Shown: positions 1 to 64,000 of the stretch, piece after piece | Layout: the number at the start of each line of letters is the position of its first letter | How positions within the stretch are numbered: position 1 is the stretch's first letter | Origin: Mobula birostris | Taxonomy: Eukaryota | Reading direction: 5' to 3' | Length of the DNA stretch: 64,000 bases | Assembly: GCF_030028105.1 (NCBI RefSeq) | Contig: NC_092398.1 | Coordinates: 28,862,424-28,926,423 of the forward strand | The notes under the pieces: generated by a model | The model's database searches: none | What the model saw: the letters and a program-made list of their open reading frames with translations, nothing else | Told to the model about the DNA's origin: nothing | Translations under genes and position numbers: made by a program

Positions 1-218
1 CCCATCACCTCCCTCTGGTGCTCCTTCTTGTTGCCTTCCCTCCACGGTCAACTATTCTCTCCTATCAGATTCCTCCTTCTTTAGCTGTTTCCTCTTCCAC
101 CTATCACCTCCCTGCTTCTCACTTCATCCAGCCTCCTCCACCCAACCACCTTTCTCCGACTTCACCTATGGCCTGGCAGCTTCTTCTTCTCCCCTCCTTA
201 TTCTTTCCCTTTCCTTTC

Positions 219-256
219 CAGTCCTGATGAAGGCTCTCAGCCTGAAACATCAACTG
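219..256 (+). ncRNA. Minimal type I hammerhead-ribozyme-like motif in a Penelope-type terminal repeat (decayed)
   Basis: CAGTC-CTGATGA-AGGC(TCTCA)GCCT-GAAA-CATC-AACTG. Intact CUGAUGA and GAAA cores, 4-bp stem II and flanking stem I. The expected ACGU palindrome has become ACAU. Confidence 0.5.
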
Positions 257-1559
257 TTTATTTTCCTCCATAGATGTTACCTAACCTGCAGAATTTCTCC
301 ACCATTTTGTGTGTGTCTGTTGTTCTGGATTTCCAGCATCTCGTTGCCTATGTTTAACTGCAGTGCTGGAGACCAGTGTTGTCAGTGCCTGCAAAGCAGT
401 TATCAAGAGGTGCCGAATCCTACATCCTAAGGTACAATTAACCTCTGAGCAAAATCTTTCTGTTGCCGCACCTGCTTGGAAGAATGAAGAATGTCTGTGG
501 ATTCAAATAAAATCTGTACAACACACTTTGTCATCCAGCAGCATGATAATTCAAGTTCAGAAAACTAAAATACACACATCGGCCGCTTTATTAGATATCG
601 CTTGTATATTTCTGGTCTTCTGCTGCTGTAGACCATCCTCTTCAAGGTTCGACATGCTGTGTGTTCAGAGATGCTCTTCTGCACCCCACTGTTGTAATGC
701 ATGGCTATTTGAATTACTGTCACCTTCCTGTCAGCCTGAAACAGTATGGTCATTCCCTTCTGAACTCTCTGATTGACAAGGCGCTCTCAGACACAGAACT
801 GACACTCACTGGCTTTTTTTTCCTTTTTCACACCATTCTCTGTAAACTGCTGTGCATGAAAATCCAACAGAGATCAAATTTCAAAACAAATTTAGTACAT
901 AGACGCCAAATGTCAACCCTGGGATATTTTCCTTTGCTGGCATACAATAACCATACAAGAATTAATGAATGACCGCACCAACTTGGGGGAACTTTGTGCA
1001 GAAGATGACAAACTCTGCAAATACTAAAATGAAGAAATGATCATAAATAAGCAATAAATACCAAGATCAAGAGATGAAGAAATCTTGAAAATGAGTCCAT
1101 TGGTTGTGTCAGCATTTACAATGATGGGGCAAGTGAAGTTATCCTGCGGCTCCTGTACCACCTTCATGATGGCAGCAGCGAGAAGAGAGCATGTCCTGGG
1201 TGGTGGGAGTCCCTAATCATGGATGCTGCTTTCCTACGACAGCATTTCAAGTAGATGTGCTCAATGGTGGGGAAAGCTTTTCTCAGCAGCTTCTGAGATA
1301 CTCGAATGATCCCAACTAGCTCCAGAATTCATTCCACCATCAAAGTCACTTGGATCACATTTCTTCCCCATTCTGAAGTTGTTCTGAAGAACAACTGAAC
1401 CTCTTGAACATGCCTGCATGCTCCTAAGCATTGAGTTGCTGTGACATGATTGGCTCATTAGATATTTGTATGAACGAGCAGGTGTACCTTATAAAGTGGC
1501 CACTGAATGTATATGGAGTGTGAGAAGTTGCAGCTCCTATTTGTATGCTCGAAGGAGCT

Positions 1560-1850
1560 GCTCCTCAAGGTCTGACTGCACCTCAACCCCATGCTCATCA
1601 ACCACAGTCCCACAGCGTGGGAGGGTGGGGGCTGTAACTCAGGGATCTCTTGGTAGGCTCGATCCTGGGCCTTGCCAAAATGGCCACGCGCAGTTCCAGG
1701 CAGCAGGCAGTCAAGGTCTCTGCTTGTGCCGACTGACTGTCCCTCTTCCAGTATTACATTCGAGCTGGAGTGTCCATGGAGAGGTTAACATGCAATCTCT
1801 ATGGCACAACGGGGAATTTCTGTGAATGGGGCACCACCAACTTCCCCACC
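1560..1850 (+). mobile_element. Tx1/L1-clade LINE ORF2 C-terminal remnant
   Basis: Frame reads DLLVGSILGLAKMATRSSRQQAVKVSACAD*LSLFQYYIRAGVSMER, resembling the LGLAK...RARVSLER tail of fish Tx1-like ORF2. Confidence 0.55.
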
Positions 1851-2009
1851 CCAGCCCACCGCCCCCCAGGGAATCGAGTGATTTGTAGACAACAGCAATC
1901 CTATTTTAATTTGAAGTTGTTTAGACACTTTTGTAAATCTCTGACCATTGTGTGTCTCTTGTATGGTCTAAAAAACAAAGCACGATCATTTGGCAAAACT
2001 CACAACACG

Positions 2010-3200
2010 CTACAGGAAGTCAGTGGGTTGTGCCGCATCTGCTCCCAGGATGAGGATTTCCGTTCCAGGACATCTCAAATGTCCTCTTTCTTTAAGGATC
2101 GTGGTTTCCCTTCTGCCGTCATCAATGATGCCCTCACCCGCATCTCCTCCATTCCCGCACTTTGGCCCTCACCCCATCCTCCCGTCACCACAACAAGGAC
2201 AGAGTTCCCCTTGTCCTCACCTACCACCCCACCTGCCTCTGGATCCAGCACATTATCCTACTCAATTTCCGCCACCTTCAACAGGACCCCACAACTAAGC
2301 ACATCTTTCCTTCTCCATCCCTCTCTGCTTTCCGCAGGGATCGTTCCCTCCGCGACTCCCTGGTCCACACGTCCCTCCTGACGGATCTCCCATCCGGCAC
2401 TTATCCCTGTGAGTGTAAGTGCTACACCTGTTCCTATACCTCTTCTCTTGCCACCATTGATGGCCCAAAACAGTCCTTCCAAGTGAGGCAACACTTCACT
2501 TGTGAGTCTGTTGGGGTCACCTATTGCATCTGGTGCTCCCGGTGCGGCTTCCTCTACATCGGTGAAACCCCACGCAGATTGGGGGACCGCTTCGTCTAGC
2601 ACCTCCACTCCGTCCACTACAACAGACAGGATCTCCCCGTTGCCACCCACTTCAACTCTGCTTCACATTCCAATTCGGATATGTCCATACATGGCCTCCT
2701 CTACTGCTATGATGAGGCTAAACTCAGGTTGGAGGAGCAACACCTCATATACCGTCTGGGTAGTCTCCAGCCCCTTGGTATGAACATTGAATTCCCCTAC
2801 TGCCAGTAATTCCCTGCCCCTCCCTTCCCCCATCCTAGTTTCACTCTGCCCCCTCCCCCAGCTGCCTATCACCTCCCTCATGGTTCCGCCTCCTTCTGCT
2901 ACCCATTGTGTTTTCCCCTATTCCTCCTTCACCTTTCCTGCCTATTCCCTCCCTGCTTCCCTTCCCGTGCTCCTTTATCTTTCCCCTTACTGGTTTTTCA
3001 CCTGGCACCTACCAGCCTTCACCTTCCCCCCCTCCCCTCAGCTTCTTTATAGGGCCCCTGCTCCCTCTCTCTTTAGTCCTGACAAAGAGTTCCGGCCCGA
3101 AAGGTTGACTGTTCTTTTCAACAGATGCAGCCCGACCTGCTGAGTTCCTCCAAAGTTTTGTGAGTGTTGCTTTGACCACACCATCTGCAGATTATTTTGT
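2010..3200 (+). mobile_element. Penelope-like retroelement 3' part (RT C-terminus, GIY-YIG endonuclease, terminal repeat)
   Basis: ORF 2162-2599 reads RVPLVLTYHP...FTCESVGVTYCIWCSRCGFLYIGETPRRLGDRF, a GIY-YIG motif. A pyrimidine-rich tail and a degenerate hammerhead-like motif follow near 3075-3115. Confidence 0.85.
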
Positions 3201-3789
3201 GTTTATGATCATTTGACTGATCTCTAAGCTACTGTGGAGACGGGGAATAATTAACAGCTGCCCCAAGAACAGAAATGGTGTTTTACAGAGAGGCATTAGC
3301 TGCAAAAGAGACGATCTGCAGATTTTGTGCAAACGTTCTATTCTCCATAAACAACGCAGATTTATTTTTAGATTTACAGTGAATCCACTGACTTAATGCC
3401 TAGGCTTAATTTAGAACAACAGTAATTGTGATATGTAAAGAAATGCTCATTTACTTTACAAAGAGAAGTGAAAATAGAGAAATTGGTGGTAAGGAAGTGG
3501 TTTACGTTGGCATGTGGCACAGCAGAGCAGAAGCGCAAAAATAGATTAGAGAGTGTGAAAGAAAATTCTGAATAAAGAGTTATCTGAGTTAACACCCTGC
3601 ACCTTCCTTTACTTACCAATGTGCCTAGTGCTGGCCTTAGGTCATAAATTGTAGGGAGGACCCTGTGAATTTAAACCATTTTTAACAAGGTGCTTTATTA
3701 ATGTATTGCTTGTGCAAACATTCAATAGATGCAACTGTCACTATTTCCAAAATGTCATTTTTAAGTAGTAGCTTATGTTTGGCATAGAC

Positions 3790-4700
3790 ATATAACCAGA
3801 AACGATTACAGCACGGAAACAGGCCATTTTGGCCCTTCTAGTCCATGCCGACTGCTTACTCTCACCTAATCCCACCGACCTGCACTCAGCCCACAACCCT
3901 CCATTCCTTTCCTGTCCACATACCGACCCAATTGTACTTTAAATGACAATATTGAGTCTGCCTCTACCACTTCTACTGGAAGCTCGTTCCACACAGCGAG
4001 CATTCTCTGAGTAAAGAAGTTCCCCCTCGTGTTCCCCTTAAACTTTTGCCCCCAACCCTCAGCTCATGTCCTCTTGTTTAAATCTCCTCTACTGTCAATC
4101 GAAAAAGCCTATGCACGTCAACTCTATCTCTCCCGCTCATAATTTTAAACACCTCTATCAAGTTCCCCCTCAACCTTCGACGCTCCAAAGAATAAAGACC
4201 CAACTTGTTCAACCTTTCTCTGTAACTTAGGTGCTGAAACCCAGGTAACATTCTAGTAAATCTTCTCTGTACTTTCTCTATGTTGTTGATAACTTTTCTA
4301 TTATTCGGTGACCAGAACTGTGCACAATACTCCAAATTTGGCCGTACCAATGCCTTGTACAATTTTAACATTACATCCGAACTTCAATACTCAATGTTAT
4401 GATTTATAAAGGCCAGCATACCGAAAGCTTTCTCCACCACCCTATCCACATGAGATTCCAACTTCAGGGAACTATGCACCATTATTCCTAGATCCCTCTG
4501 TTCTACTGCATTCTTCAATGTCCTACCATTTACCATGTATGTCCTATTTTGATTAGTCCTACCAAAATGTAGCACCTCACACTTATCAACATTAAACTCC
4601 ATCTGTCATCTTTCAGCCCACTCTTCTAACTGGCCTAAATCTCTCTGCAAGCTTTGAAAACCTACACCATTATCCACAACGCCACCTATCTAAGACATGA
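3790..4700 (-). mobile_element. CR1 LINE 3' fragment
   Basis: ORFs 4384-4602 and 4078-4371: [47 protein letters not shown]. Confidence 0.9.
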
Positions 4701-4764
4701 AAGTGTTAAGGCCAAAAAAGGAAAGTTGTAAGTTTCACTTTTACTCAGGTAAAAATAAAATCAC

Positions 4765-4969
4765 TTTTGCCCAGTAATTCGTTTTATTGCACATGTTAAA
4801 TACAGCAAAATAATACAGAAAGACATGGCAAAAGTAAAGGCAAACAAATGAGGTAACAGCAAATATCACTTTTGTCCAGTAACAAGCCTTATTGCATTTA
4901 GTTGTAGCTGTCGTCCCTTTCATTGGTGAAGAGACTATGGCTGTAGAAAATATTTCCAGGGTGACCCCT
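4765..4969 (-). other. Candidate non-coding terminal exon / poly(A) region of WA gene 1
   Basis: Minus-strand acceptor catcttccccactcccatag| at 4971-4970 and AATAAA at 4788-4783 in unique sequence. The matching donor after exon 4 was not identified. Confidence 0.35.
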
Positions 4970-5940
4970 CTATGGGAGTGGGGAAGATGTTGGTGGGGCT
5001 GCTCGGCTCTCAGCGTGCTTGCAATAATCCACAAGATGCTGCAGGAACTGAGCAGGCCAGGCAGCATCTATGGAAAAAAGTAAAGTCGATGTTTTGGGCC
5101 CAGACCATTCGGCAGGATTGAACTTTTTTAACGTTGATGTAATTGACCTTCTGTGTGCAAGTATAAAAAAGGCTATGACTATTTTTCTTTGGAAAACTTG
5201 GCGAGCTCTCTGTTAGCAAATCATTCTTCCTTATTCTTGAATAAGGGTATCCTCTAGTCACTTTGAAATCCATGTCCAATGTATTTGCGACCAACTTGAA
5301 TTGAAATTCCTTAGCAAATTAATTCCCCTAACATTTCACTTCCACCCTTAAGCCATGAACTCTAGTTCTAGTCTCACCCAACCTCAGTGGAAAAGGCCTG
5401 CTTGCAATTACCTTATCTACACCCCTCATAACTTTGTACACCTCTATCAAAACTCCTTTGGTTTCCTGTGCTCCAGGGAATATGGTCTTAACCTACTCAA
5501 CCTTTCCTCTAATTCAGGCCTGCAACTTCCAGCAACGTCCTTGTAAATTTTCTTTGCATTCTTTCAATCTTATTGAAATCTTTTCGGTAGGTAGGTGACC
5601 AGAACTGAACACAATGCTCCCAAATTAGGCTTCACCGGTGTATTGGACAACTTCAACATAACATCCCAACTCATGTACTGAATAATTTGATTTCTGAAAA
5701 CAAATGTGCCATCCGTTTTATGACCCGACCTGCCTGTGACCTTATCTATCCGAAGGAGATTGCTGTAGTATTAAGCATGTAAATGGCCGACTGACAGATG
5801 AAATACAGAATTTCAGAATCGGAACATGGTATTTAAAATCAACAGCTTAAGACGGAAGAGAATGATATTTACAAATCCGAGGGCACCTAATTGTGACAGA
5901 GCAAGGTACAGATGACTGTGAAACATTGCAGACTCATTTC

Positions 5941-6113
5941 TTATTGAGAAGAGGGATTGATCCGGACTATCCAAGAGTCGCAGCCAGACAGTCGCAAGTG
6001 AAAACATAAGAAGAGTCCAGCTGCTGTGCCAAGTATTCCTATAATCAGCCCACAGATCAAAACAGCAATCTGGCTTGTATCCATTTCTTCAGCACTACTT
6101 TGCTCTTCTGGTT
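5941..6113 (-). CDS. WA: WA gene 1, exon 4 (connecting peptide, transmembrane, cytoplasmic tail, stop)
   Basis: ttcacag|AA phase-1 acceptor. EPEEQSSAEEMDTSQIAVLICGLIIGILGTAAGLFLCFHLRLSGCDSWIVRINPSSQ*. The TM has the class II alpha CG-xxx-G-xx-G-xxx-G glycine pattern. TAA at 5943-5941. Confidence 0.88.
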
Positions 6114-6664
6114 CTGTGAACAAAGCACATACTCACATTTTGAACGAGGAACTAGTTTTTAAATCAGTTTGAACAAAGATGAGCTGGCAAAACTAAATTG
6201 TCCTCTTCCCCGTTTCCCTTTCTCAGCTGAATATACTTTCCAATAGCGAAGCAGGTGTTCCAAAGGTTCCAAGTGTCCAAAGTTTTCCTAGGATCAGCCC
6301 TAGACTGATTTTAGATACAAAATTATGAGGGGTATAGATAGGCTTTTTCCACTGAGGTTGAGTGATGCTGCACTAGAGGTGAAGGGTGAAGGGTGAAAGG
6401 TGAAAAGTTTAAGGGGAAGATGAGGGGAAACTACTTCGCTCAGATGATTGTGAGAGTGTGGAACGAGCTGTCAGCAGATGTGGTGCATGCAAGCTTGATT
6501 TCAACGTTTAAGAGAAGTTTGGATAGGTATATGGATGTAGGGGTTTGGAGGGCTATGGTCGAGGGAAGTAGGCAGTTTAAATTGTTTGGCATGGACTAGT
6601 TGGGGCAAATGTCCTACTTCTGTGCTGTACTTTTCCATGACTAAATGACTAAATGGCTATCAAT

Positions 6665-6930
6665 AAACGAAAACACTGTAGTGCAGAGGTTAGCACCATA
6701 CTGTACCAGTGACTGGGTTCAATTCCTGCAGCTGTGTACAAGTCGTTTGTATGTTCTCTTTATGACCAAATGAGTTTCCACCAAGTGCTCCGGTTTCCTC
6801 CCACAGTTCAATGGCGTACCAGTTGATGGGTTAACTGGTCATTATAAATTGTCCTGTGATTAGGCTAGTGTTAAATTTGGGAGTTGCTGGGTGGTGCAGC
6901 TGGAAGGGTCTATTCTGTGCTGTATCAATA
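6665..6930 (+). mobile_element. V-SINE (HE1-type) copy
   Basis: tRNA-like head with GGTTCAATTCC B box, then the V-domain core GTGCTCCGGTTTCCTCCCACA. Similar copies lie near 7420-7600, 37940-38140 and 55040-55190 on the minus strand. Confidence 0.7.
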
Positions 6931-7719
6931 TTGGCAGCAGGGTTGATCAACATAAAACCGAAATAGTCACATTGCATCCTCACGTTCCACTGGGAATTGC
7001 TGGATACTGAGTGTAAACAGGAACATGAGCTGGTTTTCTTCTCACTGACCTAACAGAGCAACACGAGGGTTAAAAGCAATCTCATCCAGTTGGAGTGCTT
7101 TAGCACTACCCCTCATTAGTGAATCCATGGCTCGGCTCCACATTGGGTTGGAGTGGTACAACGCTAGCTGAAATGTGCAAAGGGAAGCTTGTCCTTGTAT
7201 TTGCTAAGTTCCTGATCTCAACAAAACTTCCACTGGAAAATACTGTCGGTCAGCACTGCAGGCAATGAGCTGGATTTCAGAGATAAGTTTTATTTGCCAT
7301 ATGTTCATTGAAAGATCAAAACATACAGAGAAATGCATCCAATCATAACAGTGAGGATTGTGCTGAGGGCAGCTCGCAAATGCTGCCACACTTCTGGTGC
7401 CAACATAGCAACCCAGAACTCATTAACCTTAACCCATAATCTTTGAAACATGGGAGGAAAGCAGTGTGCCTGGACAAAACCTATGCGGTCACGGAGAGAA
7501 CATAGAAACTCCTCACAGTCCACAGTAGGAATCAAACCTTGATCTTACAGTTGGTGTTGTAAACCACGGCGCTAACTGCCATGCTACTCTGCTGCCCTGT
7601 ATCACTTACCCCAGAGTACTTTCAAAGTTCAAAAAGTAACTTTAGCATCAAAGTACCTATCGTTTTCCTTTGGACATACTCAATAAATCTATAGAATAAC
7701 AACCATAACATTCTCTTAC

Positions 7720-8001
7720 CCCAGTAAATTACTTTTTCCTCTTTGCTGATTTTATGGAGCACTCTACAGGAATACATGTCACCTTCTGCTGGCTGGATGT
7801 ATGTGTAGTGGAGCACTTGAAATCGCCAATCTTTGCCAAATGAGAGGTGTGAGGAGTTAACTTCGCCATTGACAGGCTGCGCGTTCTTCTGTAACATTAC
7901 AATTACGGTTGGTGGGAAAATGCCGCTGACAAAACAGGTCAAAGTGTTTACCTCCCCGAAGACAGCTGGTTTCTCTAAGTACAGATAGAGCTCACCGATT
8001 T
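7720..8001 (-). CDS. WA: WA gene 1, exon 3 (beta2-microglobulin-like Ig C1 alpha2 domain)
   Basis: 282 nt, phase 1/1, ttcttttag acceptor and G|GTAAGA donor. Translation EIGELYLYLEKPAVFGEVNTLTCFVSGIFPPTVIVMLQKNAQPVNGEVNSSHLSFGKDWRFQVLHYTYIQPAEGDMYSCRVLHKISKEEKVIYW. It carries equivalents of human beta2m Y10, L39, L54, F56, W60, F62 and W95, and both cysteines. Confidence 0.93.
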
Positions 8002-9637
8002 CTAAAAGAATAAATTGAAGATTTTTTTTGTCAGTTGCATTAGATGATGATTATTATCTATTAATTCGTATCAGTCAAAGATGAAAAGTTCTAGAGTTCA
8101 AAGTAAATTTATTAGCAAAGCACATATATTTCACTATATACAACCATGATATTTGGTTTCTTGTGGGCATGCTTGGTAAATCCAATAACCATAAATGAAT
8201 CAATGGAAGACCAAACCCAACAGGGTGGACAAACAACCTGTCTGTAAAACACAGCAAAATGTGCAAATACAAAAGGAAAAAAATAACAACAAGAAATAGA
8301 TAATCAACACATATCGAGAACATGAGATGAAGAGTCCTGGAAAGCGAGTCCATAGGTGTGGGAACATTTCAGTGATGGGGCAAGTGAAATTATTACCAGT
8401 GATTCAAGAGCCTGATGGTTGATAGCCAACAACTATTCCTGAATATGGTGGTGTCAGTCCTGAGGCTCCTGTATCTCTTCCTGACAGCAGCAGCAAGAAG
8501 AGTACATCATCCGCTGTTCCCCGAGATTGCCAACTCACCGCCGGCAACACAACCATAGTGGGAAGATAGTGAACCAAGTCCATGTAATTCCCGTTAGCAA
8601 CGCCAATGATATAAAAATTACTTTTGAAATTCAGTATTACTGCATAGAAATAAAGCAGCCCGAAACATTTTGCTGCAGGCAGGTGAAGTGGTTTCTTGCT
8701 GATCATCTGCCATTGGACCCACTTTGACAATCAACGTTCACATCAGCCACCTGATGGAGCCCCGGGAGAGAAACTAACTGCCAGTGGTATCCTGACACGA
8801 CAAAGGATTAGTTATGCCAGTGTACCACAGTGCCAGCCACTTGTGCACACACTCTTAACTGAAATTTCCAGCTAAAGTATTTCCAGTGAAATGATTGTTA
8901 AGAAGGGGTTGTGATGTGTCGGCCATTGTCAGTTGAGGGTTTGAGTTCAAGAGCCGCGAGGTAATGTTTAGACCACACTTGTTTGTGTTCAATTCTAGTC
9001 ACTTCATTATAGCAAGGATGCAGAGCTTTTGAGAGGGTGCAGAGGAGGTTTACAGGATGGTGTCTGGATTAGAAAACATCCCTTACAGTATGAGGATAGG
9101 TTGAGTAGGCTAGGGCTTATCTCTTCAGAGAAGAGGAGGATGAGCAGTGACTTGATAGAGGTGTACAAGATAATAAGAGGCATAGACAGAGTGGACAGCC
9201 AAAGACTCTTTCCCAGGGTGGAAATGACTAATACAACACGGCATAACTTTGAGGCGTTTGGAAGAAAGTACGGCGGGGGGTGGGGGCGGGTGGAGAGGTA
9301 ATGTCAGATGGAGAGTTTTGAGTTCAAGAGCTGGGTGGTAATGTTGCAGCTCTACAAAGCTCTAGTTAGTGGGCGCTTGGAACACCCTACCAGAGGTGGT
9401 GGTGGATGTGAATAAATTAGGGGCATTTAAGAAACTCTTAGAGAGGCACACAGATGAAAGGAAATTAGAGGACTGTGTAGGTGGAAGGGGTTAGATTGAT
9501 CTTGGTGTAGTTTGAAAGGTCATCACAACACGGTGGGCCAAAGGGCCTGTACTGTAAGCTAAATCCATACTGAGGATGCTTTATTGGGCTGATGGTAGTC
9601 AGTACACTAAGCTGCTCAAGTTCCTATCTTGACTCAC

Positions 9638-9902
9638 CATTTGGGGGGGAGAGAGTTGTCGGTTAACAACTTTGCCTGATCCATCAGGTTCTTTGCCAAT
9701 GCGATTGTGTTGTCCTTATTTTCTTCCAACAGGCTATCAATAGTTTTACGGAAGTGTTCTAAGTTAGCCAAGTGAAACTGAGCTCTCGGTAACGTGGTGT
9801 CATAGTAACCAATGCTTCTATCCTGAGTCTTCAACTCGGCTGCCCCCTTGGGTAGGCTGGGGTCATCTGCAAAGAAGATGGTGACTTCCAATGTGTCTGT
9901 CT
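9638..9902 (-). CDS. WA: WA gene 1, exon 2 (alpha1 domain, ETDTLEVTIFFADD...IALAKNLMDQAKLLTDNSLPP)
   Basis: Polypyrimidine acceptor ttttatcctttcag|AG and donor G|GTGAGT. Open frame resembles a class II alpha1 domain (beta strands, then the helix IALAKNLMDQAK). Length is 265 nt, one more than the 264 needed for phase 1 to phase 1; the excess maps best to the G7 run at 9643-9649. Confidence 0.8.
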
Positions 9903-10099
9903 CTGAAAGGATAAAAAGATTATTGTAAAAAAGACTTTTAATCACATTGTCAATTTTTGCAACTAATGTTTAAACAACACTCAGTGGCCACATTAGGTAT
10001 GTGTACTCATTAACATAAATATCTTATTAGCCAATCATGTGGCAGCATAAAAACATGCAAAAATGGTCAAGAGGTTCAGCTGGCACACGTCGTAACTGG

Positions 10100-11200
10100 T
10101 GTGGAGTATCCAGGAGCAGAGGAACCTTGGTGTAGAAGGGTTGCACACAGAGTGAACTATGGGGAGTATCAAAGGATAGTGAGACTTCGCTGTACAAGGG
10201 CAAAATCCAAAAGACAAAATCCATAAGTAGTGGGAAGTCAAGGAATGGGAGACCTCAATGTCCAAGGCTAGGACAAACCCTGTTTATACTAGGGACTGCC
10301 GAGGGATAAAGGGTCCTCAGTGTTTTAGGGTAGGACAAACACTGTTTATGATAGGGAGTGTCGGGAGATAGAGGGATCTCGGTGTACAAGCGTAGGACAA
10401 ACAAGAGAAAATCAAACAAGCATCAATGGAAAACAGTACAGTCGACGTTTCAGGCCAATACCTTATAGCAGAGGGATAAAGGGTCCTTCTGAAGGGTCTC
10501 GGCCCGAAATGTCGCCTGTACTTTTTCCATAGATGCTGCCTGGTCTGCTGAGTTCCTCCAGCATTTTGTGTGCATTGGAAGGATAAGACAAACACTGTTT
10601 ATTAAAGGGAATATCGAAGGGTAGAGGGATCTCAGTGTACAAGGGTAGGATACGCATATTGGATGGTGGGGATTGTCATGGACAGAGGCATCACAGTGTA
10701 TAGGGAAAGACACACCATGAGTGGCGGGGAGAGTCGGGGTTCAAGTGCAATTCTATGTACAAGGGTCGGAGAGACTATGTGACTGGTGAGGAGAGTCGAG
10801 AGACAGAGTGACCTCGGTCTTCGAGGGTAGGACACACATCATGAATTGTGTGGAGAATTGAGGGAAAGAGGGACCTCGGTGTACAAGGGTAAGAGACACA
10901 TAGTGAATAGTGGGCAGTGTTGAGTTTCAGAGGGTGTTGGCAGTACGAGGGTGTTGGCATACACGGTGAATGATGTGGAATATCCTGGGGCAGATGGTAT
11001 ACAAAGGTAGGGCACACACCACCAATGGTGTAGAGTGTCAAGAAACAGAGGGACCTCACTGTAGAAGGGTTGGACACACACAGTGAATGTTGTTAAGTGT
11101 CAAGGGACAATGGGATTTCACTCCACAATTGTAGGACACACACACTATGAGTGGTGGGGAGTGTCAAAGGACAGATGGACCTTGGTGTACATGGGTAAGA
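10100..11200. repeat. Degenerate tandem array, unit about 62-68 bp, in WA gene 1 intron 1
   Basis: Repeated GGGTAGGACAAACAC...GGGAGTGTC...GAGGGACCTCGGTGTACAA. Interrupted by a Penelope-derived short repeat near 10410-10575. Confidence 0.75.
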
Positions 11201-11720
11201 TGCGCAATTTGTCTTTGTGACATTGAGTGCAAGGTTGCTGTTGCGACACCACTCAACCCGCTGATCTATCTCAATCATGTACACCTCCTTGTTGCCATCT
11301 AAAATTCTGCCAACAATCAACAGCAATTTTTCTAGGCAGCATTTGAACTGTACCTAAACACACAGTTGTGGGTGTAGAGTAGGGCAGTGGGCTAAGCAAA
11401 CATCCTTGAAGTGAGCCAGTGAGAAGGAGATGTTATTTCCAATCTGCATTGACTATGGGAAGTCAAGGATCCATCTGCAGACGGAAGTACAGAGGCCCAG
11501 ATTTTGGGGCTTGTTGATCAGTACTGAGAACGTGATGGTGTTGAACCCTGAGCTGCAATCAATAAACAGCAGCCTGATGTGGGTATTGCTGATGTCCAGG
11601 TGCTGCAAGACTGAGTGGAGAGCCAGTGAGAATGTCTCCACTGTAGACCTAGTGTTGCGATAGGTAAATTACAGGAGTTTCAGGCCAGCATGTTGAACCT
11701 TGAAGTGGATGAGCTGCAGC
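11200..11720 (-). mobile_element. Rex1/Babar LINE RT fragment
   Basis: ORF 11453-11641 reads ALHSVLQHLD...HIRLLFIDCSSGFNTI...LGLCTSVCRWILDF. Confidence 0.75.
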
Positions 11721-14712
11721 AGCAGAACACCATGAACATATACTCAGTGGCCACTTTATGAGGTACCGGAGGTACAGGAGGTACCTCATAAAGTGGCCAC
11801 GGAGTGCAGAGTGCTTATTGTGTTTCACAGTCCCATATCCTCCTCAGACCCTACCAAAGCAGTCATTGTCACTCAGCAAGGAAATATCTAAATTGTTCGC
11901 ATGTGAGAGGGCAGATTTAATGTCTGTAAAATGCTCTTTGGTGAAGCTAACAGATATCAAAAGTAAAGAATATAAATTAGTTTTATTTCTCACAGGTACA
12001 TTGAGACATTAAAACATACAGAGGTGTAAGTTTGGAAAAAATCAGAAGTCGAACTTTTGATCCTCGATTTGACTTTTGAGAAAAAGTGGGGCTCCTTTGC
12101 CTGCTACTATCATTTGATTTCAGTTAATTAAGATGGTTCCCTTCTGATTTTTGGGTAAATGGATTTGGTTGGCCGATTGATGTCTTTTTTTTAATAGAAG
12201 CTTGTATGGCGTATAGCTCCGAGTTTGTGCTCCAAATGGGTTTTTTTTTCTCGTTTCTTTTTTGGTTGTTTGTTGGGGATTTTTTGTTTTAGTTAATAGG
12301 GGTTCTCTTTTCCTTCTTCCTTTTTTCAAAAAAAATAGCTTTAACATTTTGTTTTTTTTTTAATTATTATTGTTGATATACTGTTTAGTTTGGTTAATAG
12401 TTTGACTCATATTTATTGATATATTGACTTGATTATTTTAATGTATTTTTCTTTGTCAATTTTCAATAATAATTAATAAAAAGATTTAAAAATTGAATGA
12501 AAACATACAGAGAAATGCTTCACTGATGTCAACTACCAACACAGTCCGAGGATTGTGCTGGACAGCCACAAGTGTTGCCATGCTTTGGGCATATGTCCCC
12601 GGATTCTGGTTACTCTTTTTTCGCTACCTTTGAGTGATTTGATCGGGGCAATCTATGCGATCTGCATCGCTTAGCAAAGAATGCTTTTCCCTGCAGCCTG
12701 TAGCCAGCTAGCGGCAGGGCACTGAACTGAATACTACTAGACCCCCGGTTTGATGTTTGAAATTCTATATGCTGTCCACTCACAAGCGTATTCTGTACAA
12801 ACACTTTGATAATAAATGTACTTTGAATCTTAGAATTACTTGCATTATACCAATGTTTTTTACCATCATGTCTTCTTAGGCTAAGGGTGATATGCTACTA
12901 CAGATTGTGAATATTTTTAATGTGGAGTGGCTTTTGTACATCATTTACCACGTGATGTTGACAAGAGTGAGGTCTTGGTCAATGATGAGGAATTCCAATG
13001 CAACTGGAGAGCAGACCTTAAGTATGGACATTAAACACGAACCCACACAAACATCTACTCACCCTCAGTGACCACTTTATTAGGTATCTCCTGTACCTAA
13101 TACAGTGACCACCGAGTGTAAGTACATGGTCTTCTGCTGTGCCATCCACTTCAAGTTTCGACGTGTTGGGTGTTCAGAGATGTCTTTCTGCACACCACTG
13201 TTAGTACACATGGTTATTTGAGTTAGTCGCCTTCCTGTCGACTTGAACCAGTCTGGCCATTCTCCACTGACCTCTCATATCGAATGACACAAAAGACTTG
13301 AACTCATGAATGAAGCGAGTGAAAATACAAGGTGCAGATCAATTGCCCATCCATCTTGTACAACTCTATCAAGTCATCTGTCGTCTAACTCACCGTGCAC
13401 AAAGCACAAACACGATCCCACTCTGTGACAAGTTCCAACCTTGTGTACATGGCAAGATCCCACTCACCAGTTACACAACAACATCCCAACCAATCCATAC
13501 ACAGTGGAAACAAGAGGGCACAGATTTCAAGTGAAAGGAATGAGTTTCAAAGGGGACACGAAGGGATACGCTTTTTTTTCTTACATAAAGAATGGTTGAT
13601 ATGTAGAATGAGCTGCCACTGGAGGCTGTGGAAACTGGCACAACCATTACATTTGAAAGGTATTTGGTCAGGGAAGTAAAGGGGCAAGGTGTGTAAGTAT
13701 ATTCAAAGTACATGTATCATCAGGATATGGTGGGGATTGCGGGGTGGGGGGTGGGAATAGCATACATGGAAAAAAAACGTCAGCAAACACATGGTGGGCA
13801 AAAGGGTCCAGTTGTGTGTTGTACAAGTCTATAACACGACAACAATCCCCATCCAGTCTGCACATGGCAAGTATCCATGCAACACGGGCAATGCACAATC
13901 AAACAAATTCCCATTCAATCGCCCTCACCCAACAAGTGTAGGGCAAGATCCCACAACACAACTCCTCCCTCCCCATCCCTGCACGCCCACAGCAAGATCT
14001 CACCAACCATGTGCATAGAACAGTAGATCACAGTACCAGCTTTTTGGTCCACATTGTTGTGCCGACCCCTTGATCCACTCCAGGGTCAATCCAAACTTTC
14101 CCTCACACAGCAGCCTCCATTATTCTGTCAGCTATGTGCGTATCTAAGAGTCTCTTAAATGTCCCTAATGACAACCTTGGCAGTACCAGGTTACGCACCT
14201 AAATATACGACCTCTGACATTCCCCCTGTATTTTCCTCTAAACACCTTAAAGGTATGCCCCCTCCTGTTAGCCATTGCCACCCTGGGGCAAAGTCTTCCA
14301 CTGTCCACTCCACTATAGGTGCTTCTTGTCATCTCGTACACCTTTATCAAGTCACCTCTCATCCTCCTTCACTTCAAAGAGAAAAGCCCTAGTCTGCTCC
14401 TGATCTCTAATCCTGGTAAATCTCCTGTGCATCTTTTTCTCGAGCTTCCACATCCCAATTTTAATATCCTGATATTAAACTTAGTTCCGATCCTTCACAC
14501 AATTTCCAAGTTTGGACGAACCAGGTAGTTTAACACCAAGCCAGCAAGACGTCAAGTAGAATGTGCTTCGCAAGATCCGAACGCTACCGCCCTCCCCACC
14601 CCAAGACACGGTTGATGACCCCAGGGACGTCTACTCAGCAAGATCCCACCCTTAGCAACAACTTTACAGCAAGTTGACCGGGCGGCGATCGCAGCGACAG
14701 GAATCGACTCAC

Positions 14713-14788
14713 CGGCCACTTTGTAGGTAGTCCCCGAACAGGGGCGGAGGAGCAGGAGGAGCGCCCAAGCAGCGGGATAACGACCCAT
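14713..14788 (-). CDS. WA: MHC W-category alpha chain gene 1, exon 1 (leader peptide MGRYPAAWALLLLLRPCSGTTYKVA)
   Basis: ATG at 14788, hydrophobic core WALLLLL and small-residue cleavage region PCSG. 76 nt ending in phase 1 at a G|GTGAGT donor. Lies in a CpG-rich island and is in frame with the acceptor at 9902. Confidence 0.8.
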
Positions 14789-14789
14789 G

Positions 14790-15065
14790 GCAGAAACCGT
14801 CCCGAAAGCAAAAGAGCGGCGGGAGGAGGAGGAGACGCCGCCGCCATTCAGCCCGCCCACCGACCTCACTCTCCTCCTCCTCCACCCAAGCCAAGCCTCC
14901 GGCGGGAGCGCGACTGGCCCGACGTCTGTGATGGCGCGCGCCCGGGGAGCGCGAGCGGCCCGCCGGCGGTGATGCGCGCGCCCGGTGGAGGGGGTGGGGG
15001 GGGTGGGGATGGTCTTTCTGGCGGGAAGCCACGGTAGCCAATGAGCGAGACCTGGCTGACTCGGG
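14790..15065 (-). promoter_or_regulatory. CpG-island promoter region of WA gene 1 with CCAAT box
   Basis: Very GC- and CpG-rich against an AT-rich background. Near-direct repeat GTGATG(G)CGCGCGCCCGG at 14928-14945 and 14969-14985. CCAAT at 15038-15042. No TATA box seen. Confidence 0.55.
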
Positions 15066-15104
15066 ATGGGGGGGTGGGGTCACTGACAGGTGTAGTGAAG
15101 GGCA

Positions 15105-16152
15105 GATGAGGGACAGGTAGTTGTAGAGGATGGGAGGGGTGAGGGATAGACAGTAGTAGAGGATGGGAGGAGTGAGGGATAGACAGTTGTAGAGGATGGG
15201 AGGGGTGAGGGATGGACAGTTGTAGAGGATGGGTGGGGTGAGGGATAGGAAGTTGCAGAGGATGGGAGGGGTGAGGGATAGACAGTTGTAGAGGATGGGA
15301 GGGGTGAGGGATAGACAGTTGTAGAGGATGGGAGGGGTGAGGGATAGACAGTTGTAGAGGATGGGAGGGGTGAGGGATAGACAGTTGTAGAGGATGGGAG
15401 GGGTGAGGGATAGACAGTTGTAGAGGATGGGAGGGGTGAGGGATAGACAGTTGTAGAGGATGGGAGGGGTGAGGGATAGACAGTTGTAGAGGATGGGAGG
15501 GGTGAGGGATAGACAGTTGCAGAGGATGGGAGGGGTGAGGGATAGACAGTTGCGGAGGATTGGAGGGGTGAGGGATAGACACTTGTAGAGGATGGGAGGG
15601 GTGAGGGATAGACAGTTGTAGAGGATGGGGGTGAGGGATAGACTGTTGTAGAGGATGGGGGTGAGGGATAGACAGTTGTAGAGGATGGGAGGGGTGAGGG
15701 ATAGACAGTTGTAGAGGATGGGAAGGGTGAGGGATAGACAGTTGTGGAGGTTGGGAGGGTGAAGGATAGACAGTTGCAGAGGATGGGAGGGGGTGAGGGA
15801 TAGACAGTTGTGGAGGATGGGAGGGGTGAGGGATAGACAGTTGTAGAGGATGGGAGGGGTGAGGGATAGACAGTTGTGGAGGATGGGAGGGGTGAGGGAT
15901 AGACACTTGTAGAGGATGGGAGGGGTGAGGGATAGACAGTTGTGGAGGATGGGAGGGGTGAGGGATAGACACTTGTAGAGGATGGGAGGGGTGAGGGATA
16001 GACAGTTGTAGAGGATGGGGGTGAGGGATAGACTGTTGTAGAGGATGGGGGTGAGGGATAGACAGTTGTAGAGGATGGGAAGGGTGAGGGATAGACAGTT
16101 GTAGAGGATGGGGGTGAGGGATAGACAGTTGTGGAGGTTGGGAGGGTGAAGG
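15105..16152. repeat. 33-bp G-rich minisatellite, about 31 copies
   Basis: Unit GAGGGATAGACAGTTGTAGAGGATGGGAGGGGT with 30- and 34-bp variants and very high unit identity. It produces the three long repetitive minus-strand ORFs. Confidence 0.97.
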
Positions 16153-16159
16153 ATCTTGC

Positions 16160-16370
16160 TAGTTTCATAAACTTTCTCTTGTCTGTCTTTATTACAAATC
16201 TTTTGCCTGTAAACGTCATCCAGATTAATTTCACATCCAGATGAAAGATACTTCTGAGCCCTCATCAGATCATCTAAATGTTCCACTTCTAGTCTGCTCC
16301 AGGATTTACGTTTGATTTAATTCATAAAACTGAATCCACGATCGCAGTCAGCACTAAAGAAAATTCTAGC
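16160..16370 (-). mobile_element. hAT transposase C-terminal dimerisation-domain remnant
   Basis: Minus frame reads FSADCDRGFSFMN*IKRKSWSRLEVEHLDDLMR, matching the hAT S-x-x-C-E-R-G-F-S...RNRL...LMR motif. Confidence 0.7.
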
Positions 16371-17269
16371 TGCACAGCTACGATGGCTATGTGAGCGGGA
16401 GCATTTCAGTAACTGCGCGGCCGCACATCTGCGCGGTTTAGACCGAGCAGGGATAGGGTGTTGAGCAGATGGATTCAGAAGGGTGGCTGTAGATAATGAA
16501 AGTGATGTGTGGGTGCCCAGGGAGAGGGAGAGGGCGTGAACTGACAAGGGTGGGTGCATTAGGTGTTGAGCAGGTAGATCAGAGGGTGGGGTGAAGAATG
16601 GTGCAGAGGGTGGAAAGAATGAGACAGATGCAGAGCCTGGGAGTTGTGTGGCTGGGTGGTGCAGGGGTTGGAAGGTGATTGCAGATGGGGGGACTGATGG
16701 GTTGGAGGACTGGTTGAAGCTAACCAGGTCTGTGCAAAGTGTGAGCAGGTAAATGTGGAGTCAGTGATGAGGGGAGGTGCTGATCTTAAGGGGGTGGTTT
16801 CAGAGATTTGTGCTGAAGGGGTGTGTGTGAGGAGGCAGTGCAGACTGATTCTCAGGAGATGTGCGCAGGAGGAGAGAGGGAATAACGAGAAGGAGGAATT
16901 GGTTTATGATGGGAGATGGTTATCGAGGTGCCTGGGAGATTAGTGGGAAAGGTGGGTGGGAGGGACAAATGAGAGGGGATGGCGTTGGGTGTCACTTAAA
17001 GGGAGGGAGTTTATGAAGATCGCTCCTCCTCCTTCCTACCTTTGGTCAGTTTGATCCCCCCTCATTTCCACCTTCCAAAATCACGAACAACATATTTAAG
17101 GTGAATGTGCAGTCTTTTCCCCAGCGATGGGAAATCAAGAACTAGTATCCAGGTTTAAAATAAGAGAGATTTACTATGAGCCTGAGGAGCAACTCTTTCA
17201 CCCAGAGGGTGGTCAGTATCAGAATCAGTTTAAAATATAAGTTTCGTTTAGGACACAATGAGAGAGTGA

Positions 17270-17745
17270 GCAATTTCAAGTCCTGGGTGTCAAAATCTCT
17301 GAGGACCTAACCTGGTTCCAACATATTGATCCAGGTATAAAAAAGCCGACACAGTGGCGATATTTCATTAGGATTTTGAAGAGATTTGGTTTGTCAACTA
17401 AAACACCTAAACATTTCTGTAGATGTACTCTGGAGAGCATTCTGACAGGCTGCATCACTGTCAGGTATGGTAGGGGGCAGGTACAGGACCAAAAGAAGCT
17501 ACAGAAAGTTGTAGAATTAGTCAGCTCCATCTTGGGTGCTAGCCTCCGTAGTACCCAGGACATCTTCAAGGAGCGGTACCTCAGAAAGGCAGTGTCCATT
17601 ATTAAGGACCCCCATCACCCAGGGCATGATCTTTTCTCATTGTTACTGCCAGGAAGGAGGTACAGAAGCCTGAAGGCACACACTCAGCGATTTAGGAACA
17701 GCTTCTTCCCCTCTGCCATAAGATTCCTAAATGGACCTTGAAAAC
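17270..17745 (+). mobile_element. Rex1/Babar LINE 3' end
   Basis: ORF 17376-17741 reads CTLESILTGCITVRYG...LQKVV...DPHHPGHDLFSLLLPGRRYRSLKAHTQRFRNSFFPSAIRFLN. Confidence 0.85.
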
Positions 17746-18464
17746 ATGAACACTACCTCACTTTTTTTAAAATATATTTTAATCTATTCAATGTACTGGA
17801 ATTGATTTACTTGGTTATCTATTTTTTTTTCTCCAAAATCATTTATTGCCGCTGCTAATAGACGCCGGTGAAAATAAACCTGATTCTGTTCATTTGTAGT
17901 TTTACAGCGGCAGTACAGTGCACAGACCATAAATTAGTGCAAAAGCAAAAGAACAGTGAAGTAGTGTTCGTGGATTCATGAACTGTTCCGAAATCTGATG
18001 GCAGAAGCTGGCTCTTCAGCCTCCTGAACCTCATCCCGATGATTGTAATGAGAAGAGGCCTTGTCCCAGTTGGAGAGCTGTGTGTGTCTATATACGACAA
18101 ACTACGAGAGGAATTGACTGAGGCAGGCAGAAGAGAAACAATTGAGGGAGAGGGAAAAGGGGGGAAGGCAGGGAGTGCAAACAAGGTAAATGATGTGTGC
18201 CAAATATGGACAAGTAGTATTGGTTTGGATGTGAATCTTGGCCAGCATGCACCAGTTGGGCTGAAGGGCCTGCTTCTATGCTGTATGGCTCTATAGAGCT
18301 TTTTGAGGCATTAATGTTGTGATGTCTAACATAAAAGGAAAGAGATTCAACCTGTAACTGATAGATGCAATCTGCAACTCAGGAGATAGAAATCACCTTG
18401 TCTTAAGTAACTCATTCCCAACTCAGAATGGCTTTGAGATGACTCAAACTATCCTTCTAATTAG

Positions 18465-18734
18465 TGTTTATCTGGGATGTACATCAGCTGGACAATCTAC
18501 TCCAGCACAGCTCCATGGTTCTCGAGAACAGACCTGCGATTTGGTTACGACGGCAAAGATGTCATCTATTTTGATTTCTCTGTGAGGAAATTTGGGGCCA
18601 GTATTTCACTTTTGGAAGCTTTCATCAGAGGCCTGAACCACTGCAATCCCCGGGCTGTCATTGAAGTTAACCGTACCAAGCCTTCGTCCCTTTCATTGCA
18701 GAGAGCATTTACCAGAATGTTCTGACCCTGAACT
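18465..18734 (+). pseudogene. WB: MHC W-category beta chain (WB)-like beta1 exon, frameshifted
   Basis: ccttctaattag| acceptor and |GTAAGT donor bound exactly 270 nt, the usual class II beta1 exon size. The central frame reads DLRFGYDGKDVIYFDFSVRKFGASISLLEAFIRGLN, with the class I alpha2-type YDGKD motif followed by class II beta1-like YFD. The phase-1 entry/exit frame contains three stops, so compensating +1 and -1 indels are needed. Oriented head-to-head with WA gene 1. Confidence 0.65.
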
Positions 18735-18984
18735 GTAAGTGGTTAACTGGATGATTGAATACAAGCTCACGTTGAGCAGAGGAAGTTATTTTGACCTTGG
18801 ACTGCAGCCAATTCTACAAGTGCCAGGAACAGTATCCCCACCTTTATTCTTTAACAAAAATACTTGTATTATAAATTCAAGCCAGTGATAGTACTATTAT
18901 TTCTGAATCAGATTTAGTATCACCGACATAGGTCATGAATGTTGTTTTGCAGCAGCAGTACATTGCGATACATAATATTGATAG

Positions 18985-20650
18985 ATCATCATCATCATCA
19001 GGTGCCATGCCCAGTTTGAGCTTTGACTGCCATGGCCCACACACTCCTGTTTCGGGTCAAGTGAATCAATTCATTGGTATTAATTTCCAATTCTCTAGCT
19101 GCTGTCTCCATCATCATTTGTCTTTCTCTTCATCTTGCTTTCTTCCCTTCAATCTTTCCCATAATTACCGTGCATTCTAACTCCTCTTTCCAAATGACAT
19201 GTCCAATGAAGTCACGTTGCCTTTTCATGATCTCATACATTATTTCTCTATTTGTGTTTGTTCAGTTCATGACATCATCGTTAGATATTCATTTTGTCCA
19301 TGATATTCTTTGCATCCTCCTCAAAAACCAAATCTCTGCTGCTACAATTCGTTTCCTCATGTTACTAGATATTGTCCAACATTCTGAGCCATATAACATA
19401 ACTGGATAAATGTAACATTTCAGTACTCTGAGGCAGGTTTTCATGCCTAGCATAGTATTGGTCAGTATACTCTCCATTCTTGTAAAAGTGTCTTTTTCCA
19501 GCCCTATTATTCTTTTGATGTGCAAGTCGCACCTGCCATCTGATATCACCCAGCTTCCTAAGTAGCAGAAGTTCTTTACTTGTTTTATGTCTTCCCCATT
19601 TATTCTTAGCCTGCAGATAGGATTCTCCTTCTTTTTGGGTATCACCATACATTGTCTTTTTGCAATTGATAGATAGACCCATTTTTTTTCCATTTTCTTC
19701 AACAATTATATCAATTAAGTTTTGTAGCTCTTCCTTTGTACTCGCAATTAACATAGTGTCATCTGCATATCTGAAATTATTGATGTTTTCACCGCCAACT
19801 TTGATTCCCAAGATGTCTCTTATTTTTTGTAATATTGTTTCACTGTACACATTAAATAAATCAGGGGAGAAAACACACCCTTGTCTAACGCCTCTTGATT
19901 TTCATAAACTGACTCACTTCTCCATCTATTCTTACAGCGGCAGTTTGTTCCCAGTACAGATTTCTGATTAGGCAGAGGTCTTTCGAATCCAGATCTAGAG
20001 TTTTCTGTAAAATTTCAAGTAACTTATTGTACTTCACTTTATCAAATGCTTTTGTGTAGTTGATAAAACAAACAAGCAAATCTTTTTTCACTTGAATAGA
20101 TAGCTCATTCTGATAGGATCCTTAACATCAATATCGCATTTCTTGTACCTTTGTCTTTCACAAAACCATTGTTCTTTGCCTGTTTCAGCTTGTATCTTAC
20201 TTTTAGCTCTTGTCATCAAAATTCTTAGAAGTATCTTGGTGACATGACTCATTAAACTTATGGTCCTATGTAATCACATTCTATTGCTCCAGCTTTCTTA
20301 GGAAGAGTGATAAATACTGATTTTTTCATCTCTTCTGTTATTATTCTAGTCTCGTAAATGTCATTGATTAAATCAGTAAATGTTTCAATTCCATAATCTT
20401 CAAGGGCAATAATTTGTACTATTACTAATTCATCAGGACCTGCTGCCTTTCCTTTCCTCATCTTATTTATGCATTATGAACTTCGATTTTAAAATACTTG
20501 GACCTTCAATGTTTTTCTTAATTTCTCCTTGATTGTCTTCAAAAATTCCTGAATATACTCAGTCCATTTGTTCATAATCGCATCTTTTTCCATAATAATG
20601 GCACCGTCCTTTGCTTTCAAACATCCACCTGAAGAACAGAGGAGCTTTTT
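18985..20650 (-). mobile_element. RTE-clade LINE, 5'-truncated
   Basis: (CAT)n tail at about 18985-19000. ORF fragments FINYTKAFDKVKYNKL, NINNFRYADDTMLIA, YIYPVMLYGSECWT, KGKAAGPDEL. Confidence 0.9.
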
Positions 20651-20659
20651 GGCTCTCAG

Positions 20660-21521
20660 CAAAGTGATCCAAATTAATTACAAATATAAAGCACAAAATA
20701 ATTGATTGCATAAATATTCACCCACTTCAACTCAGTATTCAGTAGCTTTACCTTTGGCAGCAATTACAGCCTTGAGTCTGTGTGGATAGGAATCTATCAG
20801 CTTTGCACATCTGGATTCTACAAATTTTCCCCATTCTTCTTTACGAAACTGTTCAAGTTCTGTCAGATTGCACAGGAGTTGTGAGTGAACAGCTCTTTTC
20901 AAGCCCAGCCGCAAATTCTCAATTGGATTGAGGTCTGGACTCTGACTTGGCCACTCCAGGACATTAACTTTGTTGTTTTTAAGCCATTCCTCTGTAGCTT
21001 CTGCTTTATGCTTGGAGTCATTGTCTTGCTGGAAAACAAATCTTTTCCTAATTCGCAGTGCTCCTGCAGAATGCTTCAGGTTTTCCTCCACGATTTCCCT
21101 GTATTTTGCTGCGTTCATTTTACCCTCTACCTTCAGAAGCCTTCCAGGGCTTGCTGCCGTAAAGCATCCCCACAGTATGCTTCACAGGAGGGATGGTGTG
21201 TTTTTGATGATGTGCGGTGTTTGGTTTATGCGAAACATAGTGCATAGTCTGATGGCCAAAAGCTCACTTTTGGATTCACCAGACCATAGAACCTTTTTCC
21301 AGGTGACTTCAGAGTCTCCCACATGCCTTCTGGCAAGTCCTAGCCAGTTTCTTTCATGTGAGTTTTTTCAACAGTGGATTTCTCTTTGCCACTCTCCCAT
21401 AAAGCTGTGACTGGTGAAGCACACGGGCAACAGTTGTATACGCAGTCTCTGCCATCTCAGCTACTAAAGTTTGTAACTCCTCCAGAGTTGTCATAGATCT
21501 CTTGGTGGCCTCTCTCACTAG
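20660..21521 (-). mobile_element. Tc1/mariner transposon, 3' part (split by a CR1 insertion)
   Basis: ORF 20732-21118 reads FQQDNDSKH...LEWPSQSPDLNPIENL, the Tc1 DD34E region. It continues at 25927, where RRG|LVREATK rejoins across the CR1. Confidence 0.92.
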
Positions 21522-24500
21522 AAGAGAGGAGGTTAGTTCACAACAGGGGGATAGGAACAAATGCAGAGAGACAGAGGGGTGTAAAATGAGGGTAGAAGCA
21601 AAATGTAGTAAGGTGAAAAGTAGAAGTGGCAGGCCGGCAAATCCAGGGCAAAAATCAAAAAGGACCACTTTTCAACATAATCGTATAAGGGCTAATAGTG
21701 TTGTAAAAGCAAGCCTGAAGGCTTTGTGTGTCAATGCAAGGAGCATTCGTAACAAGGTGGATGAATTAAAAGTGCAGATAGTTATTAATGAATATGATAT
21801 AGTTGGGATCACAGAGACATGGCTCCAGGGTGACCAAGGATGGGAGCTCAACATTCAGGGATATTCAATATTCAGGAGGGATAGAGATGAAAGAAAAGGA
21901 GGTGGGTTACATTGCTGGTTAGAGAGGAGATTAACGCAATAGAAAGGAAAGATATTAGCCAGGAGGATGTGGAATCGATATGGGTAGAGCTGCATAACAC
22001 TTAGGGGCCGAAAACGCTGGTGGGAGTTGTGTACAGGCCACCTAACAGTAGTAGTGAGGTTGGGGATGGCATTAAAAAGGAAATTAGAAATGCATGCAAT
22101 AAAGGAACAGCAGTTATAATGGGTGACTTCAATCTACATATAGATTGGCTGAACCAAATTGGTAAGTGTGCTGAGGAAGAGGATTTCCTGGAATGTATGC
22201 GGGATGGTTTTTTGAACCAACATGTCGAGGAACCACCTAGAGAGCAGGCTATTCTGGACTGGGTTTTGAGCAATGAGGAAAGGTTCATTAGCAATCTTGT
22301 CGTGAGAGGCCCCTTGGGTAAGATTGACTATAATATGGTGGAATTCTTCATTAAGATGGAGAGTGAGATAGTTAATTCAGGAACAAAGGTTCTGAACTTA
22401 AAGAAGGGTAACTTTGAAGGTATGAGACGTGAATTAACTAAGATAGACTGGCAAATGATACTTAAAGGGTTGATGGTTGATATGCAATGGCAAACATTTA
22501 AAGATCACATGGATGAACTACAACAATTGTTCATCCCAGTTTGGCAAAAGAATAAATCAGGGAAGGTAGTGCACCCATGGCTGACAAGGGAAATTAGGGA
22601 TAGTATCAAATCCAACAAAGAAACATACAAATTAGCCAGAAAAAGCAGCTCCCCTGAGGACAGGGAAAATTCAGAGTCCAGCAGAGGAGGACAAAGAACT
22701 TAATTAGGAAAGGGAAAAAAGATTATGAGAGAAAACTGGCAAGGAACAGAAAAACTGACTGTAAAAGCTTTTATAGATATGAAAAGAAAAAAAATTGGTT
22801 AAGACAAATGTAGGTCCCTTACAGACTGTCACAACAGCAGGGCATTGGGAGCAAGGGTGGACCCAAATGCAAGACACATCTTGTGAGGTTACTTAGATTT
22901 AGTTTATTGTTCGATTCCAGGAGAGCAAGGCAGGAGCAGGAAATAGCAAACTGGAAGAGGACTCAGGACTATGACAGGGCTGGGACCAAGGGTCTGGGCT
23001 TGGACTTGGAATCGGCTCCTAGAACTAAAGGAGACATGAAGAGGCTAGGGTATGGACTCCAAGCCAGGGACTTGGCAAAGACCTAGTACCTGGGTCTTGC
23101 CTCAGGCTCAGACCCCAGAACCAGGCAAGGACATGACATGGGCTAGGGAGAGGAGGAACATGGGAACACAGAGCCTCAGTCTCAGGGAGCAGGTATATGG
23201 AACCATGGACACATACACAAAACAGAGTCAGGACCCCTCCTTGGGTACAGGACATAGAGCCAGGACTCATGACCGTCCACAGGGCAACAGCAAGACAGCC
23301 TGACCTACCCGACAGAGGCAAGGACAAAACAGAACATGACTCCCCAGGGGGCAACAGTAAATCAGCCTGTCCTACCCCACAGAGGCAAGGACAAGACACA
23401 ACATGACCCCCCACAGGCCAACAGCAAAACAACCAGACTTACCCCACAGAGGCAAGGACAAGACAAGACAAGACCAACACAAATAAGCACCAGACAGTAC
23501 CCATCTGGCTCCAGTGATGGAACTAGACCAAAGCACAAGAGGGGGCGGCAGATGAGGGCTAGAGGCCAGAGGGGCAGAGAAGGGATTCAGACAAGGGGGT
23601 AGGACTGGAATCACAGACCACCAGGTCCAGGACTCGACTTAGTTCTCGAATGCCGCCAGGTACAGCACTCAACTTGGTGCTCGAATGCCGCCAGGGCCAG
23701 CACTCGACTTGGTGCTCAGATGCCGCCAGAGCCAGGGCTTGGACGTGGTACTTGTATCCTCTGGGTAGCGGCGAGCTCTAGACTTGACCAAGGAACAGTA
23801 GACAGCCGTTCTTGATTCCCTCCGGCGGGTTAACTGACGGAGCCAGCTCGGTGAGGGAACTTGACAAGGTTGCTCCGGTGAGGAAAGGCGAATTATTGGC
23901 ACTCGCTTCGGGCGGACACTAGCTTGATCCGGCCAGCTAACATTGGTACGCCATAACCTTGATGACTTTGCAGACGCTCCCGCGCCCAACGGCTGAAAGC
24001 CGGAAACTATAAACTACCGCTTCAGCCGAGCGTTAATTGCCTCTAATCACCAAAGTCAAGGGACACAGGAAAACAGGGAATCAACGGTCCGGATCGCAAC
24101 ATAAACAAGGTAAATTTAAAGGGACTCCGATCCAGACCATGACACAGACAGAAACAGGTGAATTGATTATGGGGAACAAGGACATAGCAGAACAATTGAA
24201 TAACTACTTTGGTTCTGTCTTCGCTAAGGAGGACATAAATAATCTTCCGGAAATAGTAGGGGACAGAGGGTCCAGTGAGTTGGAAGAACTGAGGGAAATA
24301 CATGTTAGTAGGGAAGTGGTGTTATGTAAATTGAAAGGATTAAAGGCAGATAAATCCCCAGGGCCAGATGGTCTGCATCCCAGAGTGCATAAGGAAGAAG
24401 CCCAAGAAATAGTGGATGCATTAGTGATAATTTTTCAAAACTCTTTAGATTCTGGACTAGTTCCTGAGGATTGGAGGGTGGCTAATGTAACCCCACTTTG

Positions 24501-25926
24501 TAAAAAAGGAGGGAGAGAGAAACCGGGGAATTATAGACCGGTTAGCCTAACATCGGTGGTGGGGAAAATGCTAGAGTCAGTTATCAAAGATGTGATAACA
24601 GCACATTTGGAAAGCGGTGAAATCATCGGACAAAGTCAGCATGGATTTATGAAAGGAAAATCATGTCTGATGAATCTCATAGAATTTTTTGAGGATGTAA
24701 CTAGTAGAGTGGATAGGGGAGAACCAGTGGATGTGGTATATTTGGATTTTCAAAAGGCTTTTGACAAGGTCCCACACAGGAGATTAGTGTGCAAACTTAA
24801 AGCACACGGTATTGGGAGTAAGGTATTGATGTGGATAGAGATTTGGTTGGCAGACAGGAAGCAAAGAGTGGGAATAAACGGGACCTTTTCAGAATGGCAG
24901 GCAGTGACTAGTGGGATACCGCAAGGCTCAGTGCTGGGACCCCAGTTGTTTACAATATATATTAATGACTTAGATGAGGGAATTAAATGCAGCATCTCCA
25001 AGTTTGCGGATGACACGAAGCTGGGCGGCAGTGTTAGCTGTGAGGAGGATGCTAAGAGGATGCAGGGTGACTTGGATAGGTTAGGTGAGTGGGCAAATTC
25101 ATGGCAGATGCAATTTAATGTGGATAAGTGTGAGGTTATCCACTTTGGTGGCAAAAACAGGAAAACAGATTATTATCTGAATGGTTGCCAATTAGGAAAA
25201 GGGGAGGTGCAACGAGACCTGGGTGTCATTATACACCAGTCATTGAAAGTGGGCATGCAGATACAGCAGGCGGTGAAAAAGGCGAATGGTATGCTGGCAT
25301 TCATAGCAAGAGGATTCTAGTACAGGAACAGGGAGGTACTACTGCAATTGTACAAGGCCTTGGTGAGACCACACCTGGAGTATTGTGTGCAGTTTTGGTC
25401 CCCTAATCTGAGGAAAGACTTTCTTGCCATAGAGGAAGTACAAAGAAGGTTCACCAGATTGATTCCTGGGATGGCGGACTTTAAGCCTGCTGGATCGACT
25501 AGGCTTACACTCGTTGGAATTTAGAAGATTGAGGGGGGATCTTATTGAAATGTATAAAATCCTAAAGGGATTGGACAGGCTAGATGCAGGAAGTTTATTC
25601 CTGATGTTGGGGAAGTCCAGAACGAGGGGGTCACAGTTTGAGGATAAAGGGGAAGCCTTTTAGGACAGAGATTAGGAAAAACTTCTTCACACAGAGAGTG
25701 GTAAATCTGTGGAATTCTCTGCTACAGGAAACAGTTCAGGCCAGTTCATTGGCTATATTTAAGAGGAAGTTAGATATGGCCCTTGTGGCTAAAGGGATCA
25801 GGAGGTATGGAGAGAAGGCACGTACAGGTTTCTGAGTTGGATGATCAGCCATGATCATACTGAATGGCGGTGCAGGCTCGAAGGGCCGAATGGCCTACTC
25901 CTGCACCTATTTTCTATGTTTCTATG
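21522..25926 (+). mobile_element. CR1 LINE (endonuclease + RT), inserted into the Tc1 element
   Basis: APE endonuclease motifs (LCVNARSI, GITETWL, VIMGDFN) and RT motifs (DFQKAFDKVPH, QGSVLGP, FADD). (TTTCTATG)n tail ends at 25926. Frameshifts and stops present. Confidence 0.95.
22827..24144 (-). mobile_element. Solo LTR (TGTCA...TGACA) with 5-bp TSD CAGAC, inserted into the CR1
   Basis: Termini TGTCACAAC and CCATGACA. TSD CAGAC at 22822-22826 and 24145-24149. Removing the insert restores the CR1 sequence. Confidence 0.85.
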
Positions 25927-26260
25927 TCCCCTTCTAGCACAGTCACTCAGTTCTTGAGGACGGCCTGCTCTGGGCAGATTTACAGTTGTGACATATTCTC
26001 TCCATTTCTTGATGATCAACAACTGCGCTCCAAGGGATAGTCAGTGACTTGAAATTTTTCTTGTATCCATCTCCTGTCCAGGTTTTTACCTGGACACTGG
26101 CTCACGACCAGTTGGGCCTTCAAGATACAGGTACATTTTTACTGCTATCAATTCAAACACCCTGATTGCACACAGGTCTCCAAAAATAGAAAATAAATTA
26201 TGTGGCATCTAAAACGAATTAGCTGCACCAGTGATGATTTGGTGTGTCATATTAAAAGGG
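25927..26260 (-). mobile_element. Tc1 transposon, 5' part
   Basis: Minus frame reads GYKKISS...IIKKWREYVTTVNLPRAGRPQELSDCARRG, the N-terminal HTH region. Confidence 0.85.
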
Positions 26261-26429
26261 GTGAATAGGAAGTTTATACAGCTTTACATGTGGCTAATGA
26301 GTTGATGTAGGAGGAAGTGCATAAGAATTTTGGATGACAATGCCAGAAGGGGACAAGTGAGGGAGGACACTAAGAGATCTATGACAACTCTGGAGGAGTT
26401 ACAAGCTTTAGTGGCTGAAATGCGAGAGA

Positions 26430-26640
26430 TGGGAAGGTGGGATCTGTACAGAAGAGATGGTTTACACCTGAACGGGGAGGGGATTAATATCCTAGTGGGA
26501 AGGTTTGCTGGTGCTTCACGGTGGAGTTTAAACTAGAGTTGCAGGGGGATGGGAACTAGAGTGCCAGAACAGCTAGCGGAGAGATTGTTGAGACAGATGT
26601 TGGTAAGAGCTCAGACTGAGCCAGGAATCTAAAGGTTGAG
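26430..26640 (+). mobile_element. CR1 ORF1 (SGNH esterase) fragment
   Basis: WDLYRRDGLHLNGEGINILVGRFAGA. Confidence 0.7.
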
Positions 26641-26659
26641 TGTCCTGACCTTTAACTTT

Positions 26660-27620
26660 ACATTACCTCACTGTATTTTATTGTCGCCAAACAATTGATA
26701 CTCGAGTGTACAATCATCATAGCGATATTTGATTCTGCGTTTCGCGCTCCCTGGAGTACAAATCGATAGTAAATGTTAAAAATTTAAATTATAAGTCATA
26801 AATAGAAAATAGAGAAGGGAAAGTAAGGTAGTGAAAAAAAAAACAAGAGGCACGTCCGGATATTCGGAGGGTACGGCCCAGATCTAGGTCAGGATCCGTT
26901 CAGCAGTCTTATCACAGTTGGAAAGAAACTGTGCCCAAATCTGGCTGTACGAGTCTTCTAGCTCCTGAGCCTTCTCCCGGAGGGAAGAGGGAGGAAAAGT
27001 GTGTTGGCTGGGTGGGTCGTGTCCTTGATTATCTTGGCAGCACTGCTCCAACAGTGTGCATGTTAAAGTGAGTCCAAGGACCGAATATTGGTTTGTGTGA
27101 TGTGCTGGGCTGTGTTCACGATCTTCTGCAGCTTCTTCCAGTCTTGGACGGGACAGCTTCCATGCCAGGTTGTGATGTACCCAAGAAGAATGCTTTCCAC
27201 GGTTATAAAAATTAGTGAGGGTTTCAGCGGACAGGCCAAATTTCTTTAGCTTTCTCAGGAAGTAAAGGCGCTGGTAGGCCTTCTTGGCAGTGGGCTCTGC
27301 TTGGTTGGACCAAGTCAGGTCATTTGTGATAGTGGCCCCAAGACACTTAAAGCTTTTGACCTGTTTCACTTGCACACCACTGATGTAAATGGGGTCGTGC
27401 GGTCCGCTACTCCATCTGAAGTCAACAACCAATTCCTTCGTCTTGCTGATGTTGAGAGATAGGTTATTGTCTTTGCCAGGTTCACTAGGTTGTTAATTTC
27501 CTCTCTGTACTCAAAGTCATCATTACCCGAGATATGGCCTACAATTGTGGTGTCATCAGCAAGTTTATACATTGAGTTTGATGGAAACCTGGCTACACAA
27601 TCATGGGTGTACAGTTAGCT
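26660..27620 (-). mobile_element. Rex1/Babar LINE 3' part
   Basis: YKLADDTTIVG, MVVDFR...SFKCLGATITNDLTWS...KAYQRLYFLRKLKKF. Confidence 0.85.
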
Positions 27621-28100
27621 GTGTATATTTCAATGCAAGAGGTAGCGTAGGAAAGGTGGATGAGCTTAGGGCATGGATTAACACTTGGAGTTATGATATT
27701 ATAGCCATTGGTGAGACCTGGTTGTAGGAGGGGCAGGACTGGCAGCTCAATATTCCAGGGTCTGTTTTAGATGAAACAGAGTAGGATGGTTTAAAGCAGG
27801 AGGGGTGGCATTACTAGTCAAGGAAAATGTCACAGCAGTGCTCAATCGAGACAGACTGGGGAACTCGTCTAGTGAGGCACTCTGAGAAAAATAAAGGTAT
27901 GACTATGTTCATGGGACTATATTACAGACAACCCAACAGTCTGAGGGATTTAGAGGAATAAATCTGTAGAGAGATCACAGACAGTTTCAAGAAACATAAG
28001 GTTGTTATAGAAGGTGATTTTAACTTTACACACATTGACTGGGACTCCCATGCTGTAAAAGGACGAGATGGGATAGAGTTCGTCAAATTAGGGCAGGTGA
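27620..28100 (+). mobile_element. CR1 endonuclease N-terminal fragment
   Basis: CVYFNARGSVGKVDELRAWINTWSYDIIAIGETWL. Confidence 0.75.
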
Positions 28101-28109
28101 CAGAAGTTT

Positions 28110-29240
28110 CTGTAGGTCAGTGTTTTCTAACAGGTTTCAGCCCAATGCCCTCCTAAAGCACCTTCATACTTACCACAATGTACTTTCCGGCACCCCCATA
28201 GTGCAGAAACATGTCTACAATATGCTAACATGAGAAAACTGATTCTGCTTTAAATTCTTGTTTGTCTTTAAACCTCGCTTACACTGTACCTACACACTGC
28301 ACAGCAGCTTTGATATCGATATGAGCCCTGACCTTGAAGGTTTTTAGCAAGAGTTGAAATATCTGATTCAAGTTGTGACAGCAAAAGCCTTAAGTCCCCA
28401 CATATAACAATGACCAAGCAGTTCTGCTTTTGTGAATTTGTGATTCACTGCACTGAAGCATCTTTCAACAGGGTAGGAGGATGGAAATGCAATAAGGAGC
28501 TGTTTGGCTCTTCTCCAAAGACCATGAAACTTTCTATGACAGTATTGCCAAATATCACAAAAGCCGACAGTTTTGAAAAGCATTTTTGCATTTTCATCAC
28601 ACTGAATTTCAATCATTTCTTCTTGCGAGCTCCCTTGCTGTTCTTCCACCTTGCAAAGAAATGGGTTAAACGCCCAGTCCGGAATTTATAGATCGTTCAA
28701 ATTCATTCAGAAAATCCTTCTTCAGTGACTGCAGGTGTAAGCAGTACTTTTGCAAATCATCATCTGTGAAAAGGAGTGCCATACTTTCCATGCAGGGAAA
28801 CGATGAGAACATTTTTCTCCTAATGTTTTACTCATATATTTCCAACTTTCTGATAAAAGCGGACACTGCACTTTTTGCCTGGATTAAATTGAAATTCTCG
28901 TTTATATTTAGAATGTTCATTTCGCCATATAGATTGGCTAGGTATGCCAAATCTCCATGTAGTAGTTCCCCAAGCTGTTGTCTACTTTGAGCAAAAGTTC
29001 AGACACAGTGGCAAAAAGATCAAAGAAGTATTTTCAATAACAGACCTTTAATAGCCAATGCACCTCAGTGTAAAGAAACAAGCATTTAAAATTTTCATCA
29101 TTATCTTGGCATAACTGGCAAAATATTCCGCTATTTAAAGGATGAACTTTAATTTTGTTGCTAGCAGATATTACAAGAGTCATGCTTGAAAAAAGTCGCC
29201 GATTGAGGTTTTTGGCTCAAAATGTTGACGATGATTTAGA
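28110..29240 (-). mobile_element. hAT (Charlie-like) transposase fragment
   Basis: ORF 28368-28649 reads LWRRAKQLLIAFPSSYPVERCFSAV, the hAT dimerisation motif. Confidence 0.75.
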
Positions 29241-29879
29241 CTAGTGGTGGCCAACATTTTTAAGCCCAAGGTCCCCTACGTCGGCCTTAGTGAAAGGCAA
29301 GATGTACCTACTAAATCGTTTACAGAGAAAACAGCTCAGATTGTACTTCCAACTTGAGGTCTTTTATTTGGGCTAATTGTACTTGAATTACATAAAATGC
29401 TTTTGTCAAACTTTCAAATTATTTCAACCAAGAAAACACTGTAACTAGCATATCAAACAGGCCATAGCTGACTTTCTTTAAGGATATTACAATACCTCAT
29501 ACCTTTAATTCTAAGATTCTTTATTTAATTTTATTTCAACACGAAAAATAAATGAATAAAAATTGACTGTTGCACTCAGTGTGATGACTGGGGCTCAATA
29601 CTTTCTGCTAGTTCCCTGAATTTTGGCTCAGAACTACAGACAGCCAGTCTGAGACAGTCTGTGAGGTGTCTGACAGTAAGACAGCACCTTCTTTACTAAC
29701 CCTATAGTCAAATTAAGAATTATAAAGCTCAATTGTTTAATTGCATATTGTGTATTGTTTGTTATTTCGTGGTACTGATTTGTAACAGGGGAACACCATG
29801 CAGATTCCACCCAAACAAGATTTCTCAAGTTTGGGCCGGACCGGACGTGTCTTTCCTGAGAGTGATCTGCTCGCCAAGC

Positions 29880-30310
29880 CTAAGGGTTACACGAGTATTG
29901 TTCCTGTAAAACCACAGGCTCTTATCTTCTTAAGCAGCTTTATGTGTGGCAACTTGTCAAAGGCCTTCTGAAGATCGAAGTACACAAAACCCACTGACTC
30001 TCCTTTGTCTACCCTGCCTGTTATTTCCTCAATGAATTCCAACAGATTCGTCAGGCAAGATATCTCCTTAAGGAAACCATGGCCTATTTTATCACGTGCC
30101 TCTAAGTACCACAAAACCTCTTCCTTGACAATCGGCTCCAACATTTTCCCAACCACTTCCTTTCTTTTGCCTCTCTCCCTTCTTGAAGAGTGGAGTGACA
30201 TTTGCAATTTTCCAGTACTCCAGAACCATTCATAAATCTAGTGATTCTTGAAAGATCATGATTAACGTCTCCACGATCTCTACAGCCGCCTTTATTCAGA
30301 TCCCTGGAGA
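29880..30310 (-). mobile_element. CR1 RT fragment
   Basis: GKMLEPIVKE...CLTNLLEFIEEIT...YFDLQKAFDKLPH. Confidence 0.85.
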
Positions 30311-31727
30311 GTAGTCTATCTCAACCTTATTCCCTATCCCGCAGAACATTCTCTGTTGCTGTGACATTTTATTCTGAATTCTTTTCTTATTTTACCTTGT
30401 TCTACCTCAATGCACCGTGTGATCTGCATGAACGTTTGTTATGTGCTTTGGTGCATGTGACAACAGTAAATCAACTTGAGGGTGACTTTATACAGCTTTT
30501 GGAGTGTATGGGGTGTCAGGGAGGGGTATCACCTTTTGTGGGGGAACATGTCGCGTCATTTTCAAGGTCGTTAGTCTACCTTTGGTCCCCACCTGGCACT
30601 CAGCTCTCACCTGTGGCTCCCTGTAGCTGTTTGCATGCGACAGCAGCCACACCCCGGGCAACGGCTAAACTAGGTGAGGGTAGCCGACGGGTCTCAAACC
30701 CTCGGTGAGATAGGGTGTTGTCTATACCTGCTTCTATCTGGCAGATTGAGTAGACAAGACCAATGGAAGGTCCAACAGTCAAGAAGGCGGTCTCTGTAAG
30801 CATCGTGGAATGTGAAAAGACACAGAAGATGTCCTGGTTATCCACTGTGCCTAGTCCCACCTCCAGCCATCTCAAATCTGTCTTGCCACTGGACCCAGAT
30901 GGGAATTGGGAACAGAGAGTGAAGCTGACGCTGCGTAACTCTCCCTCGCTTAAATCCAAATCACGCACTAGTCTCGACACCAGGTGGTGTCGAGGTCTTC
31001 ATCGATGTCGACGATGGACGAACAGAAAAGTCACCCCAGATTGTCATCATGACCCTTCTCACAGCACCTGCCCTTGCAACTGCCATATGCCAGAAGAGAC
31101 CATAAGACACAGGAGTAGTGTTAGGCCATTCAGCCCATCAATTATGTTCTGCCTTTCCATCTTCCCATTTCCCCTCTCTGCCTCATTCTCCAGCCTTGTC
31201 CCATAAATTTTGACAACCAAGAACCTATCAGCTTCCACTTTAAATTACCCATTGACTTGCCTCCACAGCCAACTGCGGCAATGAATTTTACAGTTTCACC
31301 ACTAAAGAAATTCCTCCTGATCTCTATTCTAAAGTGATCTCCTATTGTGAAGCTGTGCCCTCTGGTCCTGGACTCCCCCACGATAGGAAACATCCTCTCC
31401 ACGTCTTCTCTATCTAGGCCTTTCACTATTTGGCAGGTTACAATGAAACTCCCCCCTCACTCTTCTAAACCCCAGTGACTTCAGGCCTGGAGAAATCAAA
31501 CACTCCTCATATGTTAACTCTTTCATTCCTGGGATCATTCTCATGAGCCTCCAATGCCAGCAAATGTTTTCTTAGTTAAAGGGACCAAAACTGCTCACAA
31601 TACTCTGACCTCTTCCCGTCCCATCATCTTGGGACCTGATTACTCCTTGCGGGGCAAGAAGTAATTCACTTACATTTTTTCCAGTCTAGTCTACTGCATT
31701 CAGTATTCACGCTGTGGTTTCTTTTAG

Positions 31728-31753
31728 GCCCGAGTAACCAAACATAGATTCGG
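31728..31753 (+). pseudogene. Candidate cytoplasmic-tail microexon (possibly of the WB remnant)
   Basis: ggtttcttttag|GCCCGAGTAACCAAACATAGATTCGG|GTGAGT, with strong sites on both sides. Phase-1 entry gives GPSNQT*. Assignment to WB is inference. Confidence 0.3.
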
Positions 31754-32194
31754 GTGAGTGGCAGATTCACTCAGTGGGGGGTGGGGGTGTGAGCTGAGAC
31801 CTCCCATTCCCCGTTCCTGTCATTGGAACAGCCCCCAGATTGCTGGAGGGAAATCAATGGCTTGAGTAGAAGTGACAGGGGGTCAGGGAGCGGGGTGCAA
31901 CGGTGAGGGAAACTCTCGTTTCCACAGCACCAGAACATAAAAGCAAGGATGCAATGCTGAGGCTTTTTAAAGCATCAGTCAGACTACACTTGGAGTATCG
32001 AGAACACTTTTGTGCCCTTATCAAAGGAAATATGTGCTGGAACTAATTCTAAGTCCCTAAACTAAATCCTGAACTTTTACCGCAAATTTATAACAGATGT
32101 AAGGAGTAACATGATGACTGGAGATGAGGGAGACTAGGGACCAGATCAGGGTCAGGGACAGAGGGATTAGAATTAGTGTTATAAATTGGGGTAT

Positions 32195-32890
32195 GTGTGT
32201 GTGTCTCTCTTTCTCTATCTCTCTCTCTCTCTGTCACCCTGTCTGCCTCTCCCTTCCTCTCTGTCTCCCCCAGTGCTCTGTCCAAACCGCCCCCCCAGCT
32301 CTGTCCACCCCACTACCTCCCACTTTGTTTCCACCCCACTCCATCTCTCCCACCTGCACTGACTCCCCCTCTCCATCTCCCTCTCCCCTCCACCTGTCTC
32401 TCTCCCTCTCTGTCCCCTCTGTTTTTCTTTCTCTCTCTCTCCCTACCTGTGGTCCTCCCTCCTTTCCCTCTTCATCTCCCTCTCTCATTCCCAGAAATCT
32501 GTCCACCCCCGCTCAATCTTTCCCCCAGCAAGTCCAAGTCCTCCACTTGCTCCATCTCCCCAGCCTGCTGTCTCCCCCATCTGCCCTGACACCCCCTCTC
32601 CCTTTCTTTCTGCCAACCTCCCTCTCTTCCCCCGTTTGCCTCTCTATCTGTCTACCTCCCTCTTCCACTCCGTCGTCCTCCCTCTTTCCACCTTCATCTC
32701 CTTCTCTCTCTTTATCAGTCTTTCTCTCTGTTAATGTCCCCTTCTATGTCCCTCCCTGTTTTGGCCCCTTTTCTCTCTCCCCCCCTCTCTCTCTCCCTCT
32801 CCCTGCCCCTTTGTTGTTGGCCTCAAGTTCATGTTTCTGGCTCAGGGCAGCTGCCACCCCCCCCTCCCCCGCCCCCCTCCACCCCGGGAC
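32195..32890 (+). repeat. About 700-bp CT-rich low-complexity (polypyrimidine) tract
   Basis: Almost only C and T on the plus strand, with embedded (CT)n runs. Confidence 0.9.
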
Positions 32891-34059
32891 TTGAGTGTTG
32901 TCAAGGTAACGATTGTTACCAACTCGCACCTGTAGCTTGATCTACCTTGGTGCCCCATTGGTGTCTACTGAGCGGCCACTCATCACGACGGTGTGACCAT
33001 TTCGTTCACCTCTCGTTCTGCTTGGAGCCTGTCTTTTTGCCTCTTCACGGTAGAACAATGGATGCGTCGTCGTTTATTGTTTATTTGCTGCGGTTTGAGA
33101 GAAGCAGACGGCTAAACATTCTATTTCTACTCAAGGAGCCGGAAGACCCGGAAGAAAGGCAGCCAGACCATGAGGCAGTAGCCAGCAATGGGATGAACGG
33201 CGGTGGGGAGCCCTCGCTATTCCAGCTGCGGCCCGTGTGTGCCCTGGCGAAGAACCTCTATCTGCGGAGGTGCGTCGCCCTGTGGCCGATCCCGAGGGAG
33301 AGGAACTGGAGCTGGCAAAGGAACCTGCAGGTCAATTTGCCCCAGTAGAGGTGTGAGCTGAGTGCAGACCTTCCTCCTCCCAGGGTCGCCCCACAACGTC
33401 ACAAGCACCGTGGAGGAGCTCGCCGCTGCCGAGGGTGAGGATTTTCCGGCCACCTCTCCACGCCAGGCGGACGGTTGACATCGAAGAGTAGCAGGAGACT
33501 GTCCTCCACGGAGAGAAATCGGGCTTTCCTAACAATCAAGTGAGCGGCAGTGTCCAAGAAAGATCCTTTGGTCACTTTGCCGTCCTTTCAATGGAACTCA
33601 GTGCGCGTTTCCAGAAGGCACTTTGGTGTCGGCTGAGGAATGATTTGCTAAGACTTGAAACTTTACAAGTTGCCTGACTGTAAATAATTTTGTTGTAAAT
33701 AATTCCTTATTAATATATCACTATACTAAATAATTTCATTATAAATCATCATAGGTTAAGTAATAGAACAGTTTTTGCTTTGTATGCTTTCCAGATTCCA
33801 TAAGTACATCAAGTCAGTTCTGAACAAAAAACGAAACGGAGAATATACGCTCAGTGTAAATGCCGCCCGCCGCCAATAAAGCGGCCACTGAGTGTGTTTC
33901 CGTGGCCTTCCACTGTTGTATTCAACGTTCAAGGGTCGGCATTTTATGCGTTCAGAAATGCTCTTCTGCACACGGGTGGTTATTTGAGTTACTCTCACGT
34001 TCCTGTCACCTTGAACCTGTTTCCTCTCAACTCTGTAACAACGCAAGGCTGAGGGGAGA

Positions 34060-34420
34060 ACGCAGGGCCGAGGGGAGAGAGTGGGGCAGGGACACAGGGC
34101 AGTGAGAGCTCGGTGACTGACGCGGGGCTGAAGGGAGAGAGCGGGGCAGTGAGAGCCCAGTTACTGACACGGGGCTGAGGAGAGAACGCGGGGCAGTGAC
34201 AGCCCGGTGACTTACACGGGGCTGAGGGGAGAGAGTGGGACAGTGAGTATCCAGTGACTGACGCGGGACAGTGAGGATCCGCTGCTTTACGCGGGGCTAA
34301 GGGGAGAACGCGGGGCAGTGGGATTAGTTTGGGGATTGGCAAAGGGCTGTGAATAGAGAGTGGAATAGTGGGATTCGTTTGACACAGGGCTCAGGGGAGA
34401 GATTGGGGCAGTGAGAGGAG
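34060..34420. repeat. Degenerate G-rich tandem repeat (GGGCTGAGGGGAGA...GGGCAGTGA)
   Basis: About 7-8 diverged units read by eye. Confidence 0.7.
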
Positions 34421-36834
34421 ACCATAAGATATAGGAGCAGAATTAGGCCATTTGGCCCATCAAGTCTGCTCCACCATTTCATCATGGCTGATCCAATTTT
34501 CTGTCAACCCCAGTCTCCTGCCTTCTGAGAGGAAAATTGGATCAGCCATGATGAGATGGCGGAGCAAACTCACGGGGCCAAATGGCCTAATTAGTCTGTG
34601 AACATATAGACAAACAGATGTGGGGAGACTGACACAAGAACTTATCCAAACACTGGGTTGTTCCCCACACTAGGAGAGATGTGTGCTGGGATTAGTGTGA
34701 GGACTGGGTCAGTGAACACTGACTTCTGGTTCCTGGCTATTGACTACAAACTGAGTGAGTCCAGATTGCCAACTCCAGAGTGACTTCTGAGATGTGACCA
34801 CTGCTTGCCCCAGTTTCCCAGGTTAATTTGAAGGTTAAGTGAATGATAAGGAAGGCAAATTCAATGTTAGCAGCCATTTCCGGAGGGCTAGAATATAAAA
34901 GCAAGGATTTAATGCTGAGGATTTAAAGGCATTGGTCAAACCACACTTGAAGTATCGTGAGTAGTTTGGGCCCCTTATCTAAGAAAGCATCTGCTAGCAT
35001 TGAAGGGGGATCCAAAGGAGGTTCACAAACATGATCCTGGGAATGAAAGGGTTAATGTAAGAGGAGCATTTGATTGCTCTGGGTCTGTACTTGCTGGAGT
35101 TTAGGAGAATGAAGTGGAGAATTTTAATGAAATCCATCGAACATTGTAATCTGCCTGTCCAGTCAATACCTCTTATCACCTTTAACACCTTTATCAAGTC
35201 ACCTCTAATTCTTCCTCGCTCTAAACAAAATAGCACTAGTTCACTCATTCTATCCTCGTAAGGCACTCTCTCTAATCCAGGCAGCAAATCTAACTTGAAC
35301 TCCTTATAAAGCTTCCATATCCTTCCTGTAACGAGGAGATCAGAACTGAATACACTGTTTCGAGTTTGGTCTAACCAGGGTTTAATGGAGCCGCAACATC
35401 ACCCTGTGGCTCTTGAACGCAAGTTCATCAATCTGCAGCGTGTTTGGAGTGTGGCAGGAAACCGGAGCGCTCGGAGGAAACCCACGCAGTCGTGGGTGAC
35501 TTGCTGACAGTGATGGGGTTTGAACCCTGGTTGTGATCGCTGGACAAATGCATGACATGTCCCTGCTCCTCTACAGCGTTCCATGACTGCTGGAGGCCAG
35601 CATGCCAAACACCACCTTCAACACCCAGTGACCATCCAGCATCAGCGACTCCTACTTTTCACTACCACCTTCGGGAAGGTAGGTGCAGGAGCCTTAAGTC
35701 CCACACCACCAGGTTCAGGAACAGGTATTACCCTTCAGCCATCAAGTTCCATGGTTCCATGATATAAGACGAGAAATTCATACTCGGAAAGCTTTCATCC
35801 ATTTCTTTTTATTGATCTAATGAACTAATAGAGGTCATGGATTAATACAGCACAGAAATAGGCCCCTCGGCCCAACATATCTGTACCAACCATAGTGCCC
35901 ACTAAGTTTATGCCACTTGGTACGTGTCCCACAGAACCCGTCCTACCCATGTACTGAACCAGCTCTGTTTAAGGACCCCCACCCCGTCGCTCACAAAGGG
36001 ACTAGTCCAAGAATAGGAACATCGGCCTCACATTATTAGTCAACAGTTGTCATGGGTCGTTCAAAGAAAGCTGTCACAGTACCTTTTTTTTAATTACTGA
36101 ATATACATACTTTATCAATTTAAACATTTTAATTGCTATAAGCGTCTCTATGTCTCCTTGTTTTAAGTATGTAGTATTAATTTGTAATGCTTCTGATTGT
36201 TAAAGGCTGTCTCAGTATCTTAACGAGGCACATTAATTAGTTTGGACAGAAGCCAGAGTATTCAAGAATTGTTGTCATGAGAGGAGTTGGCTTATTAACC
36301 TGTCAAAAGCTCCTCCTGCCATGCCAGTCATTGATTGGCTCATTCAAAGGATGAGGCAGTTCTTTTCCATTGGTTGACTTGTGTGCCGTGGCATCGGTTT
36401 CCAGTTCCGGGAGGCTTAGGGGTATAAGAATGGCACGTGCGAGAGACTCGCTCCCTTTCCTCTGTCTTCAGGGGCTCGCTTCAGGCTGAAGTCCCGACCA
36501 GCGCTGAAGGACCATTGGGAAAGAGTGTTGCAGACAGAGACAGGCCCCCACTTTTGTTTAGTTAAGTACTCATTTGTAGCATGCTTGGTCGGGGAGATTT
36601 ATTGGAGTAAAAGTTTCTAGATGTTTCATATTGTGGCCCTTTGTAGTTTAAGGTAGTTTAGACAAGCACTAGTTTCGCTAGATACCTGGTTTAGTGTTTC
36701 ACTTCCAATGTATTTATAAATAGTTAACATATTCACGCGCAATCTGTGTTGTCTGGTTCGCTCACTGGAACCTTGAACCTGTTACCATGTTACGATTGGG
36801 AAGAGTGAATGGGAACCAGAACTTTTAGGGTTAA

Positions 36835-37500
36835 TAGTCATAGTCATACTTTATTGATCCCAGAGGAAATTGGTTTTCGTTACAGTTGCACCATAAATAA
36901 TAAATAGTAATAGAACCATAAATAGTTAAATAGTAATATGTAAATTATGTCAGTAAATTATGAAATAAGTCCAGGACCAACCTATCGGCTCAGGGTGTCT
37001 GACCCTCCAAGGGAGGAGTTGTAAAGTTTGATGGCCACAGGCAGGAATGACTTCCTATGACGCTCTGTATTGCATCTCGGAGGAATGAGTCTCTGGCTGA
37101 ATGTACTCCTGTGCCCACCCAGTACATTATATAGTGGATGGGAGACATTGACCAAGATGGCATTCAACTTAGACAGCATCCTCTTTTCATACACCACCGT
37201 GAGAGAGTCCAGTTCCATCCCTACAACATCACTGGCGTTATGAATGAGTTTGTTTGTTTCTGTTGGTGTCTGCTACCCTCAGCCTGCTGCCCCAGCACAC
37301 AACAGTAAACATGATAGCACTGGCCACCAGAGACTCGTAGAACATCCTCAGCATCATCCGGCGGATGCTAAAAGACCTCAGTCTCCTCAGGAAATAGAGA
37401 CGGCCCTGACCCTTCTTGTAGACAGCCTCAGTGTTCTTACACCAGTCCTGTTTATTGTCAATTTGTATCCCCAGGTATTTGTAATCTTCCACCATGTCCA
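36835..37500 (-). mobile_element. Rex1/Babar LINE 3' end
   Basis: YKYLGIQIDNK...KGQGRLYFLRRLRSF...FYESLVASAIMFTVVCWG. Short TAGTCA tandem tail near 36835. Confidence 0.85.
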
Positions 37501-39149
37501 CATTGTGGAGGATTACACATGAGCACCGATTCTTTCTTATCTTTACATAACTGGGTTAAATATCTAAAATCCTGGTCGATATTTCTGGGCAAACCCAAAA
37601 GGTCTGTTTATAATAAGGCTTGGCTCAAAATGGACCAGCAGCTTTCTCAGAAATGATGTAATCCCACAGCACAATGTTAGTGACTGATCTCAATCGCAAA
37701 GCTGGGGGGCGGGTGGTGAGGGGGAGATGTCACAGAGATACGACGAGGAGAAAACTCCCCCTTAGACCAGTTCAAAACAGGAAATTGGTCTTTTCATGGA
37801 AATAAAACTCACCGAATATTCCCAAGATGTCGGAGGCCAAGTCATTTAAAGCGGAGGCTGATATGTAATTTTTAATCGGAGGTTGAAATTCAGAGAGGAA
37901 CAGGCTTTTCTGGCCCTCAAGCCACTCCATCCTGTAGCCCCATAAATTAATCCTAGCCCAATGACCAATCAAGCTACCAACCGGTGCATCTTTGGATGGT
38001 GTGAGGTAACCGGAGCACCCGGAGAAAACCCACGCGGTCACGGGGAGAACGTACAAACTGCTTACGGACACCAGAGGGAATGAACCCAGGTTGCTGGTTC
38101 TGTAAAGCGTCACGCTAACCGCTATACTACCGTGCCGAGTTAGAAAAGTTCTCGATGGGTAAGGACATTAAAGGTTACGGGGAGAAGGCAGGAGAATGGG
38201 GTTGAGAGGCGTGCTATATTAGCTAGGATTGAATGACAAAGTACACTCGATGGGCTGATTCACTGTGTTAAAAGTCTGTTGCATCGCTTTTTCCGAGCTC
38301 TGTGCCCAAAGAGCTTGGGTCTCTGGGCACACAGCTAGCAGCCAGCTCTCTGCTGCTACGGCACACCAAATTCCTGCTGAGGCACCGACCTCAAGTCTGC
38401 ACGCCTCCAGAGCCACGAAATCCCGGAACCCTGAAGGCTCGCGCATCTTCTAGGCCGCGTCCTTGGCATAACGAATAACGGCCAGTCGTGAGACCCCGAG
38501 AGCGGGTCCCATTCCCGCAAGGAACTGAAGTCAGCGTGTAACTCCAGGTCAGCGTCTTCAAAAGAACCCTGAAAGGGAAAAATAGAGATATTTCTACACC
38601 ATGATCCAGCGGTAATCAAGGTCAGTTACTGTACCGAGGTGGTGATCAGAGTTGTGCCAGTCAGTTGCAGAACCGAATGGTTGAAGGGAAGTTGCTGTTT
38701 CTGAACCTGGTGGGGTGGGACTTCAGGCTCCAGTACCGATGGGAGCTGCGCAGTGATGGTGTGGCCCTGAGTGGTCAGCAATCTTTGATGTTGCTTTCCT
38801 GAGGCAAACACTACTGATGGTGAGAAGGGATGGGCCTGTGATGCATTGGCTTGAGTCCACTAATCTCTGCAGCTCCTTCTATTCCTGCGCATGAAAGCCG
38901 TGATGTAACCAGCCAGGACACTCTCGACAGAAGTTAGGATGGTCAGTGACAAGCAGAGTTTTCTTAACCTCCTAAGAAACCAGCAATCATCTCACTGTAT
39001 CCTCGCACAGTAGACAAAAACTACAGCGAACTGTGAGGGCAGTGCCCTGCATTGGCTGCAGTTTACCATCACTGCAGGACTTGTGCGTGTCCAGGACAAA
39101 GAAGTGTGCAGGAAAAATCCTCGCGGACCCTCCCCTCTGGAAAGCGCTC

Positions 39150-41820
39150 TCATCATCATCATCAGGTGCCATGCCCAGTTTGAGCTTTGACTGCCATGGC
39201 CCACGCGCTCCTGTTTCGGATCAAGTGGATCAATTCATTGGTATTCATTTCTAGTTTTCTGGCTGCTGTCTCCATCATCATTTGTCTTTGTCTTCCTCTT
39301 GCTTTCTTCCCTTCAGTCTTTCCCATAATTACCATGCATTCTAACTCCTCTTTCTGAATCACACGTGCAATGAAGGCACGTTGCCTTTTGATGTTCTCAT
39401 ACATTATTTCTCTTTTTGTGCTTGCTCTGTTCATGAAATCCTCGTTAGATATTCGTTTCGTCCATGATATTCTTTGCATCTCTGCTGCTACAATTCGTTT
39501 AGTTTCGGTCAGTATACTCTTCATTCTTGTAAAGGTGTCTTTTGCCATCCCTATTCTCCTTTTGATGTCCATGTCACACCTGCCATCTGATGTCACCCAG
39601 CTTCCAAAGTAGCAAAAGTTATATACTTGTTTTATGTCTTCCCCATTTATTCTCAGCCTGCAGATAGGATTCGCCTTCTTTTTGGATATCACCATACATT
39701 CTGTCTTTTTGCAATTGATAGATAGATCCGTTTTTGCACTTTCTTCAACAACTATATTAATTAAGTTTTGTAGTTCTTCCTCAGTACTTGCAATTAACAT
39801 AATGTCATCCGCATATCTGAAATTATTGATGTTTTCACTGCCAACTTTGATTCCCAAGATGTCTCATTTTTTGTAATATTGTTTCACAGTACACATTAAT
39901 CAAATCAGGGGAGAAAACACACCCCTGTCTAATGCCTCTCTTGATTTGCGTAAACTGACTTACTTCACCATCTATTCTTACAGTGGCAGTTTGTTCCCAG
40001 TGCAGATTTCTGGTTAGGCGGAGGACTTTTGAATCTAGATCTAGAGTTTTCTGTAATATTTCAAATAACTTATGTGCTTTACTTTATCAAATGCTTTTGT
40101 GCAGTCAATAAAACAAACAAACAAATCTTTTTGCACTTGAACAGCTCGTTCTGATAGTATCCTTAACATCAATATCGCGTTTCTTGTACCTTTGTCTTTC
40201 ACAAAACCACATTGTTCTTTACCTGTTTCAGCTTGTATCTTATTTTTACCTCTTGTCATCAAAATTCTTAGAATTATCTTGGTGATACGACTCATTAAAC
40301 TTATGGTTCTATGTAATTCACATTCTATTGCTGCAGGTTTCTTAGGAAGAGTGATGAATACAGATTTTATCATCTCTTCTGGTATTATTCCAGTCTGATA
40401 AATGTCATTGATTAAATCAGTAAGTTTTTCAATTCCATAATCTTCAAGGGTGATAATTTGTTTTATTACTAATTCATCAGGACCTGCTGCCTTTCCTTTC
40501 TTCATCATATTGCATTACGAACTTCAGATTTTAAAATACTTGGACCTTGCATGTTCTTCTCAATTTCTGGTTTTCCGCCTGGATCATCTTCAAACAATTC
40601 CTGAATATACTCAGTCCATCTGTTCATAATCTCATCTATTTCCATGATAATGGTATCGTCCTTTGCTTTCAAACAGCCACCTGAAGAACAGAGGAGCTTT
40701 TTACCAGTGATATTCTTGATTTGTTGATGTAACCTTTTTGGATCAGTAATAGAGATTCTTTCCAGCTGCTCATATTCCTAGTTTAACCATTCTTCTTTGG
40801 CTTTTTGACGTAAGCTTTCAACTTTTTTTGCTTTATTCCGTCTCCTTCCTTCCATTAGATTTTTGATTTCATCTGTCATCCATTTATTCTTTGTTCTTTT
40901 TTTCTTTTTTTAGGAATCACTGCCTTTGCTGATTCTACCAAGGCATCCTTTGGAGAGTTAAACTTCATTTTTACATGATGGCGAACATCTTCAACAGATG
41001 CTATTTCTAGACTGTGAAATCTATTCCTTACTTCAATTGTAAATTTTTGTCTTAATGTTTCTTCTTTAATTAATTGGAAACAGTCAAGGGATTGTTCAGG
41101 ATTTTGCGTCTTTAGTTTTTTAAGTTTTACCTTTACGTGACATATTACTGGGTTATGGTCACTGTTACAGACTGCACCTGGATATGTTTTGCATTGGGTC
41201 ACTGAGTTTCTAAGTTTTTGGTTTATAGTAATAAAGTCAGTTTGATTTCTAGATTTCTAGTGTTATCAGCTGGACTTTTCCAGGTCCACAAGCCTCTTGG
41301 ATGGTTTTTAAAGTAGGTGTTCATAATGACCTGATTATTCATCTTGCACCATTCTACCCATTTCTCACCTCTTTCATTTCTTTTCCCTAGTCCAAATTTT
41401 CCTATGGTATTTCCATCTGCACCTTGTCCTACTTTAGCATTTAGATCTCTCATGATAATAACTATATCTTTAGATTTGCATCCATTCTTTGCTTGTTCAA
41501 GCTCTTCTTCGAATTTATCTATATCCTCATTTGTTCCATCTGTTGTTGGTGCATATACCTGTATAATCGCTAAATCAAATGGTTGTCCTCTGAATCTAAC
41601 AAGGAGCACTCTTTCTGATACTGCCCAATGTCCTAAAACAAACTTTACCATGTTTTCATCCATAAGAATTCCTACCCTATTAGAATGGAATGTCAGAACC
41701 CTATATCAAGCAGGAAGATTGGACAATGTGATAAATGAAATGGAAAGACTAAAGATTAACATCATGGGAATTAGCAAAGTTCGTTGTACAGGTGCTGGAA
41801 CATGTCAGAATAGAAATAAA
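39150..41820 (-). mobile_element. RTE-clade LINE, longer copy of the family at 18985-20650
   Basis: (CAT)n tail. RT motifs FRYADD and FIDCTKAFDKV. Endonuclease motifs IIQVYAPT and WNVRTL-type sequence. Long near-identical stretches shared with the first copy. Confidence 0.92.
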
Positions 41821-44619
41821 ACAGTAATTTATTCTTGTGGAAAGCGCTCTACGGTTATTAAAACACAGCGTTCACGCCATCTTAAAAGTTTCTTCCCCCA
41901 GGCAGTTAATCTGATCCACCATTCTAGTTACCTCCCCCACCCCCTCTATCTATTACTCCATCATCGCACTGCAAACACTTCAAACCAATTTTATAATGCT
42001 GTTTACATTGTAAATACATGCTGGTATTTATGTCTTTATGTTGTTTCCTCGAGCAAGGCACTTAACCACACATTGCCCTGCGACGACACCAGTGCCAAGC
42101 TGCATCGGCTCCAGTGCCCTTCCCTTGGACAACATCAGTGGGTGTGGAGAGGGCAGACTTGCAGCATGGGTAACTACCGGTCTTCCATACAACCTTGCCC
42201 AGGTCTGCGCCCTGGAGACCTTCCAAGGCGCAAATCCATGGTCTCACGAGACTAACAGATAGCTGTGGTGAATAATATTGATCCTTGATACTACATTGGC
42301 TCGTTAACACAACTTGGGGACGTGCAGGGGACACTGGAGCATCCTGCAGAAGCCAAAGTGTTTGCAAAGTGAGCTTGCAAACTCCACATAGGTAGCACCT
42401 CGGGTCAGGATCGAACTCGGGCTCCCTGGATACTCCAAGTGTCGTCTGACCAATGCCTGAATCTGGAACTTAGAACAGAACAGGTCCTTTGACGTACAAT
42501 GTTGTGGCAACATTTTAACCTACTCTGAGATCAATCTAACCCTTCTCTTCTATGTAACCCTCCATTTTTCTATCATCCATCTGAGTTCCTTAAATGTCTC
42601 TAAGGAATTTTCCTCTCCCATTGCCCCTGGCAGGGTGTTCCACATACCCACATAGTCTGTGTTTAAAAAACTACCTCTGCATCAGGCAGATGGGGTTCAT
42701 CGGCCAACATTGGAAGCTGGTATAGGAGAAGGAAAACTCTGATCTCAAACCTCTGCTGCCTTGGGGCTATACCCACTCATGGGGAGTAAACCCCAAGGGG
42801 AAAATCCAGAGCTGGAGTCCGTAAGACAGTCCGACGTTGATTTCAGCACTGACTGGCAACGCCTGCGGTGCTGCTGATGCCTGACGGTATCGGCGTCTGC
42901 CGTTCCTTTGGATTCATCAGCTGCATAGAGAGGGGAAGCCTGTTACATGGGTAACAGCTTGCTCCCCATATCGTACTGCCCTGGCTTGCGTATAACGATA
43001 GCTAGGACACACCATCTGTTTTTGACCCTAACATCTCCAGTCACTTTAACGTTATGCTCCCTTGCATTAGGCAAGTCTGGCCTGGGAAAATGGAACTGGC
43101 TTGGGCCTTTTCTCGAAGAAATGATGTGCCGGCATTGGAGAGGATCCAGGGGAACTTCACAGGAATTATCCTGGGAATGAACGGATTAGTGTGCGAGGCA
43201 CATTTGATGGCTCTAGGCCTGTTCTCGCTGGAGTTTAGAAGAATTAGGTGGGTGGGGGGGAGACATCTCACTGAAACCTATTGGATACTGAAAAGAATTT
43301 CTTTATCCAGAGGGTGATGAATCTCTGGAATCCATTGCCATAGATGGGGCTGTGGACGCCAAGTCATTGAGTATATTTAAACCAGGGGCCTGATTAGCAA
43401 GGGTGTTAAAGGTTACGTGGAGAAGGCCGGAGAATGGGATTGAGATGGATAATAAGTCAGCCACAATGGAATGGCAGAGCAGACTCAATGGGCCGAATGG
43501 CCAGATTCTGGTCCAAATGTATGTCTGTTGGTCCCTGAATGACTAACAACAGTTCGGCTTCACTGAAAGAGGAGTAAACGTTCTTGGCCAGCGTCTCTCC
43601 CTCAAGGGCTGTACAGTATGAAGAATGGAATTTTGTTTATTTGGGAGTGAGTCTGCATGCTAGCTTCTTCACTGTGTGGAGAACTTCACTCACCTCCGCA
43701 CTGAACCGATTCCACAACCTACAGACTCACTTTCAAGGACTCTACGCGTTCTCAGTATTATTTATTTACTCATTTATCTTCTTTTTTTGCATTTGCACAC
43801 TTTTCTTTTTTGCACATTGGTTGCTGATAAGTTTTTGTAGCTTTTCATTAGGCTCCTTAAAGTTCCCATAGCCCGGAGAGGTAGTGGGAATAAGCTCCTA
43901 CTATCTATTAAATGCTCCCAATGGCGTGCGCCTCCAATAGCCTCTGACAACCAAGTCCAGCTCTTGGCTTTCACGTGTGGCTTAGCTACTAAACCCATTG
44001 GAGAAGGGGCAAAGGCGGTGACTGGCACCGTAAAACCAGTCGCATCGGGCAGATATGGCTGGCAGCTCATCTTGTAGAAGGAAAACCCTCAAACCTCTGC
44101 TGCCTTGAGGCTATACCCAGTCATGGGCTAGGCTTCGGGAATAAACTCCGAGGAATTATCCGGAGCTGGAGTCCCCACGTTGAGTTAAATGCTGATTGGC
44201 AACACGAGTAACACTGGCTGGTGCCAAACTGTATCGGTCTCCGCCGTTCCTTTGGATTCACGGCTGCGTGGAGAGGGGAAGCTTGCGACAGGGACAACAG
44301 CTTGCGCTCCATATCGGACTGCCCTGGCTTGCATACCATGTAGACCGCTAGGATGCAATAAGAGTTGTCCCCGACCAACGGAGGGCCTCAACAAAACTGT
44401 GAAGGCCTGTAAGAAAATGAATCTCAGGGTAGTATATGGTGAGCTATGTATAACCTAAAAGATAGAGCTCTGTTGGCGGTGGAGACTGCTGCAGGCCCTC
44501 CATGCTATCATGTTAATAAACTCTTAAAACGAAACTCAAGGTCACTCAGGTGCTCCCAGTTAATATTTCCACGACAGCCACTAAGTTTATGTGCTGCTGT
44601 AGCCTAGCCACTACCAGCT

Positions 44620-45160
44620 CTAACGTGCTGCGTGCTCAGAAATGCTCCTCGGCACACCACAGCTGTAACGTGTGGTTATTTGAGTTACCGTTGCCTTCCC
44701 GACAGCTTGAAGCAGTCTGGCCATTCTCCTCTGACCTCTCTCATTAACAAGCCGTTTTTGCCCACAGAACTGCTGCTCGCTGGATTTTTTTTTTTGTTTT
44801 TGTTTTTCACACCATTCTCTGTAAACTCTAGAACGGGGGTTCCCAACCTGTTTTGTGTATTGGACCCCAACCATTAATCAAAGGCCCATGGACCCGGGTT
44901 GGGAACCACTGCTCCAGAGACAGTTGCAGGTGAAAATCCCAGGAGACCAGCAGCTTCTCAGATGCTCCAACCACCCCGTCTGGCACCAACAATCTTTCCA
45001 TGGTCACTTAAATCACATTTCTTCCCCCATGCTGATGTTTGATCTGAACAACAACTGAACCTCTTGACTATGCCTGCATGCTTTTACGCATTGAGCTGCT
45101 GCCATGTGATTGGTTGAGTACTACGAGCAGGTGTACCTCATAACGTGGCCAGTGATTGTA
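44620..45160 (-). mobile_element. Internally deleted Tc1-like element (HTH-only)
   Basis: Encodes SRVYREWCEKQK...LVNERGQRRMARL...KATVTQITTRY. Family terminus CACTCAGTGGCCACTTTATTAGGTAC. Other copies lie near 570-900, 1260-1510, 13060-13280, 33850-34030 and 58910-59460. Confidence 0.75.
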
Positions 45161-45250
45161 GATGTACTTTGATAATTTATTTACTTTGGACGTGATCAAG
45201 GAAAGGGTGGGCATATACGGTACCTAACTTCTTTCTCACTTTATTCCAAG

Positions 45251-45523
45251 TGTTTAAAAGCGTCTCAGAAAGGCTGTATTACAGCTACAGCCCGAGTTCC
45301 GAAACCAATGGCAAGGTCTTCGACGCGAACACCTCTCCCTTCCTCTTCGACGATTACCAGCGCCGGATGTTCTTCATCAACGGAATTGAGACAGACGGGG
45401 TAAAGGAGCTCGGCCAAGATGAGGTGAACCGGTTCAAGGAGAGGTCGAGCGGGATTCAGACCTGGCAGCAGGGCATCACCAAGGAGATGATGAAGTTCAC
45501 GAACAGTTCGAGCGTCCTGAAAA
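45251..45523 (+). pseudogene. WA: MHC W-category alpha chain gene 2, exon 2 (alpha1 domain)
   Basis: ctttctcactttattccaag| acceptor and A|GTGAGT donor, 273 nt, phase 1/1, open: FKSVSERLYYSYSPSSETNGKVFDANTSPFLFDDYQRRMFFINGIETDGVKELGQDEVNRFKERSSGIQTWQQGITKEMMKFTNSSSVLK. Splices in frame to the C1 exon. Confidence 0.75.
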
Positions 45524-46295
45524 GTGAGTCACCGCGCAGAGTCATAGCGCACAGAAACGGGACCTTCAGCCCATCTAGCCCATGCCGAACTATCAACCAA
45601 TCGGCGTGCGCCCGGGTATCACCCTCCATGCCCCTCCCATCCAGGTGAATCTCTTAAATATTGAAATCAAAGTTACAACTATCACTTCTGATGGCAGCTC
45701 GTTCCACATTCTCAACACCTCTGAGGTTCCCTTTCACTTCACCCTTAACTCTCAACTCACAAACTCTACTTCCAGTCTCGCCCAACCTCAGCGGAAAAAG
45801 CCTGCTCGTGTTTAGCTTCTCTACACCCCTCATAATTTTGTTTATCTCAATCAAATCTTCCCCTCATTCTCCTACACTCTGGGGAGTAAAGTCCTAACCT
45901 ATTCAATCTTTCCCAATAACTCCGGTCCTCAAGTCCTCAAGTCCTCATAAGTTTTCTCTGCACTTTTTCAATCTTATTGTTATTATTCCTGCAGACAGGT
46001 GACCAGAAATGCACACAATGATCCAAATTAGGCCTCAACGACTTCTCATACAACTCAACACTTGTGAACATTTGTGAATAGTTCAATTTTATAAACATTT
46101 CGAACCTTCTCGTGATCCATTCTGAACTGAACTAGACCCCCTCAGCTGCATTTGGCCAATGTATCTTGCCTACTTGTGTACCTGTCTAATTGTCTTTCAG
46201 TCCAATAGCACCCTCCTCCATCACATCGTCTGGCTCTGTCAGCTGGATGAGGCAGTGGCTCTACCAGCTGCACTTCTGTCCTTTTCGTATAACTG

Positions 46296-46512
46296 CCTGA
46301 TCTTTGCCCCTTCACTAATCCTTTCCCTATCCCTGATGTTTGCACTTTCGCTAATTCTTTCCATATCCCTAATCTTTGCCCATTCGCTAAAACTTTACAT
46401 ATCCCTGATCATTGACCTTTCACTAAACCTTTCCGTATCCCTGACCTTTGCCCTTTCACGAAATCTTTCCATATCCCTGACCTTTGCCCTTTCGCTAAAC
46501 CTTTATATATCC
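46296..46512. repeat. 36-bp tandem repeat, about 6 copies, in WA gene 2 intron 2
   Basis: Unit CCCTGACCTTTGCCCTTTCGCTAAACCTTTCCATAT. Confidence 0.9.
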
Positions 46513-46692
46513 CTTCTCTGAAGCTTTGAGGCCTTCTTACGCCTGATTTGCCCAGAATTTCAGGGACAGGTTTAGTTGTGTTCAGGACATATCTGTGGCC
46601 ATTCACAGTTACTTTTGCCCCATTCACGCTGACCTTTCCACATTGACATTTACCTTTGATCTGTTCACGGTGACCGTTGCTCCGTGTCCCAG

Positions 46693-46974
46693 AGAAACCC
46701 ACCATCCACATCTGGACGGAAGACGGTTATGCTCCAGAGAAGTCGAAGACCCTGCAGTGTTACACTGAGAACTTCTAACCATTCGAGATCAAGCTCAGCT
46801 TCCTGATCAACAGGCAGCCGTTCACCGGGCCTGTCCGATCATCGCAGCTGGTGGTGGAGTCAGATTGGACCTTCAACGTCTATAAGTACATTGGGATCGA
46901 GCCAAAGGACGAGGACACATTCAGCTGTCGGGCAGCACACGTCAGCTTTGAGGAAGGGCTGACCATCTCACTAG
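46693..46974 (+). pseudogene. WA: WA gene 2, exon 3 (Ig C1 alpha2 domain) with in-frame stop
   Basis: 282 nt, phase 1/1, gtgtcccag| and G|GTATGT. KKPTIHIWTEDGYAPEKSKTLQCYTENF*PFEIKLSFLINRQPFTGPVRSSQLVVESDWTFNVYKYIGIEPKDEDTFSCRAAHVSFEEGLTISL. TAA at 46776-46778 sits in the FYP motif. The DWxF motif is present and the C-strand Trp is absent, as in beta2m. Aligns without gaps to gene 1 exon 3. Confidence 0.88.
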
Positions 46975-47159
46975 GTATGTTGGCTGGGAAAGGGCAGGGA
47001 GAGAATACCATGGCTCATGTATCTAAAACCAAGGTTTCTGTTATGGAGCAAAGCTGTAAACATCAAGGCCTCTCAATCCTGACATCCTTACTGTCCGCTA
47101 GATTTTATCAACATTCATGAGACTTTTGCAATCCTGATACAACTTCAGGGATCGTGGAA

Positions 47160-47420
47160 CTACTGACACACTCCTCGGGACCCCTACAAATACGAACGCA
47201 CTTCTCAGGACCCCCTATAAATACTAACACACTTCCCAGGACACCCTATAAATACCGACACACTCCCCAATACACCCCATAATTACCAACACTCTCCCCG
47301 GGACACCCCGTAAATACCAGCACACTCCCTGGGACCACCTGTAAATACCAACGCATTCCCCAGGACCCCTTGTAAAAACTGACACACTCCCCGAGACCCC
47401 CTGTAAATATCGATGCATTC
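47160..47420. repeat. About 31-bp tandem repeat in WA gene 2 intron 3
   Basis: Unit approximately CACACTCCCCGGGACCCCTGTAAATACCGA, about 8 diverged copies. Confidence 0.8.
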
Positions 47421-48798
47421 CCCAAAATACTGATCTAACTAGTGTTTACTTTAAGTAAGGCGCGCACGTATCACACAGTCACCTGCTGACGTATGCAATT
47501 CACGTATTTGTACATATAACCCAAAATGAATTATTTAAACAAACAAGAATGCTGCATCAACCAATATGTATACAATTTTACTCAAATATTTTTAAAATAT
47601 TAGATACAACAGTTTCTCCCACATCCCAAAGATGTATAGATCAGTAGGCTAATTGGTCACATGAGTGCTGAGTTAATAGTTAAGTTAATCACATTGCTGT
47701 GATTGCTCGTTCAAAGTTCAAAGTGCATTTGTTGTCAAAATATGTATAAATTATACAGCCTTGAGATTTGTCTCCTTACAGGCAGCCACAAAACAGAAAA
47801 TCCAAAAGAACTCATTAACAAAACGCTAATTAACACCCAAAGAAAGAAAAAAGAAGACACAATTCGTGCAAAGATTAAAAGCAAGCAGCAGCATTTAGAA
47901 GGAAAGACACAGAGCCTCAGTTGACGGTGCATTGGAGCTCACGGACATGAAGCCTGGAGTAGGCCCACAGCCTTGGCCATAGCAGAGAGCAAAGTGAGCA
48001 TAGCGGGGTGGCGTGCAGAACCGGTCCGACCCTCACCTCCGGTGCCGACACCCTGTATTTTCAATCCATCAGGCCTGGCATTCATATTGTCCAAACACCG
48101 GGGTGTTTACCCTCTCCAGGACCTAGGCCCTGTCACGCCCATACGCTCTGAGCCTGGGCCCACATTTTAACTTTACCCGACCTAGACCTCGCTCCGACTT
48201 TGCATCGCACCCGCATGCCCCTTCACGGTTTGCGGCAACTGTTTACCACGATTTTCCACAGAAAACGTCTTATTAATAAAGTATTTAGTTGTGTTTCTTG
48301 CTTTATGTACCACCAGTAAACTGTCGCCCGTCTTCAGTAGCAGCATCCAGTACTAAAAGGGCCTGGTACAAGGCAATATCTCGAAAAAGATAAATTCTTT
48401 AAAGAATATAGTTTAAACAGTTGCAGAGAAAGTGAGGTGCAGGATAACAAATAAAGTTCGAGAGACATGGAGAGCTTTAACACGCAAGGGCTCCCTTCAA
48501 TCGGGTAGAATCTACCCTTGGGCCTGGTGGGACGTGCTTTCAGGCCATTGTATCTACAGCCCAAAGGGGGAGAGGAGAAGAGAGAATGCCCAGGGTGGGA
48601 GGGGGTTTTGATTATACAGGCTGCTTTACTGAGACAGCGAAAAGTGTAGACAAGAGTCCATGGAGAGGATATTGGTTCTGTGACGTGTTGTGATCGAGAT
48701 AGGATGCAATCCGGGGTACATCTAAAAAAAATCTGGTCAGAGTCCTCAGGGACGTGCCGAATTTGGACTCAATCTGCCGTCCTGACTTTACCCCACAG

Positions 48799-48910
48799 AT
48801 CTGCCTCCTCCTGTGCCCACATCCGGGATTATTGTCTGTGCAGTCGGAGTCACAGTGGGAGTTATCGGGTCGCTGGTAACACTGTACCTGGGCAGAGCGA
48901 TGCACTAAAG
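48799..48910 (+). pseudogene. WA: WA gene 2, exon 4 (CP/TM/CY, stop)
   Basis: ttaccccacag| acceptor. DLPPPVPTSGIIVCAVGVTVGVIGSLVTLYLGRAMH*, with the class II alpha TM motif CxxGxxxGxxG. TAA at 48906-48908 is followed 2 nt later by a |GTGAGG donor, the layout typical of class II alpha genes. Confidence 0.88.
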
Positions 48911-49714
48911 GTGAGGACCTCATTCATCTCTGCGATGGACCCACCCCCTCATCCCCCAAACAGAATATCGACCATTACAGCAGAGTACAGGCCTTTCAGC
49001 CCAAGATGTTGTACTGACCCTTTAACCCACTCCAACTTCGATTTAACCCTTCCCTCCCACATTGCCCTCCATTTTTTTCAATTATCCATTTGCCTGTCTG
49101 AGAGTTCCATAAATTCCCCTAATGTACCTACCACCACCCCTGACAGCGCCTTCCATGCATCCATAAGGCATAGGAGGAAAACGAGACCATTTGGCCCATT
49201 GAGTCTGCTCTACCATTTCAATCTCCTGCCTCTGTTAAACATCCTCATCCACAACTCAGTAAAAACAACCTCCTGACATCCCCCGACACTTGTTTTGGTT
49301 CACCACAGATTCATCTTCTCATCCCCCTATTTCCCTGAAGTTTCCCAATGTTTGTGAATCAGGGGTTTCAGCTTCGGTGTGTTCTCTTGCAGGTGGGGAG
49401 GAGTTTGCCCGGGGAGATTCTGCAGTAAGTAACCTCCTGACAGGTAGAAACAACACAGGGGAAGGTGAGTGCCGCTGACGTTTTCTGAAGTGATTGGTCA
49501 GACTTTGCAGTGTTGCCAATCTTACCACAGTCAGCAAGTCATCCTTCCAGTCTGAACCTTGTCTGACAGACCAACAAACCTGTAACCAGCAAACGAAAAT
49601 TGGTTCATCGTTGTCACATGTCTCGAAGTACAGTGAAAAACTTTGCTTTGCACCCATCTATCAGTCACTCTGTGTTTAACCTGTCTTTTCCTTTTTCTTT
49701 TACGTTTTCTGCAG

Positions 49715-49835
49715 GGAAGTTTCTAAACACTGTCACTTGCACCTGGGAGTGTGAGAATTAATGATGTGAAAAGAAAATGCAAAATTGAAACTGTTTTTAT
49801 ATTGTCCAAGTGAAATAAAATGGAAAGTGAGCACA
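49715..49835 (+). other. WA gene 2, non-coding terminal exon with poly(A) signal
   Basis: Long polypyrimidine acceptor cttttcctttttcttttacgttttctgcag| at 49713-49714 and AATAAA at 49814-49819. Confidence 0.65.
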
Positions 49836-52800
49836 GATCATCAGCTAAACACCAGTTTGGAACGAAGATGTATAAAATTCATAAACTCAGAGCCCGGGAG
49901 TGTGTAATGGGATGTTGTGGAGGGAGCTTCACTCTGTGTCTGACCCTGGGAGTGGGTAATGGGACAGAGTGGAGGGAGCTTCACTCCGTTAATCGTAGTC
50001 AAAGTTCAAAATATTAAACAAACAAACAAATAACTCTGAGAACACGAGTTGTAAAGTCCTTGAAAGTGAGTCTATTCGTTGTAGAATCAGTTCAGAGATG
50101 GGGTGAGTGAAGTTATCCACGCTGGTTCAGGAGCCTGATGGCTGAGGGGTAATAACTGTTCCTGACCCTGTTAGTGTGGGACCTGAGGTTCCAGGAGACA
50201 GTGAGAGGAGATGGTCTGGATGCTGTGGTGTGTTGATCAGGGCGTGACATTCAACGAGAAAACAGAAACATTTAACAATTATAGTGACCCAGGTCATGCT
50301 CTCTTCTCGTTGCTGCCATCAGGAAAGAGATACAGGAGCCTCAGGACTCACACCATCAGGTTCAGGAACAGTAATTACCCCTCAACGAACAGGGTCCTGA
50401 ACCAGTGTGGATAACTTCTATTACCCCATCACTGACATGTTCCCACAAACTATGGGCTCACTTTCAAGCACTCTTCATCTCATATTCTTGATATTTATTT
50501 ATTATTATTATTTTTCACACACAGTCCCATCGCACACATTCCTGGGGTCAGACACAGAGTGAAGCTCCCTCCGCATTCTCCCATTACAAATTCCCGGGGT
50601 CCGACACAGAGTGAAGCTCCCTCCGCACTGTCCCATCACACACTTCCGGGGTCAGACACAGAGTGAAGCTCCCTCTACATTGTCCCACAATTCTCCTGAC
50701 CTGACAGCTCACGTAGTTTTTATATACCGTGAAAAGGTTCTGACAGTGTGTGATGGGTGGCTGATGGAAGCATTCTCTCTATGATGGCATTGTAGCATTG
50801 GAAGGGAGCAGGAAGAACCAGAGAGGTATTCTGTAATGATCAATAAACCAATCAAATGATACCATGCCGCCCCCCCACTCCTGGCACTCCTTCTCTGCCA
50901 CCTGTCCCACACACCTCCCGCGGAGCTCCACCCTTACCATTCCCAATATTCTTTGCTCCCGCCAGATTTACAAACTCACTCTCCGCTCCACGTTGACAAA
51001 AGCAGTACTGTGCAGTCTGTGCAAAATTGCAGTACCGTGTAAAAAGTGCACCCTAGTTATACATATGTGCCCAAGATCTTTGCACAGTACCGTATGTAAT
51101 TTATATATTCACCAAGCACATCTACACAGAGTACTGTTGCAGGAAAGCAGCATCCATCATCAGGGACCCCCACTCCCCAGGACAAGCTCTTGTCTCACTG
51201 CTGCCATCAGGAAGAAGGTGCAGCAGCCTCCAAGTTCAGGACACGTTGTTACCCCTTGACCATCTGGTCACTGAACCAGAGGGGACAACTTCACTCAATT
51301 TCATTCACCCCATCACTGGACCACCTCTTGTTGTTATCTTCACTCTTGCCGCGGTGGAAGAATTGATGATTTGAAGGTTAAACTGACAGATCTGCCACAC
51401 CCTCACCTTTCAGTTTGGTTGTCCTTTTGATTCCTTCCCCACCCACTTCTGTTTCGGATAATCAGTTTAGTTTATTCAGCTCATTACATCATTGATCATT
51501 AGCACCTGTTACTTTTGTTCAACCTTACACAAGGGATAGATACTGACAAAGTAATCAGGTTTTATTTGAAACTTTCTAATACTTAACATGCTACTTTATT
51601 TAAGAAAATGAATCATTTCTCTGTCACATGTAATACTTTGGAAATTGAGTGTTTGGAAATCTAAAATTTGCTCTTTTCTACTGATAGACTAATGCAGAAG
51701 ACAAAAGGTAAACATCTAAAACAAGAAGTATGTAAAAAAAATCTAGGAAGCCCAAGGCTTTTGCACAGTACCGTAAATAAATATTTTTGTTCTACTGTAA
51801 ATGGTGACATATATGTACTGTGATAATAAATTTACTTTGAACTCTAATATGGAAATAATTTGTTAAACTAAAATACAGAAATAATAATATATAAAATAAA
51901 TAATGAGTGGTTTATGTAACGCCCCGGACAGGGAAACCCACTTGTGTGTATCATTGGGACCTCACAGCCAGTGCCGATAGAATTACCAGTACCGTGAACT
52001 CGCGTTTCCAGCAGTCACACATTGGGTGCATCCAGTCATTCAGGGGGAAGGAAGGTCAACACCTTTGTCCTCGCAGATGGACGACTGTCTTTGATGTCAC
52101 TCGTGAAGCTGTTCCCCTGCACAGGGCTGCACGCTGATTAGAACCGCTGCCCCGTAGCACCGGGGTGTTCAAACCCGCCCTCTGGAGTGTTTGAGTGTGT
52201 ACTTTACGCCATCTCACTCTGACTGGACAGGTTTCTCCCAGGTGCTCCGGGAACATAGAAAGAAGAACATAACAATGCGGTACAGGCCCTTCGGCCCACA
52301 ATGATGTGCCGACTTTTTAACCTACTCTATGATCAATCTATTCCTCCCCTCCCATACAGCCCTCCATTTATTCTCAATGTGCCTATCTAAGAGTCTCTTA
52401 AATGTCCCTAATGTATCTGCCTCTACCACGACCATGCGCCCACCATTCTTACCCCTGACATCCTCCCTATACTTTCCTCCAATCACCTTAAAATTATGCC
52501 CCTTCATATTAGCCACTTTTTCCTGGGAAAAAGATGCTGACTGTCCACTCGATCAATCTCCCTCATCATCTTGTACAATTCTATTAAGTCACCCTTTGTT
52601 CTCCTTCACTGCAAAGAGAAAAGCCCTAAGGAACTCAGTTTATCCTCATAAGACAGGCTCCCTAATCCAGTCAGTTTCCCGGTAAATCTCCTCTGCACCC
52701 TCTCTAAAAAAAGCTTCCACTTCCTTTCTTCAATGAGGCAAAGAGAAGAGAGCACAATATTCCAAGTGAGGTTTTTTTAGAGCTGAAACATTACGTCGCG

Positions 52801-53249
52801 GCTTAATTGAACTCAAGCCCCTGACTAATGTAGGCCAACCATCCTATCAACTTCCTCAGTAACTTTGAGGATCAATGGATGTGGATACCAAGATTCCTTT
52901 GTCACTCCACACTGCTAAGAAACCTGTAATTATCCCTGTATTCTGCCTTCAAATTCGACCTTCAAAAATGAATCACTCCGTATGCTGAATGTACTTAGTC
53001 AGACCCTGCTTCTCCAAATGCTCATAAATCTTCTCTCTGAAATCTCCAATAATTCTCCCACTACTGAAATAAACTCCCAGGGTTTTCCCTATTCCCTTTC
53101 TCGAACAAGGGGTTGTCTTTTCCAACCATTTGGTACGGTCTCTGTAGCCAACGAGGATGCAATTTAGTTAACACTATTTTACCCTTGATATGTTTCCAAT
53201 GCCATCCTTGAGCGCTGCAGTGTCCCTCTCAGTTCGCTTTCAGATGACT

Positions 53250-54130
53250 CTACTGCAGGGGTGGTGGCATGCCAATGGTGGATGGATCTCCAATAGAGTT
53301 GTCTCAGCCAATCATGGTCCTCCTGCTTTTACCACATACAAGCCCAGTGTGGCTTGATGGTTATTGTATTTCATTGTTTCAAATGTCATTTCCACAGGAG
53401 TTATCTTTTCTCCAGTTTGGGTTCTTACTTGGACTACAAACTTCAGTTTAGACTCATACCTGGACATCTACAGCCTTCAGTTTAATATCTTTGAAAAGCT
53501 GATCAAACTCATTTTGTGGAATGACTGAAACAGCTGAACTAGTGTCCAATTCTATTTTAATAATATTGCCGTTCACTTCTAGTCTAGGTCATTGTTTGTC
53601 TCTTACCAGTTTTTACATTGAAAATCTAAAAGGCTACACAATCCAGTGTCACTCATCATAATCAGATTTTTCATCAGCATCATGAAGATTAGTGCTCCTT
53701 TGAAACGACAACTTCATCTTCTTCTCTTGCATGTGCAGTCCATTTGTTTTTGTCTGCCTGATATGCTCTTTGTATGTCCTACTTTGTTACATTTTCTGTA
53801 AGTTTCACCTTTAAGTCTGCATTCGTCTGGTGTATGTGAACCTCTGTCACAATGGTAACACAATTTGTTTGGTCAGGCCACTTTCTGTTTCAATATTGCA
53901 ATTTTGTTCACACTCACTTTCATTCCTGATTGCAGTTCAATTGTGTCTCTGTCTGCTGTTTTCATTGACATAGCTATTTCAATTGCTCTTCTGAATGTAA
54001 TTTGTGTTTCAGTTAGGAGCCAGTTTTGAGTGCTGTCTTGTAAGTTTCCACAAATTAATTATCTCTCAGTGCTTTATTAAGCCCGTTACCAAACTGACAA
54101 TGCTCAGACAACTCCTTCAATTCAATTTTG
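53250..54130 (-). mobile_element. Ty3/Gypsy gag-protease fragment
   Basis: Zinc knuckle CYHCDRGSHTPDEC (CX2CX4HX4C) near 53820-53860 and aspartic-protease motif IELDTSSAVSVIP near 53520-53560. Many stops. Confidence 0.8.
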
Positions 54131-54311
54131 CAACTCCAAAAATATAAGTGAACTGAAAGGAGAGCAGGGGAACGGGGAATCGAAGACGAACTTTATTTTT
54201 TACTTGAAGCAAGATGCGTGCATATCATGTGATGGCGTGATGACGTATGCCATGCACGGACTTCTGCATATAACTAGTAATGAATTATTTAAACAATAAA
54301 GAAAGCTCAAT

Positions 54312-54316
<5 letters not shown>

Positions 54317-54340
<24 letters not shown>
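54317..54340. repeat. (CA)n microsatellite
   Basis: About 12 perfect CA units. Confidence 0.95.
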
Positions 54341-54343
<3 letters not shown>

Positions 54344-56216
54344 TATATATCTATACATAATACTGAAATGTTGAATTGAATTGACTTTATTTCTTACATC
54401 TTGTCTTGTCTTGCCCTACACATACATGAGTAAAAATCTTTATATTACGTCTCTGTCTAAATGTGCTGTGTGTAATCATAGTAATTTACAATAACTTATA
54501 ATAAATAGAATGGTCAATATAACACAGAAATATACTCAGATCAGCGCGAGTACCTCAGTCTGATGGTCTGGTGGAAGAAGCTGGCCTGCAGCCTGCTGAT
54601 CCTGGCATTTATGCTTGCGGTACCATTTCCCGGCTGGTAGCAGCTGGAACAGTTTGGGTGACTCGGGGCCCTGGCGATCCTTCGGGCCCTTTTTACACAC
54701 CTGTCTTTGCAAATGTCCTGAATTATGGGAGTTCACAACTACAGATGCGCTGGGCTGTCCGCACCACTCTCTGCAGAACCCTGTGATTGAGGGGAGTACA
54801 GTTCCCACACCAGGCAGTGATGCAGCCAGTCAAGATGCTCTCAGTTGTGCCCTTGTAGAAAGTTCTTAGGATTTGGGGACCCATACCAAACTTCCTCAAC
54901 TGTCTGAGGTGCAAGAGGTGCAAATACATATCAGTGTATATTGAAACATACAGAGAAATACATCGTTTTTGCGTGGAATCAAATAAGAGGATTGTGCTGT
55001 GGGAAGCCCCCAAGTGTCACTATGATTCTGGCACCGATATACCATGCCCATAACTCACTAACCCTAACTTGTACATCTTTGGAACATGGGAGGAAATGGG
55101 AAGAGACCCACGGGGAGAACTCCATACAGACTGTGACGGGAATTGAACCCCGATCTTCGGATTACTGACGCTGTAACCGTTACGCCCGGATGCTTCGCAT
55201 CGTTTGATGTTTGTTAGTCAGAAATACGAATGGGACTTTCACCAGCTGAGATCGTAAGCACAAAAGACTCTGCGAGAGTAACACACACAAAATGCCGGAG
55301 GAACTCAGCAGGTCAGGCAGCACCTCTGGAAATGAAGAAACAGTCTTAGTTTCAGGCCGGGACCCTTCACCAGGACTAGTTCATTCAACCCCTCTATCGA
55401 TGCTGCTTCAGGACTTGTACGTGTTGCTTTGGATTTCCAGCATCTGCAGAATTCCTCATTTTTAGATCCTGCAGATGCTGGAAATCCAGGGCAGCACGCA
55501 AAATGCTGCAGAAACTCAGCAAGTTCGGCATCATCTGTGTAGGGAAATAAACAGTCAGCCTCATGGACTAAGACCCTCTTGTCCCAAAGTCATAACTGCT
55601 TATACCCTTCCATAACTGTTTTAATATTATTACCTAATAACTAAACACCGTACTATATGAATTGGTTACTGAATTGCTCGGTACCCAAGGAAATTTGGTT
55701 GTGATGATGGGTGTATGAGTGAAAGTACACAGTGGGAACATTGAATTGAAACCTATTGAATAATGAAAGGCCTCGACAGAGTGGATGTGGAGAGAATATT
55801 TCCTATAATGAACCTTAGGTTCAGCACAGCTTTGTGGGCTGAGCACCTGTATTGTGCTGCAGAGTTTCTATGTTTCTATGTATAATGGGGGAGACTAGGA
55901 CCAGAGGGGACAGCCTCAGAATACAAGGATGTGTCTTTACATAGAGATGAGGAGGAATCTCTTCAGGGAGGTGAATCTGTGGAATTCACTGCACATACGG
56001 CTGCGGAGATCAAGTCATTGGGTGTATTTAAAGTGGAGGTTGGTAGGTTCTTCATTAGTATGAGTTTCAGAGTTTAGAGGGAGAAGGCAGTAAAATGGGG
56101 CTGAGAAGGATAATTAATCAGCCATGATAGAATGGCAGAGCAGACTTGATGGGCTGAATGGCCTATTTCTGTTCCTATGCCTTATGGAAGGATATAGGAT
56201 TGATGTCTTTGTACTG

Positions 56217-56600
56217 GCCCCGGGAGTGTGTGATGGGACGATGTGGAGGGAACTTCACTCTGTGTCTGACCCCGGGCATGAGTGATGGGGTGTGAAGGGA
56301 GCTTCACTCTGTGTCTGACCCCGGGAGTGTGTGATGGGACGGTGTGGAGGGAGTTTCACTCTGTGTCTGTCACCGGGAGTGAGTGATGGGACGGTGTGGA
56401 GGGAACTTCACTCTGTGGCTGACCCTGTGAGTGTGTGATGGGACGATGTGGAGGGAGCTTCACCCTGTATGACCCCGGTAGTGTGATGGGACGGTGTGGA
56501 AGGAGCTTCACTCTGAGTCTGACTCCAGGAGTGTGTGACGGGACAGTGTGGAGGGAGCTTCATTCTGTGTCTGACCCCGGGAGCGCCTGTCGGGACGGTG
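56217..56600. repeat. About 53-bp satellite, about 7 copies
   Basis: Unit CCCGGGAGTGTGTGATGGGACGGTGTGGAGGGAGCTTCACTCTGTGTCTGAC. Shorter arrays lie at 49890-49990 and, inverted, at 50520-50690. Confidence 0.9.
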
Positions 56601-57418
56601 TGGATGGAGCGGAGAGAGCCTGTATAGGTTATAATGAACTAAATGGCTTTCATCTCTAAGAAGCTCTCTCTGTTTTCCTTGGCTGTTCTCCCCTGTAATT
56701 CCCTGCTTGCAATTTCATCCCCTTGCGAAATTACAGGCACGTCATTAATCAGTTGCTTCCCCCGCGATCTTATTTCAACGCTCATCAGTTATCACCACGT
56801 TTGTAATTGATCGTGTCCCTGGCTCATGTTCCGCTGCGAAGCTTCCGTGAAGCTACAGAAAGTCCCCACCGCCTCGCCGTCTCCAGCTAACAAGGTTGAA
56901 ATGTAAACCCACTTCCTTATATAAAAAAAAACAGTTCTGATTGGTGGATCCACTGTATGGCCGTGAACTCCGCAGTAACTGCCTTTCAACTGAGTGCGAG
57001 AGACACCACACAAACACACCGACAAGCAAATATTAAAAACTCCGCGTTCTGTGTTGTGAATTCGTCCATTGTTCCCATTCAGCCACATGCCGTGCCGCTG
57101 ACAGGTTAAATGTGCGGACAGGAACTTGGCAGGTGGCGTAGGATCGATCAAAGAACAGTACAGGCCCTTCAGCCCGCTAGATTGTGCCGGCCATTGAACC
57201 AACTCCAAGAGCAATCTAACCCTTCCCTCCTACAGAGCCCTCCAATTTTCCAATCATCCATGTGCCTGCCTCAGAGTCTCTTAAATGCCCCAAATGTATC
57301 TGGCTCTATCACCACCCCTGGCAGGGTGTTCCATACACACATCATACTCTGTGTAAAGAATACTTTCTTCCAATCACTTTTAAAAATTTGCCCACTTCAA
57401 TGAGTTATTTCCACCCTG

Positions 57419-58684
57419 TGTCACAATGGGGACATTGGCAACGGACCCAAATGCAAGAGACACAGACACTAACAGGACGAGGACCAGAGTTAAGCAAGCA
57501 AGGGAAGTGGAGAAGAAGGGACGCTGGACATGACACAGAGCCTGGACGAGACAAGGACACAGGGCCTAGGCTAGGACTAGACTCGGATAGTGGAACCAGG
57601 ACATGGAACTAGGAACTAGGAGCCTGGGCGTGGACTCCGAGCCAGAGACTGGACAAGGACCCAGAACCTGGGTCTTGACTCGGGCTCGGATCACAAAACT
57701 AGGCAAGGGCATGACATGGTTACTGTTGGGAAGTGGCTAGGGTATTGAGGCTTGGGGTCTTGAGGCTTGAGCTTGGAGACAGGCTTGGGGTCTTAAGTAC
57801 TTCGAGGCTTGGGTATGGACTCCGAGCCAGAGACTGGGCAAGGACCAGAAACTGGTACTTGACTCATGCTCGGACTCCAGAACTAGGCGAGGACAAGACA
57901 AGGCTACAGGACTGAACATGGCTTGAGTGAGGAACTCCTGGGTAGGGCGAGACACAAGGACAGGTAAAGGCACATGGACAGAAATCGGATAGGACTGGAC
58001 GAGGCACGGACCGGACTAGGGCCTTCAGGAGTACGGAGCCTTGGACTAGAAGAGACAGGAGCATGGAACACCGAACCAGGGCACCTCCTTGGGAACAGGA
58101 CGTAGGGCCGGGAATCATAAACATAACACAGAGCCGGGACCCCTCCTTGGGAACAGGACGTAGGGCCGGGACTCATAACCATAACACAGAGCCGGGAACC
58201 CTCCTTGAAAACAGGACGTAGGGCTGGGACTCGTACACAGAAAGCTGAACATGAAGAGACGTATAGCAACACAAGGTGGCGGCAAACGACCGGACCTACC
58301 TAGCGAAGGTGAGGAGACAGAGACAGTTCCACACAACGAAAGACAGTTCCTTATCTTGATCTAACAAGGATCCGGCCTTGCTCCAGCGGTAAAACTTCAG
58401 TGATACAGGAGGGGTATACAGGCAGAGTATCCAGGCTAGGTGTGCAGGCAGTGAGTCAGGTGAGGTATCCAGGCAGAAAGTCAGGGGGAAAGACAAGGAG
58501 ACGAACAGAACAGTCCAGTAGCCAAGCCCTGGTCTCTGGAGGTTTTTATGAGTCTGCCCAAACTAGACTCATGTACCTCAATTAGAGTTGTGAAGACAAA
58601 TGGGGTAAACAGGAAAACTTGGAACAAGGGTCAACGGACTGGACCGTGAACCAGAATGTGGACTTCATGGACCGGACCATAACA
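57419..58684 (-). mobile_element. Solo LTR, same family as 22827-24144, TSD CCCTG
   Basis: Termini TGTCACAAT and CCATAACA. TSD CCCTG at 57414-57418 and 58685-58689. Shares the GGACCCAAATGC(A/G)AGACAC terminal block. Confidence 0.85.
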
Positions 58685-59966
58685 CCCTGGGAGAAACCTC
58701 CAGCCTGTCTATTCCTTTTATCACATTGCACACCTCTATCAGGTCACCTCACATCCTCATTAACTCCAAAAACTCCTAGGCAAGGCAGCATCCTGGTAAA
58801 TCTCCTCTGCACCCTCTCTGAATCTTTCACATCCTTCCTATAATGAGGCGACCAGAACTGAACACAAAATTCCAACTGTGGTCTAACCAATGTTTTGTAG
58901 AAGGTGGATAAATATACTCAGTGGCCACACTATTAGTTAGCTCCTGTACCTAGTAAAGTGGCCACTCAGTGTATGTCCATGGTCTTCTGCTGCTGTAGCC
59001 CATCCAGTTCAAGGTTCAAAGTGTTGTGCATTCAGAGATACACTTCTGCACAAAACAGTTGAGTTACTGTCAGCTTGAATCAGTCTTGTCACTCTCCTCT
59101 GACCTTTCTCATTTTTGCCCACAGAACTAAATGTCACTGGATTTATTTTTTTCATTTTGTTTAGATTTCCACACCAATCTCGGCAAAACAGAGACTGCTG
59201 TGCGTGAAAATCCCGGGAGATCAGCAGTTTCTGAGATATTCAAACCATCCCATCTGGCACCAACAATCATTCCACGGTCAAAGTCACAGATCACATTTAT
59301 TCCACCATTCTGATGTTCGGTCTGAACAACTAATCCCCTTGACCATGTCACCATGCTTTTATGCATTGTGTTGCTGCCACACGATTGGCTGATTAGATAT
59401 TACCATTAACAAGCCGGTGTAGAAACATGCCTAATAAAATAGATACTGAGTGCAGCGTGTGAAACTTTTTAAAAAGTTAGTTTACAGGTACGGCAAATAA
59501 TTGCAAAGTCTGTTGGAATGTTGGTCCTTATTGGGTGTATGAATTTGGGGATGTATGGATGAAAGTTTTAAAGGACACGTGGATTACTGAATACAACACA
59601 AACACAAGAGGTTCTGCAGGAGCTCGAAATCCAGTGCAACACATGGAAAAATGTTGGTGGATCTCAGCAGCTCAGGCCACATCTATGGAGGGGAATAAAC
59701 AGTGACGTTACAAAGTCGAATTGAAATGGATTGTCACTGGCAGACAGGGTTTCCCATCACCCATTTCATTCCAACTTCCCATTCTCATTCTGGCATGTCT
59801 GCCCACAGCCTCCACTACTGCCATGATGAGAAACCCTCAGATTAGGGGAGCAATACCCCATTTTCTATTTGGGTAGCTTTCAACCTGGTGGCATGAACAT
59901 CAATTTCTCTGACTTCTGGTAATTCCACCCCACCCCTGTTTTTCCATTTCCAATTCAGGCTCCTCG

Positions 59967-60566
59967 TGTCACAAAGAGGGTGCTGGGAACGGACCCAAAT
60001 GCGAGACACAGATATTGAAGTACAAGGAACAGGACTTGACTAGAGTAGGGACGTGACAGGATTCAGGCAAGGAGCAGGGACAAGAGCGCAGACTTGGGCT
60101 AGGGAAAGCGGGACCAGGACTAGGACCCATGGACTAGGAGACAAGGCTTGGACTCTGAGCCCAAGACTGGACAAGGACCCAGAACCTAGGTCTTGCCTCG
60201 GGCTCGGACCCCAGAACCAGGCAAGGACATGACATGGATTGAGGCTGGGGTCTTGGGTCTTGAGCTAGGCTTGGGATCCTCGAGGCTTGGGGTCTGGGGT
60301 CTTGGATCTTGAGCTTGGCTTGGGATCTTGAGGCTTGGGTCTTGAGTTTTGGGTCTTGAGCTTGGCCAGGGATCCTCAAGGCTTGGGTTCTTGGAACTTG
60401 GCTTGGGATCCTCGAGGCTTGGGTTTTTGGAGCTTGGTTGCGGGATCCTCATGGCTTGGGTTCTTGGAGCTTGGCTACGGAATCGTCGAGGCTAGGGTTC
60501 TTGGAGCTTGGCTTCAGGATCTTTGTCTTGAACCGGAATGCGGAGTTCACGGACCGGACCATGACA
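59967..60566 (-). mobile_element. Solo LTR, same family, shorter variant, TSD CCTCG
   Basis: Termini TGTCACAAA and CCATGACA. TSD CCTCG at 59962-59966 and 60567-60571. Internal GCTTGGG-rich tandem repeats. Confidence 0.85.
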
Positions 60567-60589
60567 CCTCGTTTAAATGCCTCATTAAT

Positions 60590-60840
60590 GCCCTCCATCA
60601 CTACCCATGGCACTCCGCACCCCCATCACCATCCATGGCAGCCCTCAACCCCATCACCACCCATGGCATCCCTCACCCCCACCACCACCCATGGCACCAT
60701 TCAACCCCAATCACCACCCATGACAACCTTCAGCCCCATCACCACCGACTGAAACCCTCACCCCCATCACCACCCATGACTCCCCTCACCCCTATCACCA
60801 TCCATGGCTGCCCCCACCCCATCACCATCCATGACAGCTT
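60590..60840. repeat. About 28-bp C-rich tandem repeat
   Basis: Unit approximately CCCTCACCCCCATCACCACCCATGGCA, about 9 copies. Confidence 0.85.
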
Positions 60841-61402
60841 GTTTCAAGTAACCATCATTGTGTCTAAATAAATTTAAACTGGGAGCTTGAACATCGATTT
60901 CTCTAACTTTCAGTCATTTCTTCCCCCCATCCTCCGCTCTTCTTCCACCAGACCATGAGCTGATGAACTCACGCTTCTCTGAGTGTACTCTATATTACAT
61001 CTATTTATTATAAATTATTATAAATTACTATGATTGCACAATGCACACTTAGATGGAGATGCAACGTAAAGATTTTTACTCCTCATGTATGTAAAGTATG
61101 TAAGAAATAAAGTCAATTCAATTCAGTTCCCTTTTTCCATTCCTCAATCTGGTTCCCCTCTTACGTCTTCTCCTTACCTACCCATCACCTACCCTGGTAC
61201 CCCTCCTACTTTCCTTTCTCCCATGATCCTCCCCTATCAGATTCCGTCTTCTTCAGCCCTTTATCACCTCCCCAGCTTCTTATTTCACCCCCCTCACCTA
61301 GTCTCACCTATCACCTTCCAGCTTGTACTCCTCCCCCTCCACTTACCTTCTTATTCTGGATTCTGCAAATAACACCCCCCCCCAACCCCCCACTTTCCTT
61401 TC

Positions 61403-61440
61403 CAGTCCTGATGAAGTGTCTGGGTCTGAAACATCGACTC
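61403..61440 (+). ncRNA. Second decayed hammerhead-like motif of the same Penelope-type terminal repeat
   Basis: CAGTC-CTGATGA-AGTGTCTGGGTCT-GAAA-CATC-GACT. Cores intact, stem II degraded. It follows the same pyrimidine-rich Penelope tail sequence as 1-256. Confidence 0.4.
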
Positions 61441-63239
61441 TTTATCCTCCCCTATGGGTTCTGACTCGGCCAAGCGGGACTCATTAGCCTTGGATGGCAG
61501 CCCGTCTAGGAGAAGGAAAACTCTGATTTGAAACCTTCGCTGCCTTGCAGCCACACCCACCCATGGGAATGGCTTCAGGAGTAAACCCTGAAGAAAAGAT
61601 CTGGAGCTGGGATCCCTAAGTCAGTTTGATGTAGTTTACAACTTCACTCTGGCAAGCTCTGCGATGACGCTGGTGCCAAGCTAATCGACGTTTGCCCTTC
61701 CCTTGGACTGCATCAGTGACGTGGAGAGGGGGAACCCACTGCATGGGCAACAGTCGGTTCTTGAAATCCTCCCGCTCTGGAGAGGACACAGTCCACCAGA
61801 GACGCAAACCCATGATCCCTCGGGATTGATGGCTGCCTGCTACTACTATAGATTCTGACTAACTTGCCGAGTTCCTCCACCATTTTGCATGTGTTGCACT
61901 GTGTACAGTTCTAATCTCTGCATTTCAGGAAGAATATGCTTCCAAAGACGGCTCAGTAGTTAGCTTTGGGGATGAAACTGCTACCACTGGGAATGAAGTT
62001 CGGGAGCCTTAGGACCTAACACCACCAGGTTCAGGAACAGTTATTACCCTTCAATCGACAGCCTCCTGAACCAGTGTGGATAGCTTTACTCACCTCAACA
62101 TTGAACTGCCTGGACAATGTAATGGGCAGGAAAAATCATTGCGGCCACAACCCACCCAGCAAACTGCTTTTTCAGAAAACTCCCTTCTGGAAAGCACTAG
62201 AGGGCTATTAAAACAAAGACTTAATGCCATCTTAAAGGTTCTTCCCCCAGGCAGTTAATCTGATCAGCCATTCTCGAGACCTCCCCTACCCCCTCTATCT
62301 ATTACCTCCATTACTGCACTGTAAACACATCAAACCACTTTTTATAAACATGTTTACATGCTGCTATTTCTGTATTTATGCACATTTTATACCAAATCTA
62401 TACTTTAACCTTAAAATTTATATTTTATATAATTCTTCATTCGATATCATTGTTGTTTTCTGTTGCATGACACACCCTGACCAACTCACCACGGCAAATT
62501 CCTATCCATATCAACGTACATGGTGCCTCAAGTTGATCCTCGGATGTTGCCTCTTTGAGGCAGTGGTTTCTCTAGGTATTCCCAGTGGTGGAGAGGAGTT
62601 TGCCTGTGAGGTACTGAGTTAGGTAGAGTTGACGAGGTATTTTTGTACACACGGCCCCAGATGGAGGCTTGTGGTCCAACTTAACTGTGGTTGCCAACAT
62701 CCGGGTGGCAAGTGCCAGCTCGGAAAGGCATCTCAATGCCAGTAGAACTAGCAAAACCAGCACCGCCTGGGGCTGGTGTAGTTCTGCCAGGCCTCCAAAA
62801 GAAGGTCAGGTTGAAGATCAGGTTACAGAGTTATACCTCATGGGAACAGGCCATTACCACAATCGAGCACGTCTACAAGGAGAGCTACCACAAGACAGCA
62901 GCATCCATCATCAAGGACCCCACTATCCAGGCCGTGCTCTCTTCTCACTGCTGCCATTGGACAGGAGGTGCAGGAGCCTCAGGTCCCACACCACCAGGTT
63001 CAGGAACAGATATTACCCCTCAACCATCAAGCTCCTGAATCGACGTGGATAGCTTCCCTGATGCCAGCACTGAAATGATTCCACAAGCTGTGGACTCACT
63101 TTCAAGGACTCTACACCTCATGTTCTCAATAATCTTTTTTATATACAATTCGTCTTTTTTACAAATTAGTTTCACAGTGTTTGTCTGTTTATATATATAG
63201 TGTTTCATTAAATTCTTGGTTTATTAAGTTTATTATAGC

Positions 63240-63770
63240 TAGTAATGGTAATGGGGATAAACTCCCACTACCTATTAAATGCTCCCAATGACATGCATCT
63301 CAAACAGCCTCTGACGACCAAATCCAGCTCCTGGCCTTCACGTGTGGCTTAGCTACTAAGTCCAGTGCAACTGTTCCACTGACAGGAGAAGGGGCAAAGG
63401 TGGGTTACTGGTGCCTTAAAACCAGTCCCTTCAAGCAGATGGGGCTTATCTACCGTGGTTGGAAGCTCATCTAGGAGAAGGAAAACCTTGATCTCAAACC
63501 TCTGCTGCATTGTGGCTGTACCCAATCACGGGGAAGGTTTCGGGAGTAAACCCTGAAGAAAAGTCCAGAACTGGAGTCCCTAAGGCAGTCTAAAGTTGAG
63601 TCAACGCTGACTGGCAACTCCTGAGACACCACTGGTGCCAAACTGTATCGGTCTCTGCCGTTCCTTTGGATTCATCAGATGCGCGGAGAGGGGGAGCCTG
63701 TTGCGTAAGCAACAGCTCTCTCTCCGCATTGTACCCCCCTGGCTTAGGCCTAAGAGGTGTGGTGTGAGTC
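63240..63770 (+). mobile_element. About 500-bp non-coding dispersed repeat, family unassigned
   Basis: Near-identical blocks (AGGAGAAGGAAAACTCTGATCTCAAACCTC...TTCCTTTGGATTCA) also at about 42700-43000, 43870-44370 and 61450-61830. Confidence 0.65.
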
Positions 63771-64000
63771 ACAACCCAGTCATCCCCTGGGCCACGTTAC
63801 AGCCACAGACTGACCACAGACTGACCATAGACAAAACACAATCCCCCCACAGACGGACTACACTCTGACTACAGCCTGAACACAATCTGACCACAGACTA
63901 AATACAGATTGGCCCCAGGTTGCCGCAGATTCCAGCCAAACAATCCTGGAAACTTGGCACGGATTGGGCTGGATCTCCATGTATAGGCCAGGCTCCTTCC

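What the first reader, a model, noticed from the sequence alone, without database searches (positions are those of the whole stretch)
18465..18734. Orphan WB-like beta1 exon with compensating frameshifts and no beta2 exon
The splice-bounded length is exactly 270 nt and the entry and exit frames agree, yet the recognisable YDGKD segment is in a different frame. A +1 near the 5' end and a -1 near 18675-18680 would give ...GMYISWTIYSSTAPWFSRTDLRFGYDGKDVIYFDFSVRKF...EVNRTKAFVPFIAESIYQNVLTLN. No C1-domain exon was found in the next 13 kb, which is almost entirely transposons. Inference: the partner beta gene has decayed while the alpha gene stayed intact. WA1 would then pair with a WB encoded elsewhere, or be on its way to loss.
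Basis: partly seen in the sequence, partly recalled or inferred. Interest (0 to 1): 0.7.

Follow-up and report, generated by a model that had tools for sequence, protein, structure and literature searches.

The report
Dead WB beta1 exon relic
This is the leftover first-domain exon of a W-category MHC beta-chain gene (WB_DS1 lineage). It sits head-to-head with its alpha-chain partner in a ray genome and is broken by a real frameshift that a second species shares. The rest of the gene is missing, so this is an ordinary pseudogene fragment, not a working gene.

Summary
The exon is real. AG (18463-64) and GTAAGT (18735-40) bound exactly 270 nt. Dogfish WB_DS1 beta1 gives the two best tblastn hits of the whole window here. 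They are collinear but in different frames: 18495-18638 (E 7e-8) and 18674-18730 (E 0.13). Read with X at the break, the exon aligns end to end with WB_DS1 (30/79 identities, z 27). That is about as close as skate and dogfish WB_DS1 are to each other.

The frame break (one base short, 18665-18680) is not an assembly slip. Contigs from two DNA runs of organism A and from a DNA run of a second organism cross it without any indel. A further CGA>TGA nonsense variant (18537) is found throughout organism B and in about half the depth of organism A.

No beta2 or WB membrane-anchor exon was detected anywhere in the 64 kb, and the WB leader search was crude. The downstream DNA carries LINE and Tc1-like fragments. 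No RNA evidence was found.

The proposed second, compensating 5' frameshift cannot be shown; a lost acceptor at 18473-74 explains the data equally well. The neighbouring WA_DS10-like gene is not clearly intact, because its C7 run gives TGA at the splice junction. This scan already reported W-category clusters elsewhere in this genome. Known family, low interest.

The parts
18463..18464 (+). AG that bounds the 270-nt exon on its 5' side, preceded by a pyrimidine-rich tract. It may or may not be the ancestral acceptor.
   Evidence: Sequence read. The TAG at 18462-64 also closes frame 1 upstream.
18465..18677 (+). Frame-1 part of the WB_DS1-like beta1 pseudo-exon (CLSGMYISWTIYSS...LRFGYDGKDVIYFDF...EVNRT).
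   Evidence: Translation. tblastn with dogfish WB_DS1 beta1 hits 18495-18638 at E 7e-8, 40% over 48 aa. Little skate WB_DS1L scores 28.5 bits. The only PDB hit is MHC class I alpha2 residues 109-147, E 0.047.
18678..18679 (+). Nominal position of the frame break. Two bases stand where one codon should be, a net loss of one base. The break can lie anywhere in 18665-18680.
   Evidence: The alignment to dogfish WB_DS1 runs through X at this point with no residue gap. The frame-3 stop TGA at 18662-64 sets the upstream limit. Contigs X1 18611-18770, X2 18653-18770 and X5 18643-18804 / 18643-18792 cross it with 0 gaps.
18680..18734 (+). Frame-3 part of the pseudo-exon (AFVPFIAESIYQNVLTLN) plus the single base of the split codon before the donor.
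   Evidence: Translation. It is the second-best tblastn hit of the whole window: 18674-18730, 47% over 19 aa, query residues 66-84, collinear with the first hit.
18735..18740 (+). Consensus splice donor GTAAGT, phase 1 with respect to frame 3.
   Evidence: Sequence read.
18537..18539 (+). Codon of the conserved Arg in LRF(G/A)YDG. It is CGA in the window and TGA (stop) in other chromosomes.
   Evidence: 18537 C>T takes all depth in X5 (organism B) and about half the depth in X1/X2 (organism A). Codon effect computed.
18228..18331 (.). High-copy repeat on the upstream side of the unique island that holds the exon.
   Evidence: Summed contig depth of 7,000-36,000 against about 15-50 in the island (table 2).
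18904..19267 (.). Very high-copy repeat starting 170 bp after the donor.
   Evidence: Summed contig depth of 3e4-4e5 in X1, with many loose ends at 18940-18988.
19368..19901 (-). LINE reverse-transcriptase fragment. It is the first of many transposon pieces downstream: DDE_3 at 20735-21181(-), endonuclease at 22005-22700(+), RVT_1 at 24037-25317(+), and others to 42 kb.
   Evidence: Pfam RVT_1 at E 1.5e-14 and the other families listed.
9638..9902 (-). Alpha1 exon of the neighbouring WA_DS10-like gene, the published head-to-head partner lineage of WB_DS1. It ends in a C7 run (9643-9649) that leaves the donor in phase 2.
   Evidence: tblastn with little skate WA_DS10-like alpha1: 53% over 83 aa, E 2e-25. 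Sequence read.
7720..8001 (-). Alpha2 (C1-set) exon of the WA_DS10-like gene, 282 nt, phase 1 at both ends, open.
   Evidence: Sequence read. YSCRVLH motif found. Hit by shark WB beta2 at E 7e-6.
5944..6132 (-). Open frame holding the connecting peptide, membrane anchor and tail of the WA_DS10-like gene.
   Evidence: EPEEQSS...IAVLICGLIIGILGTAAGLFLCF...DSWIVRINPSS resembles the little skate WA_DS10-like C-terminus printed.
14713..14788 (-). Candidate leader exon of the WA_DS10-like gene (MGRYPAAWALLLLLRPCSGTTYKVA + g|gtgagt, phase 1).
   Evidence: Signal-peptide and donor scan. It was the only candidate between 9.9 and 18.5 kb. This is inference, with no transcript evidence.

Best explanation
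Positions 18465-18734 are a pseudo-exon. It is the surviving beta1 (groove-domain) exon of a W-category beta-chain gene of the WB_DS1 lineage. That gene once stood head-to-head with the WA_DS10-like alpha-chain gene on the other strand, as published for sharks.

Shown: the exon has lost one base between 18665 and 18680, so its last 18 codons are out of frame with the first 71. Some chromosomes also carry a stop codon in the conserved LRF-YDG motif. No beta2 or WB membrane-anchor exon is detectable in the 64 kb. The exon lies in a roughly 570-bp island of unique DNA between repeats.

Inferred: the missing exons were removed or displaced by deletion and transposon insertion. The exon makes no protein and is probably no longer spliced into a message. 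It has drifted neutrally since before the two sampled organisms diverged, or it persists as an old shared polymorphism.
For: Lineage. Dogfish WB_DS1 beta1 gives the two best tblastn hits of the window: 18495-18638 (E 7e-8) and 18674-18730 (E 0.13). They are adjacent, collinear and in different frames. The exon read with X at the break aligns over 79 columns with 30 identities, score 129 against 23 +/- 3.9 for shuffles. Dogfish against skate WB_DS1 scores 118. WB_Nds5L scores only 26 bits / 59. The only PDB hit is class I alpha2 at the YDGKD motif.

Context. The neighbour is WA_DS10-like (E 2e-25). It lies on the opposite strand and diverges from the exon, matching the published WA_DS10L/WB_DS1L head-to-head pair.

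The break is real. Contigs of X1, X2 (organism A) and X5 (organism B) cover 18408-18804 with no indel inside the exon.

More damage. 18537 CGA>TGA takes all X5 depth and about half of X1/X2 depth.

Missing parts. Shark WB_DS1 beta2 finds only the two WA alpha2 exons. No other C1 motif was found. No other glycine-rich membrane anchor was found. No leader exon was found. The window contains no N.

Neutral drift. Organism B differs at 12 of 182 positions (6.6%) over a stretch wholly inside the exon (X5 contig 18491-18672). Contigs over the flanks differ by 3.7% upstream (18220-18437) and by 4.0% and 7.4% downstream (18643-18792 and 18643-18804, which also cover the last 92 exon bases).

Expression. 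No RNA contigs lie on the island.
Against: The splice signals are still good, and the amino-acid similarity to dogfish WB_DS1 is no lower than that of a presumably working skate gene. So the decay is not deep.

Organism B's differences are 7 synonymous to 6 non-synonymous. That is slightly more synonymous than drift predicts, though not significant with 13 changes that are nearly all transitions.

Absence of RNA rests on a few small runs laid as contigs. A beta2 exon more than 45 kb downstream, outside the window, cannot be excluded. Sample S1 may be the assembled animal, in which case only organism B is fully independent.
Confidence: 0.9

Rival explanations
1. The indels are assembly errors and the exon belongs to an intact WB gene.
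For: The same window has a suspicious surplus base in a C7 homopolymer of the WA gene, so indel errors in this assembly are conceivable.
Against: The break is not in a homopolymer. Contigs from three DNA runs of two organisms cross it, and the 5' edge, without any gap. No beta2 or anchor exon exists in the window. A nonsense allele is also present.
Confidence: 0.02
2. There are two compensating frameshifts (+1 within 18465-18476, -1 near 18678) in an exon whose ancestral length was 270 nt.
For: The AG-to-GT length is exactly 270 nt. A phase-1 entry at 18465 and the phase-1 exit are the same frame.
Against: The agreement has a one-in-three chance. Only 12 nt are available for the 5' event and nothing aligns there. 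No leader exon is available to fix the phase. Earlier notes list other WB beta1 exons of this genome as 258 nt, not 270 (unchecked). A single T at 18473 in place of A would give AG|GG, a phase-1 acceptor already in frame 1. That implies an ancestral 261-nt exon starting at the Gly that aligns with the G/A-H-M start of shark WB_DS1 (and sequences). One frameshift plus one lost acceptor explains the data equally well.
Confidence: 0.3
3. The exon is a relic of an MHC class I alpha2 exon or of another WB lineage, not of WB_DS1.
For: The YDGKD motif is the class I alpha2 motif, and the only PDB hit is class I. WB_Nds5L also hits the core.
Against: Class I scores 17 bits over 39 residues. WB_DS1 aligns over 79 columns, including the C-terminal helix (F-PF-AE-I), with score 129, while Nds5L scores 59. 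The neighbour is the WA lineage that pairs with WB_DS1. W-category beta1 domains are known to carry class I-type residues.
Confidence: 0.04
4. The similarity is due to chance and there is no exon.
For: Pfam, a 1.84-billion-protein phmmer search and the word-indexed search gave no true homologue.
Against: Those libraries evidently lack W-category models or close relatives. The WA alpha1 exon also gets no Pfam hit, yet it matches skate WA at E 2e-25. Direct comparison with published WB_DS1 gives E 7e-8 and z 27. The splice signals and the expected genomic position agree.
Confidence: 0.01

Closest known systems
WB_DS1 / WB_DS1-like beta-chain genes of sharks and skates (Okamura et al. 2021, PMC8713811)
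   Same: The beta1 sequence is 38% identical to dogfish over 79 columns, including LRF-YDG and the C-terminal F-P-[FL]-x-AE-x-I. It lies head-to-head with a WA_DS10-like gene. It has phase-1 exon borders and class I-type G35 and D37 in the YDGxD motif.
   Different: Only the beta1 exon is left. It has a frame break, a nonsense allele, and no beta2, anchor or leader exon. Position 32 is Gly instead of Ala, and the Gln of the first strand (Q6) aligns with Ser.
Banded houndshark WB_DS1_n2, called a possible pseudogene in the same paper (SI)
   Same: It is a decayed extra copy of the WB_DS1 lineage beside W-category genes.
   Different: In the houndshark the surviving, transcribed part is the Ig-like beta2 exon. 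Here it is the beta1 exon, and no transcript was seen.
HLA-DRB9, an isolated DRB exon-2 fragment next to HLA-DRA (from my own knowledge, not checked here)
   Same: It is a lone groove-domain exon of a beta-chain gene left beside an alpha-chain gene in an MHC gene cluster.
   Different: It belongs to conventional class II in a mammal, a different lineage. The DRA partner is fully functional and pairs with other DRB genes.
MHC class I alpha2 domain (PDB 7zqi chain A)
   Same: It shares the RFGYDGKDxIxFD core, which holds the beta2-microglobulin contact residues.
   Different: The similarity is confined to 39 residues at E 0.047, and there is no Cys pair. The rest of the exon follows WB_DS1.

Membership tests
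W-category WB beta chain, WB_DS1 lineage (as a sequence relic) | The beta1 sequence is closer to WB_DS1 than to other WB lineages or other MHC groove domains. | tested here: met
   Dogfish WB_DS1 gives 40 + 22 bits, score 129, z 27. WB_Nds5L gives 26 bits, score 59. Class I in PDB gives 17 bits. WB_DS3 was compared only by eye.
W-category WB beta chain, WB_DS1 lineage (as a sequence relic) | Head-to-head pairing with a WA_DS10-like gene. | tested here: met
   The WA_DS10-like exons are on the minus strand at 5.9-9.9 kb, with a leader candidate at 14.7 kb. The exon is on the plus strand at 18.5 kb. The published arrangement is described.
W-category WB beta chain, WB_DS1 lineage (as a sequence relic) | Class I-type interface residues Q6, A32, G35 and D37 in beta1. 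| tested here: inconclusive
   G35 and D37 are present (YDGKD). Position 32 is Gly. The residue aligning with Q6 is Ser by my manual alignment of MYISW with HMIQF/HLIQL.
Functional WB gene | One open frame through a phase-1 to phase-1 beta1 exon. | tested here: not met
   There is a frame change between 18665 and 18680, present in contigs of two organisms. A TGA allele exists at 18537.
Functional WB gene | A beta2 C1-set exon and a connecting-peptide/membrane-anchor exon downstream. | tested here: not met
   tblastn with shark WB_DS1 beta2 finds only the WA alpha2 exons at 7721-7942 and 46695-46964. No other [YF]xCx[VAIL]xH motif was found, and no other Gly-rich anchor. The search is limited to this 64-kb window.
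Functional WB gene | A leader exon and transcription. | tested here: inconclusive
   No plausible leader exon lies on the plus strand at 14.7-18.46 kb (a crude scan). There is zero RNA-contig depth on 18020-18900 in X17 and no RNA holder. The runs are few and small.

The most novel reading that the evidence does not exclude
The WA_DS10-like alpha chain next door may still be functional, with the C7 run being an assembly error. If so, it would have lived without its ancestral head-to-head beta partner since before two ray species split. That would mean it pairs with a WB gene of another position or lineage, for example the groove-domain exon noted about 20 kb before the window, possibly tail-to-tail as another note suggests for rays. 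Alternatively it works without a beta chain. This would be a natural experiment on partner exchange in the MHC category proposed as the ancestor of class I.
Probability: 0.12. Interest if true: 0.55.

Novelty: new member of a known kind. Interest (0 to 1): 0.2.

Why it matters
On its own it matters little. Pseudogene fragments are routine in MHC gene clusters, and the W-category family and its WA_DS10L/WB_DS1L pairing are published.

It is useful for annotation. The exon should be marked as a WB_DS1-like pseudo-exon and not merged into a gene model. The frame break should not be 'polished' away. The WA_DS10-like gene beside it should not be assumed to have a local partner.

Earlier notes of this scan report a second decayed WB_DS1 copy 3.7 Mb away. 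Together with that, this finding raises a modest evolutionary question: has this ray lost every working WB_DS1 gene, and if so, what happens to WA_DS10?

Tried and rejected
- Pfam on the frame-1 piece and on the WA alpha1 exon gave no MHC family. Pfam does not reach W-category groove domains.
- The search for homologous proteins on the 85-aa piece found no candidate. Its length window excludes full-length WB.
- phmmer against 1.84 billion representatives gave a single hit, P0001. It is a 1225-aa translated tandem repeat matched in 19 weak stretches, so it is an artefact and not a homologue.
- The weak beta2-like hit at 27503-27607 (E 0.06) lies at the 5' end of a LINE (…VDELRAWINTWSYDIIAIGETWL…) and was rejected as chance.
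- The frame-2 'signal peptide' MTQTILLISVYLG that reads across the acceptor was rejected as chance.
- A leader-exon scan on the plus strand found nothing credible.
- I considered selection on the exon from the 7 synonymous to 6 non-synonymous differences. I rejected it because there are too few changes and nearly all are transitions.
- The published WB and WA domains were typed from the paper's machine-read supplement, one domain per script. They may contain OCR errors, and full-length sequences were not entered.
- The look-up of sequencing runs was busy four times before it answered.
- Negative coordinates are not accepted by the search of earlier findings.

Full report
**The sequence.** An AG at 18463-64, behind a pyrimidine-rich tract, and a consensus donor GTAAGT at 18735-40 bound 270 nt.
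- Counted from 18465, frame 1 reads CLSGMYISWTIYSSTAPWFSRTDLRFGYDGKDVIYFDFSVRKFGASISLLEAFIRGLNHCNPRAVIEVNRTK and then runs into unrelated residues and a stop.
- Frame 3 is closed upstream by TGA (18662-64) and TAA (18668-70). It then reads AFVPFIAESIYQNVLTLN up to one base before the donor.
- Frame 3 is also the frame that a phase-1 acceptor at 18465 would set.

**Identity of the exon.** General libraries were blind to it.
- Pfam gave nothing for this exon or for the neighbouring WA alpha1 exon.
- The word-indexed protein search found no candidate.
- The exhaustive phmmer search returned only a translated tandem repeat, which is an artefact.
- The PDB search gave one hit: an MHC class I heavy chain, alpha2 residues 109-147, E 0.047, on RFGYDGKDVIYFD.

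The paper that defined the W-category (Okamura et al. 2021, PMC8713811) prints shark and skate WA/WB proteins in its supplement. I entered single domains from there into local tblastn and pairwise alignment.
- Dogfish WB_DS1 beta1 gives the two best hits of the whole 64 kb in six frames: 18495-18638 (E 7e-8, 40% over 48 aa, query 7-54) and 18674-18730 (E 0.13, 47% over 19 aa, query 66-84). They are adjacent, collinear and in different frames.
- With X written at the break, the exon aligns to dogfish WB_DS1 over 79 columns with a single one-residue gap. There are 30 identities and score 129, against 23 +/- 3.9 for 500 shuffles.
- Dogfish against little skate WB_DS1-like, two presumably working genes, scores 118 with 28/76 identities.
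- WB_Nds5L reaches only 26 bits / score 59. That is the level seen between lineages.
- The exon is therefore a WB_DS1-lineage beta1 exon.

**Genomic context.** On the minus strand lies a WA gene.
- Its alpha1 exon (9902-9638) is 53% identical to little skate WA_DS10-like (E 2e-25).
- It has an open 282-nt alpha2 exon (8001-7720) and an anchor/tail exon in 6132-5944.
- A candidate leader exon lies at 14788-14713.
- In the great white shark the published pairs are WA_DS10L/WB_DS1L, WA_DS5L/WB_Nds5L and WA_Nds3L/WB_DS3L, all head-to-head. The exon thus stands exactly where the partner of this WA gene should be.

**Is the frame break real?** One read-laying run was available. It laid Logan contigs of two DNA runs of organism A (X1 and X2, one sample), a DNA run of organism B (X5) and a probable RNA run of organism A (X17).
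- No DNA run shows an indel inside 18465-18734. The only indels are at 18439-18445, in the intron, and only in X5.
- Contigs X1 18611-18770, X2 18653-18770, X5 18643-18804 and X5 18643-18792 cross the break with 0 gaps.
- X1 18408-18524 and X2 18408-18514 cover the 5' edge with no difference at all.
- The one-base deficit is therefore not an assembly slip. It is shared by a second organism that differs from the window at 4-7% of positions here.
- Caveat: sample S1 may be the assembled animal. It also has an RNA run. However, it differs from the window at several places with no reference allele visible.

**Further damage.** 18537 C>T takes all the depth in X5 and about half the depth in X1/X2.
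- It turns the CGA of the conserved Arg in LRF-YDG into TGA, a CpG transition.
- A joint 18594>18715 (skips 120) occurs in X1 and X2 at the same depth as the TGA allele. Depth between these points is roughly halved. This may be a 120-bp deletion on that chromosome, but with only 25 letters on one side it is unproven.
- Organism B's 13 listed differences in the exon are 7 synonymous and 6 non-synonymous, including the stop. They are nearly all transitions, so this is no evidence of constraint.
- The X5 contig lying wholly inside the exon (18491-18672) differs at 12 of 182 positions (6.6%). The flank contigs differ by 3.7% upstream and by 4.0% and 7.4% downstream; the two downstream contigs also cover the last 92 exon bases.

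**The rest of the gene.**
- Houndshark WB_DS1 beta2 finds only the two WA alpha2 exons: 7721-7942 minus, and 46695-46964 plus, the latter with an in-frame stop. It finds nothing else better than E 0.06, and that hit lies at the start of a LINE.
- A motif scan for the C1-set [YF]xCx[VAIL]xH gives the same two exons.
- The only glycine-rich membrane anchor is WA's.
- No credible leader exon lies on the plus strand between 14.7 and 18.46 kb.
- The window has no N.
- Downstream ORFs are LINE reverse transcriptase and endonuclease fragments and a Tc1-like DDE fragment.
- The exon sits in a roughly 570-bp unique island between high-copy repeats at 18228-18331 and 18904-19267.

**Expression.**
- X17 has zero depth on 18020-18900 apart from the 18228-18331 repeat.
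- A dedicated RNA search of the island found no holder.
- This is weak negative evidence only.

**The second frameshift.** The claim rests on AG 18463-64 being the ancestral phase-1 acceptor.
- Homology in frame 1 starts at about 18474-18477 (G-M-Y-I-S-W against shark G/A-H-M/L-I/L-Q). Only 12 nt are therefore available for a 5' event, and nothing can be aligned there.
- An equally economical reading is that the ancestral acceptor was at 18473-74, now TG. AG|GG there is phase 1 in frame 1 and gives a 261-nt exon before the one-base loss. That is closer to the 258-nt WB beta1 exons that earlier notes list for this genome (unchecked).
- I rate the two-frameshift version at about 0.3. Only one break is demonstrated.

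**The alpha gene.** It is not shown to be intact.
- The alpha1 exon ends ...CTC CCC CCC AAA TG|GTGAGT, while the alpha2 exon begins AA ATC GGT GAG after its AG.
- With seven C the junction reads TG+A, a stop.
- With six C it would read ...SLPPN-E-IGELYLY, which matches skate ...SLPSNEIGEALLY.
- The simple alternative to 'beta decayed, alpha intact' is that the whole WA_DS10L/WB_DS1L pair at this locus is dying. The second WA gene in the window (WA_DS5-like, 45-49 kb) carries a stop in alpha2 and also has no WB partner in the window.

**Comparison and novelty.**
- The family, its lineages, the head-to-head pairing and even a possible WB_DS1 pseudogene in houndshark are published.
- Earlier notes of this scan call the genome giant manta ray. 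They report other W-category clusters 125-270 kb before this window and a decayed WB_DS1 copy 3.7 Mb away. I did not test these.
- My own evidence for a ray is only that WA is closest to the skate sequence.
- The finding is a correct and careful reading of a pseudogene fragment: a new member of a known kind, of low general interest.
- The useful facts are the proof that the break is real and shared across organisms, and the extra nonsense allele.

Noticed in passing
window 9643-9649 (minus strand C7; G7 on plus): The WA_DS10-like alpha1 exon ends in a C7 run. This puts the donor in phase 2 against a phase-1 alpha2 acceptor, so the spliced message reads TGA at the junction. With six C it would match skate ...SLPSNEIGE. 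It is either an assembly error or a null allele.
   Followed up: partly
window 14713-14788 (minus): Candidate WA_DS10-like leader exon, MGRYPAAWALLLLLRPCSGTTYKVA with a phase-1 GTGAGT donor. It lies 4.8 kb upstream of the alpha1 exon in a GC-rich stretch.
   Followed up: partly
window 14900-16250: A long tandem repeat, open on the minus strand in three frames for up to 525 aa ([11 protein letters not shown]... units). It lies between the WA leader candidate and the WB relic. The published bullhead-shark WA_DS10-like entry also starts with a repeat-like N-terminus (SKLFPSLLLPS...).
   Followed up: no
window 46776-46778 (plus): An in-frame stop in the alpha2 exon of the second WA gene (WA_DS5-like): ...LQCYTENF*PFEIKLSFL. 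No WB_Nds5L-like beta1 or beta2 exon, its published partner, is present anywhere in the window.
   Followed up: partly
window 18594-18715: Contigs of X1 and X2 that carry the TGA allele jump from 18594 to 18715, and depth between those points is about halved. This may be a 120-bp deletion allele inside the pseudo-exon. Only 25 letters lie on one side of the jump.
   Followed up: partly
window 18647-18707: The window differs from all laid contigs of organism A at 18647, 18652, 18668 and 18673, and from the larger part of their depth at 18707. Yet it is identical to one set of them across 18408-18640. At four of these five sites organism B has the non-window letter (at 18673 only in part of its depth). 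This is either a mosaic haplotype or a small conversion tract.
   Followed up: no
window 18228-18331 and 18904-19267: Two very high-copy short repeats with summed contig depth up to 4e5. They are also present in the probable RNA run. They bracket the unique island that holds the exon.
   Followed up: no
protein P0001: The only phmmer hit in 1.84 billion proteins is a 1225-aa perfect tandem repeat of about 60 aa (…WFWTNLSLPWFHRHDTPHYHDSEPT…). Its E 2e-20 comes from summing 19 weak matches. It is a warning example of repeat-inflated E-values.
   Followed up: yes
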